From contig CAZASU010000004.1 of the NCBI GenBank assembly GCA_964487785.1, forward strand, positions 1,623 to 61,294: a stretch of DNA of 59,672 bases, given 5' to 3'. Position 1 is the first letter of the stretch; each line of letters begins with the position of its first letter. Made by a program: the position numbers and the translations under genes. Under the pieces are notes generated by a model. It was not told the origin of the DNA. It ran no database searches and worked only from the letters and a program-made list of their open reading frames with translations. Positions 1 to 59,672 of the stretch are shown in pieces. The DNA is from an uncultured Gemmatimonadaceae bacterium. GTDB lineage: Bacteria; Gemmatimonadota; Gemmatimonadetes; Gemmatimonadales; GWC2-71-9.

Positions 1-807
1 GAGGAGACGATCAACGTAGCGGTGGTGGGGCGGCCGAACGTGGGGAAGTCGTCGGTGGTGAACCGGCTCCTAGGCGAGGAGCGCCACGTCGTCGCCCCGG
101 AGGCGGGAACCACCCGCGACGCGATTGATTCGGTCTTGCGCTTTCAGGGCAAGACGCTCAACTTCATAGACACCGCAGGGTTACGCCGCAAAGCTAAAGT
201 AGAAGATGATCTGGAGTTTTATTCCACGCTGCGGACAGAACGGGCCATCGAGCGGGCGCAGGTGGCGGTGCTCGTGGTGGACGCGGCGGTAGGGCTTCAC
301 AACCAGGATCTCCGGATCGCGACCCAGGCCTGGGATGAGGGCGCTGGACTGATCGTCCTGGTGAACAAGTGGGACCTGATCGAGGAGAAGGACGCCAACA
401 CAGCCCGGCACGGCCAGGAGGCGCTGGTGGCCAAGGCGCCGTTTCTCCGCTACGTCCCGTTCCTCTACGTGTCCGCCCTTACTGGGCAGCGAGTGCGGAA
501 GGTGCTCGACCTGATCCTGGAGGTGGCCGAGGGCCGGGAGCGGCGGGTGCCCACAGCCGAGGTGAACAAGGTGCTGGCGACGCTGATCGAACGAAACGCA
601 CCGCCCCAGAAACCCGGTGAGGAGGTCAAGCTGCTCTACGCCTCGCAGATCGCCACCGCGCCTCCCACGCTGGCCATCGTCAGCAACCGGCCCGACGAAG
701 TACCCGAGTCATATCAGCGCTACCTGGCGCATGGATTTCGAGAAGCGTGGCCGTTTACGGGATCGCCCTTGCGGCTGAAATTCACCAGTCGAGGATCTCG
801 ACGCTGA
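1..807 (+). CDS. der: Ribosome biogenesis GTPase Der (EngA), 5'-truncated by window edge
   Basis: Second G-domain motifs GRPNVGKSS, GTTRDAID, DTAGLRR and NKWD followed by a KH-like C-terminal domain. Frame is open from base 1. Confidence 0.96.
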   Translation, partial: EETINVAVVGRPNVGKSSVVNRLLGEERHVVAPEAGTTRDAIDSVLRFQGKTLNFIDTAGLRRKAKVEDDLEFYSTLRTERAIERAQVAVLVVDAAVGLHNQDLRIATQAWDEGAGLIVLVNKWDLIEEKDANTARHGQEALVAKAPFLRYVPFLYVSALTGQRVRKVLDLILEVAEGRERRVPTAEVNKVLATLIERNAPPQKPGEEVKLLYASQIATAPPTLAIVSNRPDEVPESYQRYLAHGFREAWPFTGSPLRLKFTSRGSRR

Positions 808-1427
808 TGCCTCAAGCCGTCCTGTGGCTTCTCGCTTCCTACTTTGTGGGAGCCATACCGACGAGCTATCTGCTCAGCCGACTCTTCGCGGGAATCGATC
901 TTCGGCAGCACGGCAGCGGTAACCTCGGCGCCACCAACCTCTATCGGGTCCTCGGCTGGAAGTACGCAATTCCCGCCGCGGCCGTCGACATCGCCAAGGG
1001 GGCCATTCCTGTCCTCGTGTTCGCTCCGCAGGTATCAGACTCCCAGCTGTTCGCCCTCGGATGCGGGGTGGCGGCCATTCTCGGACATGTGTTTTCTGTG
1101 TTCGTGGGATTCCAGGGCGGGAAGGGTGTGGCGACGGCCGCCGGCGTCATGCTGGGCCTGGCACCGCTCGCGCTGACGCTGTCGGCCGGGGTCTGGGCCC
1201 TGCTGGTCCGGCTCACCGGTTACGTATCGGTCGGCAGCATCGCTGCGGCGGCGGTGCTCCCGCTGGCGGTCTATCTGCTGGAGGATTCGACTTCACCGGC
1301 GCTCCTCTGGATCGCAACGGCGATAGCGGCGGGAGTGATCCTCCTCCACCGGCGCAACATTCAGCGGCTGCTCAAGGGCACGGAGAACCGGTTCGGGCGC
1401 CGGGCCACGAGTACGCCGCAGCCATGA
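807..1427 (+). CDS. plsY: Glycerol-3-phosphate acyltransferase PlsY
   Basis: GSGNLGATN, GHVFS and GGKGVAT motifs, HRRNIQRL near the C-terminus, hydrophobic. ATG overlaps the der stop (TGATG). Confidence 0.95.
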   Translation: MPQAVLWLLASYFVGAIPTSYLLSRLFAGIDLRQHGSGNLGATNLYRVLGWKYAIPAAAVDIAKGAIPVLVFAPQVSDSQLFALGCGVAAILGHVFSVFVGFQGGKGVATAAGVMLGLAPLALTLSAGVWALLVRLTGYVSVGSIAAAAVLPLAVYLLEDSTSPALLWIATAIAAGVILLHRRNIQRLLKGTENRFGRRATSTPQP

Positions 1428-2422
1428 CGCCCATTGCGGTGCTTGGCGGGGGCAGCTGGGGCACTACGCTGGCCAACCTCCTTGCGGTCAAGGGAGAGAC
1501 CGTGCGGCTCTGGGCGTACGAGCCCGAGGTGGTGGCTGCGGTCAATCAGCGGCACGAGAATCCGCTGTTCCTGCCCGGCGTTCCTCTGGCGCCGGGGCTC
1601 CGCGCATTCGCCGACGCGCGCGAGGCGGTTCGGGGCACGTCGGTCATCGTCTCGGCCGCTCCGAGTCACGCGGTCAGATCGGTGATATCGGGGATCAAGG
1701 GCGGGGTGGACGCAGGGACGCTGGTGGTGAGTGTTACCAAGGGCATCGAGACCGATACCCTGGCCCTCATGTCGAAGGTGTTCGAGGAGTGTCTCCCCGA
1801 GGTTCGTTTCGCGGCACTGTCGGGCCCCAGCTTTGCCCTTGAGGTGTGTCAGGGCCAGCCGACCCTGGTGGTGGTTGCAGCTCGGGACCAAGTCACCGCG
1901 CGCGACGCACAGCGGATCTTCTCCACACCGCGGTTCCGGGTCTACTCGCACGACGACGTTGTGGGCGTCGAGCTCGCCGGCGCGCTCAAGAACGTCATTG
2001 CCATCGCCGCGGGCATTCTCGAGGGACTCGGGATGGGGCATAATCCCCGGGCCGCGCTCATCACCCGGGGGCTCGCCGAGATCACCCGGCTGGGAGTCGC
2101 CCTGGGGGCCAACCCGCTCACCTTCGCCGGCCTGGCCGGTATGGGAGACCTGATTCTGACGACGACCGGAAATCTCAGCCGGAATCGCGCGTTGGGGGTG
2201 GCGCTGGCGGAGGGGCAGACGCTGGAGCAGTACCGCGCCGCTCACCGCAGCGTGGCCGAAGGTGCCAACACCTCGAAGGCCGGCGCAGCACTGGGAGAAC
2301 GGATGGGGGTTGAGCTTCCCATCATCGAGAAAGTCTGTGAAGTTCTGTTCCACGGGATAGCCGCCCGGCAGGGCATAGCCGAGCTCATGGCACGCGAACT
2401 CAAGTCGGAGCAGTGGAGATGA
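1424..2422 (+). CDS. gpsA: NAD(P)H-dependent glycerol-3-phosphate dehydrogenase
   Basis: GGGSWGT Rossmann motif, KGIE, LSGPSFA, GALKNVIAI and GDLILT..SRN. ATGA overlap with plsY. Confidence 0.95.
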   Translation: MTPIAVLGGGSWGTTLANLLAVKGETVRLWAYEPEVVAAVNQRHENPLFLPGVPLAPGLRAFADAREAVRGTSVIVSAAPSHAVRSVISGIKGGVDAGTLVVSVTKGIETDTLALMSKVFEECLPEVRFAALSGPSFALEVCQGQPTLVVVAARDQVTARDAQRIFSTPRFRVYSHDDVVGVELAGALKNVIAIAAGILEGLGMGHNPRAALITRGLAEITRLGVALGANPLTFAGLAGMGDLILTTTGNLSRNRALGVALAEGQTLEQYRAAHRSVAEGANTSKAGAALGERMGVELPIIEKVCEVLFHGIAARQGIAELMARELKSEQWR

Positions 2423-2841
2423 CCACCACCCGACCGGTGCAGGAGTTTTACTCCATCGGCGAAGTCTGTGGGCTGACCGAGCTGAAGCCGCACGTCCTTC
2501 GCTACTGGGAAAGTCAGTTCCGCTTCCTGAACCCGGCCAAGAACCGCTCGGGCAACCGGGTCTACAAGGGGCGCGAGGTCGAGCTGATCATGCTGGTGAA
2601 GCACCTCCTGTATACCGAGAAATTCACCATCGACGGGGCCCGGCAGCGGATCGATCACTACCGCCGGACCGGCGAGCTGCGGGTCTCCGCCAGGCGCGCC
2701 TTCGAGGCGGAGCTGGCGCATGAGGTCCAGACGACCCTCGAGGATGTCATGGGAATTCTCGATGGGAAGGCCGTACAGCGGGACAGCGGGGCAGGGGGGC
2801 AGCGGGGCAGCAACAGCACACCACCTGAGCCGAAGGCGTAA
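2419..2841 (+). CDS. MerR-family HTH transcriptional regulator; C-terminal tail derived from a repeat element
   Basis: YSIGEV...PHVLRYWESQF..L.P...GNRVY MerR signature, upstream of surE-pcm. ATGA overlap with gpsA. Confidence 0.9.
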   Translation: MTTTRPVQEFYSIGEVCGLTELKPHVLRYWESQFRFLNPAKNRSGNRVYKGREVELIMLVKHLLYTEKFTIDGARQRIDHYRRTGELRVSARRAFEAELAHEVQTTLEDVMGILDGKAVQRDSGAGGQRGSNSTPPEPKA

Positions 2842-2883
2842 GTGTCGACTGCCCCGCTGCCCCGCCGCCCTGCTGCTCCGCTG
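2776..2883. repeat. Palindromic octamer-repeat element, copy A
   Basis: Left arm cagcggga-cagcgggg-cagggggg-cagcgggg-cagc (2776-2811); 37-nt core starting aacagcacac (2812-2848); right arm ctgccccg-ctgccccg-ccgccctg-ctgctccg-ctg (2849-2883). Confidence 0.85.
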
Positions 2884-3632
2884 TGAATATTCTCGTCAGC
2901 AACGACGACGGCGTGCTGGCTCCCGGGCTGGCGCTGCTCGCCGATGCCTGCAGGGAAGTGGGCAACGTCACCGTCGTAGCACCCGACCGGGAGCAGAGCG
3001 GCACGTCCCACTCGCTTACGTTGCACCGGCCGCTCCGGCCCACCCGGCGTCCCGATGGCGGGTGGCAGATCGATGGCACCCCCACCGATTGCGTCATGCT
3101 GGCCATCCAGGCGCTTATGCCCGAGCGGCCGGACTTCGTATTCTCTGGAGTCAACCACGGTCCCAACATGGGCGAGGACGTGCTCTACTCGGGCACGGTG
3201 GCGGCCGCCATGGAGGCGGTGACCCTGGGCGTGCCGGGCATCGCCATCTCGTTTGCGGGAAATCAGCCGGAGACGATGGCCACCTACCGTCCCCTGCTGC
3301 TGGAGCTGGTTCAGCGGATCACCCAAGTGCGCGACTTCCCGGAGCAGATGTTGCTCAACATCAATTTTCCCAGAATCCCGGCGTCGGAGGTCAAGGGCAT
3401 TCAGGTCACCAAGCTGGGAAGCCGCTACTTTTCCGAGTCGCTGACCCGGATGAAGGATCCGTGGGGCCGGGAGATCTTCTGGATCGGAGGCGGAACGATC
3501 ACCTGGACCGGTGGAGAAAACTCCGACCACCTGGCTGTTGCCGAGGGCTACGTTTCGGTCACGCCACTGCACATGGATCTGACCAATTACTCGCTGCTGG
3601 AAACGGTTCGGGGATGGTCGCTGGAGGGGTAG
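2883..3632 (+). CDS. surE: 5'/3'-nucleotidase SurE
   Basis: ILVSNDDG, VAPDREQSG, GTPTDCV and SGVNHGPNMGEDVLYSGTVAAA motifs. Confidence 0.96.
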   Translation: MNILVSNDDGVLAPGLALLADACREVGNVTVVAPDREQSGTSHSLTLHRPLRPTRRPDGGWQIDGTPTDCVMLAIQALMPERPDFVFSGVNHGPNMGEDVLYSGTVAAAMEAVTLGVPGIAISFAGNQPETMATYRPLLLELVQRITQVRDFPEQMLLNINFPRIPASEVKGIQVTKLGSRYFSESLTRMKDPWGREIFWIGGGTITWTGGENSDHLAVAEGYVSVTPLHMDLTNYSLLETVRGWSLEG

Positions 3633-4282
3633 GGGAGGGCGACAGCTACGGGGGCTATCGGACCCGGCTGGTGGAAACCCTCCGGCGCAAGGGAATACGA
3701 GACCTGTCGGTGCTGCGCGCCATCCAGATGGTGCCGCGGCACCTTTTCGTGCCGGAGAGCGTGCGGCATCGGGCTTACGAGGACGCGGCGTTGCCGATCG
3801 GCAGTGGGCAGACCATCTCCCAGCCGTACGTCCAGGCCCGGTATCTCGAGTTGATCGGTCTCACCGGGCAGGAGAAGGTCCTCGAGATCGGAACCGGATC
3901 GGGGTACCAGACGGCCCTGCTCGCGCTGGTAGCCAGCCTGGTGTTCAGCGTCGAGCGGTTTGCCGGGCTGGCCCAGAGTGCGCGCGCCGCCCTCGCGGCG
4001 GCAGGCATTCGCAATGTGACGGTGCTGGTGGGAGATGGGACGCTGGGGTGGCGTCCGTTTGCGCCCTACGACGCTATCCTGGTTTCCGCGGCGTCGCCTG
4101 AGGTACCGGCCCCTCTCGTGGAACAGCTCGCACCGGGGGGGCGAATGGTCATCCCTCTCGGGGACCGCGTCTCCCAGGCGCTGACACTGGTGGAGCGCCA
4201 GGGTGACACAGTGCGCACCAGTACGATCGCCGACGTTCGCTTCGTGCCGCTGGTGGGCGAATTCGGCTTTCGCCAGGAATAG
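3614..4282 (+). CDS. pcm: Protein-L-isoaspartate O-methyltransferase
   Basis: [25 protein letters not shown] and GDG..G...APYDAI motifs; follows surE. Start placed at ATG 3614 within the longer ORF. Confidence 0.93.
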
Positions 4283-4299
4283 ACTCCGGGAGACTGTGC

Positions 4300-4941
4300 A
4301 TGGATCTGCTGCCCCGCCTCATCGATCTCTTTCTGCACCTGGATCATCACCTGGGCCAGCTGATCTCCCAGTATGGCACCTGGACGCACCTGATCCTGTT
4401 CCTGATCGTCTTCTGCGAAACCGGGCTGGTGGTCACCCCCTTTCTGCCGGGCGACTCGCTGCTCTTCGCCGCCGGGACGTTCGCGGCGCTCGGCGCGCTC
4501 GACCTCTGGCTGCTGGTACTGCTCCTGATCATCGCCGCGATCGCGGGGGATACGGTGAACTACTGGATCGGTGCCTATATCGGTCCTCGGGCATTCGGGG
4601 GGGACATCCGTTTTCTCCGGAAGGAGTACCTCGACCGGACTCACGCCTTCTACGAGAAGCACGGCGGCAAGACGATCATCCTGGCTCGCTTCGTTCCGAT
4701 CATCCGTACCTTCGCTCCCTTTGTCGCCGGAGTCGGTGCCATGAGCTACCCGAAGTTCATCGTCTACAATGTGGTCGGCGCGGTGCTGTGGGTGGGCTTA
4801 TTCGTGCTCGGCGGCTACTTCTTCGGCAACATCGCGGTGGTGCGGGAGAACTTCACGCTGGTGATTCTGGCTATCATCGCAATCTCGGTGCTGCCTATCG
4901 CGGTCGAGGCGCTGCGGGCCCGCCGGAGCCGCCCGGCGTGA
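4300..4941 (+). CDS. DedA family membrane protein
   Basis: [26 protein letters not shown] and [16 protein letters not shown] motifs. Confidence 0.93.
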
Positions 4942-5207
4942 CCACCAGGTTCCAGGTGTTCGGGATGGTGCAGGGGGTCGGCTTCCGCTGGTTCGTCGCC
5001 CGGCACGCCCGCTCGCTCGGTCTCACCGGTTACGCGCGCAATCTGCCGAACGGTGCTGTCGAGGTAGTGGTCGACGGGCCCGAGGAAACGATGCCCGCGC
5101 TCGAGCGGCTGCTCCGGACCGGCCCGGCCAGCGCGCAGGTCGAGCGGGTCGAGCGATCCACCGAGCCGGCGACGATCCTGACAGGGAAAGGCTTCGATGT
5201 CATGTAA
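4938..5207 (+). CDS. Acylphosphatase
   Basis: VQGVGFR...[12 protein letters not shown] signature. GTGA overlap with the dedA stop. Confidence 0.9.
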
Positions 5208-5237
5208 GCCTGGCACTCAACCGAATCCAGTGACCCG

Positions 5238-5765
5238 ATGACGACGGTTGCCGACCGAGTTCAGCGGAGCCTGCGCGCGATTCCCGATTACCCCAAGCCC
5301 GGCATTGTGTTCCAGGACATCACGCCGGTTCTGCTGGATGGGCCACTGCTCCGAGACGTCGTCTCCGACATGTGCCGTCCATTCCGGGCCCGCGACGTCA
5401 CCCACGTGATGGGCATCGAAGCGAGAGGCTTCATCCTGGGCGGGGCGATGGCAGCCGCCCTTGGGGCCGGATTCGTACCGGCCAGGAAGCCGGGCAAGCT
5501 GCCTTGGGAGCGCGCAACCGAGTCCTACGATCTCGAGTACGGCAGCGACTCGCTCGAAGCCCACCGGGATGCGTTGAATTCCGGGAGCCGGGTGCTGGTA
5601 GTCGATGACGTACTGGCCACCGGTGGCACCGCTAAGGCCGCAGGACTGCTGGCCCGAGGGCTGGGTGCGGAGCTGGTGGGGTGGAGCTTTCTGCTCGAGA
5701 TCGCCGGGCTGGCAGGACGGGAGCGGCTTTCGGGGGCTCTGTGTCACACGGTCGCGAGGTGTTGA
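5238..5765 (+). CDS. apt: Adenine phosphoribosyltransferase
   Basis: PDYPKPGIVFQDIT, EARGF, RKPGKLP, LEYG and VDDVLATGGT motifs. Confidence 0.95.
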   Translation: MTTVADRVQRSLRAIPDYPKPGIVFQDITPVLLDGPLLRDVVSDMCRPFRARDVTHVMGIEARGFILGGAMAAALGAGFVPARKPGKLPWERATESYDLEYGSDSLEAHRDALNSGSRVLVVDDVLATGGTAKAAGLLARGLGAELVGWSFLLEIAGLAGRERLSGALCHTVARC

Positions 5766-5857
5766 AGGGGGCCTCCGCTGCGCTCTGGATGAGGAGAATG
5801 CGAGAACCATTGTCGGCCCCTGGCCAATGAGCCCCTAGCTCATAGCCCCTCCCGGGG

Positions 5858-5886
5858 TTGCACCGGCCGGTGCAGGGGTCCATTTT
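5858..5886 (+). promoter_or_regulatory. Putative sigma70 promoter for the tRNA-Arg transcript
   Basis: TTGCAC (5858-5863), 17-nt spacer, CATTTT (5881-5886). Confidence 0.45.
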
Positions 5887-5896
5887 CCCCTGTTCC

Positions 5897-5975
5897 GGTG
5901 GATCCGAGCAGGCTTCGGCTGCGAAACTACCTGAAGCCTGGGTTCATAGGTTGAAGCCAACCAGGTAGTTACACT
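5897..5975 (+). ncRNA. Candidate structured RNA or leader upstream of tRNA-Arg
   Basis: C(UUCG)G-capped hairpin at 5908-5922, perfect 9-bp stem AACTACCTG (5925-5933)/CAGGTAGTT (5962-5970), and possible closing stem GGTG/CACT. Confidence 0.35.
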
Positions 5976-5976
5976 C

Positions 5977-6050
5977 GCCCCCGTAGCTCAGCTGGATAGA
6001 GCAGCAGTTTCCTAAACTGTTGGCCGCGTGTTCGAGTCACGCCGGGGGCA
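5977..6050 (+). tRNA. tRNA-Arg (anticodon CCT); CCA not encoded
   Basis: Acceptor stem GCCCCCG/CGGGGGC, D-arm GCTCAGCTGGATAGAGC, anticodon loop TTCCTAA, T-loop TTCGAGT. Confidence 0.95.
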
Positions 6051-6113
6051 TGCTCGCGGTGCCGTCGAGGGGGCCGCAGGATCCCTCTTCAAGAACCTTA
6101 TAGCTGGACACAC

Positions 6114-6776
6114 ATGGCAACGACTGTGGAACCGACCCGGACAGGCCCAGCTCCAGTTCCCGCAGCCACGATACCCTGGTATCAGCAGCACCAGCGGTAT
6201 CTTCTGGGGGGGATCGTAGTCCTGGCGCTGATGGCGCTCGCGGCGTGGTTCGTGATTGCGAGCGGGAAGCGGAAGGAGGAATTCGCCGCGCGCAGCCTCA
6301 ATCAGGCGAGAGCGGCCGCCGAGGCGGGGAACCTGCCTCTCGCGTCCAGTGAGCTCCAGAGGCTGATCTCGGCGTACAAAGGCACCGACGCCGCCAGTGA
6401 GGCGGTAATCACCCTCAACCAGGTGCGGATGGTCAACGGCCAGAGCGAGTTGGCGGTGGTCGGGCTGAGGGAGTTCCTGGCCAGCAAGCCCAAGCCGCAG
6501 TACGTCCCGCCAGCCGCCGGCTTGCTGGCTGCCGCGCTGGAAAATTCCAAACACTGGATCGAGGCAGCCAACGCCTATACCCAAGCCTCGAACGCCGCTG
6601 ACGTGGACTACCTCAAAGCCAAGTATCTGGTGGACGCGGGTCGTGCCTTCCGCGAAGGCGGCAGGCCGGAGGACGCGGCCAAGGCGTATCGGGCGGTGCT
6701 CCAAAAGTATCCCAAGGCACCCAGCGTCACTGAAGCCGAGGTCCGTCTGTCCGAGCTGACGGGCGGGAAGATGTAG
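6114..6776 (+). CDS. Membrane-anchored TPR protein (YfgM-like)
   Basis: Single N-terminal TM helix followed by helical TPR-like repeats, ending YRAVLQKYP. Confidence 0.75.
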   Translation: MATTVEPTRTGPAPVPAATIPWYQQHQRYLLGGIVVLALMALAAWFVIASGKRKEEFAARSLNQARAAAEAGNLPLASSELQRLISAYKGTDAASEAVITLNQVRMVNGQSELAVVGLREFLASKPKPQYVPPAAGLLAAALENSKHWIEAANAYTQASNAADVDYLKAKYLVDAGRAFREGGRPEDAAKAYRAVLQKYPKAPSVTEAEVRLSELTGGKM

Positions 6777-6796
6777 GCCCGCACCGACGTGCGGGC
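6777..6796. terminator. GC hairpin directly after the TPR gene stop (possible terminator, no U-tract)
   Basis: GCCCGCAC-cgac-GTGCGGGC, perfect 8-bp stem. Confidence 0.35.
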
Positions 6797-6873
6797 GCAC
6801 AGCGGGTCAGCCAGAGGGTAGCGGGAAGCGGTCCGGAAGGGGTGTGCGGCGATCTTTCTTGGGCATAAGGGAA

Positions 6874-6901
6874 ACGACGTATAAGATATGTTATGTTAAG
6901 T
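6874..6901. other. dif: dif site (XerC/XerD chromosome dimer resolution site)
   Basis: ACGACGTATAA-GATATG-TTATGTTAAGT has 11-6-11 architecture. The XerD arm differs by 1 base from E. coli TTATGTTAAAT, the inner ATAA/TTAT palindrome is present, and the site lies where gene orientation converges. Confidence 0.88.
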
Positions 6902-6906
6902 TAGCT

Positions 6907-7003
6907 TGGGGAAAACTATGGAGAACTGTGGACTACTCTGCCCGTTGCCGTTGTATGTTGTTGATGGGTAGGAAGATACTTCGGATTTCCACGCCGTTCC
7001 ACT
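6907..7003. promoter_or_regulatory. Array of DnaA-box-like 9-mers with a central IHF-like site
   Basis: TGGGGAAAA (6907), TATGGAGAA (6917) and TGTGGACTA (6927) at 10-bp period, each 2 mismatches from TGTGGATAA. TATGTTGTTGATG (6954-6966) resembles the reverse IHF consensus. Weaker inverted boxes at 6985 and 6995. Confidence 0.45.
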
Positions 7004-7010
7004 ACCGCCT

Positions 7011-7838
7011 CTATTTGCTCTCCCACACCCCTCGGAACAGCAGCCGGCCTTGTCCGGCGAGCCAGACGTCCCTAGCCCTCCTGCCATCCCGTTGAGCCCG
7101 TACAGCGAGTTCCGGTCCCCCCCTGGTCCGGAAGCCCAGGGGCAGGTCCGCCTCGCCCCTGCTGGCCAGTGCCAGCGCAGCTGCCACCGTGCCGGTCCCG
7201 CAGGCCAACGTTTCTCCCTCCACGCCACGCTCGAAGGTCCGGATGAGCCATGAACCTCCCGGCTTCGGGGGAGGACTCACGAAGTTCACATTGGCCCCGG
7301 CGGGCCCCATGCGGGCGTCGGACCGGAGCGTCATCCCACGACCCAAAACATCCACCGAGTCGACGTCGTCCACGCGGACCACGAGATGCGGCACGCCGAC
7401 CGTTCCGAGCGAAAACCAGTGCTCGCCGGCCTCCGGTCCAGGATCCGGCAAATCCACCGGGAGGTCGCAGTCCGGCAGGTTGATCTCCGCTTCGTCGGCC
7501 TGAGCCCGGGAGATCACCCGGACGAGCCCGGCATCGGTGAGGAGGCAGAACTCCCCCGGCGCGACCATCTCCAGGTCTACCGAGAGCCGCCCGCTACAGA
7601 GCGCCGCATTCCCGCACATGGCGCCGTGAGAGCCGTCCGAATTCCAGTAGGACATCCGGACTGCCCCCGGTGTGGCAGGCGTCAGGATGACCAGACCGTC
7701 GGCCCCGACTCCATTGCGGCGATCACAGATGGCCTGCACCCGAGCGGCAGGCCAGCGCTCGGGCGCCGTGGCGCGGCCGTCGAGCACCACGAAGTCGTTG
7801 CCCGAGCCGGTCATCTTGTAGAAGAGGGTTCCCCTCAC
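7011..7838 (-). CDS. dapF: Diaminopimelate epimerase
   Basis: FYKMTGSGNDF, NSDGS..AMCGN, GVPH and ERGVEGETLACGTG (both catalytic Cys present). GTGA overlap start. Confidence 0.95.
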   Translation of the reverse strand: MRGTLFYKMTGSGNDFVVLDGRATAPERWPAARVQAICDRRNGVGADGLVILTPATPGAVRMSYWNSDGSHGAMCGNAALCSGRLSVDLEMVAPGEFCLLTDAGLVRVISRAQADEAEINLPDCDLPVDLPDPGPEAGEHWFSLGTVGVPHLVVRVDDVDSVDVLGRGMTLRSDARMGPAGANVNFVSPPPKPGGSWLIRTFERGVEGETLACGTGTVAAALALASRGEADLPLGFRTRGGPELAVRAQRDGRRARDVWLAGQGRLLFRGVWESK

Positions 7839-8554
7839 AGTCGGCCGATGAGCGATTGGAGCCGGAGCCACCACACCATCCAGATCGCCTCCCGGACGAT
7901 GCGCTTATTCATCTTGCTCTGTCCTTCGACCCGGTCGGTGAACACGATGGGTATTTCCACCAGGCGGAATCCCTTCTTCCAGGCCCGGAAGCTCATCTCG
8001 ATCTGAAAGGAGTAGCCGTTGGAGCGCACCTTGTCGAAATCGATCGCCGCGAGCACCTCGCGCCGAAAGCACTTGAATCCACCGGTCGAATCGGCCAGCG
8101 GCAAGCCGGTGATCCAGCGGGCGTACTCGTTGGCCCCAATGGAGAGGAGCAGCCGCGAGATGGGCCAGTTGATCACGTTGACCCCGGTACGGTAGCGGGA
8201 GCCGATCACCACATCGGCATCGTTGGCGGCCCGTACGAAGTCGCCCAGGAATCGGGGATCGTGGGAAAAGTCCGCATCCATTTCGAAGATCAGGTCGTAT
8301 CCCCGCTCCAGGGCCCAGCGAAAACCGGCGAGGTACGCTTTCCCCAGACCCGATTTCGCGGGCCGGTGCAGCACGTGCACTCGGGGGGTGGACGCCGCCA
8401 GTTCGTCGGCCAGCTGGCCGGTGCCATCGGGCGAATTATCGTCCACCACGAGAACTTCGAACCGCGGATCCTGGTGCAGGATGGCGGGTACAACGAGCGG
8501 CAGGTTGACCCGCTCGTTGTATGTTGGCACCACGACGAGCAGGCGCTCAGCCAC
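7835..8554 (-). CDS. GT2 polyprenol-monophosphate-sugar (Ppm1/Dpm1-like) synthase
   Basis: VPTYNER, VDDNSPDGTG, EMDADFSHDP, DSTGGFKCFRR and GYSFQIEM motifs. Confidence 0.9.
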   Translation of the reverse strand: MAERLLVVVPTYNERVNLPLVVPAILHQDPRFEVLVVDDNSPDGTGQLADELAASTPRVHVLHRPAKSGLGKAYLAGFRWALERGYDLIFEMDADFSHDPRFLGDFVRAANDADVVIGSRYRTGVNVINWPISRLLLSIGANEYARWITGLPLADSTGGFKCFRREVLAAIDFDKVRSNGYSFQIEMSFRAWKKGFRLVEIPIVFTDRVEGQSKMNKRIVREAIWMVWWLRLQSLIGRL

Positions 8555-10919
8555 GAGCACGACGAAGGTGGAGGACAGCGCCGACAAGGGTAATCAGGAG
8601 GACAGCTGCCCAGGTCGCGACGCTGACCATCGTTGCCATACGGACGATGGCAGGCCGGTAGCGCAGCACCACCCGATGCTCACCGCTCCGGGCCAGAGGC
8701 ACCGCCATCAGGGCGTGGTTGGCGCGGATCACCGGCACTGAGACTCCATCGATCTCCGCCTCCCAGGATCGGTGATAGGTGCGGCTCACGTTGAGGAGTG
8801 CCGGCCCGGTGGACTGAACCCGCACCGCCAGGGTATCGTCGCCGTTGCCCTCGATGACCGCCGTGCCGGTACCCCCGGCCTGCCCCACGGCCAGCACCGG
8901 CTCCTCCACGATGGTGGTCTTTGCCGGATCGAACGTCGGCGACCAGAGCGTGGCGATCCGCCGAGCAGAATCGGGCTCGACCTGAATGCCCGGTACCACC
9001 GACACGCCTGGCAGAGCAGCGTCATTCATGTACACCGCGACCCGCTGATCGGCGCCGAGCAGCCGAAAGCCCGGGAGCTCCACCCGCCCCGGCAGGAGCA
9101 CGTAGCGGCCAGCCAGGGCGCGCAAGGCAGCGCTGTTCAAAAAACTGAGCCAGTACTGTTCGAGCTCCGCGCTCGTGCGAGCCGACTGCCGCACGGTGTA
9201 GCGCGTGAGATCATTGTACCAGCGCAGCTGGTTTCCATGGTACCCAAAGACCTCCGGAATTCCGTACGTCGCCAGGAAGCCGTCAGGATATACTCCGCCA
9301 ACGGCCAGGACGCGTTCGCCTGGTGCCAAACGCGCCCGCAACGCCTCGATCCCGGGATCGGGCGGGAAGAAATCATCGTAGCGGACGATCTGAATGTAGC
9401 GATGGTCGACCCGGAGCAGATCCAGTGCCGTCAAGCCGATCAGCACGGCGACCACATGCGCTGCGCGCAGGGTCCCCTTGCTCCACAGGTACACGGCAAC
9501 CCATGAGGTTCCGCAGATGAGCGCCACGATCAGCCCACCAGTGGCGATCCTCGGAACGTTGGCCACGAAGGCTGCCGACCTGTCGGCCTCGGCGGCACCG
9601 AAGATCGACGTCCAGGCTCCATATAGTCCGGATCCGTTGGCGAGCGCCCCCACTGCAATCAGGAGCGCGGCCACCCCGCCGGTTGCGAGAGCCATCGACA
9701 GCGCCCGGCGGGCGCGCGGATCTGCTCCGGCCAGCACGCGGTCCAACAGCAGGGCCGCCAGAAGGGTGAGAGCCGCGATGGCGACGAAGGTGGCGAGACT
9801 CGGAGCCCGAAAGTTCCTGAGGCCGGGCACCACCGAATACAACAACCGGAACACCGGGGTTCCGGCGCCGAGCGCGTAGAGGAGCGCGACGGCGGCCATG
9901 GCCCCCAGTCCCCAGCGACGGTGGTCGCCCTTGAGGCCCGCTAGGGCTGCGATGCCCAGCGCCAACACCAGCGCTCCACCGTATTCCGAATTGTGCTTGA
10001 AGGGGTTCTTACCCCAGTAGGTTTCCGACTGCGCGTCGGTTCCGCTGAAGTCGGGAATGAACAGCGAAAGCGCCTCCTCGGCGTGTAGCGACCAGGTGGC
10101 CGAGTACTCGAATCCCCGACCGGGGCCGGCGCGGGGCGAATCCTCCCGCAAGTACCGGTACATGGGGAACAGTGTAATGGCTGCTACCCCGATCGCCGTG
10201 AGCGCAGCGAGCATCCCGCCTGCGAGCCCGGTGGCGAGCAGTGCCCCGCCCTTGCGGCGCCGGGTGAACAAGCTGCCAAGGGCATACGCCAGGAGGGCGA
10301 CATAGGCGTAGTACGCGAGCTGCGGGTGGGCCACGACCATGAGCCCGGCCACCGCGCCGAGCCATAAGAAACGGATCCATGATCGCCGCTGGAGCGCGGT
10401 GAGCAGGAGCCACAACGCTGCCGGGAACAAAGCTGTGACATACACCTTGCCATCTTGCCCGCCCCAGACGAGGCTCACCAGGTTGGCGGAGAGGAGGTAC
10501 GCCGCCCCGGCAAACAGAGCCACCCACCGGCTCACCCCGAAGGCCCGGGCCGCCAGATACATGAACACACCGGCAAGGTACACGTGAAGGATGAGCTTCC
10601 AGGCGAGCGCGCCAGGCATGGGCAAGAGAAAGTGCAGGATCGACGCGGGATACAGGATGTCGCCGCTACCCGCCTCGATCGTGGGCACCCCGCCGAAGAG
10701 ATAAGGATTCCACAGCGGCATCCGACCCAGTGCCTTGATGTGCTCGACAAAGAAAGAGCGAAACATGATGCCGGCGGCGATGGTGTCCTGCCCCAGCAGC
10801 ATCGAGCCTGGTCCGCTCACGAGGTACTCGCGGAACACGAGAATCGTCAGCACGCCCATCACCACGAAGGGTGCCCATCGGGGCAAACCATCCAGCTCGG
10901 ACGATTGGGGCTGTTGCAC
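8547..10919 (-). CDS. YfhO-like multi-TM membrane protein (putative GT-C glycosyltransferase)
   Basis: PLWNPYLFGG.P..A....YP N-terminal motif, many TM helices, C-terminal W.A.IDG....V.RAN...AV....G.H.V.L.Y.P plus a final TM helix. Confidence 0.8.
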   Translation of the reverse strand: MQQPQSSELDGLPRWAPFVVMGVLTILVFREYLVSGPGSMLLGQDTIAAGIMFRSFFVEHIKALGRMPLWNPYLFGGVPTIEAGSGDILYPASILHFLLPMPGALAWKLILHVYLAGVFMYLAARAFGVSRWVALFAGAAYLLSANLVSLVWGGQDGKVYVTALFPAALWLLLTALQRRSWIRFLWLGAVAGLMVVAHPQLAYYAYVALLAYALGSLFTRRRKGGALLATGLAGGMLAALTAIGVAAITLFPMYRYLREDSPRAGPGRGFEYSATWSLHAEEALSLFIPDFSGTDAQSETYWGKNPFKHNSEYGGALVLALGIAALAGLKGDHRRWGLGAMAAVALLYALGAGTPVFRLLYSVVPGLRNFRAPSLATFVAIAALTLLAALLLDRVLAGADPRARRALSMALATGGVAALLIAVGALANGSGLYGAWTSIFGAAEADRSAAFVANVPRIATGGLIVALICGTSWVAVYLWSKGTLRAAHVVAVLIGLTALDLLRVDHRYIQIVRYDDFFPPDPGIEALRARLAPGERVLAVGGVYPDGFLATYGIPEVFGYHGNQLRWYNDLTRYTVRQSARTSAELEQYWLSFLNSAALRALAGRYVLLPGRVELPGFRLLGADQRVAVYMNDAALPGVSVVPGIQVEPDSARRIATLWSPTFDPAKTTIVEEPVLAVGQAGGTGTAVIEGNGDDTLAVRVQSTGPALLNVSRTYHRSWEAEIDGVSVPVIRANHALMAVPLARSGEHRVVLRYRPAIVRMATMVSVATWAAVLLITLVGAVLHLRRARG

Positions 10920-11858
10920 TCAGGCCTCTCGGACCGAAGGGGGATTCGGCGCACTGCGCCGGAGAAGGAGCGGGATGGCCGGGAGGACCTCAGTTCCGGT
11001 GAGCAGGAGCCGGCTGGCAAGCGCGAGCGCGGCAGCGGGCTTGAGCCCGATATCGCCGGCCAGCATCAGGATGAAGACCGATTCCCGGGGACCCAGACCT
11101 GCCGGCGCGAAGAGCGCGAGGAAGCCGACCAGATAGGAGCAGGTGAAGACGCCAACCGCTTGAGGTACGCTCAGAACGACGCCGGGAAGCAGACCCCGAG
11201 CCAGCAGCAGCACCGCAACGCCGTAGCCGGTCCACGCAAGGACATTCGCGATGAAGGCAAGCGCCAGTATCGAGGGCGCGATGGCGCGGAGACTGGGCCA
11301 GGAGCTCGGTAGCAACCGGCCGACCCGGTCGAGGAAGGACTGCGAGGACACCAGCGCCACGCCGGCGATAGACATGGCGATGATTGCCGTGGCAATGGGA
11401 ACGGCCCATGGCCCTACAGCCTTAAACGTCTCCCGCGCTGTAATGACAACCACGGCCGCACCACTCGCGAGAGCCAGCGCCTGAAGCACGATTGCTCCGC
11501 CGACGGCCGCGGCGGGATCCACTCCGGCCCGCTGGGCCAGTAGCGCCGCTCCCGCCACCGTCCAGACCTTCCCCGGCACGTACTTCCCGAGGCTGGACAG
11601 GAACCAGATGCGTGCGGCCGTCAGAAATGCCAGGCGTTGGCCCATACTGAGGACCACCCGCCGCCAAGCCTCTATCAAGACGGCGTAGCTGGCGAAGACG
11701 AGCAGCACGCTGGCCACTATCCAGGCCGGCGAGAACTGCCATTCGATTGGCTGGGCTCGAAGACTTTGCCAGTTGATCAGGACCGATCGAGCCGCCAGCC
11801 CAACGAGCAAAGCTCCTGCAGCAAATTGCAGGAACCGCCAGACCTTACGCCGCGCCAC
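10920..11858 (-). CDS. Lysylphosphatidylglycerol-synthase-TM / flippase-like membrane protein
   Basis: SLGKYVPGKVW and PAGLGPRE motifs, about 8 TM segments. Confidence 0.75.
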   Translation of the reverse strand: MARRKVWRFLQFAAGALLVGLAARSVLINWQSLRAQPIEWQFSPAWIVASVLLVFASYAVLIEAWRRVVLSMGQRLAFLTAARIWFLSSLGKYVPGKVWTVAGAALLAQRAGVDPAAAVGGAIVLQALALASGAAVVVITARETFKAVGPWAVPIATAIIAMSIAGVALVSSQSFLDRVGRLLPSSWPSLRAIAPSILALAFIANVLAWTGYGVAVLLLARGLLPGVVLSVPQAVGVFTCSYLVGFLALFAPAGLGPRESVFILMLAGDIGLKPAAALALASRLLLTGTEVLPAIPLLLRRSAPNPPSVREA

Positions 11859-13305
11859 TGGGCTGTTCCGAGTGCACCTGCGCCTGGGTGACGTTCCCTG
11901 CCGCATCCTCCACGGCTACGATCGGGTGACCGGGCAAGGCCGTCAGGGTAACCCGTCCATCCGCGGAGATCCGGGCGGCACGGACCGAGCGCCGGAACCG
12001 GCGCCACTCCACGATTTTCCTTGCGGACGCGAAATACGGGCGATCGCTCGCCAGCGTCTCCAACAGGCGGACGAAGGCCGGCTCGGCACCGGGAAATCCC
12101 AGCGCCTCCGTCAGGTTTGGGTGCCAGAGACCGACCCAGGCGCCCTCCACTGCCTTGCAGGCGCGGGCCAGCTCCAAACCATCCTCAATCCAGCGTTGCA
12201 CGTCTTCCCCTCCGGAACACGCGCGATCCATCCAGTTGAGCGGCACCAAGTCCAACGGCATCAGCACCTCGCGGCTGGCATCCCAGGCAGGCAGGACGTC
12301 AGCCGTTCCGAGTCGGAATCCGTTTCGATCGGCAAATCCCCACGTGGCATCGTAACCGAACCCGGCCTTGACCATAGCTCGCTGGGTCACGCCTGGGCGC
12401 ATGCGACGGACGTGTTGGCGAGCGCCGGTGATCGGGCGCTGAGTCAACCGGCTCAACATGCGGCGCTGCGATGTCATGAGCTCCGCATCCCCCTCCGTGG
12501 CAAAGCTGCCGTGAAGCCCGATTTCACGGCCGGCCTGGGTGACCGCGCTGAGGATCCGGTGAGTTGCCGGAGAGTCGGGCCGGTAGGCGGACTCGCCTGC
12601 GACCAACGAGCGAAGGGTGGGGTCGGAGCAGGTAACGAACCAGGTGGCTGGAATGCCGTGATGCGCCTCGAGCTGGAGCACTGTATGGACGCCACGGCTC
12701 ACAGGGTCCTTTCCCAGGCTGCGCGCGGCTGCGAGGGCAACGCGCGCAGTCAACTTCCAGGCTCCCTTCCGGCCCAGCTCTGCCATGCGGAGAAGCGGGA
12801 AGAGTGCCCACCATTCCACGACATCGAGGTCATGCGTGACGAGCGCGGCCCAGCGGTATCCCCCGGGCCATGGGGCGAGGAACCGCATCGGACGGCGCTC
12901 GGCTACGGCCGCAGCGGCGCGGCGGAGCTCGGTTCCGAGTATGGAAACGAGCGGTTTGCGGCTCTGGCCGGCCGCTACGAGGGGATTCTTGTCCGCCGGC
13001 ACCCGTCCATGCCGGTCAACCGCGCCGGAGCGTTGCTCGGTGGCGCCACCGGCCACCTCGGCCACCGCGAAGAGCGCAGCGGTGGTCACCCGCACCTCTC
13101 CGTTGGCTCGCTCCAGCGCCGCGGCTGGGAGCAGGTCAGCTACCGGCGTTTCGGAATTGGGCCGATCGATTACCGTGAGCCGTACGATATCGCATTCGGC
13201 TCGCTCGGCCACGAGCAGGCGTGACAGGTCTACCAGGACATCCAGTCCGAAGCGCTCGGCAGGACGGAGCCGTTCCGGTGCTACATCCACCCGAATCACT
13301 GCCAC
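11845..13305 (-). CDS. Polysaccharide deacetylase-like (NodB-fold) protein
   Basis: THDLD, ATWF, EIGLHGS, GARQH and YDATWGF....GFR.G motifs, plus the upstream DRHGR motif typical of this group. Confidence 0.75.
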   Translation of the reverse strand: MAVIRVDVAPERLRPAERFGLDVLVDLSRLLVAERAECDIVRLTVIDRPNSETPVADLLPAAALERANGEVRVTTAALFAVAEVAGGATEQRSGAVDRHGRVPADKNPLVAAGQSRKPLVSILGTELRRAAAAVAERRPMRFLAPWPGGYRWAALVTHDLDVVEWWALFPLLRMAELGRKGAWKLTARVALAAARSLGKDPVSRGVHTVLQLEAHHGIPATWFVTCSDPTLRSLVAGESAYRPDSPATHRILSAVTQAGREIGLHGSFATEGDAELMTSQRRMLSRLTQRPITGARQHVRRMRPGVTQRAMVKAGFGYDATWGFADRNGFRLGTADVLPAWDASREVLMPLDLVPLNWMDRACSGGEDVQRWIEDGLELARACKAVEGAWVGLWHPNLTEALGFPGAEPAFVRLLETLASDRPYFASARKIVEWRRFRRSVRAARISADGRVTLTALPGHPIVAVEDAAGNVTQAQVHSEQPSGAA

Positions 13306-13623
13306 CCCGGTCCGGCCAGGAACTCGTGCACGCTGCTGGCCGGCCGCCCCGCGACATGAAGCGGAGGGACGTTCTGGAGCACCACGCGGTTGGTGTCAAT
13401 CACGGGGCCCCGAGCCGGCCAGCCCGGAAAGAAGGCGGTCCGAGCCCACCGCTTGAGAGTCTCATCTGAAGGCGCCAAGCGAAGCTCACGAGTCATCCCA
13501 GTTAACGGTAGAGGCCGGCGCCAGTAATCATAGGCCCGCGGTATAGCCTGTCTACCCCAGCGCCGCTTCAACTCCACCAACGCCGCCGTGCGCGGGCGCG
13601 AACCTTCCCCGTCCTCGGATGGC
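13296..13623 (-). pseudogene. Possible degenerate remnant of a FemAB/GNAT-type C-terminal region
   Basis: About 320-bp gap in an otherwise tightly coupled operon. The translation ALVELKRRWGRQAIPRAYDYW resembles the FK..WG tail of FemAB-like proteins. Confidence 0.25.
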
Positions 13624-14832
13624 TCAGCGGTGCGGCTGATGGTCAGCGACGGCATCGTATATCTCGAGAAAGCGGCCGATGGCGGTTTTGGGGGAATGGG
13701 TTCGGAGCACGTGCTCCTTCCCTGCCCTGGCCAAACGCTCCCGCAGCGGCAGGTCCGTCAGCAGGCGTTGAATCTGAGTTGCCAGGTCGTCCGCGTCACC
13801 GTCACGGGCAATGAGCCCGGTCTTCTCGTGAAGGATGACCTCCGGGATCCCGCCCGCCGCAGTGCCGACGACGGCGCATCCCGCCAGCAGCGCTTCCACC
13901 AAGGTCAGACCCAATCCTTCCGCCTGACCCCGGCTGGGAAGCACGGTGACCTCGCTGGCGCCGTATTCGGCCGCCATTTGCCCCTGGGGAACGAATGGTG
14001 CCCATGTCACTCGTGACGCGAGGCCGAGCCTGTGGGCAAGAAGGTCGAGCTCGGCCCTGGCGGGGCCCTCACCCAGAATCTTCAGCTGGCAGGCGATGCC
14101 GCGCCGCTCGAGCTCGGCGACCGCACGCAGGAGCACATCCACTCCCTTGCTCGGCACCAGATTCCCCGCGTAGAGGATCCGGGGAGGCTCCAGTTTGATG
14201 GCTCGAGCGCCCTCGAGGAAGCGGTTCACGTCCACCGGCATCGGCGTTACCAGCACCTCGGTATTCAGTGCGGGAAGCATCCGGCGAATGTCTCCCGCCA
14301 GGAACCGGGACACCGCGGTGACTCGGGCCGCCCTTCGGAACGCGGGCAGTGCAACCCGCCGAATCAGCTCACCCCGCTCCAGGAGCCGGACGTCCGAACC
14401 ATGGCAGGTAATGAGGTAGGGCACCCGACTTCGGCTGGCGAACCAACCGCCGGGAACCCACCAGTGGGCGTGAATCACGTGGGGCTCGAAGCTGCGCACC
14501 GCCCGTCCGATTGCGTGAGCGAAGGCCACCAGGAATCCCGGGAACGCGAGCGCGGCCATCGGCGAGAGCAGGGTCTGGTGATGAAGACTGCCGGTGTAGG
14601 CAACCCGCTCCCAGCGGTCTGGCGCATAGCGGAAGCGGCGCACCCGCACGCCCCCGGTCTGCTCGTCGCGCGGAATTCCCGGTGCATGCGGCGCGATCAC
14701 CTCGACTCGATAGCCACCCGCGGCGGCTCCTTCGGCGATGCGGGCCACGAACGCTCCGGCGCGATCACCGGCAAAGCGGGGATAGTTGTGGGTGATCGTC
14801 AGAACCCGCAGGCGCTCAGCTGGCAAGGGCAT
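13624..14832 (-). CDS. GT4 glycosyltransferase
   Basis: HNYPR, HAHWW, HGSDV, KGVD and EGLGLTLVEA (EX7E) motifs. Confidence 0.9.
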   Translation of the reverse strand: MPLPAERLRVLTITHNYPRFAGDRAGAFVARIAEGAAAGGYRVEVIAPHAPGIPRDEQTGGVRVRRFRYAPDRWERVAYTGSLHHQTLLSPMAALAFPGFLVAFAHAIGRAVRSFEPHVIHAHWWVPGGWFASRSRVPYLITCHGSDVRLLERGELIRRVALPAFRRAARVTAVSRFLAGDIRRMLPALNTEVLVTPMPVDVNRFLEGARAIKLEPPRILYAGNLVPSKGVDVLLRAVAELERRGIACQLKILGEGPARAELDLLAHRLGLASRVTWAPFVPQGQMAAEYGASEVTVLPSRGQAEGLGLTLVEALLAGCAVVGTAAGGIPEVILHEKTGLIARDGDADDLATQIQRLLTDLPLRERLARAGKEHVLRTHSPKTAIGRFLEIYDAVADHQPHR

Positions 14833-15952
14833 TCCGATACCATCCCTCGCACAGTTGGGCCACGTTGTCGGGGGCGAGTCGGGCCCGCCATGATTCGCCC
14901 ACCAGGCGCCCCATGGTCAGACGGTCGGGGTCGCCCTGGAGATCCAGCACGCTGTCGGCGATTGCCTCGGCCGACGGCAGCGCCAGGCGGCCGGGGCCCG
15001 ACTCCGGGACTATGTCCACTGCGGCCCCGCTATCCCAGCAGGCCACCACGGGGACGCCCGAGACAAGCGCCTCGATGGCGGACAACGCGGTACCGTCTGC
15101 CCGAGCCGTGAAGAGCATGACGTCGGCGAGCTCGAGATAGGCCCGCGCTTCGAGCGGGGACATGGCTCCCACAAAGCGGACCAGCGCCGAAACCCCCAGA
15201 CGAGCCGCCCGCTGCTCCAGAGAGAGACGCTCCGGCCCGTCTCCTACGATGGTCAAGGGGAAGTCGTGGCCGCACGAGGCCAGCACGGCGGCGGTCTCGA
15301 TGGCGAGCTCTACCCGTTTCGAGGCGACGAGCCTGGAGATGACCACTGCACCTCCCCCGCCCCGCGTCCAGGGATAGGTGCGGGTATCGGCCGGCATGGG
15401 ATGGATGTGGGCGTTGTCGACAAATCGGCCGGCGGCGGTCTGAACCCAGGTGCCGATCTCGCGCGAGACCGTAGTTACGACGGCGGCGCGCTGAACAAGC
15501 GGACGTGCCAGCCAGCGTGCGATCCGGGACGCCTTCAACAGGGGAGCATCGGTCCCATGCACGGTCAAGACGAGTGGGGTTCCAGCGGGCGCCGCCAGGC
15601 CGGCAGGCATCCAGCCGTGAGCGTGGACAAGGTCGGCGCCGGCGGTCAGCTCGTGGCGGGCAGCTGCGCGCAAGGACCGCCTCAGGCGCGCCAGGGCGAG
15701 CCACCCGATGGGGGTTCTCAGCGCCGCCGCGATCGAATCCGGGCTCGAGATCGTCTCGCGAATGGAGCGACCGGTCCGCACCCGACTGACCGGCACCCCG
15801 TCGACCTCCGCTGGTCCTGATTCGTCGCTGGGCGTGACAACCCGGACCGAGATTCCCCGGCGCATGAGAGCGCGGGCGAGCGTGCCGAGCGCGGCGCCGG
15901 AGGGGTCGCCTGGCCTGCGTGGGTAGTTATGGGTCAGGAAGACGACCCGCAC
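14816..15952 (-). CDS. GT4 glycosyltransferase (paralog of its neighbour)
   Basis: THNYPR, HAHGW, HGTD, SRLVASKR and DGTALSAIEA (DX7E variant) motifs. Confidence 0.85.
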   Translation of the reverse strand: MRVVFLTHNYPRRPGDPSGAALGTLARALMRRGISVRVVTPSDESGPAEVDGVPVSRVRTGRSIRETISSPDSIAAALRTPIGWLALARLRRSLRAAARHELTAGADLVHAHGWMPAGLAAPAGTPLVLTVHGTDAPLLKASRIARWLARPLVQRAAVVTTVSREIGTWVQTAAGRFVDNAHIHPMPADTRTYPWTRGGGGAVVISRLVASKRVELAIETAAVLASCGHDFPLTIVGDGPERLSLEQRAARLGVSALVRFVGAMSPLEARAYLELADVMLFTARADGTALSAIEALVSGVPVVACWDSGAAVDIVPESGPGRLALPSAEAIADSVLDLQGDPDRLTMGRLVGESWRARLAPDNVAQLCEGWYRNALAS

Positions 15953-15955
15953 CGG

Positions 15956-16912
15956 TCAGTCCCGGACGTCGAGCTTCTCGAGCCGAGCGAGGTCGCGGGC
16001 GATCTCTCGAGTCTCCTCGCGCATTCCGGCGATGATCTCGCCCAGAAAGCCGAATCCGAAGAGGACAATGCCGCTAATCACCATCATCTCGACCAGATTG
16101 AGCAGCGGCCGGAGCCCGATACCGTAGCCGTAGCGCAGCACCAGCGCCGCGATGCCGGCCAGCAGGCCGATAACAAAGAGAATGGCGCCGCCGACCCCGA
16201 AGAAGAGCATGGGTTTGCGGCCGAACCGGAGCTGGAACCAGACCGAGATCAGGTCGAACAGTCCGACGGGGATCCGTTTCCAGTTGAACTTCGAGATGCC
16301 GGCCCGCCGGGGGTAGAGTGGAATCGGCAGCGACGTGAGCCGATAGCCGTCGGCCGCGGCGATCACGACCATATACCGATGCCAGTCGGGACGGAGTGGC
16401 ACACCGAGCATGACTTCCCGCCGATAGGCCTTGACCGAATTGAGATCGGTGACCCGAACACCGAAGAGCCAGCGACAGAGAACGTTGTAGACATTGGACA
16501 CGAATGCCTTCTCGTACTTTCCCTGCTTGGTGCCGGTGACTATATCGGCCCGTCCGTCGAGAATCGGAGCCACCAGTCCGGGGATGTCCTCGGGGAGGTA
16601 CTGGAGATCGGCCGGGTAGAAAACGAAGACGTCCCCCCGGGCGATGTCGCCGGCCGAGCGGAGGCTGTCGGCAATCCCGCGCTGCCGGCGGTGGGTGACG
16701 ACCGAGAGAAACGGGTATTCCCGCTCCAGATCACGAAGCACCCGGTCGCTCCCGTCCCGGGAGCCGTCGTTGACGACGATGACCTCGAACGAGAAGCCCG
16801 AAGGGCCAAGGGCGTCCGCGCAGCGCTGGAGAAATTCAGGAAGGTTTGGTGCCTCGTCCTTGGCCGGGACGAGCACGCTCACATCCAGCGTCTCGACCGC
16901 AGCGATGGTCAT
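15956..16912 (-). CDS. GT2 glycosyltransferase, ArnC/GtrB-like (undecaprenyl-phosphate sugar transferase)
   Basis: VPAKDE, VNDGSRDGS and PADLQY.PEDIP motifs, two C-terminal TM helices. Confidence 0.85.
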   Translation of the reverse strand: MTIAAVETLDVSVLVPAKDEAPNLPEFLQRCADALGPSGFSFEVIVVNDGSRDGSDRVLRDLEREYPFLSVVTHRRQRGIADSLRSAGDIARGDVFVFYPADLQYLPEDIPGLVAPILDGRADIVTGTKQGKYEKAFVSNVYNVLCRWLFGVRVTDLNSVKAYRREVMLGVPLRPDWHRYMVVIAAADGYRLTSLPIPLYPRRAGISKFNWKRIPVGLFDLISVWFQLRFGRKPMLFFGVGGAILFVIGLLAGIAALVLRYGYGIGLRPLLNLVEMMVISGIVLFGFGFLGEIIAGMREETREIARDLARLEKLDVRD

Positions 16913-18459
16913 ACGCGCTTCCGCATTCGCGCCGGAAGGATGCCCAACTGGTCGCGGTACTTGGCGACCGTGCGGCGGGCGATCTGAATCCCCTGCTCCT
17001 GGAAGAGGTGGACGATCTGCTGATCGGTGAGCGGCTTGGCGTTGTTTTCCTCGCCTACCATCTTCTCCAGCTTGGCCCGGATCGAGCGGGCGCTCGCGTC
17101 CTCGCCTGAGGCGGTGGAGAGAGCGCTGGAAAAGAAGAACTTGAGGGGAAGCACACCACGCGGCGTCTGGACAAACTTCTCGTTGGTCACCCGGCTTACG
17201 GTGGATTCGTGCATGTTGATGACCTCGGCCACTTCCCGCAGGGTGAGCGGCTTGAGGTACTCGACGCCCTTCTCGAAGAAGTCACGCTGCCGGTCCACGA
17301 TGAAATTCATCACTTTCAACATGGTCTGGCGTCGCTGCTCGATCGCCTGAATCATCCAGTTGGCGCTGTTCATCTTGGAGGCGATGAACTCCCGGTTTTC
17401 CGGCGTCATCTTTTTCTTGTCGCGGGCGATTTCCTGGTAGGAGCGGCTGAGGCGAAGCCGCGGCATGCCGGTGTCGTTGAGGAACACCTGGTAGCGGTTT
17501 CCGATCTTTTCCACGATCAGATCGGGAATGATGTACCCGTCGCTCTGCTTGGAGTGCTTCAGGCCGGGCTTGGGATCGAGCCGGGAGAGCTGATCGGCTG
17601 CCGCTTGCACCGCCACCGGTTCGACTCCGAAGCGCTTCGCCAGGTCGTTCCAGCGGTGCGCGATAAGGTCGGGAAATGCCTCCGAGACGAGACGATAGGT
17701 GAGTGAGGTGGTATCGGCCAGCTCCACCAGCTGGATCAGCAGGCACTCCCGGAGATCCCGCGCCCCAATGCCGGATGGGTCGAGCCGCTGGATGACAGTC
17801 AGCATCTCCTCGGCCTCGACCATCGTGTAGAAAGGCGGGGCGGACGGAGAAGAGGCGGAAGGGGCGGACGCACGCAACGGCTCCGCCCGTGGACCCGCAG
17901 GACGGACTTTTGCCCTTTCCGCCTCTTCATCTACCGCCTCCTCATCGTCCGCCTCTTCCGCCCGAACGTGCCCCGCCATGAGCAGGTTCACGGAGTTGAG
18001 GATTTCCTCGAGCGACGCGGCAAGGTAGCCTTCCTCATTGACGTTGCCCAGAAACTCTTCCGCCAGCAGCAGCTGGCGCGGCGTCAGGATGAGCATCTGG
18101 AGCTGCTCCCGCAGATGGTCGATCAGGTCGCGGGACTCGACCGTGACCGGCTCGGTGTACTCCAGCTGTTCGTACTGCTCCCGGGTGCCGCCTACCTCGA
18201 ACCCGTTGAGCAGGATCTCCTCCCAGTCGACCTCCTCCGCCTTCTCTTTCTGCTCCTTCTCTTTTTCAGCGGTGGCCTGCTCCGGCGTCTCCTCCTCCGG
18301 CTCCAGCAGCTCGAGGAAGGGGTTGGCCAGCAGCTCCTGCTTGAGATGCTGCTGCAGGTCCATCATGGGCATGTACAGCATGTCCATGGCCTGGTACAGC
18401 CGAGGATTGACCCGCAGCTCCTGCCGGAGGCTGGTATGTTGGGAAAGCCCGGTTCTCAT
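16909..18459 (-). CDS. rpoN: RNA polymerase sigma-54 factor
   Basis: Q/L-rich region [27 protein letters not shown] and RpoN box ARRTVAKYR. Confidence 0.97.
17834..17963. repeat. In-frame imperfect 9-mer palindrome inside rpoN
   Basis: GCGGAAGRG-like units at 17834-17870 face CYYTTCCGC-like units at 17907-17963 across about 36 nt. Encodes [19 protein letters not shown]...[11 protein letters not shown]. Confidence 0.5.
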
Positions 18460-19616
18460 GCCACGGCCTCGAGACGGGCGCGGAGCCGCGCCGTGAGCGT
18501 CGGCCCCAGGTACAGCTGGGCAACCCGGTCATCATAGACCAGGTCGCGTACAGTGCCGGCGGCCTGCACTTTTCCTTCGAACATGATGTAGGCCCGATCT
18601 ACGATGTCGAGAGTCTGCTCCACATTGTGATCCGTGATCAGCACGCCAATGCCGCGATGTCTGAGGCCGGCGACGATGGTTTGGATGTCGTGCACGGCGA
18701 TCGGATCGACGCCGGCGAACGGTTCGTCCAGTAACATGAACTTCGGGTCGGAAACCAGCGCCCGGGTGATCTCGAGCCGCCGCCGCTCACCGCCGCTCAG
18801 CGTATATGCCCGGCTCTTGCGAAGATGTTTGATCGACAGCTCATCCAGCATGCGGTCCAGCCGGCTGTAGCGCTCGTCGCGGTCGAGGCCGCGGGTCTCC
18901 AGAATGGCTAGAATGTTCTCCTCGACCGTCATCTTGCGGAAGACCGAGGGTTCCTGCGCCAGGTAGCCGATGCCGTTGCGCGCCCGCTGGTACATCGGCG
19001 CGTCGGTGAGGTCGACCCCGTCCAGGCGAACGCGGCCCTGGTCCGGCCGGATGAGGCCTGTAATAAGGTAGAAGGTCGTGGTCTTTCCCGCGCCGTTCGG
19101 GCCGAGCAGCCCGACGATCTCTCCCTGCTCCACCCGAACGCTGACATCGTCCACTACCCGGCGTCCCTTGAAACTCTTGCTCAGATTGAGCCCCTCGAGG
19201 AGGCTGGACTTGGTTCGCTGGGGAATGAAGGATTTGGCCCGCTGCACCGCGCGCCGGGCTGACCCGAGCAAGGCGTCGTAGACCGTCTGCCGCTCTTCCG
19301 GCGCAGGACCCCACCAGGCTACCCGGGGCCTGACGGTCTGCCAGTAACCCGGAGCGGTGTCGAGAATCCAGCCTTCGGTGGCGAGCCGCGGAAGGACGGA
19401 ATCATTGAGGTGGTGCCGCACCTCATCGCCGGATACTTCCTGGTCGGCGTCGCCGGTTGGCTGATAGCAGGCCAGATAGGCCTCGCGATAGCTGTGCACC
19501 AGGTCGGCGAACGCGATGCTGTCGGTCGGGCCGGCAGCGCGGACGATGGCGGCCAATCCTATGGGAACCGACGGGTCCCGATCGCCCAGCGCGGCAACCC
19601 ATTCCGGGGCGGTCAT
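18456..19616 (-). CDS. lptB: LPS export ABC ATPase LptB with about 138-aa N-terminal extension
   Basis: [45 protein letters not shown] and TDHNV motifs; upstream of rpoN. Confidence 0.95.
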
Positions 19617-21046
19617 CTTCTGACCGGCCCTCCGGGGGGAGAAGCGGGCTGCGGTTTGGCGGAATCGGGTGCGGTCGGCGCATCCGCGGCCTCCAGCTGG
19701 ATCCCATCGACCTGCCCGCGGACATCCACCCGGTCCACTCCGCCCTTCGGGGCCGGACTCATCGTCATGACGATGACGTCACCCCGGGCGTAGTTGATCG
19801 AGGGGCGATCCGGATGCTTCAGGTTGGGGTCCACGTGGTACGACTGGGCTCCTTTCCGCGCCACGATGCGGCTCAAGGCAGCGCGGCGGATGCCGGCCGA
19901 GTCCCGCTGGACGAAGTTGGCCAGGACGGTGTCGCCGCGCATCCAGTCGCGCTGCTTGCTGATGGAATCGATCGTCCCACCCAGCCATGCCGACCCGAAG
20001 CCTCGGACCTCCTTGAGCTGCTGGGCGGGGGTATCGAGCGCGAGTGAATCAGCGCGCATGGCGTAGGCTGGGGAGGTGGCGTAGGGACGGATCGAGTCCC
20101 CCCAGGCCAGCGTCTGTTCGAGTTTCCTGTTATTGAGGTCGAGTCCGATGGTGTCCGCCACCAGATCCCACTCCTTGCTGACCGCATGGCCGCCGCCTTT
20201 GGCCACCACGTAGGTCAGTTCCCTCTGGTCGAGCTTCAGGTCCAACCGTCGGCCGGTCAGGTTGAAGCTGTCCCGCCCCAGACCTCGCATCACCGGATTG
20301 CCACCGAGGAGGGTACCGTCGCTTCCCTTGCCGGTGTCCAGTCTGAGCGAGTCACCCCGGGCGGCGAAATCGCTGCGATCGATCGTCACCTTTCCGCCGG
20401 CCCAGAGCCGATCGCCGCCCTTCAGTCGCGTCCGGTCCGCCACGATGAGGTAGGGCTCGGCCGGTTTGGCGCCGGTGGGGGTTGTCGCATACTGAATCCG
20501 GGGGCGTCCGGTCGCGAACATCTCCAGGGTGTCGCGCACCCCCTTGACCACCCGGTAGTAGTCGAGGGCCGGGCCGGCCAGGGTGGACCCGGTCTTGAGA
20601 TTCCTGGTGATCACCCTGCCCCGTGCCTCCCACTTCTCGCCGTTTCGGTAGTAGGTCCCATGGTCGGCATCCATGGTGAGGGTGGAGTCGCGGTACTTCA
20701 CGTTGCCGATGAACTGCACCACGTTACCACCGTACGCGGCCACGCTGTCGCTCTGCATCGTGAGCTGCTGCCCGCGGCAGCTGAGCCGGACGTTGCCCCC
20801 GGCGAAGTAGTTGGTACCGGACGGGGTTTCGTTGACGCTACCCTGGCGGTCGACGTTGTCGATCTGAAAGACACAGCGATCGGACTGGCCGTACCCGAGC
20901 TGCGACCACCCCAGCAGAATCAGAACGGCCAGTCCGAGCGGGGCAGCGGGGCAGCGGGGCAGCCTGGCAGCAACAGCATACTGGAGTGCCTGGCCGTATG
21001 GAAACACACTGCCCCGCTGCCCCGCTGCCCCGCTGCCCCGCTTCAC
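19613..21046 (-). CDS. LptA/OstA-like beta-jellyroll periplasmic protein
   Basis: Lies between lptC and lptB; repeated beta-strand patterns (GNV.....M.AD, G.V, ADSL, GDTV); signal-like hydrophobic stretch after a repeat-derived N-terminus. Confidence 0.75.
20936..21042. repeat. Palindromic octamer-repeat element, copy B
   Basis: gagcgggg-cagcgggg-cagcgggg-cagcctgg-cagc (20936-20971); 37-nt core starting aacagcatac (20972-21008); (ctgccccg)x4 (21009-21040). Confidence 0.88.
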
Positions 21047-21693
21047 CGTTGCCCCGGCAGCAGGAGGCCTTCGCCCGATACGCCTCGCGGGCGGTCCGTC
21101 ACCACATTCTTGAAATCGGGATCGGAGCGGAAGCTGTTCCCCTCCAGGTGCTCCTCACCCCTGTCGAACGAGAATTGCTTGTCGGTCATGATCTGGTTCG
21201 TGGCGTTGTCGTAGCGTAGCGATTCGCTCGAGAGCCGGCGTCCGTCGGGTGATACCACCAGCACGTTCCCCGTGGCCTCCATCGAACCGTCCTGCCACCG
21301 GTATGTGCCCCGTTGCGCCGTCAAGGTGGATCCCTCCGCGCCCTTGATGTCGAAAAACACCACCTTGACCTTATGCAGCTCGGTGATCTGGGTCGGCTCG
21401 TAGTAGAATGCCGTATCGGCTTCGACCCGGCTACGCCGGACTCCGTCATTGGTCACGTAGTGGGAGAAGCCCTCGAGCACCTGGTCGGCGCTATCGGTAG
21501 CCTGGACCGTGGTCGTCGGCCGGACGCCGGTGTCCTCGCAGGCCAGCGCCGCCGCTGCGGAAAGCACGATCACTAGGCGGCGCAGTCGGGCAGCGGGGCA
21601 GCGGGGCAGCAGGGCAGCTTGTTCCCTTGCATAAAGACTCTCCGGTGTGCTGTTCCGGCCCCGCGGCCCCGCGGCCCCGCCGCCATGCCTCAT
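21043..21693 (-). CDS. lptC: LPS export protein LptC
   Basis: Position after kdsD and before the lptA-like gene and lptB. Hydrophobic anchor ending ALAC, then ADTA, GNV.V....G..L.SE.L.Y and I.TD..F motifs. Confidence 0.85.
   Translation of the reverse strand: MRHGGGAAGPRGRNSTPESLYAREQAALLPRCPAARLRRLVIVLSAAAALACEDTGVRPTTTVQATDSADQVLEGFSHYVTNDGVRRSRVEADTAFYYEPTQITELHKVKVVFFDIKGAEGSTLTAQRGTYRWQDGSMEATGNVLVVSPDGRRLSSESLRYDNATNQIMTDKQFSFDRGEEHLEGNSFRSDPDFKNVVTDRPRGVSGEGLLLPGQR
21583..21687. repeat. Palindromic octamer-repeat element, copy C (core inverted relative to A and B)
   Basis: cagtcggg-cagcgggg-cagcgggg-cagcaggg-cagc (21583-21618); 37-nt core ending gtgtgctgtt (reverse complement aacagcacac); (cggccccg)x3-ccgccatg (21656-21687). 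Confidence 0.88.
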
Positions 21694-22655
21694 ACTGCCC
21701 CCGCCCGCATCAGATCGTGAAGATGGACCACACCTACAATGGCACCCTGCTCATCCACCACCGGAAGCACGATGATCTTGTGTTGCTGCATCGCTCCCAC
21801 CGCGGCGGCGGCCAGATCACCGGGCGCCGCAGTCTTGGCCGATCGGGTCATGACCTCGGACACCCGACGCTCGAGGAAGCGTGGATCACGCTCGGCCAGG
21901 CGGGTGAGATCCCCCGTGGTGAGCACCCCGGACAGATGCCCGTTCTCAACGACCATCGCGAGGCCCCGGTCGTGCGCCAGACTGACGACCGCATCGCGCA
22001 TGGTGGCATCGGGCCGGAGCACCCGGCCTGCCGGCAACATCACGTCCTGAACCCGGAGGAGAAGTCGCCGGCCGAGACTCCCGCCAGGGTGGCGCTCCGC
22101 GAACTGCTCCCGGGTGAATCCCCGTTCCTCCAGGAGCGCGACCGCGATGGCGTCTCCCAGCGCCAATGCCACGGTGGTGCTCGCCGTCGGAGCGAGGTCG
22201 TGGGGACACGCCTCCTCCTCCACCGTGCCGTCCAGCGCCACGGCAGCCACCCGGGCCAGCACCGAGTCCATCGCTCCGGTGATTGCGATGATCGGCACGT
22301 GGAGCCGCTGCAACGATCCCACCAGCCCGAACAGATCCTGCGACTCCCCGCTCTTGCTCAACACGATGGCGACGTCGTCGGGTCCCACTATGCCCAGATC
22401 GCCATGCAGCGAATCCACGGGATGGAGGTAGGAAGCCGGGGTGCCGGTCGAGGTCAGCGTGGACGCGAGCTTCCGCGCGATGAGTCCGGACTTTCCGACG
22501 CCCGACACAATGACTCTACCCTTCGCCTCGGCCAGCAAGCGCACCGCGCGGGCGAACTCGCCGCCCAGCCGGCGCCCGGTCTCCGAGACCGCCGCGGCCT
22601 CCAGCTGGAGCACTCGTCGCCCCGCCTCGATCAGCGCCGAGTCGTCAAGCCGCAC
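21690..22655 (-). CDS. kdsD: Arabinose-5-phosphate isomerase (KpsF/GutQ family)
   Basis: GVGKSG, HGDLG, SKSGES, EACP..LAPTAST and HPGG.LG motifs followed by a CBS pair. Confidence 0.93.
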   Translation of the reverse strand: MRLDDSALIEAGRRVLQLEAAAVSETGRRLGGEFARAVRLLAEAKGRVIVSGVGKSGLIARKLASTLTSTGTPASYLHPVDSLHGDLGIVGPDDVAIVLSKSGESQDLFGLVGSLQRLHVPIIAITGAMDSVLARVAAVALDGTVEEEACPHDLAPTASTTVALALGDAIAVALLEERGFTREQFAERHPGGSLGRRLLLRVQDVMLPAGRVLRPDATMRDAVVSLAHDRGLAMVVENGHLSGVLTTGDLTRLAERDPRFLERRVSEVMTRSAKTAAPGDLAAAAVGAMQQHKIIVLPVVDEQGAIVGVVHLHDLMRAGAV

Positions 22656-23205
22656 CGGCAGTCTGCTCCGTAAAATAGCGGGCCAGCGTTTCGGCCCAGT
22701 CACCGCGGGCGCGGAGGAGAGCCTCGACCACTTCCCGCACCGCGCCATGACCGCCGGCGGCCAGAGTGACGTGTGCCGCTACCGCCTTGATCTCCGGCAC
22801 CGCATTGGCCACGGCGATCGGCAGCCCGACCTTCCGCAGCACCGGCAGGTCGGCGAGATCGTCGCCGACGAAGGCCGCCTCCTCCCACCCGATGCCGCGA
22901 CGCTGAAGCACGTCGGCAAAGGCCGCGACCTTCCGGGGACCGGGGACCTGCAGCAGCTCCTCGACTCGAAGCTCCGCCGCCCGGAGCGCCGTTGCCTCGG
23001 AGCTCCTCCCGCTGAGCCAGACAACCGGAAGTCCGGCGGTCCGGAGGAGTATCAGGCCGAGTCCGTCCTGAATGTCGAAGCGCTTGAGCTCCACGCGCTG
23101 ACCCGCTACCGGCCCGATAAACACCCCGTTGTCGGTCAACACCCCATCCACGTCGAGGCCGACCAGCCGGACCCGGCGAGCGGCAGCGGCACTGAGCGTT
23201 TTCAT
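22645..23205 (-). CDS. kdsC: KDO-8-phosphate phosphatase
   Basis: HAD motif DVDGVLTD, FDIQDG, GDDLADL and GGHGAVRE. Confidence 0.92.
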   Translation of the reverse strand: MKTLSAAAARRVRLVGLDVDGVLTDNGVFIGPVAGQRVELKRFDIQDGLGLILLRTAGLPVVWLSGRSSEATALRAAELRVEELLQVPGPRKVAAFADVLQRRGIGWEEAAFVGDDLADLPVLRKVGLPIAVANAVPEIKAVAAHVTLAAGGHGAVREVVEALLRARGDWAETLARYFTEQTAGAA

Positions 23206-24001
23206 ACCCGAGCTCGTCCCCAGACGTCGAGCGTCTGCCCAACCAGGTCGGCCAGCTGATCGAGCGGCCACTGGGTGGCGGCGTCGCTCAGGGCCCGAGC
23301 CGGATCGGGATGAGTCTCCAGAAAGAATCCGTCGGCTCCGGCTGCCGCCGCCGCCGCGAGCAGCGGCCGGATGAACTCCCGCTGCCCCCCGCTGGCTCCA
23401 CCTTCCCCCTGCCCCGGCTGCTGCACCGCGTGGGTGGCGTCGAAGATGACCGGAGCGCCGGTGGCCTGGCGCAGGCGGACGAAGTTGCGCATGTCCACCA
23501 CGAGATCACCGTAACCGAAGAAGGTTCCCCGCTCGGTGATCGCGACCTCGGACGCGCCGGCGCTCCGCACCTTCTCGACCGCGCCCCGCATGCCTTCGGC
23601 GTGCATCCACTGTCCTTTCTTGATATTGACCGGCTTCCCGGTGCGTCCGGCCGCTACCAGGAGGTCCGTCTGACGGCAGAGAAACGCGGGAATCTGGAGC
23701 ACGTCGGCCACCTGGGCGACGGCCGCGGCCTGCGGTGCCTCGTGAATATCGGTGAGCACGGGGAGTCCGCTGGAGGCTCTGGCCCGCTCGAGCGCACGGA
23801 GGCCATCGTCCAAACCGGGCCCGCGATTGGCGGTGAGCCGCGAGCGGTTCGCCTTGTCGAAGCTGGCCTTGAGGCACACCGGAATTCCGAGGTCGCGCTC
23901 GATTCGAGCCAGCACCTCGGCCACCTTGGCCAGCACGTCGCCAGGCTCGATGACACAGGGCCCGGCGATGAGAAACGGGGTGCGCCCGAAGGACCAGCCC
24001 A

Positions 24002-24002
<1 letters not shown>
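23202..24002 (-). CDS. kdsA: KDO-8-phosphate synthase
   Basis: AGPCVIE, KASFDKANRS, QIPAFLCRQTDL, NIKKGQ and FDATHAVQ motifs. Confidence 0.95.
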
Positions 24003-26415
<2,413 letters not shown>

Positions 26416-26420
26416 CACGG

Positions 26421-26449
26421 AAGCTAATAAAGCCGGGGTCCCGAGTCAA
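26421..26449 (-). promoter_or_regulatory. sigma70-type promoter for the kdsB operon, probably leaderless
   Basis: On the minus strand TTGACT (26449-26444), 17 nt, TAGCTT (26426-26421), then only 5 nt before ATG 26415. Confidence 0.6.
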
Positions 26450-26472
26450 AAGTTGTGCCGTGCGACTCGGGA
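26439..26472. repeat. Intergenic inverted repeat overlapping the kdsB -35 box
   Basis: TCCCGAGTC (26439-26447) / GACTCGGGA (26464-26472), extendable with flanking CCGG. Confidence 0.5.
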
Positions 26473-26518
26473 GTCCGGACCTGGGAGCTAGAAGATTGTG
26501 CGTTAAAGAGTTAGACAG

Positions 26519-27124
26519 TTAGCGCGACGCGGACAGGAGGCTGATCCCGGCCAGGGAGAGAAAGTTCGAGAGGAGGCGCTTGCCCTGCAGGGTGGCAACC
26601 GATTCGGGGTGAAATTGAACCCCATAGACCGGAAAGGTTCGGTGACAGAGGGCCATGATCTCCTGACCGGGCGGACGATCACTCGACCAGGCCACGATCT
26701 CGAGCTCGGCCGGGAGCTGCTTGGGCGAAACCACGAGCGAGTGATACCGCATGACCTCCACTGGCGAAGGAATGCCCTCGAAGAGTGGGTGCCCGGTATG
26801 GGCCACCATGGTGGTCTTGCCGTGCATGAGTCGGTCGGCTCTCACAACTCTGCCGCCGAATGCTTCGCCGATGGCCTGGTGTCCGAGGCAGACGCCGAGT
26901 ATGGGCACTACGCCCGCGGCGGCCCGGACCAGCGGGACCGAGATGCCGGCCTCACGAGGGGTGCAGGGTCCGGGAGAGATGACGATGGCTGCTGGCCGCA
27001 ACGCGAGGGCCGCCTCCGGTGTTAACGCGTCGTTGCGGTACACGACTGGATCGGCACCCAGCTCACCCGCGTATTGAACGAGGTTGTAGGTGAAGCTGTC
27101 GTAGTTGTCGAGGACCAGGAGCAT
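26519..27124 (-). CDS. Anthranilate/aminodeoxychorismate synthase component II (TrpG/PabA glutamine amidotransferase)
   Basis: [29 protein letters not shown] and QFHPES motifs. Confidence 0.93.
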
Positions 27125-27133
27125 GACTCGAAC

Positions 27134-27829
27134 CTACCGAGAGCGCGCCGAGTCCACCATCTGCCTGGCCACCCGCCGGGCGGAATCGCCGCGGCGCCGT
27201 CCTTCGCTTCGAAGCGAGTCAATCATGCGATCTCGCACGGCGTTGACTGAGTCGGTGCTGAGCTCAGTGGCGGCCATGATCGAATCCACCTGGGCTTGAG
27301 CCACAGGCGGCGTGGAATCGTGGCCGAAATCGATATTCTGGAGATTGTCGACCACGCTCCGGGGCAGAAAGAGCGGAACCGTGACATCCCCGGGATGGAA
27401 GACCGCGTGGCCGTACTCTACCAAGGCGACATTGGCGGAATCGTCCTTGGCGCACCAGAAGCTGCCTTCCGTAAACGGACCTCGATGGACGTTGATGCTT
27501 GGCCGACCGGGCACATTGCTGTCCAGGTTGGCAGCGAGACGGCAGCCCTCCAGGCCCCGAGCCAGGACGGAGTCGCTGAGCTTTACTTCCAGCTCCACGC
27601 TGGTCACCCGGCTAGGGGTCTCCCGCCGCAAGGTTACCCTCTCCAGCGAGCCCAGTTTGTCGCCGTCGAGCTTGAATGGAATAAAGACCAGTGGGATGCT
27701 GATCGGACCGCTACCCTCGACCACGCCTCGCACTGTGCCGATGCCTCGACGCACCAGGGTGAGGCCAACCATGCCGACGATGAAAATGGCCAGGGCGCCG
27801 AGGGCGATCCGCCCCCAATAGCTTCGCAT
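27134..27829 (-). CDS. Hypothetical membrane-anchored protein
   Basis: ATG with upstream GGAG, one N-terminal TM helix; fills the gap between neighbouring genes. Confidence 0.65.
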   Translation of the reverse strand: MRSYWGRIALGALAIFIVGMVGLTLVRRGIGTVRGVVEGSGPISIPLVFIPFKLDGDKLGSLERVTLRRETPSRVTSVELEVKLSDSVLARGLEGCRLAANLDSNVPGRPSINVHRGPFTEGSFWCAKDDSANVALVEYGHAVFHPGDVTVPLFLPRSVVDNLQNIDFGHDSTPPVAQAQVDSIMAATELSTDSVNAVRDRMIDSLRSEGRRRGDSARRVARQMVDSARSR

Positions 27830-27916
27830 AGACTCCGCCCTCCGGTGGTGCGGGTGATATGTTTCGCCCTACGTGACGGCCTCGAAATACGGAAAGTTTC
27901 AGCGGCAACCCTGGGG

Positions 27917-28660
27917 ATGCCAGTGATCGAAGTCGAGGGACTGCAGAAGCTGTATGGTGACTTCCCGGCCGTCCAGGGGCTCTCCTTTCAAGTTGGCCCT
28001 GGGGAGGTCCTTGGGCTGGTCGGCCCGAACGGCGCGGGCAAGACCACCACCATCCGGAGCATTGCCGGAATCATCATTCCCAGCGCCGGGAAAATCCGGA
28101 TTGCCGGGCATGACCTGGCTCAGGATCCGGTTCGCGCCAAGGCGGCGCTGGCCTTCATTCCGGACGAGCCCCACCTCTTCGAGTACCTCACGGTCGAGGA
28201 GCATCTGCGATTCGTCGGCCGGCTGTACGGAGTGACCGACGTCAACGACCGGATTCCCGGACTGCTCGATGAGATGGATCTGGCCGAGAAACGAGGCTCG
28301 CTGCCCGGTGAGCTGTCGCGGGGAATGAAACAGAAGCTGGCCATAGCCTGTGGGCTGCTCCACGAGCCCAAGGCTCTCCTCCTGGACGAGCCGCTCACCG
28401 GCCTCGACCCGGTGGGCATCCGCCGTATGAAGGCGACGATCATGCGCCGCGCCGCCGCCGGATCGGCAATCATGCTGAGCTCTCATCTGCTTCACCTGGT
28501 CGAGGAGATCTGTACCCGGCTCCTCGTCCTGCAGCGGGGACGCGTCGTGGCATTCGGTACCACGGCGGAGATCATCGCACGGCGTCCGGACCTGGGCACG
28601 CGAAGCCTGGAGGACGTGTTTCTCGACCTGATCGGTCAGGACGAGGGCGCCGAACGGTGA
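27917..28660 (+). CDS. ABC transporter ATP-binding protein
   Basis: [27 protein letters not shown] and SSH motifs. Confidence 0.93.
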   Translation: MPVIEVEGLQKLYGDFPAVQGLSFQVGPGEVLGLVGPNGAGKTTTIRSIAGIIIPSAGKIRIAGHDLAQDPVRAKAALAFIPDEPHLFEYLTVEEHLRFVGRLYGVTDVNDRIPGLLDEMDLAEKRGSLPGELSRGMKQKLAIACGLLHEPKALLLDEPLTGLDPVGIRRMKATIMRRAAAGSAIMLSSHLLHLVEEICTRLLVLQRGRVVAFGTTAEIIARRPDLGTRSLEDVFLDLIGQDEGAER

Positions 28661-30375
28661 TCCGCATGTTCGGCTACCTGGCGTGGCGCTCGGCACACAA
28701 CCGGGTGGCCCGTCAGGTGCGCCACCTGCGAAGCCCCAGGTATGTGGCGGCGCTCCTGCTGGGGCTGACCTATCTCTGGTTCGTGGTCATTGCCCAGCGC
28801 CCGGCGCCGGCCGCCGGGGGGCTGGCCGACCCACGCTGGCTCGAGCTGGTCGGTGCTCTCGCACTGCTCGGCGCGGTGGCCTGGGGCTGGATCTTCGGAG
28901 TGGAGCGGCGGGTGCTCGCTTTCAGTCCGGCCGAGGTCACCTTTCTGTTCTCGGGACCGGTTTCCCGCCGGGGGCTGATCCAGTTCAAGCTGCTTCGCAG
29001 CCAGCTCCTCATCCTCTTCAACGCCCTCCTGTGGACCCTGATCCTGTCGCGCGAGCGCTTCGGGGTGTCGCCCTGGCTTCGGGTCATCTCCATCTGGGTG
29101 CTCCTCACCACCCTTTCGTTCCACCGGTTGGGCGCATCCTTCGTTCGGACCAGTCTGGCCGAGCATGGGCGGCTGGGTCTTCGGCATCGAGTCGTCTCGT
29201 TGGCGGTGTTGGGCATCGTGCTGATTGCTCTGACGTGGAGCATCGGGGACGCGCTGCCTCGCCTGGCCGGCGCCGACGCGCGGACCCCGCTTGGATTCCT
29301 GTCAGCGCTGGGAGAGGCGGCCGCCCAGCCGCTCCCGACTGCCCTGATTTATCCGTTCCGGCTGATGATCCGGCCGCTTACCGCGCACAGCGTTACTGCC
29401 TGGCTCCACGCCTTGTGGCCGGCGCTAGTCCTGCTGGCCCTCCACTACGTCTGGGTAGTGCGGTCCGATACCGCCTTCGAGGAAGCGGCGGCCGCGGTAT
29501 CCCTGCAGCGGGCGCAGGCGCTCTCCGAGCGACGGGCGGGACGCCCTGCACCGCGAGCGGGAGGCAGGGTCGCTCCTCCCTTGTTTCGACTGGCGCCGCG
29601 TGGCTGGCCTGCCGGGGCGATTCTCTGGAAGAACCTGGTGGCTGTCACCCGGACCCAGCGGGTGAGAAATGTCACGCTCGCCCTGGTGGCTGGAGCGGTC
29701 ATCGTGACTGCCCTGTCGTTCGATCCGGAGGGAACGCTGGCGGGAATCGGCGGATGGTTCGCGGTCACCTGGGCCGGCGCCATGACGGTCATCGGCCCCC
29801 AGTGGGTGCGCAACGATCTCCGGGGGGATCTGTTGAAGCTGGATATGCTCCGCAGCTATCCGCTACGTGGCTGGTCGGTCGTGATCGCCGAGGTCGGAGC
29901 GTCGACGCTGGTGTTGACCGTGATCCAGCTATCCCTGCTCGTGATCGGCTACCTGGCGTTCCTCGGCAACCAATCGATGGTGCCGGGGCTGGAAGAGCGC
30001 ACTTTGCTCCTGTTCGCCGCCTTTGCGTTTCTCCCCGGTATCAACCTGATGGGCATGATTATCCAGAACGGCGCCGCCCTGCTCTACCCGGGCTGGGTTC
30101 GTCTGGGGTCGGGCCGGCCGGCGGGCGTGGAGGCGCTGGGTCAGAACATGTTGATGATGGTGGTGTTCGTCGCGTTACTCGCAGTCACGCTGCTGTTGCC
30201 GGTGACTATTGGTGGGGGGGCTTTTCTGCTGCTGCATCGCGCCCTCAACGCCTGGGCGGCTCTTCCTGCCACGGTCCTCGTGCTCGGGATCATGGCATTC
30301 GAAGCCGCCCTGCTCGTCGAGTGGCTCGGCCGCCTTTTTGAGCGCACCGATCCAGCGGCGGCGGGGATCGGTTAG
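28657..30375 (+). CDS. Putative ABC exporter permease
   Basis: Many TM helices, F.PAEV.FLFSGPVSRR motif, GTGA overlap with the ATPase gene. Confidence 0.8.
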   Translation: MIRMFGYLAWRSAHNRVARQVRHLRSPRYVAALLLGLTYLWFVVIAQRPAPAAGGLADPRWLELVGALALLGAVAWGWIFGVERRVLAFSPAEVTFLFSGPVSRRGLIQFKLLRSQLLILFNALLWTLILSRERFGVSPWLRVISIWVLLTTLSFHRLGASFVRTSLAEHGRLGLRHRVVSLAVLGIVLIALTWSIGDALPRLAGADARTPLGFLSALGEAAAQPLPTALIYPFRLMIRPLTAHSVTAWLHALWPALVLLALHYVWVVRSDTAFEEAAAAVSLQRAQALSERRAGRPAPRAGGRVAPPLFRLAPRGWPAGAILWKNLVAVTRTQRVRNVTLALVAGAVIVTALSFDPEGTLAGIGGWFAVTWAGAMTVIGPQWVRNDLRGDLLKLDMLRSYPLRGWSVVIAEVGASTLVLTVIQLSLLVIGYLAFLGNQSMVPGLEERTLLLFAAFAFLPGINLMGMIIQNGAALLYPGWVRLGSGRPAGVEALGQNMLMMVVFVALLAVTLLLPVTIGGGAFLLLHRALNAWAALPATVLVLGIMAFEAALLVEWLGRLFERTDPAAAGIG

Positions 30376-30400
30376 CTGTGAGCTGGTAGCCAATAGCTCG
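30373..30400. repeat. Degenerate 7-mer tandem repeat at the permease stop
   Basis: tagctgt-gagctgg-tagccaa-tagctcg, beginning on the TAG stop codon. Confidence 0.4.
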
Positions 30401-30407
30401 TTCCCAA

Positions 30408-30890
30408 TCAGCTCGGGCCGGTGCCGCCCATGGGGCGCGCGTCGGGCAGCAAACGGCGAACCTCCCGGTCGAGCGCGGACAAAGACTCGTTCAGATTCCG
30501 CTTCGCCTCGTCCCAGTTGCGCTCCGAGGTAGAACCCAGACGATCCAGATCGCGACTCACCCCTCTTCGCGCCGCGCGCAGGTTCACGATGGCCTTGTCA
30601 CGGGCCTGGTCGAGGCCCCGCTTGGTGTCGGTCTCGATCCCGGCGATCTGCTCGTCGAGCTTCTTCAGTTGCAGGTCGAGATCTCGGCGGAACTCATTCC
30701 GCTGCGCGTAGCCGTATTCGCGGGCATCCCGGGCCTCCTCCCGAATCTCATCGGCCCCTTCCCGAGTTCCCTCGCGCGCGTCCTCGGCGACTGAATCGAC
30801 CTTGCTTGCCGTCTCCTGACGATCGCGGGGAGTGCAAGCAAATGCAGTTGCCATCAGCACCGCCGCAGCGGCGCAGGTGATCTGCCTCAT
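30408..30890 (-). CDS. Putative lipoprotein with charged helical / coiled-coil body
   Basis: SD GGAGG, signal peptide ending AFAC (lipobox-like), D/E/R-rich helices. Confidence 0.7.
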   Translation of the reverse strand: MRQITCAAAAVLMATAFACTPRDRQETASKVDSVAEDAREGTREGADEIREEARDAREYGYAQRNEFRRDLDLQLKKLDEQIAGIETDTKRGLDQARDKAIVNLRAARRGVSRDLDRLGSTSERNWDEAKRNLNESLSALDREVRRLLPDARPMGGTGPS

Positions 30891-31032
30891 GTTCGTTCCT
30901 CCTGGTCATCCGTTGGTATGCGTTGGAGTACGGACCAGAATAATCATGGAGGGGCGTTACAGAAGTGAGCTAGCTCACCCGAAGGAGGTCTAGCGCGAGC
31001 ATTGGGGCCTACTAAAGGTGCCTGCGCAGGCG

Positions 31033-31498
31033 TTTACCACTAAGGGACGAAGAACACGAAGGGCCACTAAGGGTGGAAGAAATCACCAGCCATTAAGGAC
31101 TCGCCGGAGGCCTTCGCTCAAGGAATTGACGTTGAAGTTGATGAGAAGGCCCAGCCAAAGGTCCTGAAGTCGGAGATATGTTAAGAGTTGTGCGGTGTGA
31201 ACGGAAATCAGTTTGTCAACAGCTTTCACTTCTACGACGACGCTTTTCTCAACCCGCAGATCAAGCTTTACCTCACAGTTCAGACTTTCGCCCTTGTAGC
31301 TCACCGGCACACTGACCTGACGCTCCACAGAGATTCCCCGCAGCCAAAGCTCCTACAGAGTGCGACCTCGTACACTGACTCCAGCAGACCGGGTCCCATC
31401 AGACGGTGGACTTCGATGGCGGAGCCTATGATTGCGTGCGACAACACCAGTGCAGATGCCTTGGTGCCCTTCGTGCTCTTCGTTCCTTCGTGGTGAAA
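31033..31498. mobile_element. Cassette bounded by about 38-bp inverted 9-mer repeats enclosing a GxxExxY gene
   Basis: Left tttaccactaagggacgaagaacacgaagggccactaag (31033-31071) aligns with the reverse complement of 31460-31497, ttcaccacgaaggaacgaagagcacgaagggcaccaag. The interior is visibly more AT-rich than the flanks. Confidence 0.6.
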
Positions 31499-31501
31499 CA
31501 T
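31083..31501 (-). pseudogene. GxxExxY protein (PD-(D/E)XK nuclease-like), frameshifted
   Basis: [21 protein letters not shown] in one frame continues as [12 protein letters not shown]...DL.VE..VVVEVKAV...H.AQLLTYL...GLLINFN in another. One G is missing at TGT AG(G) GAG near 31352. Confidence 0.85.
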
Positions 31502-31582
31502 CAGCCAAATCTTCGAGAACGCGACAAGCCTCAACCAACCGCGCGGACGCAAGGCGAACCCAACTAACGCACCTCTGCCGCC

Positions 31583-32503
31583 TCAGCCGCGGGGGTGGAA
31601 TTGCTTGTGTACCGAGCGGAGGTATTCCCGGTCGACGTGGGTGTAGATCTGGGTGGTGGAGAGGTCCGCATGCCCGAGCATTTCCTGGACGGCGCGGAGA
31701 TCGGCTCCGCCCTCGAGCAGATGGGTGGCAAAGCTGTGCCTTAACGTGTGAGGCGTAACCCGCTTGGTAATTCCGGCGCGCTGGGTGGCACGGCGAACCA
31801 CTCCCCACGCTCCGACGCGGGAAAGCGGCTCACCTCGGGCATTGAGCAGGACCCTGTTCTTGCTCTTGCCCCGGTCGAGGACCGGCCGCATCTGGTGCAG
31901 GTACACCGAGGCGGCGCCGATCACGCTCCGGCCGATGGGCACCAGACGCTCTTTGCCACCTTTGCCGAAAATTCGCACCAGGTTTTCGGACAGGAGGAGA
32001 TCGGTCAGGGCGAGGCCGCACAGCTCGGAGACTCGGAGCCCGGCCCCGTAGGCCAGCTCCAGAAGCGCGCGGTCTCGCCATGCAAGCGGCTGCTCCAGGT
32101 TCGGCGCGGCGAGCAGCGCCTCGACCTCCTGGACGCTCAGCGTGTCGGGCAGCACCCGGCCACGGCGCGGGCTCTCCAGGCGGTCGCTGGGGTCCTCACT
32201 GACCCGACCCTCCCCAACCAGAAAGCCGAAGTAGGTCCGAATGGCCGAGACCCCGCGGCGAATAGAGGCCGCGCTCAGACCCAGGTCCTTCAGCAGGTAG
32301 ACGAAATCGCGCAGAAGGGGGCGGGTCAGACGATTGGGGTCGCGCACACCACGGGCGATCGCGAATTCCCCAAGCCGCCGGAGATCCCGCATATACGCCT
32401 CCACAGTGTTGGCGCTGTGCCCAGCCTCGAGGGCCAGAAAGTCGCGAAAGCCTTCGAGCCAGAAATCCCGATCGATCTGGGCCCGGAGCTCCCGAACGGT
32501 CAC
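31583..32503 (-). CDS. xerD: Site-specific tyrosine recombinase XerD
   Basis: GLRVSEL, GKGGKERLVP, TPHTLRHSFATHLL and QEMLGHADLSTTQIYTH motifs; C-terminal FHPR. Confidence 0.92.
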   Translation of the reverse strand: MTVRELRAQIDRDFWLEGFRDFLALEAGHSANTVEAYMRDLRRLGEFAIARGVRDPNRLTRPLLRDFVYLLKDLGLSAASIRRGVSAIRTYFGFLVGEGRVSEDPSDRLESPRRGRVLPDTLSVQEVEALLAAPNLEQPLAWRDRALLELAYGAGLRVSELCGLALTDLLLSENLVRIFGKGGKERLVPIGRSVIGAASVYLHQMRPVLDRGKSKNRVLLNARGEPLSRVGAWGVVRRATQRAGITKRVTPHTLRHSFATHLLEGGADLRAVQEMLGHADLSTTQIYTHVDREYLRSVHKQFHPRG

Positions 32504-33570
32504 GGGGGGCTCGGCGTCTGGAGCCGCCCGCGCACCTCGACCAGATCGTCCTTGTCGATGCCGAGCAGCTCTCTCGCAAGCAGCATGAGCCGCTCCTCGT
32601 GGAGGCCGATGGTGCCGTCACTGAATGCCACGTGCCACATCCGCTCGACCAAAGCCAGACGCTCCTTCTGCCCGAACCGCTGCCCCAGGCGGCGAGCGTA
32701 CTCCATGAACCGGGTCCGACGCTCGTGCTCGGCCTCGGGTGCAGGCGGACGCTCCGATGACGGCAATCCCCATCGATCGCGCAGATGGGATGCGATCAGC
32801 TCCCGGTCCCCCGGCGTCAGCGCTTGATCGGCGTAGGCCAGCTCCAGGACCAGTAGCGCCGCCGCCTCCCGAGCGGAGCCTTCCATGACGTCGGACCCAG
32901 CGAGAAACGACGGGCCGGAGGGGTCGAGGGCGTCCTCGGTGGCGTGCCATACCCGTTCCTGCTGCCGGCGGCGCCGGCGCAGCAGATACCAGACCAGCCC
33001 GGCGACAATGATGACCAGGGCGGCGATCCCGAGGGTACGATTCACGCCCATGATAATCCGGTTGATCCGCTCCCATTCCGAGCCAATCACCGTGCCGAGG
33101 ATGGTGATGCCTCCGTACCAGATGGCGGAAGCGAGCGCTATCGGCAGCAACGTCCGCAGTGGGCTCAGCCCCACCAGGCCGGCAAACGGTGGCACCACGG
33201 CCCGGAAGCCGGGAAGAAATCGGCTGAAGAAAATGCCGGCCACCCCGAAGCGAAGGTACTCCCGCTCGATCACGGCGAGCGATCGGGGGGCGAGCAGCCG
33301 GCGGCCGATCTTGGTTGCAAAGGCGCGCCGACCGTAGCGCCGGGAGACGAAGTAGACCGCGGCCGCTCCGGCCAGGTTTGCCACCCAGGTAACGGCAAAG
33401 ACACCCAGCGGGGTTGTCAGACCCCGGTTGGTCAGGAACGCACCCAACCCCACCGCAGCGTCGGAAGGAACCGGCGGGAGGACGTTCTCGACCGCGGCCA
33501 GCAGTGCGAGGACGCCGTAGACGGCGGCGGGCGGCAATTGCGACAGCCACGCCAGCAGCGATTCGATCAG
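32500..33570 (-). CDS. DedA/VTT domain fused to a C-terminal TerB-like domain (start uncertain)
   Basis: ENVLPPVPSD and SRFLPGFRAVVPPFAG (DedA), then LAYAD and MW.VAFSDG....HEE.L (TerB-like). Confidence 0.75.
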   Translation of the reverse strand: MIESLLAWLSQLPPAAVYGVLALLAAVENVLPPVPSDAAVGLGAFLTNRGLTTPLGVFAVTWVANLAGAAAVYFVSRRYGRRAFATKIGRRLLAPRSLAVIEREYLRFGVAGIFFSRFLPGFRAVVPPFAGLVGLSPLRTLLPIALASAIWYGGITILGTVIGSEWERINRIIMGVNRTLGIAALVIIVAGLVWYLLRRRRRQQERVWHATEDALDPSGPSFLAGSDVMEGSAREAAALLVLELAYADQALTPGDRELIASHLRDRWGLPSSERPPAPEAEHERRTRFMEYARRLGQRFGQKERLALVERMWHVAFSDGTIGLHEERLMLLARELLGIDKDDLVEVRGRLQTPSPP

Positions 33571-34043
33571 CGCGCCTCCAGGGTGGCGATCGCGATGACC
33601 GCGATGCCCTCGCCCCGGCCGATGAATCCCATTCCCTCGTTCGTTTTGGCTTTGAGACTTACGGAGCCCGGGCGGGCTCCCAGCCGTGCAGTCAGTGCGG
33701 CGGCCATGGTACCAAGGTGGGGGCCGAGCTTCGGCTGCTCGGTGATGATCGTCAGATCGGCTTGAGCCAGCGCGTAGCCACGCCCCCGTACCAGCTCGTG
33801 TGCGCTGCGCAACAGCTCCATCGAATCTGCGTCCTTCCACTGTGGATCGGTGTCCGGAAACAGCTGCCCGATGTCCCCGGCGGCGGCGGCCCCCAGGATG
33901 GCGTCAGTGAGCGCGTGAGCGACAGCATCGGCATCGGAATGTCCGGCGAGGCCGAGGGGGTGCGGTATGAGGACCCCACCAAGAATCAGCGGCCGGCCCT
34001 CCACGAACCGATGTGAGTCGTAGCCGATACCGACTCGAGTCAT
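33567..34043 (-). CDS. ispF: 2-C-methyl-D-erythritol 2,4-cyclodiphosphate synthase
   Basis: RVGIGYDSHR, GHSDAD...HA..DAILGA, GDIG..FPD and KAKTNEGMGF.GRGEG motifs. Confidence 0.96.
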   Translation of the reverse strand: MTRVGIGYDSHRFVEGRPLILGGVLIPHPLGLAGHSDADAVAHALTDAILGAAAAGDIGQLFPDTDPQWKDADSMELLRSAHELVRGRGYALAQADLTIITEQPKLGPHLGTMAAALTARLGARPGSVSLKAKTNEGMGFIGRGEGIAVIAIATLEAR

Positions 34044-35101
34044 GCGGCCACGGTGGCCGGGAGATCGATGATCGAGTAGTCCTGGCGGCGGCGCCGCACC
34101 TCGTAGCCGGCGTCGAGGATGGAGCGTTCCATCTCCTCGATGGTGGCCCGATGAGTAGTGCCCGCCGAGGAGACGACGTTCTCCTCCATCATCAGGCTGC
34201 CGAAGTCATTAGCCCCGAACCGGAGGGCGACCTGCCCCACCTTGAGTCCCATGGTCACCCACGACGACTGAAGGTTGGGGACGTTGTCACAGATGATCCG
34301 TCCCATCGCCAGGGTCCGCAGATACGCGACGGCGTCGGTCTTGGGCTGGGCGGCCATCTCGGTGCCTTCGGGCTGGAGCGGCCAGCAGATGAAGGCAGTG
34401 AATCCGCCGGTCCGGGCTTGCAACTCGCGGACCCGCAACAGATGCTCGATTCGATCGGCGTTGCTCTCGCCCAGGCCGTACATCATGGTGACCGAGGTCT
34501 TCATTCCCTGCCGGTGCGCCTCCTCCTGCACCCCGAGCCACTCCTCGGTCTGGGCCTTCTTTTTGGCGACCCGCTCTCGCACCGAGTCTACCAGGATCTC
34601 TCCCCCGCCTCCGGGAATGCTGTCCAGGCCGGCGGCCCGGAGCTCGCGCACCACCTCGGCTACCGGTAGTCCGAAACGCCCACTGAAGAACACCACCTCG
34701 GAAGGGGAAAAGCCGTGGATATGAATCGGGTGGTGCTGCTTGATATACCGCATCAACTCGAGATACCACTCGAACGGGATATAAGGGTTGTGCCCCCCCT
34801 GGAGCAGGATCTGCACCCCTCCGATGGCCTTGCACTCGTCGATCTTGGCGCCGATCTGCTCGAAGCTGAGCACGTATCCCTCGCGGTCTTTGGGCCGGCG
34901 GTAGAACGCGCAGAACTTGCAATCGGCGACGCAGACGTTGGTGTAGTTGATGTTCCGATCGATGATGTAGGTGACCACATTTTCCGGATGCTGCCGCCAC
35001 CGCTCGGCGTCAGCCAGGTGGCCCAGCTCCAGCAGACTCGCCCGCTCGTAGAGCTCGAGATAATCAGAGAATTCACTTGAGGTACGGTCGGTAACGCCCA
35101 T
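34040..35101 (-). CDS. mqnC: Cyclic dehypoxanthine futalosine synthase (radical SAM)
   Basis: IDRNINYTNVCVADCKFCAFYR, LLQGG, FTAFI.W, Q.SWVT.G and GANDFGS.MMEENVV motifs. Confidence 0.93.
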   Translation of the reverse strand: MGVTDRTSSEFSDYLELYERASLLELGHLADAERWRQHPENVVTYIIDRNINYTNVCVADCKFCAFYRRPKDREGYVLSFEQIGAKIDECKAIGGVQILLQGGHNPYIPFEWYLELMRYIKQHHPIHIHGFSPSEVVFFSGRFGLPVAEVVRELRAAGLDSIPGGGGEILVDSVRERVAKKKAQTEEWLGVQEEAHRQGMKTSVTMMYGLGESNADRIEHLLRVRELQARTGGFTAFICWPLQPEGTEMAAQPKTDAVAYLRTLAMGRIICDNVPNLQSSWVTMGLKVGQVALRFGANDFGSLMMEENVVSSAGTTHRATIEEMERSILDAGYEVRRRRQDYSIIDLPATVAA

Positions 35102-35113
35102 GAAACCAGTCCG

Positions 35114-35935
35114 TTAGGCCGCAGAGATGAACGAGAGCGAGCCGTCGGGTACTACCCCTTCCTGCGCCAGCCGACGGAAGAAATCGGTCAGCCCGGCCAG
35201 ATGCCGGTAGGACAAAGCATAGTCCAGGTCGCCGAGGTAGGCTCGGCAGACCGTCTCGGACACCCCTGTGTTCCGCGCCGCGGCCGCGGCGAGCAGGTCC
35301 AGATGTGCCAGACCCCAGGCGCGGGAGGTCAGCAGCTGCTGGTGCACCACTCGCACTCCGGCCGGCGGGGCCTCCCGCCGAGCCGCCCACACCGCAAACA
35401 CGAACGGCAGACCGGTCCAGGCTTTCCACTCGGCGCCCAGGTCCACTCTCACCGGGTAGGCAGCTTGCCCCGATAGATGGAGGGCCGCGTCGCCGATGAC
35501 GAGGACCGCCTCGTGCGGCAGGGCCGCCAGTGTCCCCAGGTCAGGTGCTTCGGCCCGCGCCGTTGCGAAGTGCGGGGTGATGCCCCAGCGGTGGCGGCAA
35601 AGAAGCTGGAGAAGCAGGACCGAGGTGCGGGACGATGCGGTGAGCAGCACAGTGCACCCGGACAGATCCGCTACCGGGCGCTTAGAAAAGAGAGCCACGC
35701 TGTGCACCGGGCCGTCGCAGGTGATCGCGAGGTCAGGCAGCAGGTGGTATGCCGCCGCGTTCCGGGCGTACTCCACCGCTGAGACCACGCTCACCTGCAG
35801 GGCACCAGCGGCGAGCAGATCGTTGAGCTCCGATGCTGTGCCGGAAATCAGCTCGGCCGGCATGCTCACCAGCCCCCGATCGATGGCACCGTAGATCGGG
35901 TAGCAGTTGATCCAGGGAATGCGTCCCAGTCTCAT
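35114..35935 (-). CDS. mqnA: Chorismate dehydratase (futalosine pathway)
   Basis: GRI.WINC.P, SRTSV.L, IGDAAL and DLG.EW..WTGLPFVFAVW motifs; lies between mqnE and mqnC. Confidence 0.9.
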   Translation of the reverse strand: MRLGRIPWINCYPIYGAIDRGLVSMPAELISGTASELNDLLAAGALQVSVVSAVEYARNAAAYHLLPDLAITCDGPVHSVALFSKRPVADLSGCTVLLTASSRTSVLLLQLLCRHRWGITPHFATARAEAPDLGTLAALPHEAVLVIGDAALHLSGQAAYPVRVDLGAEWKAWTGLPFVFAVWAARREAPPAGVRVVHQQLLTSRAWGLAHLDLLAAAAARNTGVSETVCRAYLGDLDYALSYRHLAGLTDFFRRLAQEGVVPDGSLSFISAA

Positions 35936-37149
35936 GCGGCGTGAACCACGGGCAAGGCACCGGCTCTCGTGGATGCCCGGGCCAGGCTCTCCGGGCCTGA
36001 GGGGGGTGGATCGTCGAAGCTCTCCCTCACCGCCCGGTACAGGCTATCCCGCTCGACCGGTACCTTCCCGGCCCCGCGGATGAGCTGAACCAGGTCCATG
36101 TACGGCAGGTGCATGTCGGTGTGAGCGCCCGCCTCATGGTAGATCCGCTCGTAGACCACCGTGCCTTCGACGTCGTCGCAGCCGAAGCTGAGCGCGATCT
36201 GTGACAGGAACGGGGTGACCATGGGCCAGTGGGTCTTGACGTGCGGAATGTTATCGAGGAACAGCCGCCCCACGGCGATGTTCTTCAGGTCCTCATACCC
36301 CGTGGTGGCGGTGCCCACGCGCCCCATCTCTTCCCCCAGCTCGTTGTGATCGGGATGGTAGGCGAGGGGGATATAGGTCAGGAAGCCACCGGTATCGTCC
36401 TGCAATGCCCGCAACATGCTGAGATGCTCGATCCGATCCTCCGCCGTCTCCACGTGGCCGTAGAGCATGGTACAGTTGGTGGGGATCCCGAGCTCGTGCG
36501 CCACCCGGTGTACCTGGAGCCACTCCTCGCCGGTGAGCTTGCGCTCTGCGATGGTAGCCCGCACCGCCGAGCTGAAAACCTCGGCCCCGCCGCCGGGCAG
36601 GCTGGTGAGGCCCGCCTCCTTCATGGCCATGAGCACTTCCCGCTCGGAGATCTTCTCGATCCGTGCGAGGTGGGCGATTTCAACCGCGGTAAGCGCTTTG
36701 ATGTGGACCTGCGGGTGCCTTTCCTTCAGCCCCCGGATCATGTCGGTGTAGTAACTCAGCCGAAGCTTCGGGTGCAGCCCCCCCACGATGTGGAATTCCC
36801 GAGTGGGCATCCCGGTAGCCTGTGCCGCCTCATGGAACACCTCGTCCAGCGACCGGGTATAGGCGCCCTCCTCCTTCGGCATCCGCGCGAAGGAGCAAAA
36901 AGTGCAGGTATTGCGGAGAATGCAGACGTTGGTGGGGTTGATGTGCTGGTTGGCCGAGAAGAAGACCCGGTCGCCATTCCGTGCCCGGTTGGCGGAGTCG
37001 GCTATCGTCCCCAGGCCAAGGAGATCGGACGTGGCGTAGAGCAGCAAGGCATCCTCGGCGTCGAGCCGCTCGCCTCGGCTTACCTTCTCGGCAACGGGAC
37101 GTAGCAGAGGATCACGGAGCCGTGCCAGGTCGATCCCGCCAGACATCAT
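35932..37149 (-). CDS. mqnE: Aminofutalosine synthase (radical SAM)
   Basis: N.HINPTNVC, HIVGGLHP, KALTAVEI, PGGGAE, TMLYGH.E and E.IYHEAGA motifs; SD AAGGAG. Confidence 0.9.
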   Translation of the reverse strand: MMSGGIDLARLRDPLLRPVAEKVSRGERLDAEDALLLYATSDLLGLGTIADSANRARNGDRVFFSANQHINPTNVCILRNTCTFCSFARMPKEEGAYTRSLDEVFHEAAQATGMPTREFHIVGGLHPKLRLSYYTDMIRGLKERHPQVHIKALTAVEIAHLARIEKISEREVLMAMKEAGLTSLPGGGAEVFSSAVRATIAERKLTGEEWLQVHRVAHELGIPTNCTMLYGHVETAEDRIEHLSMLRALQDDTGGFLTYIPLAYHPDHNELGEEMGRVGTATTGYEDLKNIAVGRLFLDNIPHVKTHWPMVTPFLSQIALSFGCDDVEGTVVYERIYHEAGAHTDMHLPYMDLVQLIRGAGKVPVERDSLYRAVRESFDDPPPSGPESLARASTRAGALPVVHAA

Positions 37150-37376
37150 ATCTCCTTGAAGTGCCGAAGGTAACGGACTTGAGAAATTTAAACCCGTACT
37201 GAATGCCCCACCACCCACCGCAGCGGGAGGGCAACGAACCCTTTCGGGCGCTGCACTACGCTCAGGTCGATTGGATCACACCCTACCCAGATCAGAGTCG
37301 GACGGCGGGGGGAAGTCGGCGCTTGAAGCCGGAGGGGGCTCGGTCCAGCTCCGCTGGCCGAGGGGGGTGGTCGGAG

Positions 37377-38618
37377 CTACGCCTCCCAGCGCCGCACGGC
37401 GAGCGTCACATTGTGGCCGCCGAAACCGAAGGAATTCGAGAGGGCCACGTCTACCTTGCGCTCGACCTTGCGGTTGGGAGCCGAGTCGAGGTCACACTTG
37501 GGATCGGGGTTGAACTGGTTGATCGTCGGCGGGATCACGCCGCAGGTTGCGGATAGAAGGCACGCCGCGAACTCAAGCGCCCCGGCTGCGCCGAGCAGGT
37601 GGCCGGTCATGGACTTGGTGGATCCGAACACGAGCTTTCGCGCCTGCTCGCCGAAGACCGCCTTGACCGCCTCGGTCTCCGCGATATCGCCCTGGGGTGT
37701 CGAGGTGCCGTGGGCGTTGATGTACCCCACGTCCCTGACATCGATCTTGCCGTCTCCGAGGCAGCTGCGCATGGCCTGCTGCGCCCCCTCGCCGTTCTCG
37801 GACGGTGAGGTGATGTGGTAGGCGTCGGAACTGGCTCCGTAGCCGAGCACCTCGCCCAGAATCTGGGCCCCCCGCCGCTCGGCGTGCTCCAGGCTTTCCA
37901 GCATCACGACAGCCCCCCCGTCGCCAAGGACGAAGCCGTCCCGGTCCCGGTCGAACGGCCGGCTTGCCGTTTCCGGCGAGTCATTCCGCGACGACAGCGC
38001 CTTCATGTTGGCGAAGGCGGCGACCGTGAGGCCGGTGATGGCTCCTTCCGCCCCGCCGGTGACCATTGCGTCGGCGGTGCCATGACGGATCATGTTGAAG
38101 GATTCACCAATGGCGTGAGCGGAGGACGCACAGGCGGACACGGTGGCGAAGTTCGGACCCTTGAGCCCGTAGCGGATGGACACGAGACCGGCGGCGATAT
38201 CGGGGATGAACATCGGCACGAAGAAGGGGGACACCCGGTCCGGCCCCTTGGTCAGGTAGAGGGAACAGTTTTCCTCGTAGGTCTGCATCCCTCCGATCCC
38301 GCTGCCAATGACGACACCGGTCCGCTCGGGCGAGGGGAACCGTCCCTCGAGGCCAGCCTGGACGACGGCCTGGTGGGCAGCGGCCAGTGCGAGCTGGGCA
38401 AAGAGGTCATAGCGCCGAGCCTCTTTGCGGTCGATGTATTGGAGCGGATCGAACCCCTTGACCTCGCAGGCGAACCGCACCCGCTGATTCGAGGCATCGA
38501 ACTTCGTGATCGGTGCCGCCCCTGACCGTCCGGCCAACAGCCCCTGCCAGGTCGATTCGACGTCGGTTCCGACTGGCGTCACCAGTCCGAGACCGGTGAC
38601 CACGACACGATGGATCAA
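37377..38618 (-). CDS. fabF: 3-oxoacyl-ACP synthase II
   Basis: VVVTGLG, SACASS, NAHGTST, KSMTGHLLGAAG and SNSFGFGGHN motifs. Confidence 0.97.
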   Translation of the reverse strand: MIHRVVVTGLGLVTPVGTDVESTWQGLLAGRSGAAPITKFDASNQRVRFACEVKGFDPLQYIDRKEARRYDLFAQLALAAAHQAVVQAGLEGRFPSPERTGVVIGSGIGGMQTYEENCSLYLTKGPDRVSPFFVPMFIPDIAAGLVSIRYGLKGPNFATVSACASSAHAIGESFNMIRHGTADAMVTGGAEGAITGLTVAAFANMKALSSRNDSPETASRPFDRDRDGFVLGDGGAVVMLESLEHAERRGAQILGEVLGYGASSDAYHITSPSENGEGAQQAMRSCLGDGKIDVRDVGYINAHGTSTPQGDIAETEAVKAVFGEQARKLVFGSTKSMTGHLLGAAGALEFAACLLSATCGVIPPTINQFNPDPKCDLDSAPNRKVERKVDVALSNSFGFGGHNVTLAVRRWEA

Positions 38619-38619
38619 C

Positions 38620-38859
38620 CTACTTCCCGATCTTTTCGTGGAGGTACGTCATGGCATCGCCGACGGTGCGGAGCTTTTCCGCCTCTTCGTCGGGGATATC
38701 GATGTCGAACTCCTTCTCGAACGCCATGACGAGCTCCACGGTATCGAGGCTGTCCGCGCCGAGATCCTCCATGAAGCTGGCATCGTTTGTCAGCTTCTCG
38801 CGCTCGACGCCGAGCTCTTCGACAATGATATCCTTAACCTTCTCTTCCACGTTGCTCAT
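38620..38859 (-). CDS. acpP: Acyl carrier protein
   Basis: [14 protein letters not shown] phosphopantetheine motif. Confidence 0.98.
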
Positions 38860-38891
38860 GTCGTTCCTCGATTGAAGATTGCGGGTCCGTC

Positions 38892-39632
38892 TCAGATCAC
38901 CATTCCACCGTCAACGACCAGCACCTGGCCGGTGATGTATCCCGCCAGGTCGGAAGCCAGAAACAGCACGGTCCCTGCGACGTCCTCGGGCCGGCCCAGC
39001 CGGCCCAGCGCGATCTCCTCTAATAATGTGGCGCGCGCTTCTGCGGGCAAGGCGTCAGTCATGTCGGTCTCGATGAACCCCGGCGCGATGCAGTTGGCCA
39101 GAATATTCCGGCTCGCATACTCCTTGGCGACTGACTTGGTAAGCCCGATGAGCCCGGCCTTGCTCGCTGCGTAATTTGCCTGCCCTTTGTTCCCAATCAA
39201 GCCCACGATGCTGGTGATGTTGATGATGCGCCCGGCCCGGCGTTTCATCATCCCCTTAATCGTGGCCCGCATGGTCAGGAAGGCACCCTTCAGGTTGGCG
39301 TCGAGCACCGTATCCCAATCGTCGTCGGTGAGCCGGAGCAGAATGTTGTCCCGGGTAAGGCCGGCGTTGTTGACCAGGATGTCGATCGGCCCCAGGGCCT
39401 TCTCGGCCGCGGCCACCGCGGCCTCGACCTGATCCGCGCTCGCCACATCGCAGGCCACCGCGGCGGCTCGCTCACCCAGGCCGGCGGCCACTGACCGGGC
39501 ACGCTCCAGATCTCGGCCGACCACCGCGACCTTGGCGCCCGCGCCGTAGAGCGACTGCGCAATGGCGAGCCCGATCCCGCGGGTGCTACCGGTGACAAAG
39601 GCGGTCTTGCCGGACAGATCAATAATCGTCAC
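38892..39632 (-). CDS. fabG: 3-oxoacyl-ACP reductase
   Basis: [24 protein letters not shown] and PGFIETDMT motifs. Confidence 0.96.
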
Positions 39633-39653
39633 GAGGTCCGCCTCCGGCGGTTG

Positions 39654-40577
39654 TCACGCCAAAAACCTCTCCACCTCGTCCGCCGTTCCCAGCGTGATCG
39701 ACTTCGATCCCGGCACGATCCGTTTGAGCAGACCCGACAGCACGCCCCCTGGTCCCATCTCAACGAACGTGGCGCCTGGACAAAGCTGGGCCGCGGCTTG
39801 CATACACGCCACCCAGCGCACCGGCGCGGTGAGCTGATCGGCCAGGAGGCGCTTGGCGTCGACGCCAGTGCGCACCGCTTCGCCGCTCGCGTTTGCGATG
39901 ACGGGGAAACCGGGGTCGGCAAAGGTGGCGGCGGCGAGAGCCTCACGAAGTCCGTCGACGGCCGGGGCCATGAGCGGCGAGTGAAACGCCCCGCTCACGT
40001 TCAAGGGAATGACCCGCTTGGCGCCGCGAGCCTTGCAGCCCTCCCCTGCCCGCCCAACCCCAACGGGGTCACCTGAGATCACGGTTTGATCGGGGGAGTT
40101 GAGGTTGGCGGGTACCGCCAGGCCGTCGGGGCCGGAAGCTTCGTGGCACGCAGCTTCGACCTGGGCAGTCGCAAGGCCGAGCACCGCCGCCATGCTTCCG
40201 GGCCGCAGGCGCCCGGCCTCGAGCATGAGTTCGCCCCGGCGGCGCACCAGGCGAGCGGCATCCACATCGCTCAGCGTCCCGGCAGCGACGTGCGCGCTGT
40301 ACTCGCCCAGGCTGTGACCCGCCCCCGCTCCGGGCGAGCCGAGCCGGTTACGCACCACGGCGAGCACCGCGGTGGAATGGGCCAGGATGGCGGGCTGAGC
40401 GTTGTGCGTCAGGGTCAGCTCTTCCTCAGGACCTTCCCACATCAGGCGGGAGAGGGCGATGCCCAGGGCTTCGTCGATGGCGGCAAACGCATCCCTGGCC
40501 GCCGGAAATCGCTCGGCCAGGTCCTTGCCCATTCCGACCTTTTGTGCCCCCTGGCCGGGACACATCACCACGCTCAC
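39654..40577 (-). CDS. fabD: Malonyl-CoA-ACP transacylase
   Basis: PGQGAQ, AQPAI, GHSLGEYSA and VSGAFHSPLM motifs; GTGA overlap start. Confidence 0.95.
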   Translation of the reverse strand: MSVVMCPGQGAQKVGMGKDLAERFPAARDAFAAIDEALGIALSRLMWEGPEEELTLTHNAQPAILAHSTAVLAVVRNRLGSPGAGAGHSLGEYSAHVAAGTLSDVDAARLVRRRGELMLEAGRLRPGSMAAVLGLATAQVEAACHEASGPDGLAVPANLNSPDQTVISGDPVGVGRAGEGCKARGAKRVIPLNVSGAFHSPLMAPAVDGLREALAAATFADPGFPVIANASGEAVRTGVDAKRLLADQLTAPVRWVACMQAAAQLCPGATFVEMGPGGVLSGLLKRIVPGSKSITLGTADEVERFLA

Positions 40578-41569
40578 CACCGGATGACGGTGCTGCCCCA
40601 GGTGAATCCCGCGCCGAAGGCAACCAGGAGCAGGAGCGAGCCAGGCTTCACCCGGCCTTCGGTGATGGCCTGATCGAGAGCCAGCGGGATGGAGGCCGAG
40701 GACGTGTTTCCGTAGCGGTCCACGTTGACCATCACCTTGTCCATGGGCATTCCGGCGTGCTTGGCGGTGGACTCGATGATCCGGACGTTGGCCTGATGCG
40801 GAATGAGCAGATCGATCTCGTCCGCGCTCACACCGGCGCGTTGCAGGGCCTCGTCGCAGGCCTCGGCCATGGCGAGGACCGCCGCCTTGAACACCTCGCG
40901 CCCGGCCATCTTCATGTAGTGCGAGCGCTCGCAGACCACTCTTTCGCTGATCGGATTGGCGGCACCGCCGCCGGGCCGATAGAGCAGCGGCGCAAGCTTC
41001 CCGTCCGACTTGAGGAAGGTGGACAGGATACCGCGGCCGTTCTTGCCCGTTGTCCGCCGAATGATCGCCGCACCGGCGCCGTCGCCAAACAGGATGGCAG
41101 TGGAGCGGTCCTGGAAGTCGGTGATGGTGGACAGCTTCTCCGCGCCGATCACGAGCACGGTCTCGCTCTGTCCCGAGGCGATGAGACCCTCGGCGATGGT
41201 AGTGGCGAATACGAACCCGGGACAGGCGGCCGAGATGTCGAAGGCGGCCGCGTTGTCCGCCCCGAGCAGGGCCTGGAGATCGCACGCCGTAGAAGGAAGC
41301 AGCCGGTCCGGCGTGGCTGTGGCCAGCACGATGGCATCGAGATCCATGGCGGTGAGTCCGGCTCGCTCGAGCGCCTTTTCGCTGGCCTCGCGGCTCAGCA
41401 TGGCCACTGACTGGTCCGGTGCGGCGATGTGGCGCTCGCGAATCCCGGTTCGCTCCACGATCCATTCGTCGGAGGTGTCCAGCGTCCGGGTGAGATCGGC
41501 GTTGGTGAGAATCCCCGGCGGAACGGCGACACCGATGCTGGCCATCTCGGCAAAGGGGCGCTGCATCAT
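40574..41569 (-). CDS. fabH: 3-oxoacyl-ACP synthase III
   Basis: DTSDEWI..RTGI, AACPG, FGDGAGA, HQAN and GNTSSAS motifs. Confidence 0.96.
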   Translation of the reverse strand: MMQRPFAEMASIGVAVPPGILTNADLTRTLDTSDEWIVERTGIRERHIAAPDQSVAMLSREASEKALERAGLTAMDLDAIVLATATPDRLLPSTACDLQALLGADNAAAFDISAACPGFVFATTIAEGLIASGQSETVLVIGAEKLSTITDFQDRSTAILFGDGAGAAIIRRTTGKNGRGILSTFLKSDGKLAPLLYRPGGGAANPISERVVCERSHYMKMAGREVFKAAVLAMAEACDEALQRAGVSADEIDLLIPHQANVRIIESTAKHAGMPMDKVMVNVDRYGNTSSASIPLALDQAITEGRVKPGSLLLLVAFGAGFTWGSTVIRW

Positions 41570-42579
41570 GCCGGGGCCGCGGCTTCCCGCTGGGCAAACT
41601 CGGCGCCAATGTGCTTGCTGAGGTCGGCTTCCACCGACTGCACCGCCACCCGCACGGCGTTCTTGATTGCGTTGGCGGGAGAGGCCCCATGACAGATGAT
41701 GGACACGCCCTTCACGCCGAGGAGCGGGGCGCCACCGTACTCGGAGTAGTCGAGGATGCGGAACAGCTCCTTCATCTCGGCCCGCTGGAGCATCTCGGGC
41801 AGCTGCTGCTTGATCAGCCCGATGAACAAGCGGGCGACCGACTCATAGAATTTGAGCACCACGTTACCCACGAACCCGTCGCACACGACCACGTCCACCA
41901 CCCCAAACTTGTGGTGTCCGGCGACGATGTCGCGCCCCTCCATGTTGCCGATGTAGTGGAGGCCCGGGCTGCGCTTGAGGAGCGCATGGGCCTCCCGGGT
42001 GATGGCGTTGCCCTTCTCCTCCTCCTCGCCCACGTTGAGGAGCCCGACGGTCGGGCTGGGGCGGCGCAGAACGTCGCGCATGTAGACGCTGCCGAGATAG
42101 GCGAAGTTCACCAGCTCCCGGGCCGAGCAGTCGACGTTGGCGCCGCCATCGAGGACCAGTACCGGCTGGTTAAGGGTGGGAAACAGGGTGGCGACGGTGG
42201 CCCGTTCGACCCCATCGTGCAGCCCGAGCAGGATCGTGGAGGCGGCGAGAGTGGCGCCGGTGTTGCCGGCAGATACAAACGCGTCGGAGCGGCCGGCCTT
42301 CTGCAGGCCGAGGCCGATGACGATGCTGGAATTGGGTTTCCGGCGGACGGCGGCGAGGGGCTTTTCGCCCATGCCGATAACTTCAGCCGCGTCGTGCAGC
42401 TCTATACGGCTGCGGTCGGCATCAGGATACTTGGCGAGCTCGGCGCTGATGACATCGGGACGGCCCACCAGCTGGATAGTGAATTTGCCCGGCAGCGAGG
42501 TCAGCGCCTGCACCACGCCGGCGATCTCCGCCTGCGGAGCGGTGTCGCCCCCCATAGCGTCCACCGCCACGCGAATCAC
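41566..42579 (-). CDS. plsX: Phosphate acyltransferase PlsX
   Basis: AVDAMGGD, SAGNTGA, LDGGAN, CDGFVGNVVLK and YGGAPLLG motifs. Confidence 0.96.
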   Translation of the reverse strand: MIRVAVDAMGGDTAPQAEIAGVVQALTSLPGKFTIQLVGRPDVISAELAKYPDADRSRIELHDAAEVIGMGEKPLAAVRRKPNSSIVIGLGLQKAGRSDAFVSAGNTGATLAASTILLGLHDGVERATVATLFPTLNQPVLVLDGGANVDCSARELVNFAYLGSVYMRDVLRRPSPTVGLLNVGEEEEKGNAITREAHALLKRSPGLHYIGNMEGRDIVAGHHKFGVVDVVVCDGFVGNVVLKFYESVARLFIGLIKQQLPEMLQRAEMKELFRILDYSEYGGAPLLGVKGVSIICHGASPANAIKNAVRVAVQSVEADLSKHIGAEFAQREAAAPA

Positions 42580-42581
42580 CC

Positions 42582-42764
42582 TCAGGCGTCCTCGACCTCA
42601 ACCTGCTTCTTTCCCCGATAGTAGCCACACGAATCGCAGACGCGATGCGAGAGCTTGGGAGAGCCACACCGGGGGCACGCCTGGGGCTGGATACTGGCCG
42701 CGACGTGGTGCCCGCGGCGCGAGCGCTTCCGGGCCTTAGAGGTTCGACGCTTCGGAACTGCCAT
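42582..42764 (-). CDS. rpmF: 50S ribosomal protein L32 (zinc-ribbon type)
   Basis: [10 protein letters not shown]...CPRC...HRVC..CGYY. Confidence 0.97.
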
Positions 42765-43248
42765 TAGATCCTCGAACAGGTTCGGCGGGCGCGGAGCAAC
42801 CGCAGGGGCCCGCGTTCAGGTCCGCTCCACAGGTGAGACAGAGGCCGGCACAGTCCGCCCGGCAGAGCAACAGGCGGGCGGGTACCGCCAGAGCCAACTC
42901 CTCCCGCGCCACGTCCCGGATGTCGATATGCGACGCGCGCTCCAGCAGCGGATAGGAATCGGGATGTTCTGCCGCCTCGGGATCGGTGCTGAAGATGGCG
43001 GCATTCACGTCGATGTCCAGTTCGGTGCGAACGTCGGCAAGGCAGCGGCGGCACTCGCTCTGCATCCCGCCGTGGAACCTGCCCCGCCACAAGAACTCAC
43101 CCTGGCCCATCGACTGAAGCTGCCCGGTGACGGATACCGGGCCGATCAGGTTCAAATCCAGCCCCTTGAACGCGGGATCGTCCGGCTGAAGCTCTCCCAC
43201 GGTCCGTACCGGGCCCCGCTGGAGGTCCCGTATGTCTACTCGCAGCAT
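42736..43248 (-). CDS. DUF177/YceD family protein
   Basis: C.RCL and C...C.GLC..CG.DLN...C.C motifs; canonical position upstream of rpmF. Confidence 0.88.
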
Positions 43249-43256
43249 AGCCGCTT

Positions 43257-43285
43257 AAAGTAAACGGGACAACAACTTGGGTCAA
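43257..43285 (-). promoter_or_regulatory. sigma70-type promoter for the yceD-rpmF-plsX-fab operon
   Basis: TTGACC (43285-43280), 17 nt, TACTTT (43262-43257), then 8 nt to ATG. Confidence 0.6.
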
Positions 43286-43303
43286 GCAACAACAACCCGG
43301 CCC

Positions 43304-43762
43304 TCACCGCTCCCGCTTACCGCTCCCGCCTTCCCCCCATAGGTGAGCCAGCTCCCCTTCCGTGAAGAAGAACGCCACCTCGCGGGCCGCATTCTCCGGG
43401 CTGTCCGAGGCATGGATGGCGTTCCGTCCCTTGGATTCGGCGAAGAGCTTCCGAACGGTGCCCGGTGCCGCCTCGGCGGGGTCCGTGGCGCCGATGACGT
43501 TCCGCATCTGGGCGACGGCATCGTCGCGCTCGAGCGCCATGGGAAGGCAGGGCCCGCCGGTCATGAACTCGACCAGATCGGCGTAGAACGGGCGCCCCGC
43601 ATGAACGGCGTAGAACGCCGCGGCCTGCGCGCGAGTGAGTCGCACCAGCCGGGTGGCCCGGAGAATGAAACCCGCTTTCTGGAGGTGCGCGACGATGGCG
43701 CCGGTCTTGCCGGTTGCCACCGCGTCGGGCTTCACGATGCCGAGTGTGAGTGTCGCTGCCAC
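43304..43762 (-). CDS. ndk: Nucleoside diphosphate kinase
   Basis: IVKPDAV, FYAVHAGRPFY, GAT.P..A.PGT.R and NAIHASD motifs. Confidence 0.96.
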   Translation of the reverse strand: MAATLTLGIVKPDAVATGKTGAIVAHLQKAGFILRATRLVRLTRAQAAAFYAVHAGRPFYADLVEFMTGGPCLPMALERDDAVAQMRNVIGATDPAEAAPGTVRKLFAESKGRNAIHASDSPENAAREVAFFFTEGELAHLWGEGGSGKRER

Positions 43763-43786
43763 GATGTCTCCTGCAATGCGGTGAGC

Positions 43787-44656
43787 CTAGAGCCTGGATT
43801 TGAGGAGCGCCACGACATCCACCGGGCGCCGCATGATGCCGATACCGGCTGCCTCGAACGCCGCGAGCTTTTCCTCGGCCGTACCGGACGATCGGGAGAT
43901 GATGGCCCCGGCGTGGCCCATCCGGCGTCCTTTGGGAGCGGTCTGCCCCGCGATGAATCCGACCACCGGCTTGGTCACCTTCTCCTTCACGAACGCAGCG
44001 GCGTTTTGCTCGTCGGTGCCGCCGATCTCGCCGATGACGACGATAGCATCGGTGCCCGAATCCTCCTGAAACGCCCGGAGGCAGTCGATGAAGTCAGTGC
44101 CGATGATGGGATCACCGCCAATCCCGACGCAGGTGCTCTGGCCGATGCCGCTGCGGGTGAGATGATTCACCACCTCGTAGGTCAGCGTTCCGCTGCGAGA
44201 GACCAACCCCACCCGTCCCGGGGCACAGATGTTACCCGGAATGATCCCGACCTTGCTGGACCCGGGGGTAATGAGTCCGGGACAGTTCGGCCCGATGAGC
44301 CGCGCACCCCGAGACCGCACGAATGGCATTACCCGGCTCATGTGCATTACCGGAATGCCCTCGGTGATGCAGACGATGAGCGGGAGGCCGGCGTCAACCG
44401 CCTCGAAGATGGCTCCGGCCGCGGCCATGGGCGGTACATAGATCACCGAGCAGTTGGCCTTGGTGGCGCGCACCGCATCGGCCACGGTGTTGAAGATGGG
44501 CACCCGGGTCTCGAACTTCTGCCCCCCCTTACCCGGGGTCACACCGGCCACCACAGTGGTCCCGTACTCGAGCATCTGGCGGGTATGAAACGCACCCTCG
44601 CGGCCGGTGATCCCCTGGACCAGCAGGCGGGTGTTCCGGTCGATGAAGACGCTCAC
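43787..44656 (-). CDS. sucD: Succinyl-CoA synthetase alpha subunit
   Basis: [28 protein letters not shown] and MGHAGA motifs. Confidence 0.97.
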
Positions 44657-45792
44657 GCCGCCTGCCGGGCCAGGCGAACCACCTGCTCCACCGCCTGGTC
44701 CATGTCGCTCAGTGCCCGCATGCCTACGGCCTCGAGAATGCTGATGGCCGCGGTCTCGTTGGTGCCGGTCAGCCGGATGACGATGGGTACCTTCACCTTG
44801 ACTTGCCGGGTGGCGGCCACGATACCATTGGCCACGTCGTCGGTCCGGGTGATCCCTCCGAAAATGTTGAAGAGGATGGCCTTCACGTTAGAATCGCTGG
44901 TGATGATCTTGAGCGCGCTGATGACCTTTTCCGGGTTCGAGCTGCCGCCGATGTCAAGAAAGTTGGCCGGCTCGCCCCCGTAGTACTTCACCAGGTCCAT
45001 TGTTGCCATGGCCAGACCGGCGCCGTTCACCACGCACCCGACATTGCCCTCGAGCTTGATGAACGACAGGTTGGCCCGGCGCGCGGCCGCTTCGCTCGGC
45101 TCCTCCGCGGTATCGTCGCGCAGGAGGCCGAGATCCGGCCGCCAGAACAGCTCATTGTCGTCGATGACGATCTTGGCATCCAGCGCGAGCACCTGGCCGC
45201 CTGGCGTGGTCACCAGCGGATTGATCTCGGCCAGGGAGCAGCCGTTGGCGGTAAAGACGCTGTACAGCTGCTCCATCATCCGGGCCGCGGCCTTGACCTG
45301 ATTGAAGTCGCTGTACAGCGCAAAGGCCAAGGTGAGCGCCTGATGGGGGAGCAGGCCATAGGTTGGGTCAACCGGCAGGCGCAGGATCTTCTCCGGGGTC
45401 TTGGCGGCAACCTCTTCGATGTCGATCCCTCCGGCGGAGCTCACCATGAACACCGGTCGCTGGGACTCGCGATCCATGATGAGACCGAGGTAGCTCTCGC
45501 TGGCGATATCCGCGGCGGGGACCACAAGCACCTTGTGGACCTCCAGTCCCTTGATGCTCATGCCGAGGATCTCGGCCGCATGATCGAGCGCCTCGCTGGG
45601 GTTGCGGGCCAGCTTCACCCCTCCGGCCTTTCCCCGTCCCCCCGCATGGACCTGTGCCTTGATCACGACCGGGCCGCCCAGCCGGCGCGCGATCGATTCC
45701 GCCTCGGTCGGGGTAGAGGCCACGTCGCCGTCCAGCATGGCGATGCCCGCCGTCTTGAGCAGGGCTCGGGCCTGGTACTCGTGCAGATTCAC
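44653..45792 (-). CDS. sucC: Succinyl-CoA synthetase beta subunit
   Basis: [38 protein letters not shown] and NIFGGI motifs. Confidence 0.97.
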
Positions 45793-46757
45793 GGCATCCT
45801 CATGATGGTCGTTCCGGTCTCGCCGCGGAGCGCGGCTGCTCCCTCGGACAGCCGGGCGATGATGGCCCGCGTCCCGCCCCGGCTCACGAACCCCGCGGCG
45901 GCTTCGATCTTGGGCTTCATTCCACCGGCATCCAGTGAGCCGGCGGCGATCATCCGTTCGGCCTGCTCGACGCTCATCCGCCGGATAGGACGCGCCTCTG
46001 GCGTTCCCCACCCCTCGAAAACCGCAGCCACGTTTGTCAGGATCATCAGCACTTCGGCATCCAGCTGGCTGGCAAGAATGGCGGAGACGCGATCCTTGTC
46101 CACTACGGCGTCGAGTCCCTCGAGTCCCAGCAGCGGATCCTGATACACCGGAGGACCGCCGCCGCCGGCGGCGATCACCACCGTGCCCTGGTCGAGCAGT
46201 CGCTTGATCACAGGAAACTCCACGACCCCGAGCGGCATGGGGCTGGCGGCCATCCGGCGCCAGGTACCAGCACCGTCCTTCCCCACCGCTCGCCCGGCTT
46301 CGCGAATGCGGGCGGCTTCCTTGTCGGACAGCGGATGGCCGATCGGCTTGGTCGGCCGGCTGAGGGCCGGATCGTAACGATCGACCAGCGTCTGGGTGAT
46401 GACGGTGACGACCTCGCGCTGCACTCGGGCGGCAGCGAGGGCGTTCTGCAGGGATTGCTGGATCATGTATCCGATCCAGCCCGCCGTCTCGGCGACCAGG
46501 ACTCCGAGTGGAAGCGGCTCCGCCACCCTCCGGGCGGCCTCGTTGCGCAGCAGCTCATCGCCGACTTGCGGCCCATTGCCGTGCACGATGACGATCCGCC
46601 ATCCCTGCCGGGCCAGCTCCACGATCGGCGCGACACTCTCGCGCGCATGCCGGAACTGGTTGGTTACCGTGGCCGGCTCATCCGAGCGCGCCAGCGCGTT
46701 GCCCCCGAGCGCCAGCACCGCGGTGCGAACGCTACTCTCAGGCTGGGACGCGAGCAA
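45789..46757 (-). CDS. arcC: Carbamate kinase (start uncertain)
   Basis: ALGGNAL, HGNGPQVG, PTKPIG, GGGGPP, AVVDKD and GGMKPKIEAA motifs. Confidence 0.88.
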   Translation of the reverse strand: MLASQPESSVRTAVLALGGNALARSDEPATVTNQFRHARESVAPIVELARQGWRIVIVHGNGPQVGDELLRNEAARRVAEPLPLGVLVAETAGWIGYMIQQSLQNALAAARVQREVVTVITQTLVDRYDPALSRPTKPIGHPLSDKEAARIREAGRAVGKDGAGTWRRMAASPMPLGVVEFPVIKRLLDQGTVVIAAGGGGPPVYQDPLLGLEGLDAVVDKDRVSAILASQLDAEVLMILTNVAAVFEGWGTPEARPIRRMSVEQAERMIAAGSLDAGGMKPKIEAAAGFVSRGGTRAIIARLSEGAAALRGETGTTIMRMP

Positions 46758-46759
46758 GC

Positions 46760-49213
46760 TTAGAACCTCGCCGAATCGAGAGGTAGACCCAGCACGTTGC
46801 GCAGCGTGCTCCAGGCCCTGCCGAACTCCGACCAATCACCGATCCTGAGAGCCGAGTCTGCCAGCTCCAGCCAGCGCTTGGCTTCCTCCAGCCGTCCTGA
46901 CTGCGCGGTTCCCGGCGGAGCAGGCACCGTGGTCCCGAGCAGGTTGCTCCATGCCTCCTGAAGGGTTCGACCCGCGCCAAGGCGATCCCGAGCCGCCACG
47001 CTGACCCAGACCAGCACCATGCCCCCTGGGGCGCGCGCGGCGTAGTACGCCTGATAGGCCACCGGCCCACCAGGCCCGAGGTCCACGCGAACCGGCCCTC
47101 GCTCCAGCTTCCCTCCGTCTTCCCGAATCGAGTCGTTCAGTGCGTCGTAAGATGGGAAGTTCGCCCAGCGGTTCTCCAGCACGCCCCGGATGGGAAGGGT
47201 TGTGGTCGAGTCCAGCCGCACCAGCTGGAGGTGAGTACGACCATCGTCCCGGGATCCTATCAGCACCGCGCTGAGCCGGCGCTCGCCGGGCGACTCGAAG
47301 GTGGAAACCAATTGAGGCCCGGAGGTGTCCGCTGCCCATCCGACTTGTGGCGGCGGCGGCTCCGCGGCCCCCTGCCCAGTACCCCCGCCCAGGCTGCCGG
47401 CATTCCAGGGTGTGTGCTCCAGCTCCTGCGCCTGGATCCGAAACAGCTCAGCGGGATAGGGCGCGGCTCGAAGCACAACTTCCGGGATGGCGGATCCCGG
47501 CTCCACTACGCCGTGGGATAGTCTGGCCCAGGTTTCCGCCAGGGCATCGGCTCCGGGCTGGAGGAACACTCGTACCGCCCCGGTCTCGGCATTCACCGTC
47601 GCGAGAAAGGCGGCCCTGACCGACCCCACCCGGCGGTCGCGCCACATCCGTCGCCCCGTGAGCGGGAAGGTGCTCGATGCGAGGTAGCCGTCCAGCAACC
47701 AGATCAGCTGACCGTTGATCACTCGCGCCGTCGGAGGGCTCCAATCGGCAAAGGGAGCCAGACGGACCAGCCGGTCCTGGGGAGAGAGGTGCCAATCGAT
47801 GCTGGTTCCCGGGGGAACGGAGCCGAGGAGCTCGCCGGCCTGAAGCGCCCAGGCAAGCACCAGGCGGCGGGCCCAGGATTCCACCGTCACGCCAGGGGCG
47901 TCGCCCTGACGCAGCCGATAATCGGGAGCGTCGGGCTGCAACAGATCGGAAGGGAGCTCGAGCATCGCGGTGGGACTCGTGTGGGAGAGCGTGTCACTCA
48001 GGCGATGAAAGAGAGGCTCGCCCGAGCGACTCGCCCGGTTGTCCGCGACGGCCGAGAGTACGATCCGCCGGCCGGGGTTCGAACGAACCACGAGCCAGAC
48101 CGGGCGGCGCTTGCCCTGCCGGGTCAAGAGCGCCGCATCGATGGAGAGGAGGCGGGTGGAGTCTGCCGGGAGCACCCGGGCGACGACCTCGGGGTTCCAG
48201 AGCGACGGCACCGCCGGCGGCATCGGCTGGCTGATCGGCTCCAGACGAGCGTCGCGCAGGCCTTCGAGCCCATACGCCAGACGCTCCAGCTGTTCCATGG
48301 TCCGGGGCTCGACCATGCGGGCCGCCGAGCCCCCGAGGATCGATGGCACCAGCCAGTGCCCAACGATGGACCCGCTCCCGAGCAACATCCATCCGGCAAG
48401 GGCAAGCGTGTGCCGCGGGCGGGTTGCCCAAATTGCCGACACCGCGCCCGCCGCGAGTGCGACCCCCGCGAGCACGGGAGAGACTACCTGGCCGGTTCGC
48501 CAACTGGGCTCGTCGAGCAGGTCCACCGATCCGGCGATCACTTCATAGGGCTCCAGGAGGTATCCCCACGCCAGCGCGATCGCCAAAGCCGCGAGCAGCC
48601 AGCCGATGTGGGCCCGTGCGTGATCGTTGATCGCGGGCCGCCGCTCGATCCAGCGAATAGCGCCCACCAGCATGTAGAGGGCGGTCACGCCGCTGAGGCC
48701 CAGGAGAATCAGCAGGAGGAGGAAACCATGGACGGCATGCCAGACCGGCAGCTGGGCGATGTAGAAGCCCAGGTCGCGACCGAGGAGCGGATCGTCGATG
48801 CGGTAGGAGACGCCCTGCCAGGCGAGAGTGACCTCACGCCACCATCCCGAGGCACCCACCCCAACCAGGAGGCCAAACAGTGCCCCGGACGCGATAGCCA
48901 CCGTAAGGAGGGTGCCGGGTGTGAGGGCCTCACGGAATTCGAGGTTGGCCACATTGCGACGAATCTGCACCGTACCGACCGCCCGATAGACCAGAAGCAG
49001 GTGGCCGATAAACCAGGCGGAGGCAATCAGGCAGCCGGCGAGCTCGAGCGTGAGACGGAGAACATGCCAGTCGGTGAGGAACTCTGCGGCCGCAGGCGAG
49101 ATCTGCGCGGCCCACCAGCGGTCGGCCAGGAGAACGGCGGTCCATCGGCCCGCAAACAGCAGGGCGACGAGTCCCGCGAGCGCGGCGGTGAGCCGCCGAC
49201 CGCGGCGAGACAT
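46760..49213 (-). CDS. UPF0182 family membrane protein
   Basis: N-terminal TM block with DPLLGRDLGFY...LP, D.L..LAPF, W.LDGY.....FP and VNAETG motifs; C-terminal A...GDW.EFG. Confidence 0.8.
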   Translation of the reverse strand: MSRRGRRLTAALAGLVALLFAGRWTAVLLADRWWAAQISPAAAEFLTDWHVLRLTLELAGCLIASAWFIGHLLLVYRAVGTVQIRRNVANLEFREALTPGTLLTVAIASGALFGLLVGVGASGWWREVTLAWQGVSYRIDDPLLGRDLGFYIAQLPVWHAVHGFLLLLILLGLSGVTALYMLVGAIRWIERRPAINDHARAHIGWLLAALAIALAWGYLLEPYEVIAGSVDLLDEPSWRTGQVVSPVLAGVALAAGAVSAIWATRPRHTLALAGWMLLGSGSIVGHWLVPSILGGSAARMVEPRTMEQLERLAYGLEGLRDARLEPISQPMPPAVPSLWNPEVVARVLPADSTRLLSIDAALLTRQGKRRPVWLVVRSNPGRRIVLSAVADNRASRSGEPLFHRLSDTLSHTSPTAMLELPSDLLQPDAPDYRLRQGDAPGVTVESWARRLVLAWALQAGELLGSVPPGTSIDWHLSPQDRLVRLAPFADWSPPTARVINGQLIWLLDGYLASSTFPLTGRRMWRDRRVGSVRAAFLATVNAETGAVRVFLQPGADALAETWARLSHGVVEPGSAIPEVVLRAAPYPAELFRIQAQELEHTPWNAGSLGGGTGQGAAEPPPPQVGWAADTSGPQLVSTFESPGERRLSAVLIGSRDDGRTHLQLVRLDSTTTLPIRGVLENRWANFPSYDALNDSIREDGGKLERGPVRVDLGPGGPVAYQAYYAARAPGGMVLVWVSVAARDRLGAGRTLQEAWSNLLGTTVPAPPGTAQSGRLEEAKRWLELADSALRIGDWSEFGRAWSTLRNVLGLPLDSARF

Positions 49214-49228
49214 GCTACCGCTTACCGG

Positions 49229-50593
49229 TCACGCTTTTTGGCTCTTCAGAAAGCCTTCGACCTCAGCCCGATAGGCATCGCGGGCCTGGGCATCCGTGGC
49301 TTCGAAGCGCATGACCAGCACCGGCTGGGTATTCGAGGCCCGGAGAAGGCCCCACCCCTTGGGGAAGGTGATCCGCACACCGTCGATGGTGTTCACCGGG
49401 TATCGTGCGGCGAAATGTGCCGCGGCGCGCTCGACCAGGCCGAACTTCTCCTCCTCGGCGCATTCCACCCGGATCTCGGGAGTGGCGAAGGTGCGCGGAA
49501 GGTCGGCCAGATGCGTTGCCAGGCCGAAGGGCCGGCGGCTCACGATTTCGAGCAGCCGCGCCGCCCCGAACAGCGCATCGTCGAAGCCCAGGTAGTCGCC
49601 GCCGAAGAACATGTGGCCGCTCATCTCCCCGGCCAGCGGCGCCTTGAGCTCCTTCATCTTGGCCTTGATGAGCGAGTGGCCGGTCTTCCACATCACCGGT
49701 TTGGCCCCGGCGGCCGCGAGCGCCGCGGGCAGCACCTCCGAACACTTGACGTCGAAGATTACCGGCGTGCCGCGGCCGAATCGCTCCACCGCGTCGCGGC
49801 CGAAGATGACGAGAAGCTGGTCGCCGTAGATGATCTCGCCGGTCTCGTCCACGGCACCGATCCGGTCGGCGTCTCCGTCGAACGCGATACCGAGCTCGGC
49901 ACCGCTCCGGCGCACCGCCGCCTGTAGGTCACGGAGGTTCTCCGGCACGGTGGGATCGGGATGGTGATTGGGGAAGCTTCCATCCGACTCGCAGAACAGC
50001 GGCGTCACCTCGGCGCCGAGACCCCGGAGGGTGGACACAGCGATCAGACTGCCGACGCCGTTGCCGCAGTCCACCACGACTCGCACCAGCCGTTCCAGCT
50101 TGTGCCGGCTGATGATACCGTCACGGTAGCGCTGGAGCACCGATCCGTCCGAGGTCTCTTTTCCGGCCCCCGAACGCCAGCGCTCGGCCATGATGATCTC
50201 CCACAGGCCGAGGATGTCGTCGCCGTGAAAGGCGTCGCCGGCCAGCACCATCTTGAAGCCGTTGAACTCGGGCGGGTTGTGCGAGCCGGTCACCTGCAGC
50301 CCGGCATCGGTCCCCAGTGCCGAGACCGCGAAATAGAGGGCCGGGGTTGGCAGCATCCCCACGTCTATCGCCGTGCCTCCCGCCTCGGTGATTCCTCGCC
50401 GGACTCCTCGGGACAGCGTGTCGCCCGAGGGGCGGTTATCCCGTCCCACCGCGATGACCGGCGCCCGGCCGAGACGTTCGTGCGCGACGCTGGTGAAGGC
50501 CCGCCCGATGGCCCGAGCGAACTCCGGCGTCAGCTCGCGGTCGACCAGACCGCGGACGTCGTACTGTCGAAAGACGGACTTGGGGACGTTCAT
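49229..50593 (-). CDS. Phosphomannomutase/phosphoglucomutase
   Basis: FRQYDVRG, TGSHNP, FDGDADR, GEMSGH and RASNTQP motifs. Confidence 0.94.
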   Translation of the reverse strand: MNVPKSVFRQYDVRGLVDRELTPEFARAIGRAFTSVAHERLGRAPVIAVGRDNRPSGDTLSRGVRRGITEAGGTAIDVGMLPTPALYFAVSALGTDAGLQVTGSHNPPEFNGFKMVLAGDAFHGDDILGLWEIIMAERWRSGAGKETSDGSVLQRYRDGIISRHKLERLVRVVVDCGNGVGSLIAVSTLRGLGAEVTPLFCESDGSFPNHHPDPTVPENLRDLQAAVRRSGAELGIAFDGDADRIGAVDETGEIIYGDQLLVIFGRDAVERFGRGTPVIFDVKCSEVLPAALAAAGAKPVMWKTGHSLIKAKMKELKAPLAGEMSGHMFFGGDYLGFDDALFGAARLLEIVSRRPFGLATHLADLPRTFATPEIRVECAEEEKFGLVERAAAHFAARYPVNTIDGVRITFPKGWGLLRASNTQPVLVMRFEATDAQARDAYRAEVEGFLKSQKA

Positions 50594-52104
50594 CTGTTCA
50601 CGTTTTCTCTCGCAACCGGCAGGCCAGTCTGCGTCAGGGTAGACGCGCTGCGCCCCGCTACATCGAGCGCGCCGGCGGGCCAGACTCCGAACAGCAGCAC
50701 CGCGATTACCGAGGCCGCGATGACCCCCGCGGCTGCCGGCCAGAGCCGGACGTCGCCGTGGGATTCGTCGCTGACCGCAGGCTTCATGTACATCGCCATG
50801 ATGACGGGCAGATAGTATCCTGCGGAGATGACGCTGGTGAGCACCAGCACGACCGCGAGGGCCACCTGGCCTTCGGCGACGACAGCCTGGAGGATGTACC
50901 ACTTGCCGATGAATCCGAATGTTCCAGGAAAGCCGAGCAGCGAAAGCATACATACGAGCAGGCCCAGCGCCATCCAGGGACGCCTGCCCGCCAGCCCGGC
51001 GATGTCATCGTAGGTCACGTCCCGCTCGCCCCCGCGGCCCAGCGCCGCGAGGAAACCAAAGCTGGCAAGAGTCGTGAGAACGTAAGCGGCGAGATACAGC
51101 AGCACCGCGCCGGCTCCCATCCGGCTTCCCGGCCACACCGCCACCAGCAGATAGCCCGCGTGGGCAATGGAGCTGTATGCCAGCATGCGCTTCAGGGTCC
51201 GCTGCGCCAGGGCCACCAGGTTGCCCACCACCATCGAAGCGACCGCCAGCCAGAAGATGACCGGTTGCCACACCGCCTCGGCCGAGGGGAAAGACTCGAC
51301 CAGCACGCGTACCAGGGCGACAAAGGCGGCCGCCTTTACTCCGGTAGCCATGAAGCCTGTGACCGGGGTCGGGGCGCCGTCGTACACATCGGGAGCCCAC
51401 ATATGAAACGGTACCGCCGCCACCTTGAAGCCAAGACCGATCAGCAGCAGCCCGAGTCCGAGTGCCGCCATCAGCGAGAGGTCTCCGCCGGCGAGCTGGG
51501 CACCGATCAGCGAAAGGTTGGTGGTGCCGGTAGCCCCATAGATCAGGGCGATACCATAGAGCAGGAATCCCGACGCAAACGCGCCAATGAGGAAGTACTT
51601 CAGTGCCGCCTCGGCCGAGGATGGGTTGGCCCGGTTGTAGCCCGCCAGCACGTAGACCGCCACCGACATGACCTCGAGCCCGAGGAACAGGACAATGAGG
51701 TCCTCGGCGCCGCACAGGAACATCATGCCGGAGGTAGCCAGAAGGATGAGCGGGTAGTACTCCGGGGCCAGCAGCCGCTCCCGCTCCAGATAGCCGAGGG
51801 AAAGCAGGATGGTGGCCGCGGCGGACAGGAGAACCAGCGCCAGCCCCGCGTAGCGAAACGGATCCAGCGCGATCATCTGGGCCAGGCCGAGTGGGCCGAC
51901 ATCATTGACCCAGAGCCACCCGAGGCCCGCACCGCTGAGCACCACGCCGGCGAAGCTGAGCCATCCGGCCAGTCGGCTGTCCGCGGGGGTCCCGTGCCGC
52001 CAGCTCGCCACCAGCAGCACTACCAGCGACCAGCCGGTGAGCAGGATCTCCGGCAGCAGCCCCAGAGCTATGCCCTCGGGCGTGGTCATGTCGAGCTGGT
52101 TCAT
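50590..52104 (-). CDS. nuoN: NADH-quinone oxidoreductase subunit N
   Basis: EAALKYF, FKVAAVPFHMWAPDVY.GAPTP and KRMLAYSSIAHAGY motifs. Confidence 0.96.
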   Translation of the reverse strand: MNQLDMTTPEGIALGLLPEILLTGWSLVVLLVASWRHGTPADSRLAGWLSFAGVVLSGAGLGWLWVNDVGPLGLAQMIALDPFRYAGLALVLLSAAATILLSLGYLERERLLAPEYYPLILLATSGMMFLCGAEDLIVLFLGLEVMSVAVYVLAGYNRANPSSAEAALKYFLIGAFASGFLLYGIALIYGATGTTNLSLIGAQLAGGDLSLMAALGLGLLLIGLGFKVAAVPFHMWAPDVYDGAPTPVTGFMATGVKAAAFVALVRVLVESFPSAEAVWQPVIFWLAVASMVVGNLVALAQRTLKRMLAYSSIAHAGYLLVAVWPGSRMGAGAVLLYLAAYVLTTLASFGFLAALGRGGERDVTYDDIAGLAGRRPWMALGLLVCMLSLLGFPGTFGFIGKWYILQAVVAEGQVALAVVLVLTSVISAGYYLPVIMAMYMKPAVSDESHGDVRLWPAAAGVIAASVIAVLLFGVWPAGALDVAGRSASTLTQTGLPVARENVNR

Positions 52105-53669
52105 GGCCTGCCCCCCCCTGGCACCGGTGTGGCGCCGAGCCGGGCGGCAGTCGAGGCGGCGTGGGGCTGAACCGTATCCACATAGCGCTGCGTGGCCGGC
52201 TCCATCCGCCGGAGCACCGGTCCCGGAAAGAGTCCGAGCCAGACGATGCCGACGAGAAGCGGCAGCAACACGGCCAGCTCCCGCCGGGTCAGGTCCTTGA
52301 GGCCTTCGTTCTCGGGGTTATCGAGTCGGTTGAAGATCATGCGCTGAAGCGCCCACAGCATGTAGGCCGCGGCGAAGATCACGCCGGTAGTGGCGATACC
52401 AGTTGCCCAGGGGTACGGCCCAAAGCTCCCCAGCAGCACCAGAAATTCGCCCACGAACCCGTTGAGCCCAGGCAGCCCGATGGACGAAAGGGCCACCACG
52501 GTCAGCACCAGGCTGAAGATGGGGACGACCCGGGCGATCCCGCCGTATGCGGCGATCATGCGGGTGTGTCGCCGCTCGTAGATCATGCCGATGAGGAGGA
52601 AGAGAGCACCGGTCGATATCCCATGGCTGATCATCACCATCAGCGCACCCTGCACGCTGATCACGGTGGCTCCCCAGATGCCCAGCATGACAAAGCCCAG
52701 GTGGCTGACCGACGAGTACGCCACCAGCTTCTTGATGTCGGGCTGAACCATCGCCACCAGGGCCCCGTAGATGATGCCGATCACCGCCAGCACGACCATC
52801 AGCCGGCTCACCGCCGGCGAGAAGGCCACCTCCGGGAAGAACGGCACCGCGAATCGGAGGAAGCCATAGGTGCCGATCTTGAGCATGACGGCCGCCAGGA
52901 GTACGCTGCCGGCCGTGGGGGCCTCGACGTGCGCGTCGGGAAGCCAGGTGTGCAGCGGGAAGATCGGGACCTTGATGGCGAACGCGAGCGCAAAGGCGGC
53001 GAAGAGCCAGGGCGCCGCCGGACCCAGGCTACCGGCGTTCTCCAGCAGATGCTCATAGGCGAACGACAGGGTGCCGGTGGTCGCCGCGATCTTCCACGCC
53101 ATGACCACAATGGCCACCAGCATGAGGAGCGAGCCGGCCATGGTGTAGATAAAAAACTTGATGGCGGCGTAGAGCCGGTTAGCGCCACCCCAGATCCCGA
53201 TGATGAAATACATCGGGATCAGCATCACCTCGAAGAAGACGTAGAAGACGAACAGGTCCAGCGCGAGGAAGACCCCGATGAGCCCGGTAAGCAGGGTGAG
53301 CATCAAGGCGTAGAACGCGCGCTGTTTCCGCTCGATCTGCGTCCAACTCGCCAGCACGCTCAGGGGCATGATCGCTGTGGTCAACAGGACCATGAAGAGC
53401 GAGATGCCGTCGATGCCTACCCGGTAGCTGATCCCCCAGCGGGGGATCCAGGGCGCGCTCGAGACGAACTGCATGCCGCCATTGGTGGCGTCGAACGCCC
53501 ACCAGAGCCCGGCTGAGAGCAGGAATTCGAGGGTGGTGACCGCGAGCGCCATGCGTTTGGCACTGCGCTCGTCACCCAGGAGGACCGGCACCGCGCCGGC
53601 TAGCGGGAGCAGCACCAGAGCGTGGAGTATCCACTGGCTGTAATGGATCGAGGTGAGGAAGTCGGTCAT
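52101..53669 (-). CDS. nuoM: NADH-quinone oxidoreductase subunit M
   Basis: GIDGIS, KVPIFPLHTWLPDAHVEAPT, KKLVAYSSVSH and GFVGEF motifs. Confidence 0.96.
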   Translation of the reverse strand: MTDFLTSIHYSQWILHALVLLPLAGAVPVLLGDERSAKRMALAVTTLEFLLSAGLWWAFDATNGGMQFVSSAPWIPRWGISYRVGIDGISLFMVLLTTAIMPLSVLASWTQIERKQRAFYALMLTLLTGLIGVFLALDLFVFYVFFEVMLIPMYFIIGIWGGANRLYAAIKFFIYTMAGSLLMLVAIVVMAWKIAATTGTLSFAYEHLLENAGSLGPAAPWLFAAFALAFAIKVPIFPLHTWLPDAHVEAPTAGSVLLAAVMLKIGTYGFLRFAVPFFPEVAFSPAVSRLMVVLAVIGIIYGALVAMVQPDIKKLVAYSSVSHLGFVMLGIWGATVISVQGALMVMISHGISTGALFLLIGMIYERRHTRMIAAYGGIARVVPIFSLVLTVVALSSIGLPGLNGFVGEFLVLLGSFGPYPWATGIATTGVIFAAAYMLWALQRMIFNRLDNPENEGLKDLTRRELAVLLPLLVGIVWLGLFPGPVLRRMEPATQRYVDTVQPHAASTAARLGATPVPGGGRP

Positions 53670-53676
53670 CGGACGC

Positions 53677-55647
53677 TCACCGGGCCATGGCGTGAAGGAT
53701 CCACAGGGCGCCCACCAGGAAGAGCACCACGTAGATGCCCACCTGCCCGGTCTGGAGCCGGCTTCCCAGCCACCCCAATCCCCGGGAGAGCTTGGCGCTC
53801 CCGTTCACTGCCGCGCCATCCACCACGCCCTGATCGACCCCCTTCCAGAGCACAATCCGGGAAAGCCATACCAGCGGCCGAACCAGAACGGCATCGTAGA
53901 GCTCGTCCACGTAGTACTTGCGATTGAGCACCCGGGCAAGCCCGGTATCCTCCGGTGCCTCCGCGGCGGTTGGAGTCCGCCGCCTCGACGTGGCCCAGTA
54001 TCCCGCATACAGGCCAAGAAGCCCAACCAGCACGGCGCCGCCGACCAGGAAGAGTTCGGTCTGACCGTGAGGCATCTCCAGCCCGAAGAACCTGGCTGCG
54101 GGCTCGGTGACCGGCTTGAGCCAGTGCTCCAGCAGCGCCCCTCCCCCGAAGAATGGCGGCAGGTTGATGAATCCGCCGATGACGCTCAAGACGCCAAGGA
54201 CGATGAGGGGACCGGTCATGACCAGGGGCGCATCGTGAAGATGGGACCGCTCCTGCTCACCGGTGCGGTTCGGGCCCAGAAACGTCATGGTGATGAGCCG
54301 GGCCATGTAGAACGCGGTGAGCAACGCAGCCACGACGCCCATGGCATAGAACAGGTAGTAGATCGGGTGGTCACCGGCCCGGGCGAAGGCGGCGGCGAGG
54401 ATCTCGTCCTTGGAGAAGAACCCGGAGAACGGTGGAACACCGGCGATGGCCAGAGTGGCGAGCAGCATGAGCCAGAACGTGACCGGCATGTATTCCCTGA
54501 GGCCGCCCATGTTGCGCATGTCCTGGGCGTCGGCATGCGCGTGCGTGGCGTGATAGGCGTGGTGCATGGCGTGGATCACGCTGCCGGCACCAAGGAAGAG
54601 CAGCGCCTTGAAGAAGGCGTGGGTAACCAGGTGAAAAACGCCGGACGCATAGGCGCCGGTGCCCACGGCAATGAACATGTAGCCCAGCTGGGACACCGTG
54701 GAGTAGGCCAGCACCTTCTTGATGTCGTACTGGCGCAACGCGATCGTGGCGGCGAACAGGGCGGTCAGAGCGCCGATGCCGGCCACGACGGTGCTTGAAA
54801 GTGGCGCCAGCGCGAACAGCACGTTGGTGCGCGCCACGAGGTACACACCGGCGGTGACCATGGTGGCCGCGTGGATCAGGGCCGAAACCGGCGTGGGACC
54901 TGCCATCGCATCGGGCAGCCAGGTGTAGAGCGGGATCTGAGCCGACTTGCCGGTACAACCGAGGAACAGGAAGAGGGTGATGGCGGTGACGACCCCGGTG
55001 CCGGAGGAGAACACCGCCGGAGCCCGCTCCACCATGCCGCTGAAGGTCAGCGTGCCCAGGTGATGCCAGATCAGGAACATGGCGATCATGACCCCGAAGT
55101 CGCCGATCCGATTGACAATAAAGGCCTTCTTGCCGGCGTCGGCGTTCACCTTGTCGCTGAACCAGAAGCCGATCAGCAGGTAGGAGCAGAGCCCCACCCC
55201 TTCCCAGCCGATGAACATGACCGGGAAGCTGGATCCGAGCACCAGCACCAGCATGAACACCACGAAGAGGTTCAGGTACGAGAAGTAGCGCGCGTACCCC
55301 GGGTCCGCCTTCATGTAGCCGACGCTGAACAGGTGAATGAGGCTGCCTACACCGGTGATCACGAGGAGCATCACCGCGGAGAGCTGGTCTACCTGAAACG
55401 CAAAGTCGAGCTGGAGCGGGCCCACCGGCAGCCAGCGCCACAGGCGGACGATGATCGGCGCAGGGGGCGGCCTGAGCAACAGCTCGATAAACACACTCAA
55501 GGCCATGGCGAAGGCACCCAGCACGGTGCCAACCCCGACCACCGAGACCAGATCCTTGGCCCCCGGCCGCCGGAGCGCCAGCGCTCCATTCACCAGGAAC
55601 CCGGCCAGGGGCAGGGCGACGGTCAGCCAGACCCAGTGAGAGATCAT
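53677..55647 (-). CDS. nuoL: NADH-quinone oxidoreductase subunit L
   Basis: GWEGVGLCSY, GKSAQIPLYTWLPDAMAGPTPVSALIHAATM and THAFFKALLF motifs. Confidence 0.97.
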   Translation of the reverse strand: MISHWVWLTVALPLAGFLVNGALALRRPGAKDLVSVVGVGTVLGAFAMALSVFIELLLRPPPAPIIVRLWRWLPVGPLQLDFAFQVDQLSAVMLLVITGVGSLIHLFSVGYMKADPGYARYFSYLNLFVVFMLVLVLGSSFPVMFIGWEGVGLCSYLLIGFWFSDKVNADAGKKAFIVNRIGDFGVMIAMFLIWHHLGTLTFSGMVERAPAVFSSGTGVVTAITLFLFLGCTGKSAQIPLYTWLPDAMAGPTPVSALIHAATMVTAGVYLVARTNVLFALAPLSSTVVAGIGALTALFAATIALRQYDIKKVLAYSTVSQLGYMFIAVGTGAYASGVFHLVTHAFFKALLFLGAGSVIHAMHHAYHATHAHADAQDMRNMGGLREYMPVTFWLMLLATLAIAGVPPFSGFFSKDEILAAAFARAGDHPIYYLFYAMGVVAALLTAFYMARLITMTFLGPNRTGEQERSHLHDAPLVMTGPLIVLGVLSVIGGFINLPPFFGGGALLEHWLKPVTEPAARFFGLEMPHGQTELFLVGGAVLVGLLGLYAGYWATSRRRTPTAAEAPEDTGLARVLNRKYYVDELYDAVLVRPLVWLSRIVLWKGVDQGVVDGAAVNGSAKLSRGLGWLGSRLQTGQVGIYVVLFLVGALWILHAMAR

Positions 55648-55649
55648 TG

Positions 55650-55946
55650 TCAGCCGCGCAGCAGGTTGATGTTTCCAAGATCGACCGACTGCTTGTGGCG
55701 GAAGATCCCGATGATGATCGCCAGGCCCACCGCCGCCTCAGCGGCCGCCACGGTCATCACGAAGAAGACCATGACGTAGCCGCTGGCCCCGTGGAGCTGT
55801 GCCAGCGCCACGAAGGTCAGGTTGACGGCGTTGAGCATCAGCTCGATGCACATGAACAGCACGATGGCGTTCCGGCGAAGGAGCACACCGGCCACACCAA
55901 GGCTGAAGAGGATGGCCGAGAGTGCCAGAGAAGGACCGAGCAGCAT
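55650..55946 (-). CDS. nuoK: NADH-quinone oxidoreductase subunit K
   Basis: [17 protein letters not shown] and [10 protein letters not shown] motifs. Confidence 0.96.
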
Positions 55947-56503
55947 CAGACGTTCCGCTTGGCGAGGACGACAGCGCCCACGATGGCGGCCAGCAGCAGG
56001 ATCGAGGTGATCTCGAACGGGATCAGGTAGACCTGGAAGAGCGGAGCCGCCACCGCCATGACCACGCCGTGCGCAGCACCCTCCTGCTGGGTGATCTGCC
56101 CCGCCATGAACGCCGTCGCGGGATCGGTGTAGGTGGGCCACTGGGAGAGCTCGCTGGCCAGCCGGCGGGGGGAATAGTGGAAGAGGGCGAGCAGCTCGAT
56201 CGACAGGAGCCCGGCGATCACGAGCGTGGCCGCCACGGAGGACGGGCCCCTGAAGTCCGACTCGACGTGTCCCAGGTTCAGCAGCATGATGACAAAGAGG
56301 AAGAGCACCATGATCGCGCCGGCGTACACCAGCACCTGGATGGCCGCGATGAATTGGGCGTTGAGCAGCACATAGATCGCCGCCAGGGAGAACATGGTCG
56401 AGACCAGCCAGAGGGCCGACGCCATGGGGCTCTTCTGGAGGATGCAGAGCGTGGCGGACAGGACCGCGGCGGCCGCGAAGATATAAAAGACCACTTCGGT
56501 CAT
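55946..56503 (-). CDS. nuoJ: NADH-quinone oxidoreductase subunit J
   Basis: [20 protein letters not shown] and [17 protein letters not shown] motifs. Confidence 0.96.
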
Positions 56504-57028
56504 CTACTCACCCTTGGGATCGGTGGGGTCCCAGAGCGTCGACACGGCGTGGGTCTGCGACGAGAGACGCTCCAGGTCGTAGACGAACCGGTCCCGGCTG
56601 TACTCCGCATTCTCGTAGTGCACGCCGACGTGGATAGCCTCTTCGGGGCAAACCTCCTGGCAGTACCCGCAGAACACGCAGCGGAACTCATCGATCTCGT
56701 AGATCAGCGGGTAGCGGTCGCCGTGCTCGTCCTCGCCCGGCACCAGCTTGATGCAATTGGCCGGGCAGATCTGGGGACACAGCCCGCAGGCCACGCACTT
56801 CGTCCGGCCCTGCTCGTCGGTGAGCATCCGGTGGGTGCCCCTCCACCGCTGGGAGATGCTCCACTGCCCCATCCCGTGCCCACTGTCGGTGCTCTTTTCC
56901 TCGGGGTACTGCATGGTCACCTTCTTCTCGAACATGTGCTTGAAGGTGAGTGCCATCCCCTTGAGCGTGGCGCGCACGTAGCTCACCTGGCGCTCGGGAC
57001 GCTTCATGACCTTGACGCCGATAGCCAT
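56504..57028 (-). CDS. nuoI: NADH-quinone oxidoreductase subunit I
   Basis: QYPEE and two 4Fe-4S motifs, [12 protein letters not shown] and [12 protein letters not shown]. Confidence 0.96.
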
Positions 57029-58272
57029 CAGTTCCTCACCGTGGCGCGTTGCGCGCGGGCATTGAGAGTGTGGCGCTGGCGAGCGGAGCCCCGGATGAAG
57101 GTCCCGCTGTCGAGCAGCCCGAAGACCAGCACCGCCACCACCAGGCTGAGACCGAACAGCGCGAGCCCCTCATGAATCGGATCGGTGATACCGAGAACCC
57201 GGCGGATCACATAGATGGCCACACAGACCACCATGATGTAGGCCAGCGCCAGCGGCATGAGCACCTTCCAGCCCAGGGCCATGAGCTGGTCGTAGCGGAA
57301 GCGCGGCAGGGTCCAGCGGATCCACATCACGAAGAAGATCCAGAACATCACCTTGAGGAAGAAGACGCCCGCGGTGGCGATGCTCTGCAGAACCCCGCCG
57401 GCTTCGTCCCAGTGGGTAAACGGAATGTCCCAGCCGCCGAAGAAGAGCGTGGTGACCATGGCGCAGACCGTCACGACGTTGGAGTACTCGGCGATGAAGA
57501 AGAAGGAGAACTTCATCGCGCTGTACTCGGTGTGATAGCCGGCGATTAGCTCCGACTCGGCCTCGGGCATGTCGAACGGCAGCCGGTTGGTCTCGGCAAA
57601 GCCCGAGATGAGGAAGATGAAAAAGGAGAGGAAGAGGGGCAGCACATACCAGAGCCCGGCTTGCTGGTCCTGCACGATGGCCGAAAGGCTCACACTGCCC
57701 GACAGGAGCAGCACCGGGATCAGGCTCAGCCCCATGGCCACCTCGTAGGAGACCATCTGGGCACTGGCCCGCAGGCCACCGAGCAAGGCGTACTTGCTGT
57801 TTGATGACCAGCCCGCCAGCGCGATCCCGTACACTCCCATCGAGCTGATGGCCAGGACGAAGAGGAATCCGATCGGCAGGTCGGCCACGACCATCGGCAT
57901 GGGGCCGTGATGCACGAACCGTCCGAGGGGACCGAGAGTGAAGTCGAAGTCCACCGGGAGTGGAGCGCCGAATGGAATCACCGCGAACAGCAGGAGCGCG
58001 GGAATGAACGACATTGCCGGCGCCAGCAGGAAGAGCCATCGGTTTGCCAGTGCCGGGAAGGTCTCTTCCTTGAGAATGTTCTTGAGCCCGTCGGCGGCGG
58101 GCTGAAGCAGGCCGGCGGGACCGACCCGGTTGGGGCCGCGCCGGTTCTGCATCCAGGCGCTCACCTTACGCTCCATCAGGGTCAGCAGCGCCACCCCCAC
58201 CAGGGTCACCGTAAACACCACCAGCATCTTGATGACGCTGAGGAGCAGAAACCCCCTCATCTCGGGCGTCAC
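57028..58272 (-). CDS. nuoH: NADH-quinone oxidoreductase subunit H
   Basis: ERKV..WMQ.R.GPNRVGP, GGLRASAQMVSYE, ETNRLPFD.PEAESEL and PRFRYDQL motifs. Confidence 0.96.
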   Translation of the reverse strand: MTPEMRGFLLLSVIKMLVVFTVTLVGVALLTLMERKVSAWMQNRRGPNRVGPAGLLQPAADGLKNILKEETFPALANRWLFLLAPAMSFIPALLLFAVIPFGAPLPVDFDFTLGPLGRFVHHGPMPMVVADLPIGFLFVLAISSMGVYGIALAGWSSNSKYALLGGLRASAQMVSYEVAMGLSLIPVLLLSGSVSLSAIVQDQQAGLWYVLPLFLSFFIFLISGFAETNRLPFDMPEAESELIAGYHTEYSAMKFSFFFIAEYSNVVTVCAMVTTLFFGGWDIPFTHWDEAGGVLQSIATAGVFFLKVMFWIFFVMWIRWTLPRFRYDQLMALGWKVLMPLALAYIMVVCVAIYVIRRVLGITDPIHEGLALFGLSLVVAVLVFGLLDSGTFIRGSARQRHTLNARAQRATVRN

Positions 58273-59672
58273 GACACCCCCGCCCGCGAGGCCTGCCTGC
58301 CACCGGTGGCGCCAGCCGAATCGGAGAGCACGCGTCCCGTGAACCCGATGTCGTCGTAGGTAGTCCCCGCGAACACCGGCCAGCGCTCGCCCAGGAGCTC
58401 GAAGGCCTGAGCGGCGGTTGCTGGAGCGGAAGCGCTGGGTCCCGGGCCGGCAATGACCTCGCCGGCAACCCACCAGGCCGGACGTGCCATGCCCGGCTGC
58501 GACTTGGCCTGATTGTAGCGCTGGATCCGGCGATCGCGATTCACGTAGGTGCCGTTCTCCTCCGCCATGGTCGTGATCGGAAGGACCAGCTCGGCGTTTC
58601 GCAGGCCGTCGGGGAAAATGGTCCCTAGGACGACCACGCTGGCCGGGGCCTGGGCGATAAGGGCCAGATCGGGCGGAGACAGGTCGGCATCCAGCACGAT
58701 CACCAACCCCGCGCTGGCCAGCTCCAGCAGGCCGGTAGGCCAATCGGAGCCGTATCCGACCAGCTCGGCGCCGATCAGATTGGGGGCACGCTCGGCCCGG
58801 AGCGCCAGGTTGGGTATGCCAGCCAGCGGAGCCTCCTCACCGATCGGGACCTGCACCACGGCGGTCACGCTGAGCCGGTCGAGCATCCGCCGGATGAGCC
58901 CGAGCGATTCGGTGGACGCCACGCCGGAAGCAAGAATCACGGCCGAGCCCGAGGTGCCGCGGATCAACTGCCCCAACCGGTCGAGAGCCGTGTCCCAATC
59001 GGTGGCGACATGCCGACCGCCATCCCGGACCAGCGGCGCCTCGATCCGGTCGCCCCGATTGAGCCAGCGATAGTTCATCCGGCCGTAGTCGCACATGAAG
59101 TGGCGATTCACTTCCAGGTTCGGGCGGGGACGAAGCCGCACGACGATGTCATCCCGGGTGTCCATGGTGATGTTGCAGCCCTGGGTGCAGCCGGGGCACA
59201 CGCTCGCCGTCTTGTCGAGATCCCAGGCTCGCGCCTTGTGAAGAAAATCCTTGGAGATCAGCGATCCCACCGGGCAGAGGTCCACCACGTTGCCGGCCCA
59301 GGGATGGTCGAGCAGCTGCTCGGTCGAGATCCCGATGTAGGCTCGGTCGCCCCGCTCCGAGACGTTCAGGATGGGGTCCTCGGCCACGTCCTCCATGAAG
59401 CGCACGCAACGGGTGCACAAGATGCAGCGGTTGGGCACGTAGAGGACGTCGGGACCGAAGTCTTCCACCGGGCTATACCGCTTGGCGTAGTCGGCGTAGC
59501 GGGTGCCGGACCGGCCCTCCTGAAACACGTAGTCCTGCAGCTCGCACTCGCCGGCCTGGTCACAAATGGGGCAGTCGAGCGGGTGGTTGATGAGCAAGAG
59601 CTCCAGGACACCCTCGCGCGCCTTCTTGGCCTTTTCGCTCTCGACGTGGACCACCTGTCCTTCGGCCACAGC
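58269..59672 (-). CDS. nuoG: NADH-quinone oxidoreductase subunit G, N-terminus outside window
   Basis: HPLDCPICDQAGECELQD, CILCTRCVRF, DLCPVGSL and CPGCTQGC...CDYGR motifs. Confidence 0.94.
   Translation of the reverse strand, partial: AVAEGQVVHVESEKAKKAREGVLELLLINHPLDCPICDQAGECELQDYVFQEGRSGTRYADYAKRYSPVEDFGPDVLYVPNRCILCTRCVRFMEDVAEDPILNVSERGDRAYIGISTEQLLDHPWAGNVVDLCPVGSLISKDFLHKARAWDLDKTASVCPGCTQGCNITMDTRDDIVVRLRPRPNLEVNRHFMCDYGRMNYRWLNRGDRIEAPLVRDGGRHVATDWDTALDRLGQLIRGTSGSAVILASGVASTESLGLIRRMLDRLSVTAVVQVPIGEEAPLAGIPNLALRAERAPNLIGAELVGYGSDWPTGLLELASAGLVIVLDADLSPPDLALIAQAPASVVVLGTIFPDGLRNAELVLPITTMAEENGTYVNRDRRIQRYNQAKSQPGMARPAWWVAGEVIAGPGPSASAPATAAQAFELLGERWPVFAGTTYDDIGFTGRVLSDSAGATGGRQASRAGVS

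Follow-up and report, generated by a model that had tools for sequence, protein, structure and literature searches.

Two hairpin repeats with 8-base units are located just 3′ of the start codons of two lipopolysaccharide-transport genes in a soil Gemmatimonadales bacterium. In the explanation that fits best, both are resident elements that carry no gene and belong to a class of palindromes spread across the lineage; they would be old at their sites and translated into the n-region of the signal peptides of LptC and an LptA-like protein, a reading which we regard as probable.

Octamer hairpins at the kdsD/lptC and lptC/lptA junctions

The features concerned are located in the window, i.e., the whole stretch of 59,672 nucleotides that was analysed, as follows:

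2776–2883, plus strand: third copy, same unit family as copies 1 and 2, between a MerR-like gene and surE (Tandem Repeats Finder, fold)
19613–21046, minus strand: LptA-like gene, 477 aa; mature part predicted to be all-β with an LptA/LptD-type fold
20937–20971, minus strand: copy 1, 3′ arm in mRNA sense, C-rich, directly followed by the signal-peptide hydrophobic core (Tandem Repeats Finder, inverted repeat)
20972–21008, minus strand: copy 1 loop, 37 nt (loop comparison)
21009–21042, minus strand: copy 1, 5′ arm in mRNA sense, four G-rich octamers that begin 4 nt downstream of the LptA-like GTG start (Tandem Repeats Finder, inverted repeat, fold)
21043–21046, minus strand: GTGA overlap of lptC stop and LptA-like start
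21043–21693, minus strand: lptC, 216 aa from the ATG at 21693, with a lipoprotein-type signal peptide (family models)
21573–21632, minus strand: out-of-frame reading frame of 19 codons, starting in the copy 2 loop, with GGAG 7 nt upstream
21577–21618, minus strand: copy 2, 3′ arm in mRNA sense, C-rich, complement of the GGGGCAGC variant, giving one mismatch per unit
21619–21655, minus strand: copy 2 loop, 37 nt, inverted relative to the copy 1 loop
21656–21687, minus strand: copy 2, 5′ arm in mRNA sense, G-rich, GGGGCCGC variant (Tandem Repeats Finder, inverted repeat)
21690–21693, minus strand: ATGA overlap of kdsD stop and lptC start

The unit of these lpt-junction elements is CAGCGGGG. Tandem Repeats Finder (TRF) placed 8-nt arrays at 20937–20971 and 21009–21056 for copy 1 and at 21577–21618 and 21656–21684 for copy 2; according to the inverted-repeat search, the arms of copy 1 comprise 34 nt and are 94% complementary, 26 nt of them at 100%. 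The two octamer-armed copies proposed in a preliminary description of this DNA are hence both real, and the two stop/start overlaps on the minus strand were confirmed, as were the reading frames, which run through both elements without interruption. The homology that had been noted between the loops was reproduced as well: 24 of the 37 bases are common to both, in inverted orientation only, and none of 5,000 shuffles reached this value. The element was found unchanged in contigs from independent metagenome runs; because these contigs break at the arrays, they are uninformative on transcripts and on variation in unit number.

LptC was recognized by PF06835 (E value of 2.5e-13; 50.5 bits, cut-off 21) and TIGR04409 (E value of 1.2e-21; 77.1 bits, cut-off 38). 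For the LptA-like protein, nothing exceeded the threshold in Pfam (1e-3), NCBIfam, or PDB sequences, OstA_2 giving an E value of 0.078. Its gene is located between lptC and lptB, and its predicted model (pLDDT of 81.6) was matched by Foldseek to LptD (E value of 8e-7) and to LptA (2r1a_C; TM of 0.79 over 133 columns). Almost every one of 75 relatives has an overlapping start at the lptC/LptA-like junction.

The predicted RNA fold of copy 1 is very stable (−96.1 kcal/mol, z of −7.0). That of copy 2 reaches only −69.9 kcal/mol (z of −1.7) and is not significantly stable, since its arms are built from two unit variants that mismatch once in every unit. An intrinsic terminator was rejected at both elements: the scan found no U-tract terminator at either, and the sole terminator-like site between 19500 and 23000 is at 22679–22698. 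A search of Rfam returned no family for the hairpins, the best matches being sub-threshold miRNA-precursor models (20 to 35 bits against cut-offs of 54 to 124).

A genome-wide class of hairpins with the G-rich arm first

As the preliminary description had supposed, the family is dispersed in the genome. The octamer unit family of the lpt elements has 55 paired copies, and a three-unit pattern (at most one mismatch) gave 112 matches in the genome versus 0 for a backwards control; within the genus, 12 of 25 genomes (counting that of the window) have the pattern, and none of 16 genomes of other genera do. These copies are part of a class of 117 hairpins whose arms are tandem 7- to 9-nt units of about 30 unit families, with TRF periods of 7, 8, and 9 in 59, 55, and 3 cases, respectively. 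Specifically, the genome holds 931 arrays with periods of 6 to 12, and 118 of them are followed by a complementary array within 160 nt downstream, compared with 9 pairs in the same orientation. The G-rich arm comes first in all 118 array pairs of this genome (counted before overlapping pairs were merged); among 154 loci from other genomes, the count was 68 G-first and one C-first out of 70. Unit spectra differ from genome to genome.

Most copies are found in short intergenic gaps, at tandem (58), convergent (17), and divergent (10) junctions. Of 108 sides facing a gene 3′ end, 94 had a stop codon that could be located, and on approximately 65 of these it is no more than 12 nt from the edge of the element. 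On sides facing a gene start, the gene has its own start codon outside the element in 83 of 91 cases, which speaks against the earlier proposal that coupled junctions are targeted. At the third copy in the window, the MerR-like gene runs through the G arm and ends in the loop, and the GTG of surE is situated at the final bases of the C arm.

The loops are far more variable than the 37-nt core, described earlier as fixed, had suggested. They span 4 to 108 nt (median of 53) in all 55 elements of the octamer family, and most are unrelated: among the 54 loops compared, only 27 of 1,431 pairs exceeded the 99.9% shuffle level, 35 loops were singletons, and eleven had in common only a motif of approximately 12 to 15 nt next to one arm. 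Arm likeness in this genome is 0.802 within an element versus 0.794 ± 0.007 between elements, and 0.507 versus 0.515 at the variable unit position; the arms are thus no more alike within than between elements, and there is no sign of maintained pairing. On the same grounds, hairpin-templated correction of the arms was rejected for this genome. A G-quadruplex motif, which by sequence fits both arms of copy 1, was rejected as a unifying feature, being present in only 33 of the 117 G arms (21 of the 55 octamer arms).

Translation, turnover, and competing readings at the lpt junctions

The class may be summarized as hairpins with two arms of tandem 7- to 9-nt units, the G-rich arm always first, and a variable loop. 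At kdsD/lptC and lptC/lptA, such an element is placed between the stop-overlapping start codon and the hydrophobic core of the signal peptide, and would therefore be translated as approximately 33 to 35 extra residues falling in the positively charged n-region; the insert may be tolerated because the n-region is cut off with the signal peptide. Hairpin-bearing junctions of relatives were defined by an 18-bp stem, a threshold on the minimum free energy having been dropped because GC-rich coding sequence also passes it. By this criterion, the junction length is divisible by 3 in 9 of 11 relatives at lptC/lptA and in 8 of 12 at kdsD/lptC (17 of 23 pooled; binomial P values are too optimistic here, the relatives not being mutually independent), whereas the frame is broken in the other 2 and 4, some of which are possibly assembly errors; counting by eye gave 15 of 18. 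Moreover, the LptA-like gene contains no ATG, GTG, or TTG between copy 1 and the signal-peptide core. Given that the frame is kept in most hairpin-bearing relatives and that the LptA-like gene has no other start, translation into the n-region of both proteins, as first suggested in the preliminary description, is likely. In E2, NadE, DnaX, and an AMP-binding enzyme, four additional in-frame copies were found, with Pfam domains flanking or surrounding the element in all four proteins tested, and the precedent of Rickettsia palindromic elements invoked earlier is an apt one.

It is unlikely that both elements escape translation, with lptC starting at the GTG at 21573 by way of the 19-codon frame and the LptA-like gene starting at a non-canonical codon after its element. 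Such a scheme would make use of the ATG in the copy 2 loop with its GGAG, of the TAG stop of the short frame, which has one base in common with the in-frame GTG (21571–21573), a possible alternative lptC start judging from the sequence, and of the 27-bp stem 4 nt past the start codon, which should impede initiation; starts inside the loop are indeed found in relatives, clearly so for lptC in the closest one, G017, and also in L077. However, LptC made from GTG 21573 would have a signal peptide lacking the arginine-rich n-region that relatives possess, and neither the retained frame nor the missing start codon of the LptA-like gene would be expected. In the reading preferred here, the stem might make lptA translation depend on ribosomes arriving from lptC, or RNase III might cleave it. 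It appears quite unlikely to us that selection maintains the hairpins as RNA devices with which the lpt operon sets its KdsD:LptC:LptA ratios, be it by enforcing coupling, by providing an RNase III site, or by stabilizing the mRNA. In many relatives, both junctions do retain a hairpin although its sequence has turned over completely, compensatory double changes occur at 6 of 24 pairs, and copy 1 is very stable, but the same repeat class occupies ordinary gaps throughout the genome, and the hairpin is missing, by the 18-bp criterion, from 64 of 75 relatives at lptC/lptA and from 48 of 60 at kdsD/lptC. The lack of arm covariation within elements, the degenerate copy 2, and the negative terminator and Rfam searches point in the same direction.

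The history of the sites was read from 34 orthologous-site comparisons by eye, covering 10 elements in up to 5 relatives each. A full tandem-unit hairpin was present in 21 comparisons (12 with the same unit family, 9 with another), a mini or remnant form at 4, and none or something else at 9. Across genomes, the kdsD/lptC junction carries hairpins of at least six different units, and at lptC/lptA the unit is CAGCGGGG, GCGGGTAC, GGGGAAGC, or GTCAGCGG, with eight hairpins, the window's own included, of an equal length of 168 nt. As judged from these alignments, the elements are old at the lpt sites, relatives carrying hairpins of other units or deletion remnants at the same place. Turnover would proceed by unit replacement, loop flipping, and partial in-frame deletion. 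A loop homologous to that of copy 1 but inverted is found in L056 (29 of 40 positions by eye), and a further loop inversion in G002 (C19:6423), as would be expected from recombination between inverted arms.

The preliminary description had instead envisaged a mobile element of the MITE or REP type, recently inserted at, or targeting, coupled junctions, which we now consider very unlikely. The dispersed family with its patchy distribution among species would fit this view, as would gene-bearing copies at non-orthologous places (e.g., the two loci of the window's own genome) and the absence of the full lptC/lptA element from G017, a relative with 95% identity. Yet the "empty" sites of G017 and others retain one or two units, as expected for deletions, and elsewhere in the genus the same sites hold hairpins of other units. 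Neither target duplications nor fixed termini were seen at the 10 sites compared with up to 5 relatives or in the flanks of the 55 copies, and the unrelated loops and the predominance of start-facing sides that are not read-through junctions also argue against recent targeted insertion. Alternatively, slippage alone could have turned small stem-loops into arrays in place, with nothing passed from one locus to another. Orthologous sites do include mini versions of one or two units per arm, unit numbers vary, and one metagenome contig differs by 24 letters, i.e., three units, possibly an assembly collapse. We nonetheless hold purely local growth to be highly improbable, since dozens of loci in one genome carry one unit where orthologous loci elsewhere carry another (at two sites, GTGAGCG in G015 replaces GTGAACG of G017, G002, or the window's own genome, G000), each genome has its own unit spectrum, and complete gene-bearing elements turn up at unrelated places. 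Overall, resident members of an old palindromic class account best for these observations.

Gene-bearing members and known relatives

In longer members of the class, the loop contains an Avd-like PF05635 gene; the short copies may derive from such gene-bearing ones. In this genome, 4 of 5 PF05635 genes are flanked by correctly ordered arrays, 3 of them with both arms; in the order, 29 of 34 PF05635 loci are bounded by arrays on either side, the unit family being identical on the two sides in 23. Gene-bearing CAGCGGGG elements were found in G016, G002, and G000, where one is cut off at a contig end, and the two gene-bearing loci of G000 share the unit and encode proteins of 87% identity within dissimilar flanks. 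The PF05635 protein is not, to our knowledge, a known transposase, and the genome (89.8% complete) contains no RVT_1 reverse transcriptase; judged from sequence, the tie between PF05635 and the hairpin class is an association only. Other candidate partners were rejected: the Y1_Tnp matches at C221 and C28, which might have indicated RAYTs, are flanked by other palindromes, and small GIY-YIG genes are flanked by a different, REP-type repeat and not by tandem arrays. A scan with wider loops (160 to 1,500 nt) was noisy: its 43 pairs included both polarities and consisted for the most part of 6-mers or of arms belonging to adjacent elements.

A more far-reaching, speculative and rather doubtful reading is that hairpins and PF05635 gene together form an undescribed mobile or self-renewing element akin to the intervening sequences of 23S rRNA, its protein recognizing or propagating its own 7- to 9-nt unit. 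Arrays at fragile hairpin sites would then be rewritten family by family, which would explain conserved sites with unit switching and a constant G-first order, arms that match their family and not each other, and genome-specific unit spectra. The 23S rRNA intervening sequences are stem-loop insertions encoding PF05635 proteins (Pfam; bioRxiv 10.1101/2024.02.27.582315; PMC10053308). Both thus have a PF05635 gene in a stem-loop, but the present gene-bearing hairpins are located between or inside protein genes and not in rRNA.

The closest known relatives of the class are inverted arrays of GGGAATC in Xanthomonas, and the class is little studied but already reported (PMC4692102). In X. campestris and X. 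axonopodis, pairs of inverted ("convergent") arrays of this G-rich heptamer, mostly of about four units each, are 89 to 93% intergenic and close to a neighbouring ORF; they recur between the same gene pairs in related species with varying length and sequence, and their function is unknown (Rehm et al. 2015, PMC4692102). Tandem 7- to 8-nt G-rich units on opposite strands with the G-rich array first, an intergenic position by gene ends, and constant sites with variable sequence are common to both. The Xanthomonas genomes, however, use one unit each, compared with about 30 unit families here, and the available part of the paper describes no translated copies, gene-bearing form, or unit change at a conserved site (PMC4692102). 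A quadruplex motif fits only 33 of the 117 G arms here and is thus no general trait of the present class. In the literature searched, exclusive of supplements, we found no paper on such repeats in Gemmatimonadota, on their translation into signal peptides, or on PF05635 genes flanked by tandem arrays.

If the predicted translation holds, the export signals of an essential envelope machine are partly built from selfish-looking repeat DNA, a natural case of palindromic repeats entering proteins where extra residues cost nothing, in which close species keep the reading frame but exchange the entire sequence. The G-first rule, the change of units where sites are conserved, and the association with an Avd-like gene provide handles on the origin and function of a repeat class for which both have been open since it was first reported from Xanthomonas and cyanobacteria. 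Annotators should be wary of automatically shifting a start codon downstream when it precedes such a hairpin.

Among other repeats, Rickettsia palindromic elements are palindromic repeats of about 100 nt with a conserved full-length consensus, tolerated in frame where a protein can carry extra residues. In-frame presence in genes is common to both, whereas members of the present class, from another phylum, have only the arm unit in common and differ in their loops. A role in mRNA stability or translation near stop codons has been proposed for REP/BIME sequences, and cyanobacterial STRR are tandem heptamers between genes. Mycobacterial interspersed repetitive units (MIRUs), direct 40- to 100-nt repeats and not hairpins, occupy operon junctions and carry small frames that overlap the adjacent genes at their start and stop; in this respect, copy 2 with its 19-codon frame and G017 with a short frame are MIRU-like. 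Unlike REP and REPIN-RAYT systems, the present arms are tandem repeats, and the Y1-transposase genes go with other palindromes; REP/BIME and REPINs with RAYT transposases are short intergenic palindromic repeats of species-specific sequence (PMC2817692). The intergenic TAACTGA arrays of Beggiatoa are heptamers in direct tandem order that precede start codons, only one inverted case having been reported (PMC4679880), and thus, like MIRUs, contrast with the inverted arrays of the present class. Compared with MITEs, the class shows no target-site duplication, fixed termini, or conserved internal sequence, most loops being singletons, and the gene carried by its longer forms is the Avd-like PF05635 gene.

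Hairpins at the lpt junctions

The genome containing the window comprises 3.02 Mb in 379 contigs (G+C content, 65.6%), and the titles of the relatives retrieved by protein search were all Gemmatimonadales or Gemmatimonadota MAGs.

Minus strand: kdsA, kdsC, kdsD, lptC, a 477-aa gene, and lptB, with every stop/start pair overlapping
18456-19616: LptB-like ABC ATPase, 386 aa, with an ABC_tran match from residue 156 onward
21043-21046, minus strand: GTGA overlap with a palindrome behind it (copy 1, lptC/lptA junction)
21690-21693, minus strand: ATGA overlap with a palindrome behind it (copy 2, kdsD/lptC junction)
2776-2883: third copy, between an upstream MerR-like gene and surE

LptC matches PF06835 and TIGR04409. 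For the 477-aa protein, family and sequence searches gave nothing above threshold; the mature part is predicted to be all-beta (pLDDT, 81.6). Because the predicted model matches LptD (E, 8e-7) and LptA (2r1a_C; TM, 0.79 across 133 columns), and given the position of the gene, "LptA-like" appears a fair label. The N-terminal extension of the LptB-like ATPase (approximately 150 aa) is without a family match.

The palindromes reported in the preliminary description are real. In the mRNA sense, each runs from about four G-rich octamers (G arm) through a loop of 37 nt to about four C-rich ones (C arm). Also as described, the two loops are homologous in opposite orientations: 24 of 37 bases are identical, only after inversion of one loop, and none of 5,000 shuffles matched that. 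Copy 1 folds with −96.1 kcal/mol (z, −7.0), its 27-bp stem beginning 4 nt past the GTG, whereas the fold of copy 2 is weaker (−69.9; z, −1.7), since each of its arms consists of a different variant of the unit. In the third copy, the MerR-like frame runs through the G arm and ends in the loop, and the surE start lies at the final bases of the C arm. Metagenome contigs carrying the element came from four studies, with two runs showing zero differences across 20700-21037. One contig (window 20700-21405; run X4, record 17) covers copy 1 with gaps totaling 24 letters, equaling three units, which may reflect assembly collapse of the array; such a gap would leave the frame intact.

History and probable translation of the elements

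In the LptA-like gene, none of the codons ATG, GTG, and TTG occurs between the element and the signal-peptide core. Among relatives (41 genomes of the order and 80 named loci; G003, an unpublished genome, adds single rows to the tallies, and no claim depends on it), the start codon overlapping the upstream stop is conserved nearly everywhere. When a hairpin-bearing junction was defined by an 18-bp stem with at most two mismatches, junction length was divisible by three in 9 of 11 cases at lptC/lptA (P = 0.0014) and in 8 of 12 at kdsD/lptC (P = 0.019), against one third expected and uncorrected for relatedness. The encoded peptides differ wholly among unit families, the frame alone being conserved, as would be expected for a cleaved n-region. 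Thus, the proposed in-frame reading into both N termini is probably right. For lptC, a start at an alternative in-frame GTG, rather than ahead of the element, is possible: a 19-codon frame begins in the copy 2 loop behind GGAG, and its TAG overlaps that GTG by one base; in G017, a relative, the lptC start lies inside the loop. A short frame across the G arm of G017 ends in a TGA that overlaps this GTG start. Reading from ahead of the element, the probable course, is what the frame counts at kdsD/lptC point to.

Units at kdsD/lptC are very different among genomes, including octamers and 9-mers, and in several genomes the lipoprotein signal peptide takes its hydrophobic core from the C arm itself. 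In 9-mer families (loci L002, L005, L008, L010, and others), Leu-Ser-Val-type repeats from the C arm form this core of LptC. At lptC/lptA, many members of the closer sub-clade have a full hairpin, with units CAGCGGGG, GCGGGTAC, GGGGAAGC, or GTCAGCGG; the distance from stop to fixed residue is 168 nt in eight, window included, and in the alignment (n = 12) compensatory double changes affect 6 of 24 pairs, the positions being identical in every unit. The "empty" sites sought in relatives were found, yet they retain one or two units from a single arm; for this reason, in-frame deletion fits better than a site never occupied. G017, with an LptA-like protein of 95% identity, is an example. In L056, a 92%-identical relative, the loop shows homology with the copy 1 loop (29/40, by eye) but is inverted, and a loop is likewise flipped at another site in the relative G002. 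Recombination between inverted arms would flip the loop, and hence could account for the opposite orientations in copies 1 and 2.

In-frame repeats also occur within proteins, at these positions of the window's genome (C, contig):

C10:3310-3401
C82:6855-6995
C11:35525-35662
C39:15031-15167

In all four proteins tested, Pfam domains flank or surround the repeat: it separates the E3-binding from the catalytic domain in an E2 acyltransferase and CN-hydrolase from NAD synthase in NadE, follows domain III in DnaX, and also lies in an AMP-binding enzyme. FtsK-, YidC-, and radical-SAM-like proteins, as well as another lipoprotein signal peptide (C9:15981), contain such repeats too, as judged by eye. 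At C7:21592-21990, an octamer-family G arm and C arm, about 310 nt apart, bracket the E3-binding domain of a second E2-type protein.

A genome-wide class of tandem-unit hairpins

A scan for further copies, suggested in the preliminary description, revealed 55 paired elements with the octamer unit of copies 1 and 2 in the genome; a three-unit pattern gave 112 matches, versus 0 for the backwards control. The control pattern had 48 matches in the related genome G005, evidently a heptamer family of its own that coincidentally equals the control. The claimed fixed core did not hold up: octamer-family loops range from 4 to 108 nt, and of 54 compared, 35 are singletons, 11 share a short motif beside one arm in either orientation, 6 contain a nested repeat of another kind, and 2 form one pair. 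The same architecture is shared by about 30 families with units of 7, 8, or 9 nt, among which the octamer family is the largest. Rather than a new MITE targeting coupled junctions, the element represents, at this locus, a repeat class known from the literature; the closest description concerns Xanthomonas, in which GGGAATC heptamer arrays form inverted pairs (PMC4692102).

A complementary array lies at most 160 nt downstream of 118 of 931 arrays (same-orientation control, 9). All 118 pairs have the G arm first and none the C arm; elsewhere (776 kb, 154 loci of other genomes), 68 are G-first versus 1 C-first (n = 70). A candidate explanation of this order, open to testing, is that Rho would be loaded by a C-rich arm if that arm were transcribed first. 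Merging of overlapping pairs yielded 117 hairpins (median length, 108 nt), or 0.44% of the genome. According to our own crude gene caller, most occupy short intergenic gaps; the junction is tandem in 58 cases, convergent in 17, and divergent in 10. On about 65 of 94 sides, the upstream stop codon is 12 nt or less from the edge of the element. Of 91 sides facing a gene start, 83 have a start codon outside the element, so that reading through the element into a gene is the exception; the LptA-like gene is among the remaining 8. Arms are no more similar within one element than between different elements, so homogenization works on the family rather than the hairpin, and this comparison gave no sign of selection for base pairing. 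At ten further elements, 34 orthologous comparisons, classed by eye, comprised 21 full hairpins (12 of the same unit family, 9 of another), 4 minis or remnants, and 9 with none or something else. Unit spectra show genome-specific differences; at two sites, the relative G015 has GTGAGCG versus GTGAACG in others.

Genes and other repeats associated with the hairpins

Long members of the class carry a PF05635 gene, in either orientation, in the loop.

PF05635 genes, window's genome: C36:19570-20078, C96:6417-6977, C27:5928-6350, C334:3-328, C22:3279-3659; relatives: loci L180-L213
Second repeat kind and small GIY-YIG genes, window's genome: C5:34186, C11:25537, C1:69125, C8:1164, C236:1811, C32:305-520, C30:16928-17131, C344:787-945

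Arrays are in the right order at four of the five genes in the window's genome. Across the order (n = 34 loci), arrays occur on both sides at 29, and at 23 the two sides share one unit family; the unit differs at nearly every locus, and gene-bearing CAGCGGGG elements are found in the window's genome (cut at a contig end), G016, and G002. Protein identity at unit distances of 0 to 4 differences is 0.81, 0.61, 0.50, 0.47, and 0.49, a trend that may simply reflect shared ancestry of entire elements. According to PMC10053308, PF05635 resembles Avd, a DGR accessory protein; the protein encoded by 23S rRNA intervening sequences belongs to this family as well (Pfam description). No reverse transcriptase was found in the window's genome.

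Two Y1-transposase (RAYT-like) genes (C28:261-980 and C221:2458-2910) are flanked by other palindromes; these are unrelated to the tandem-unit arrays, and a RAYT-like link was rejected. A second repeat kind, small hairpins of the CCCTGAGCG...GAAGGG type, is nested in some tandem-unit hairpin loops and also borders small GIY-YIG genes. At orthologous sites in two relatives, G015 and G024, a GIY-YIG-bearing insert stands in place of the tandem-unit hairpin.
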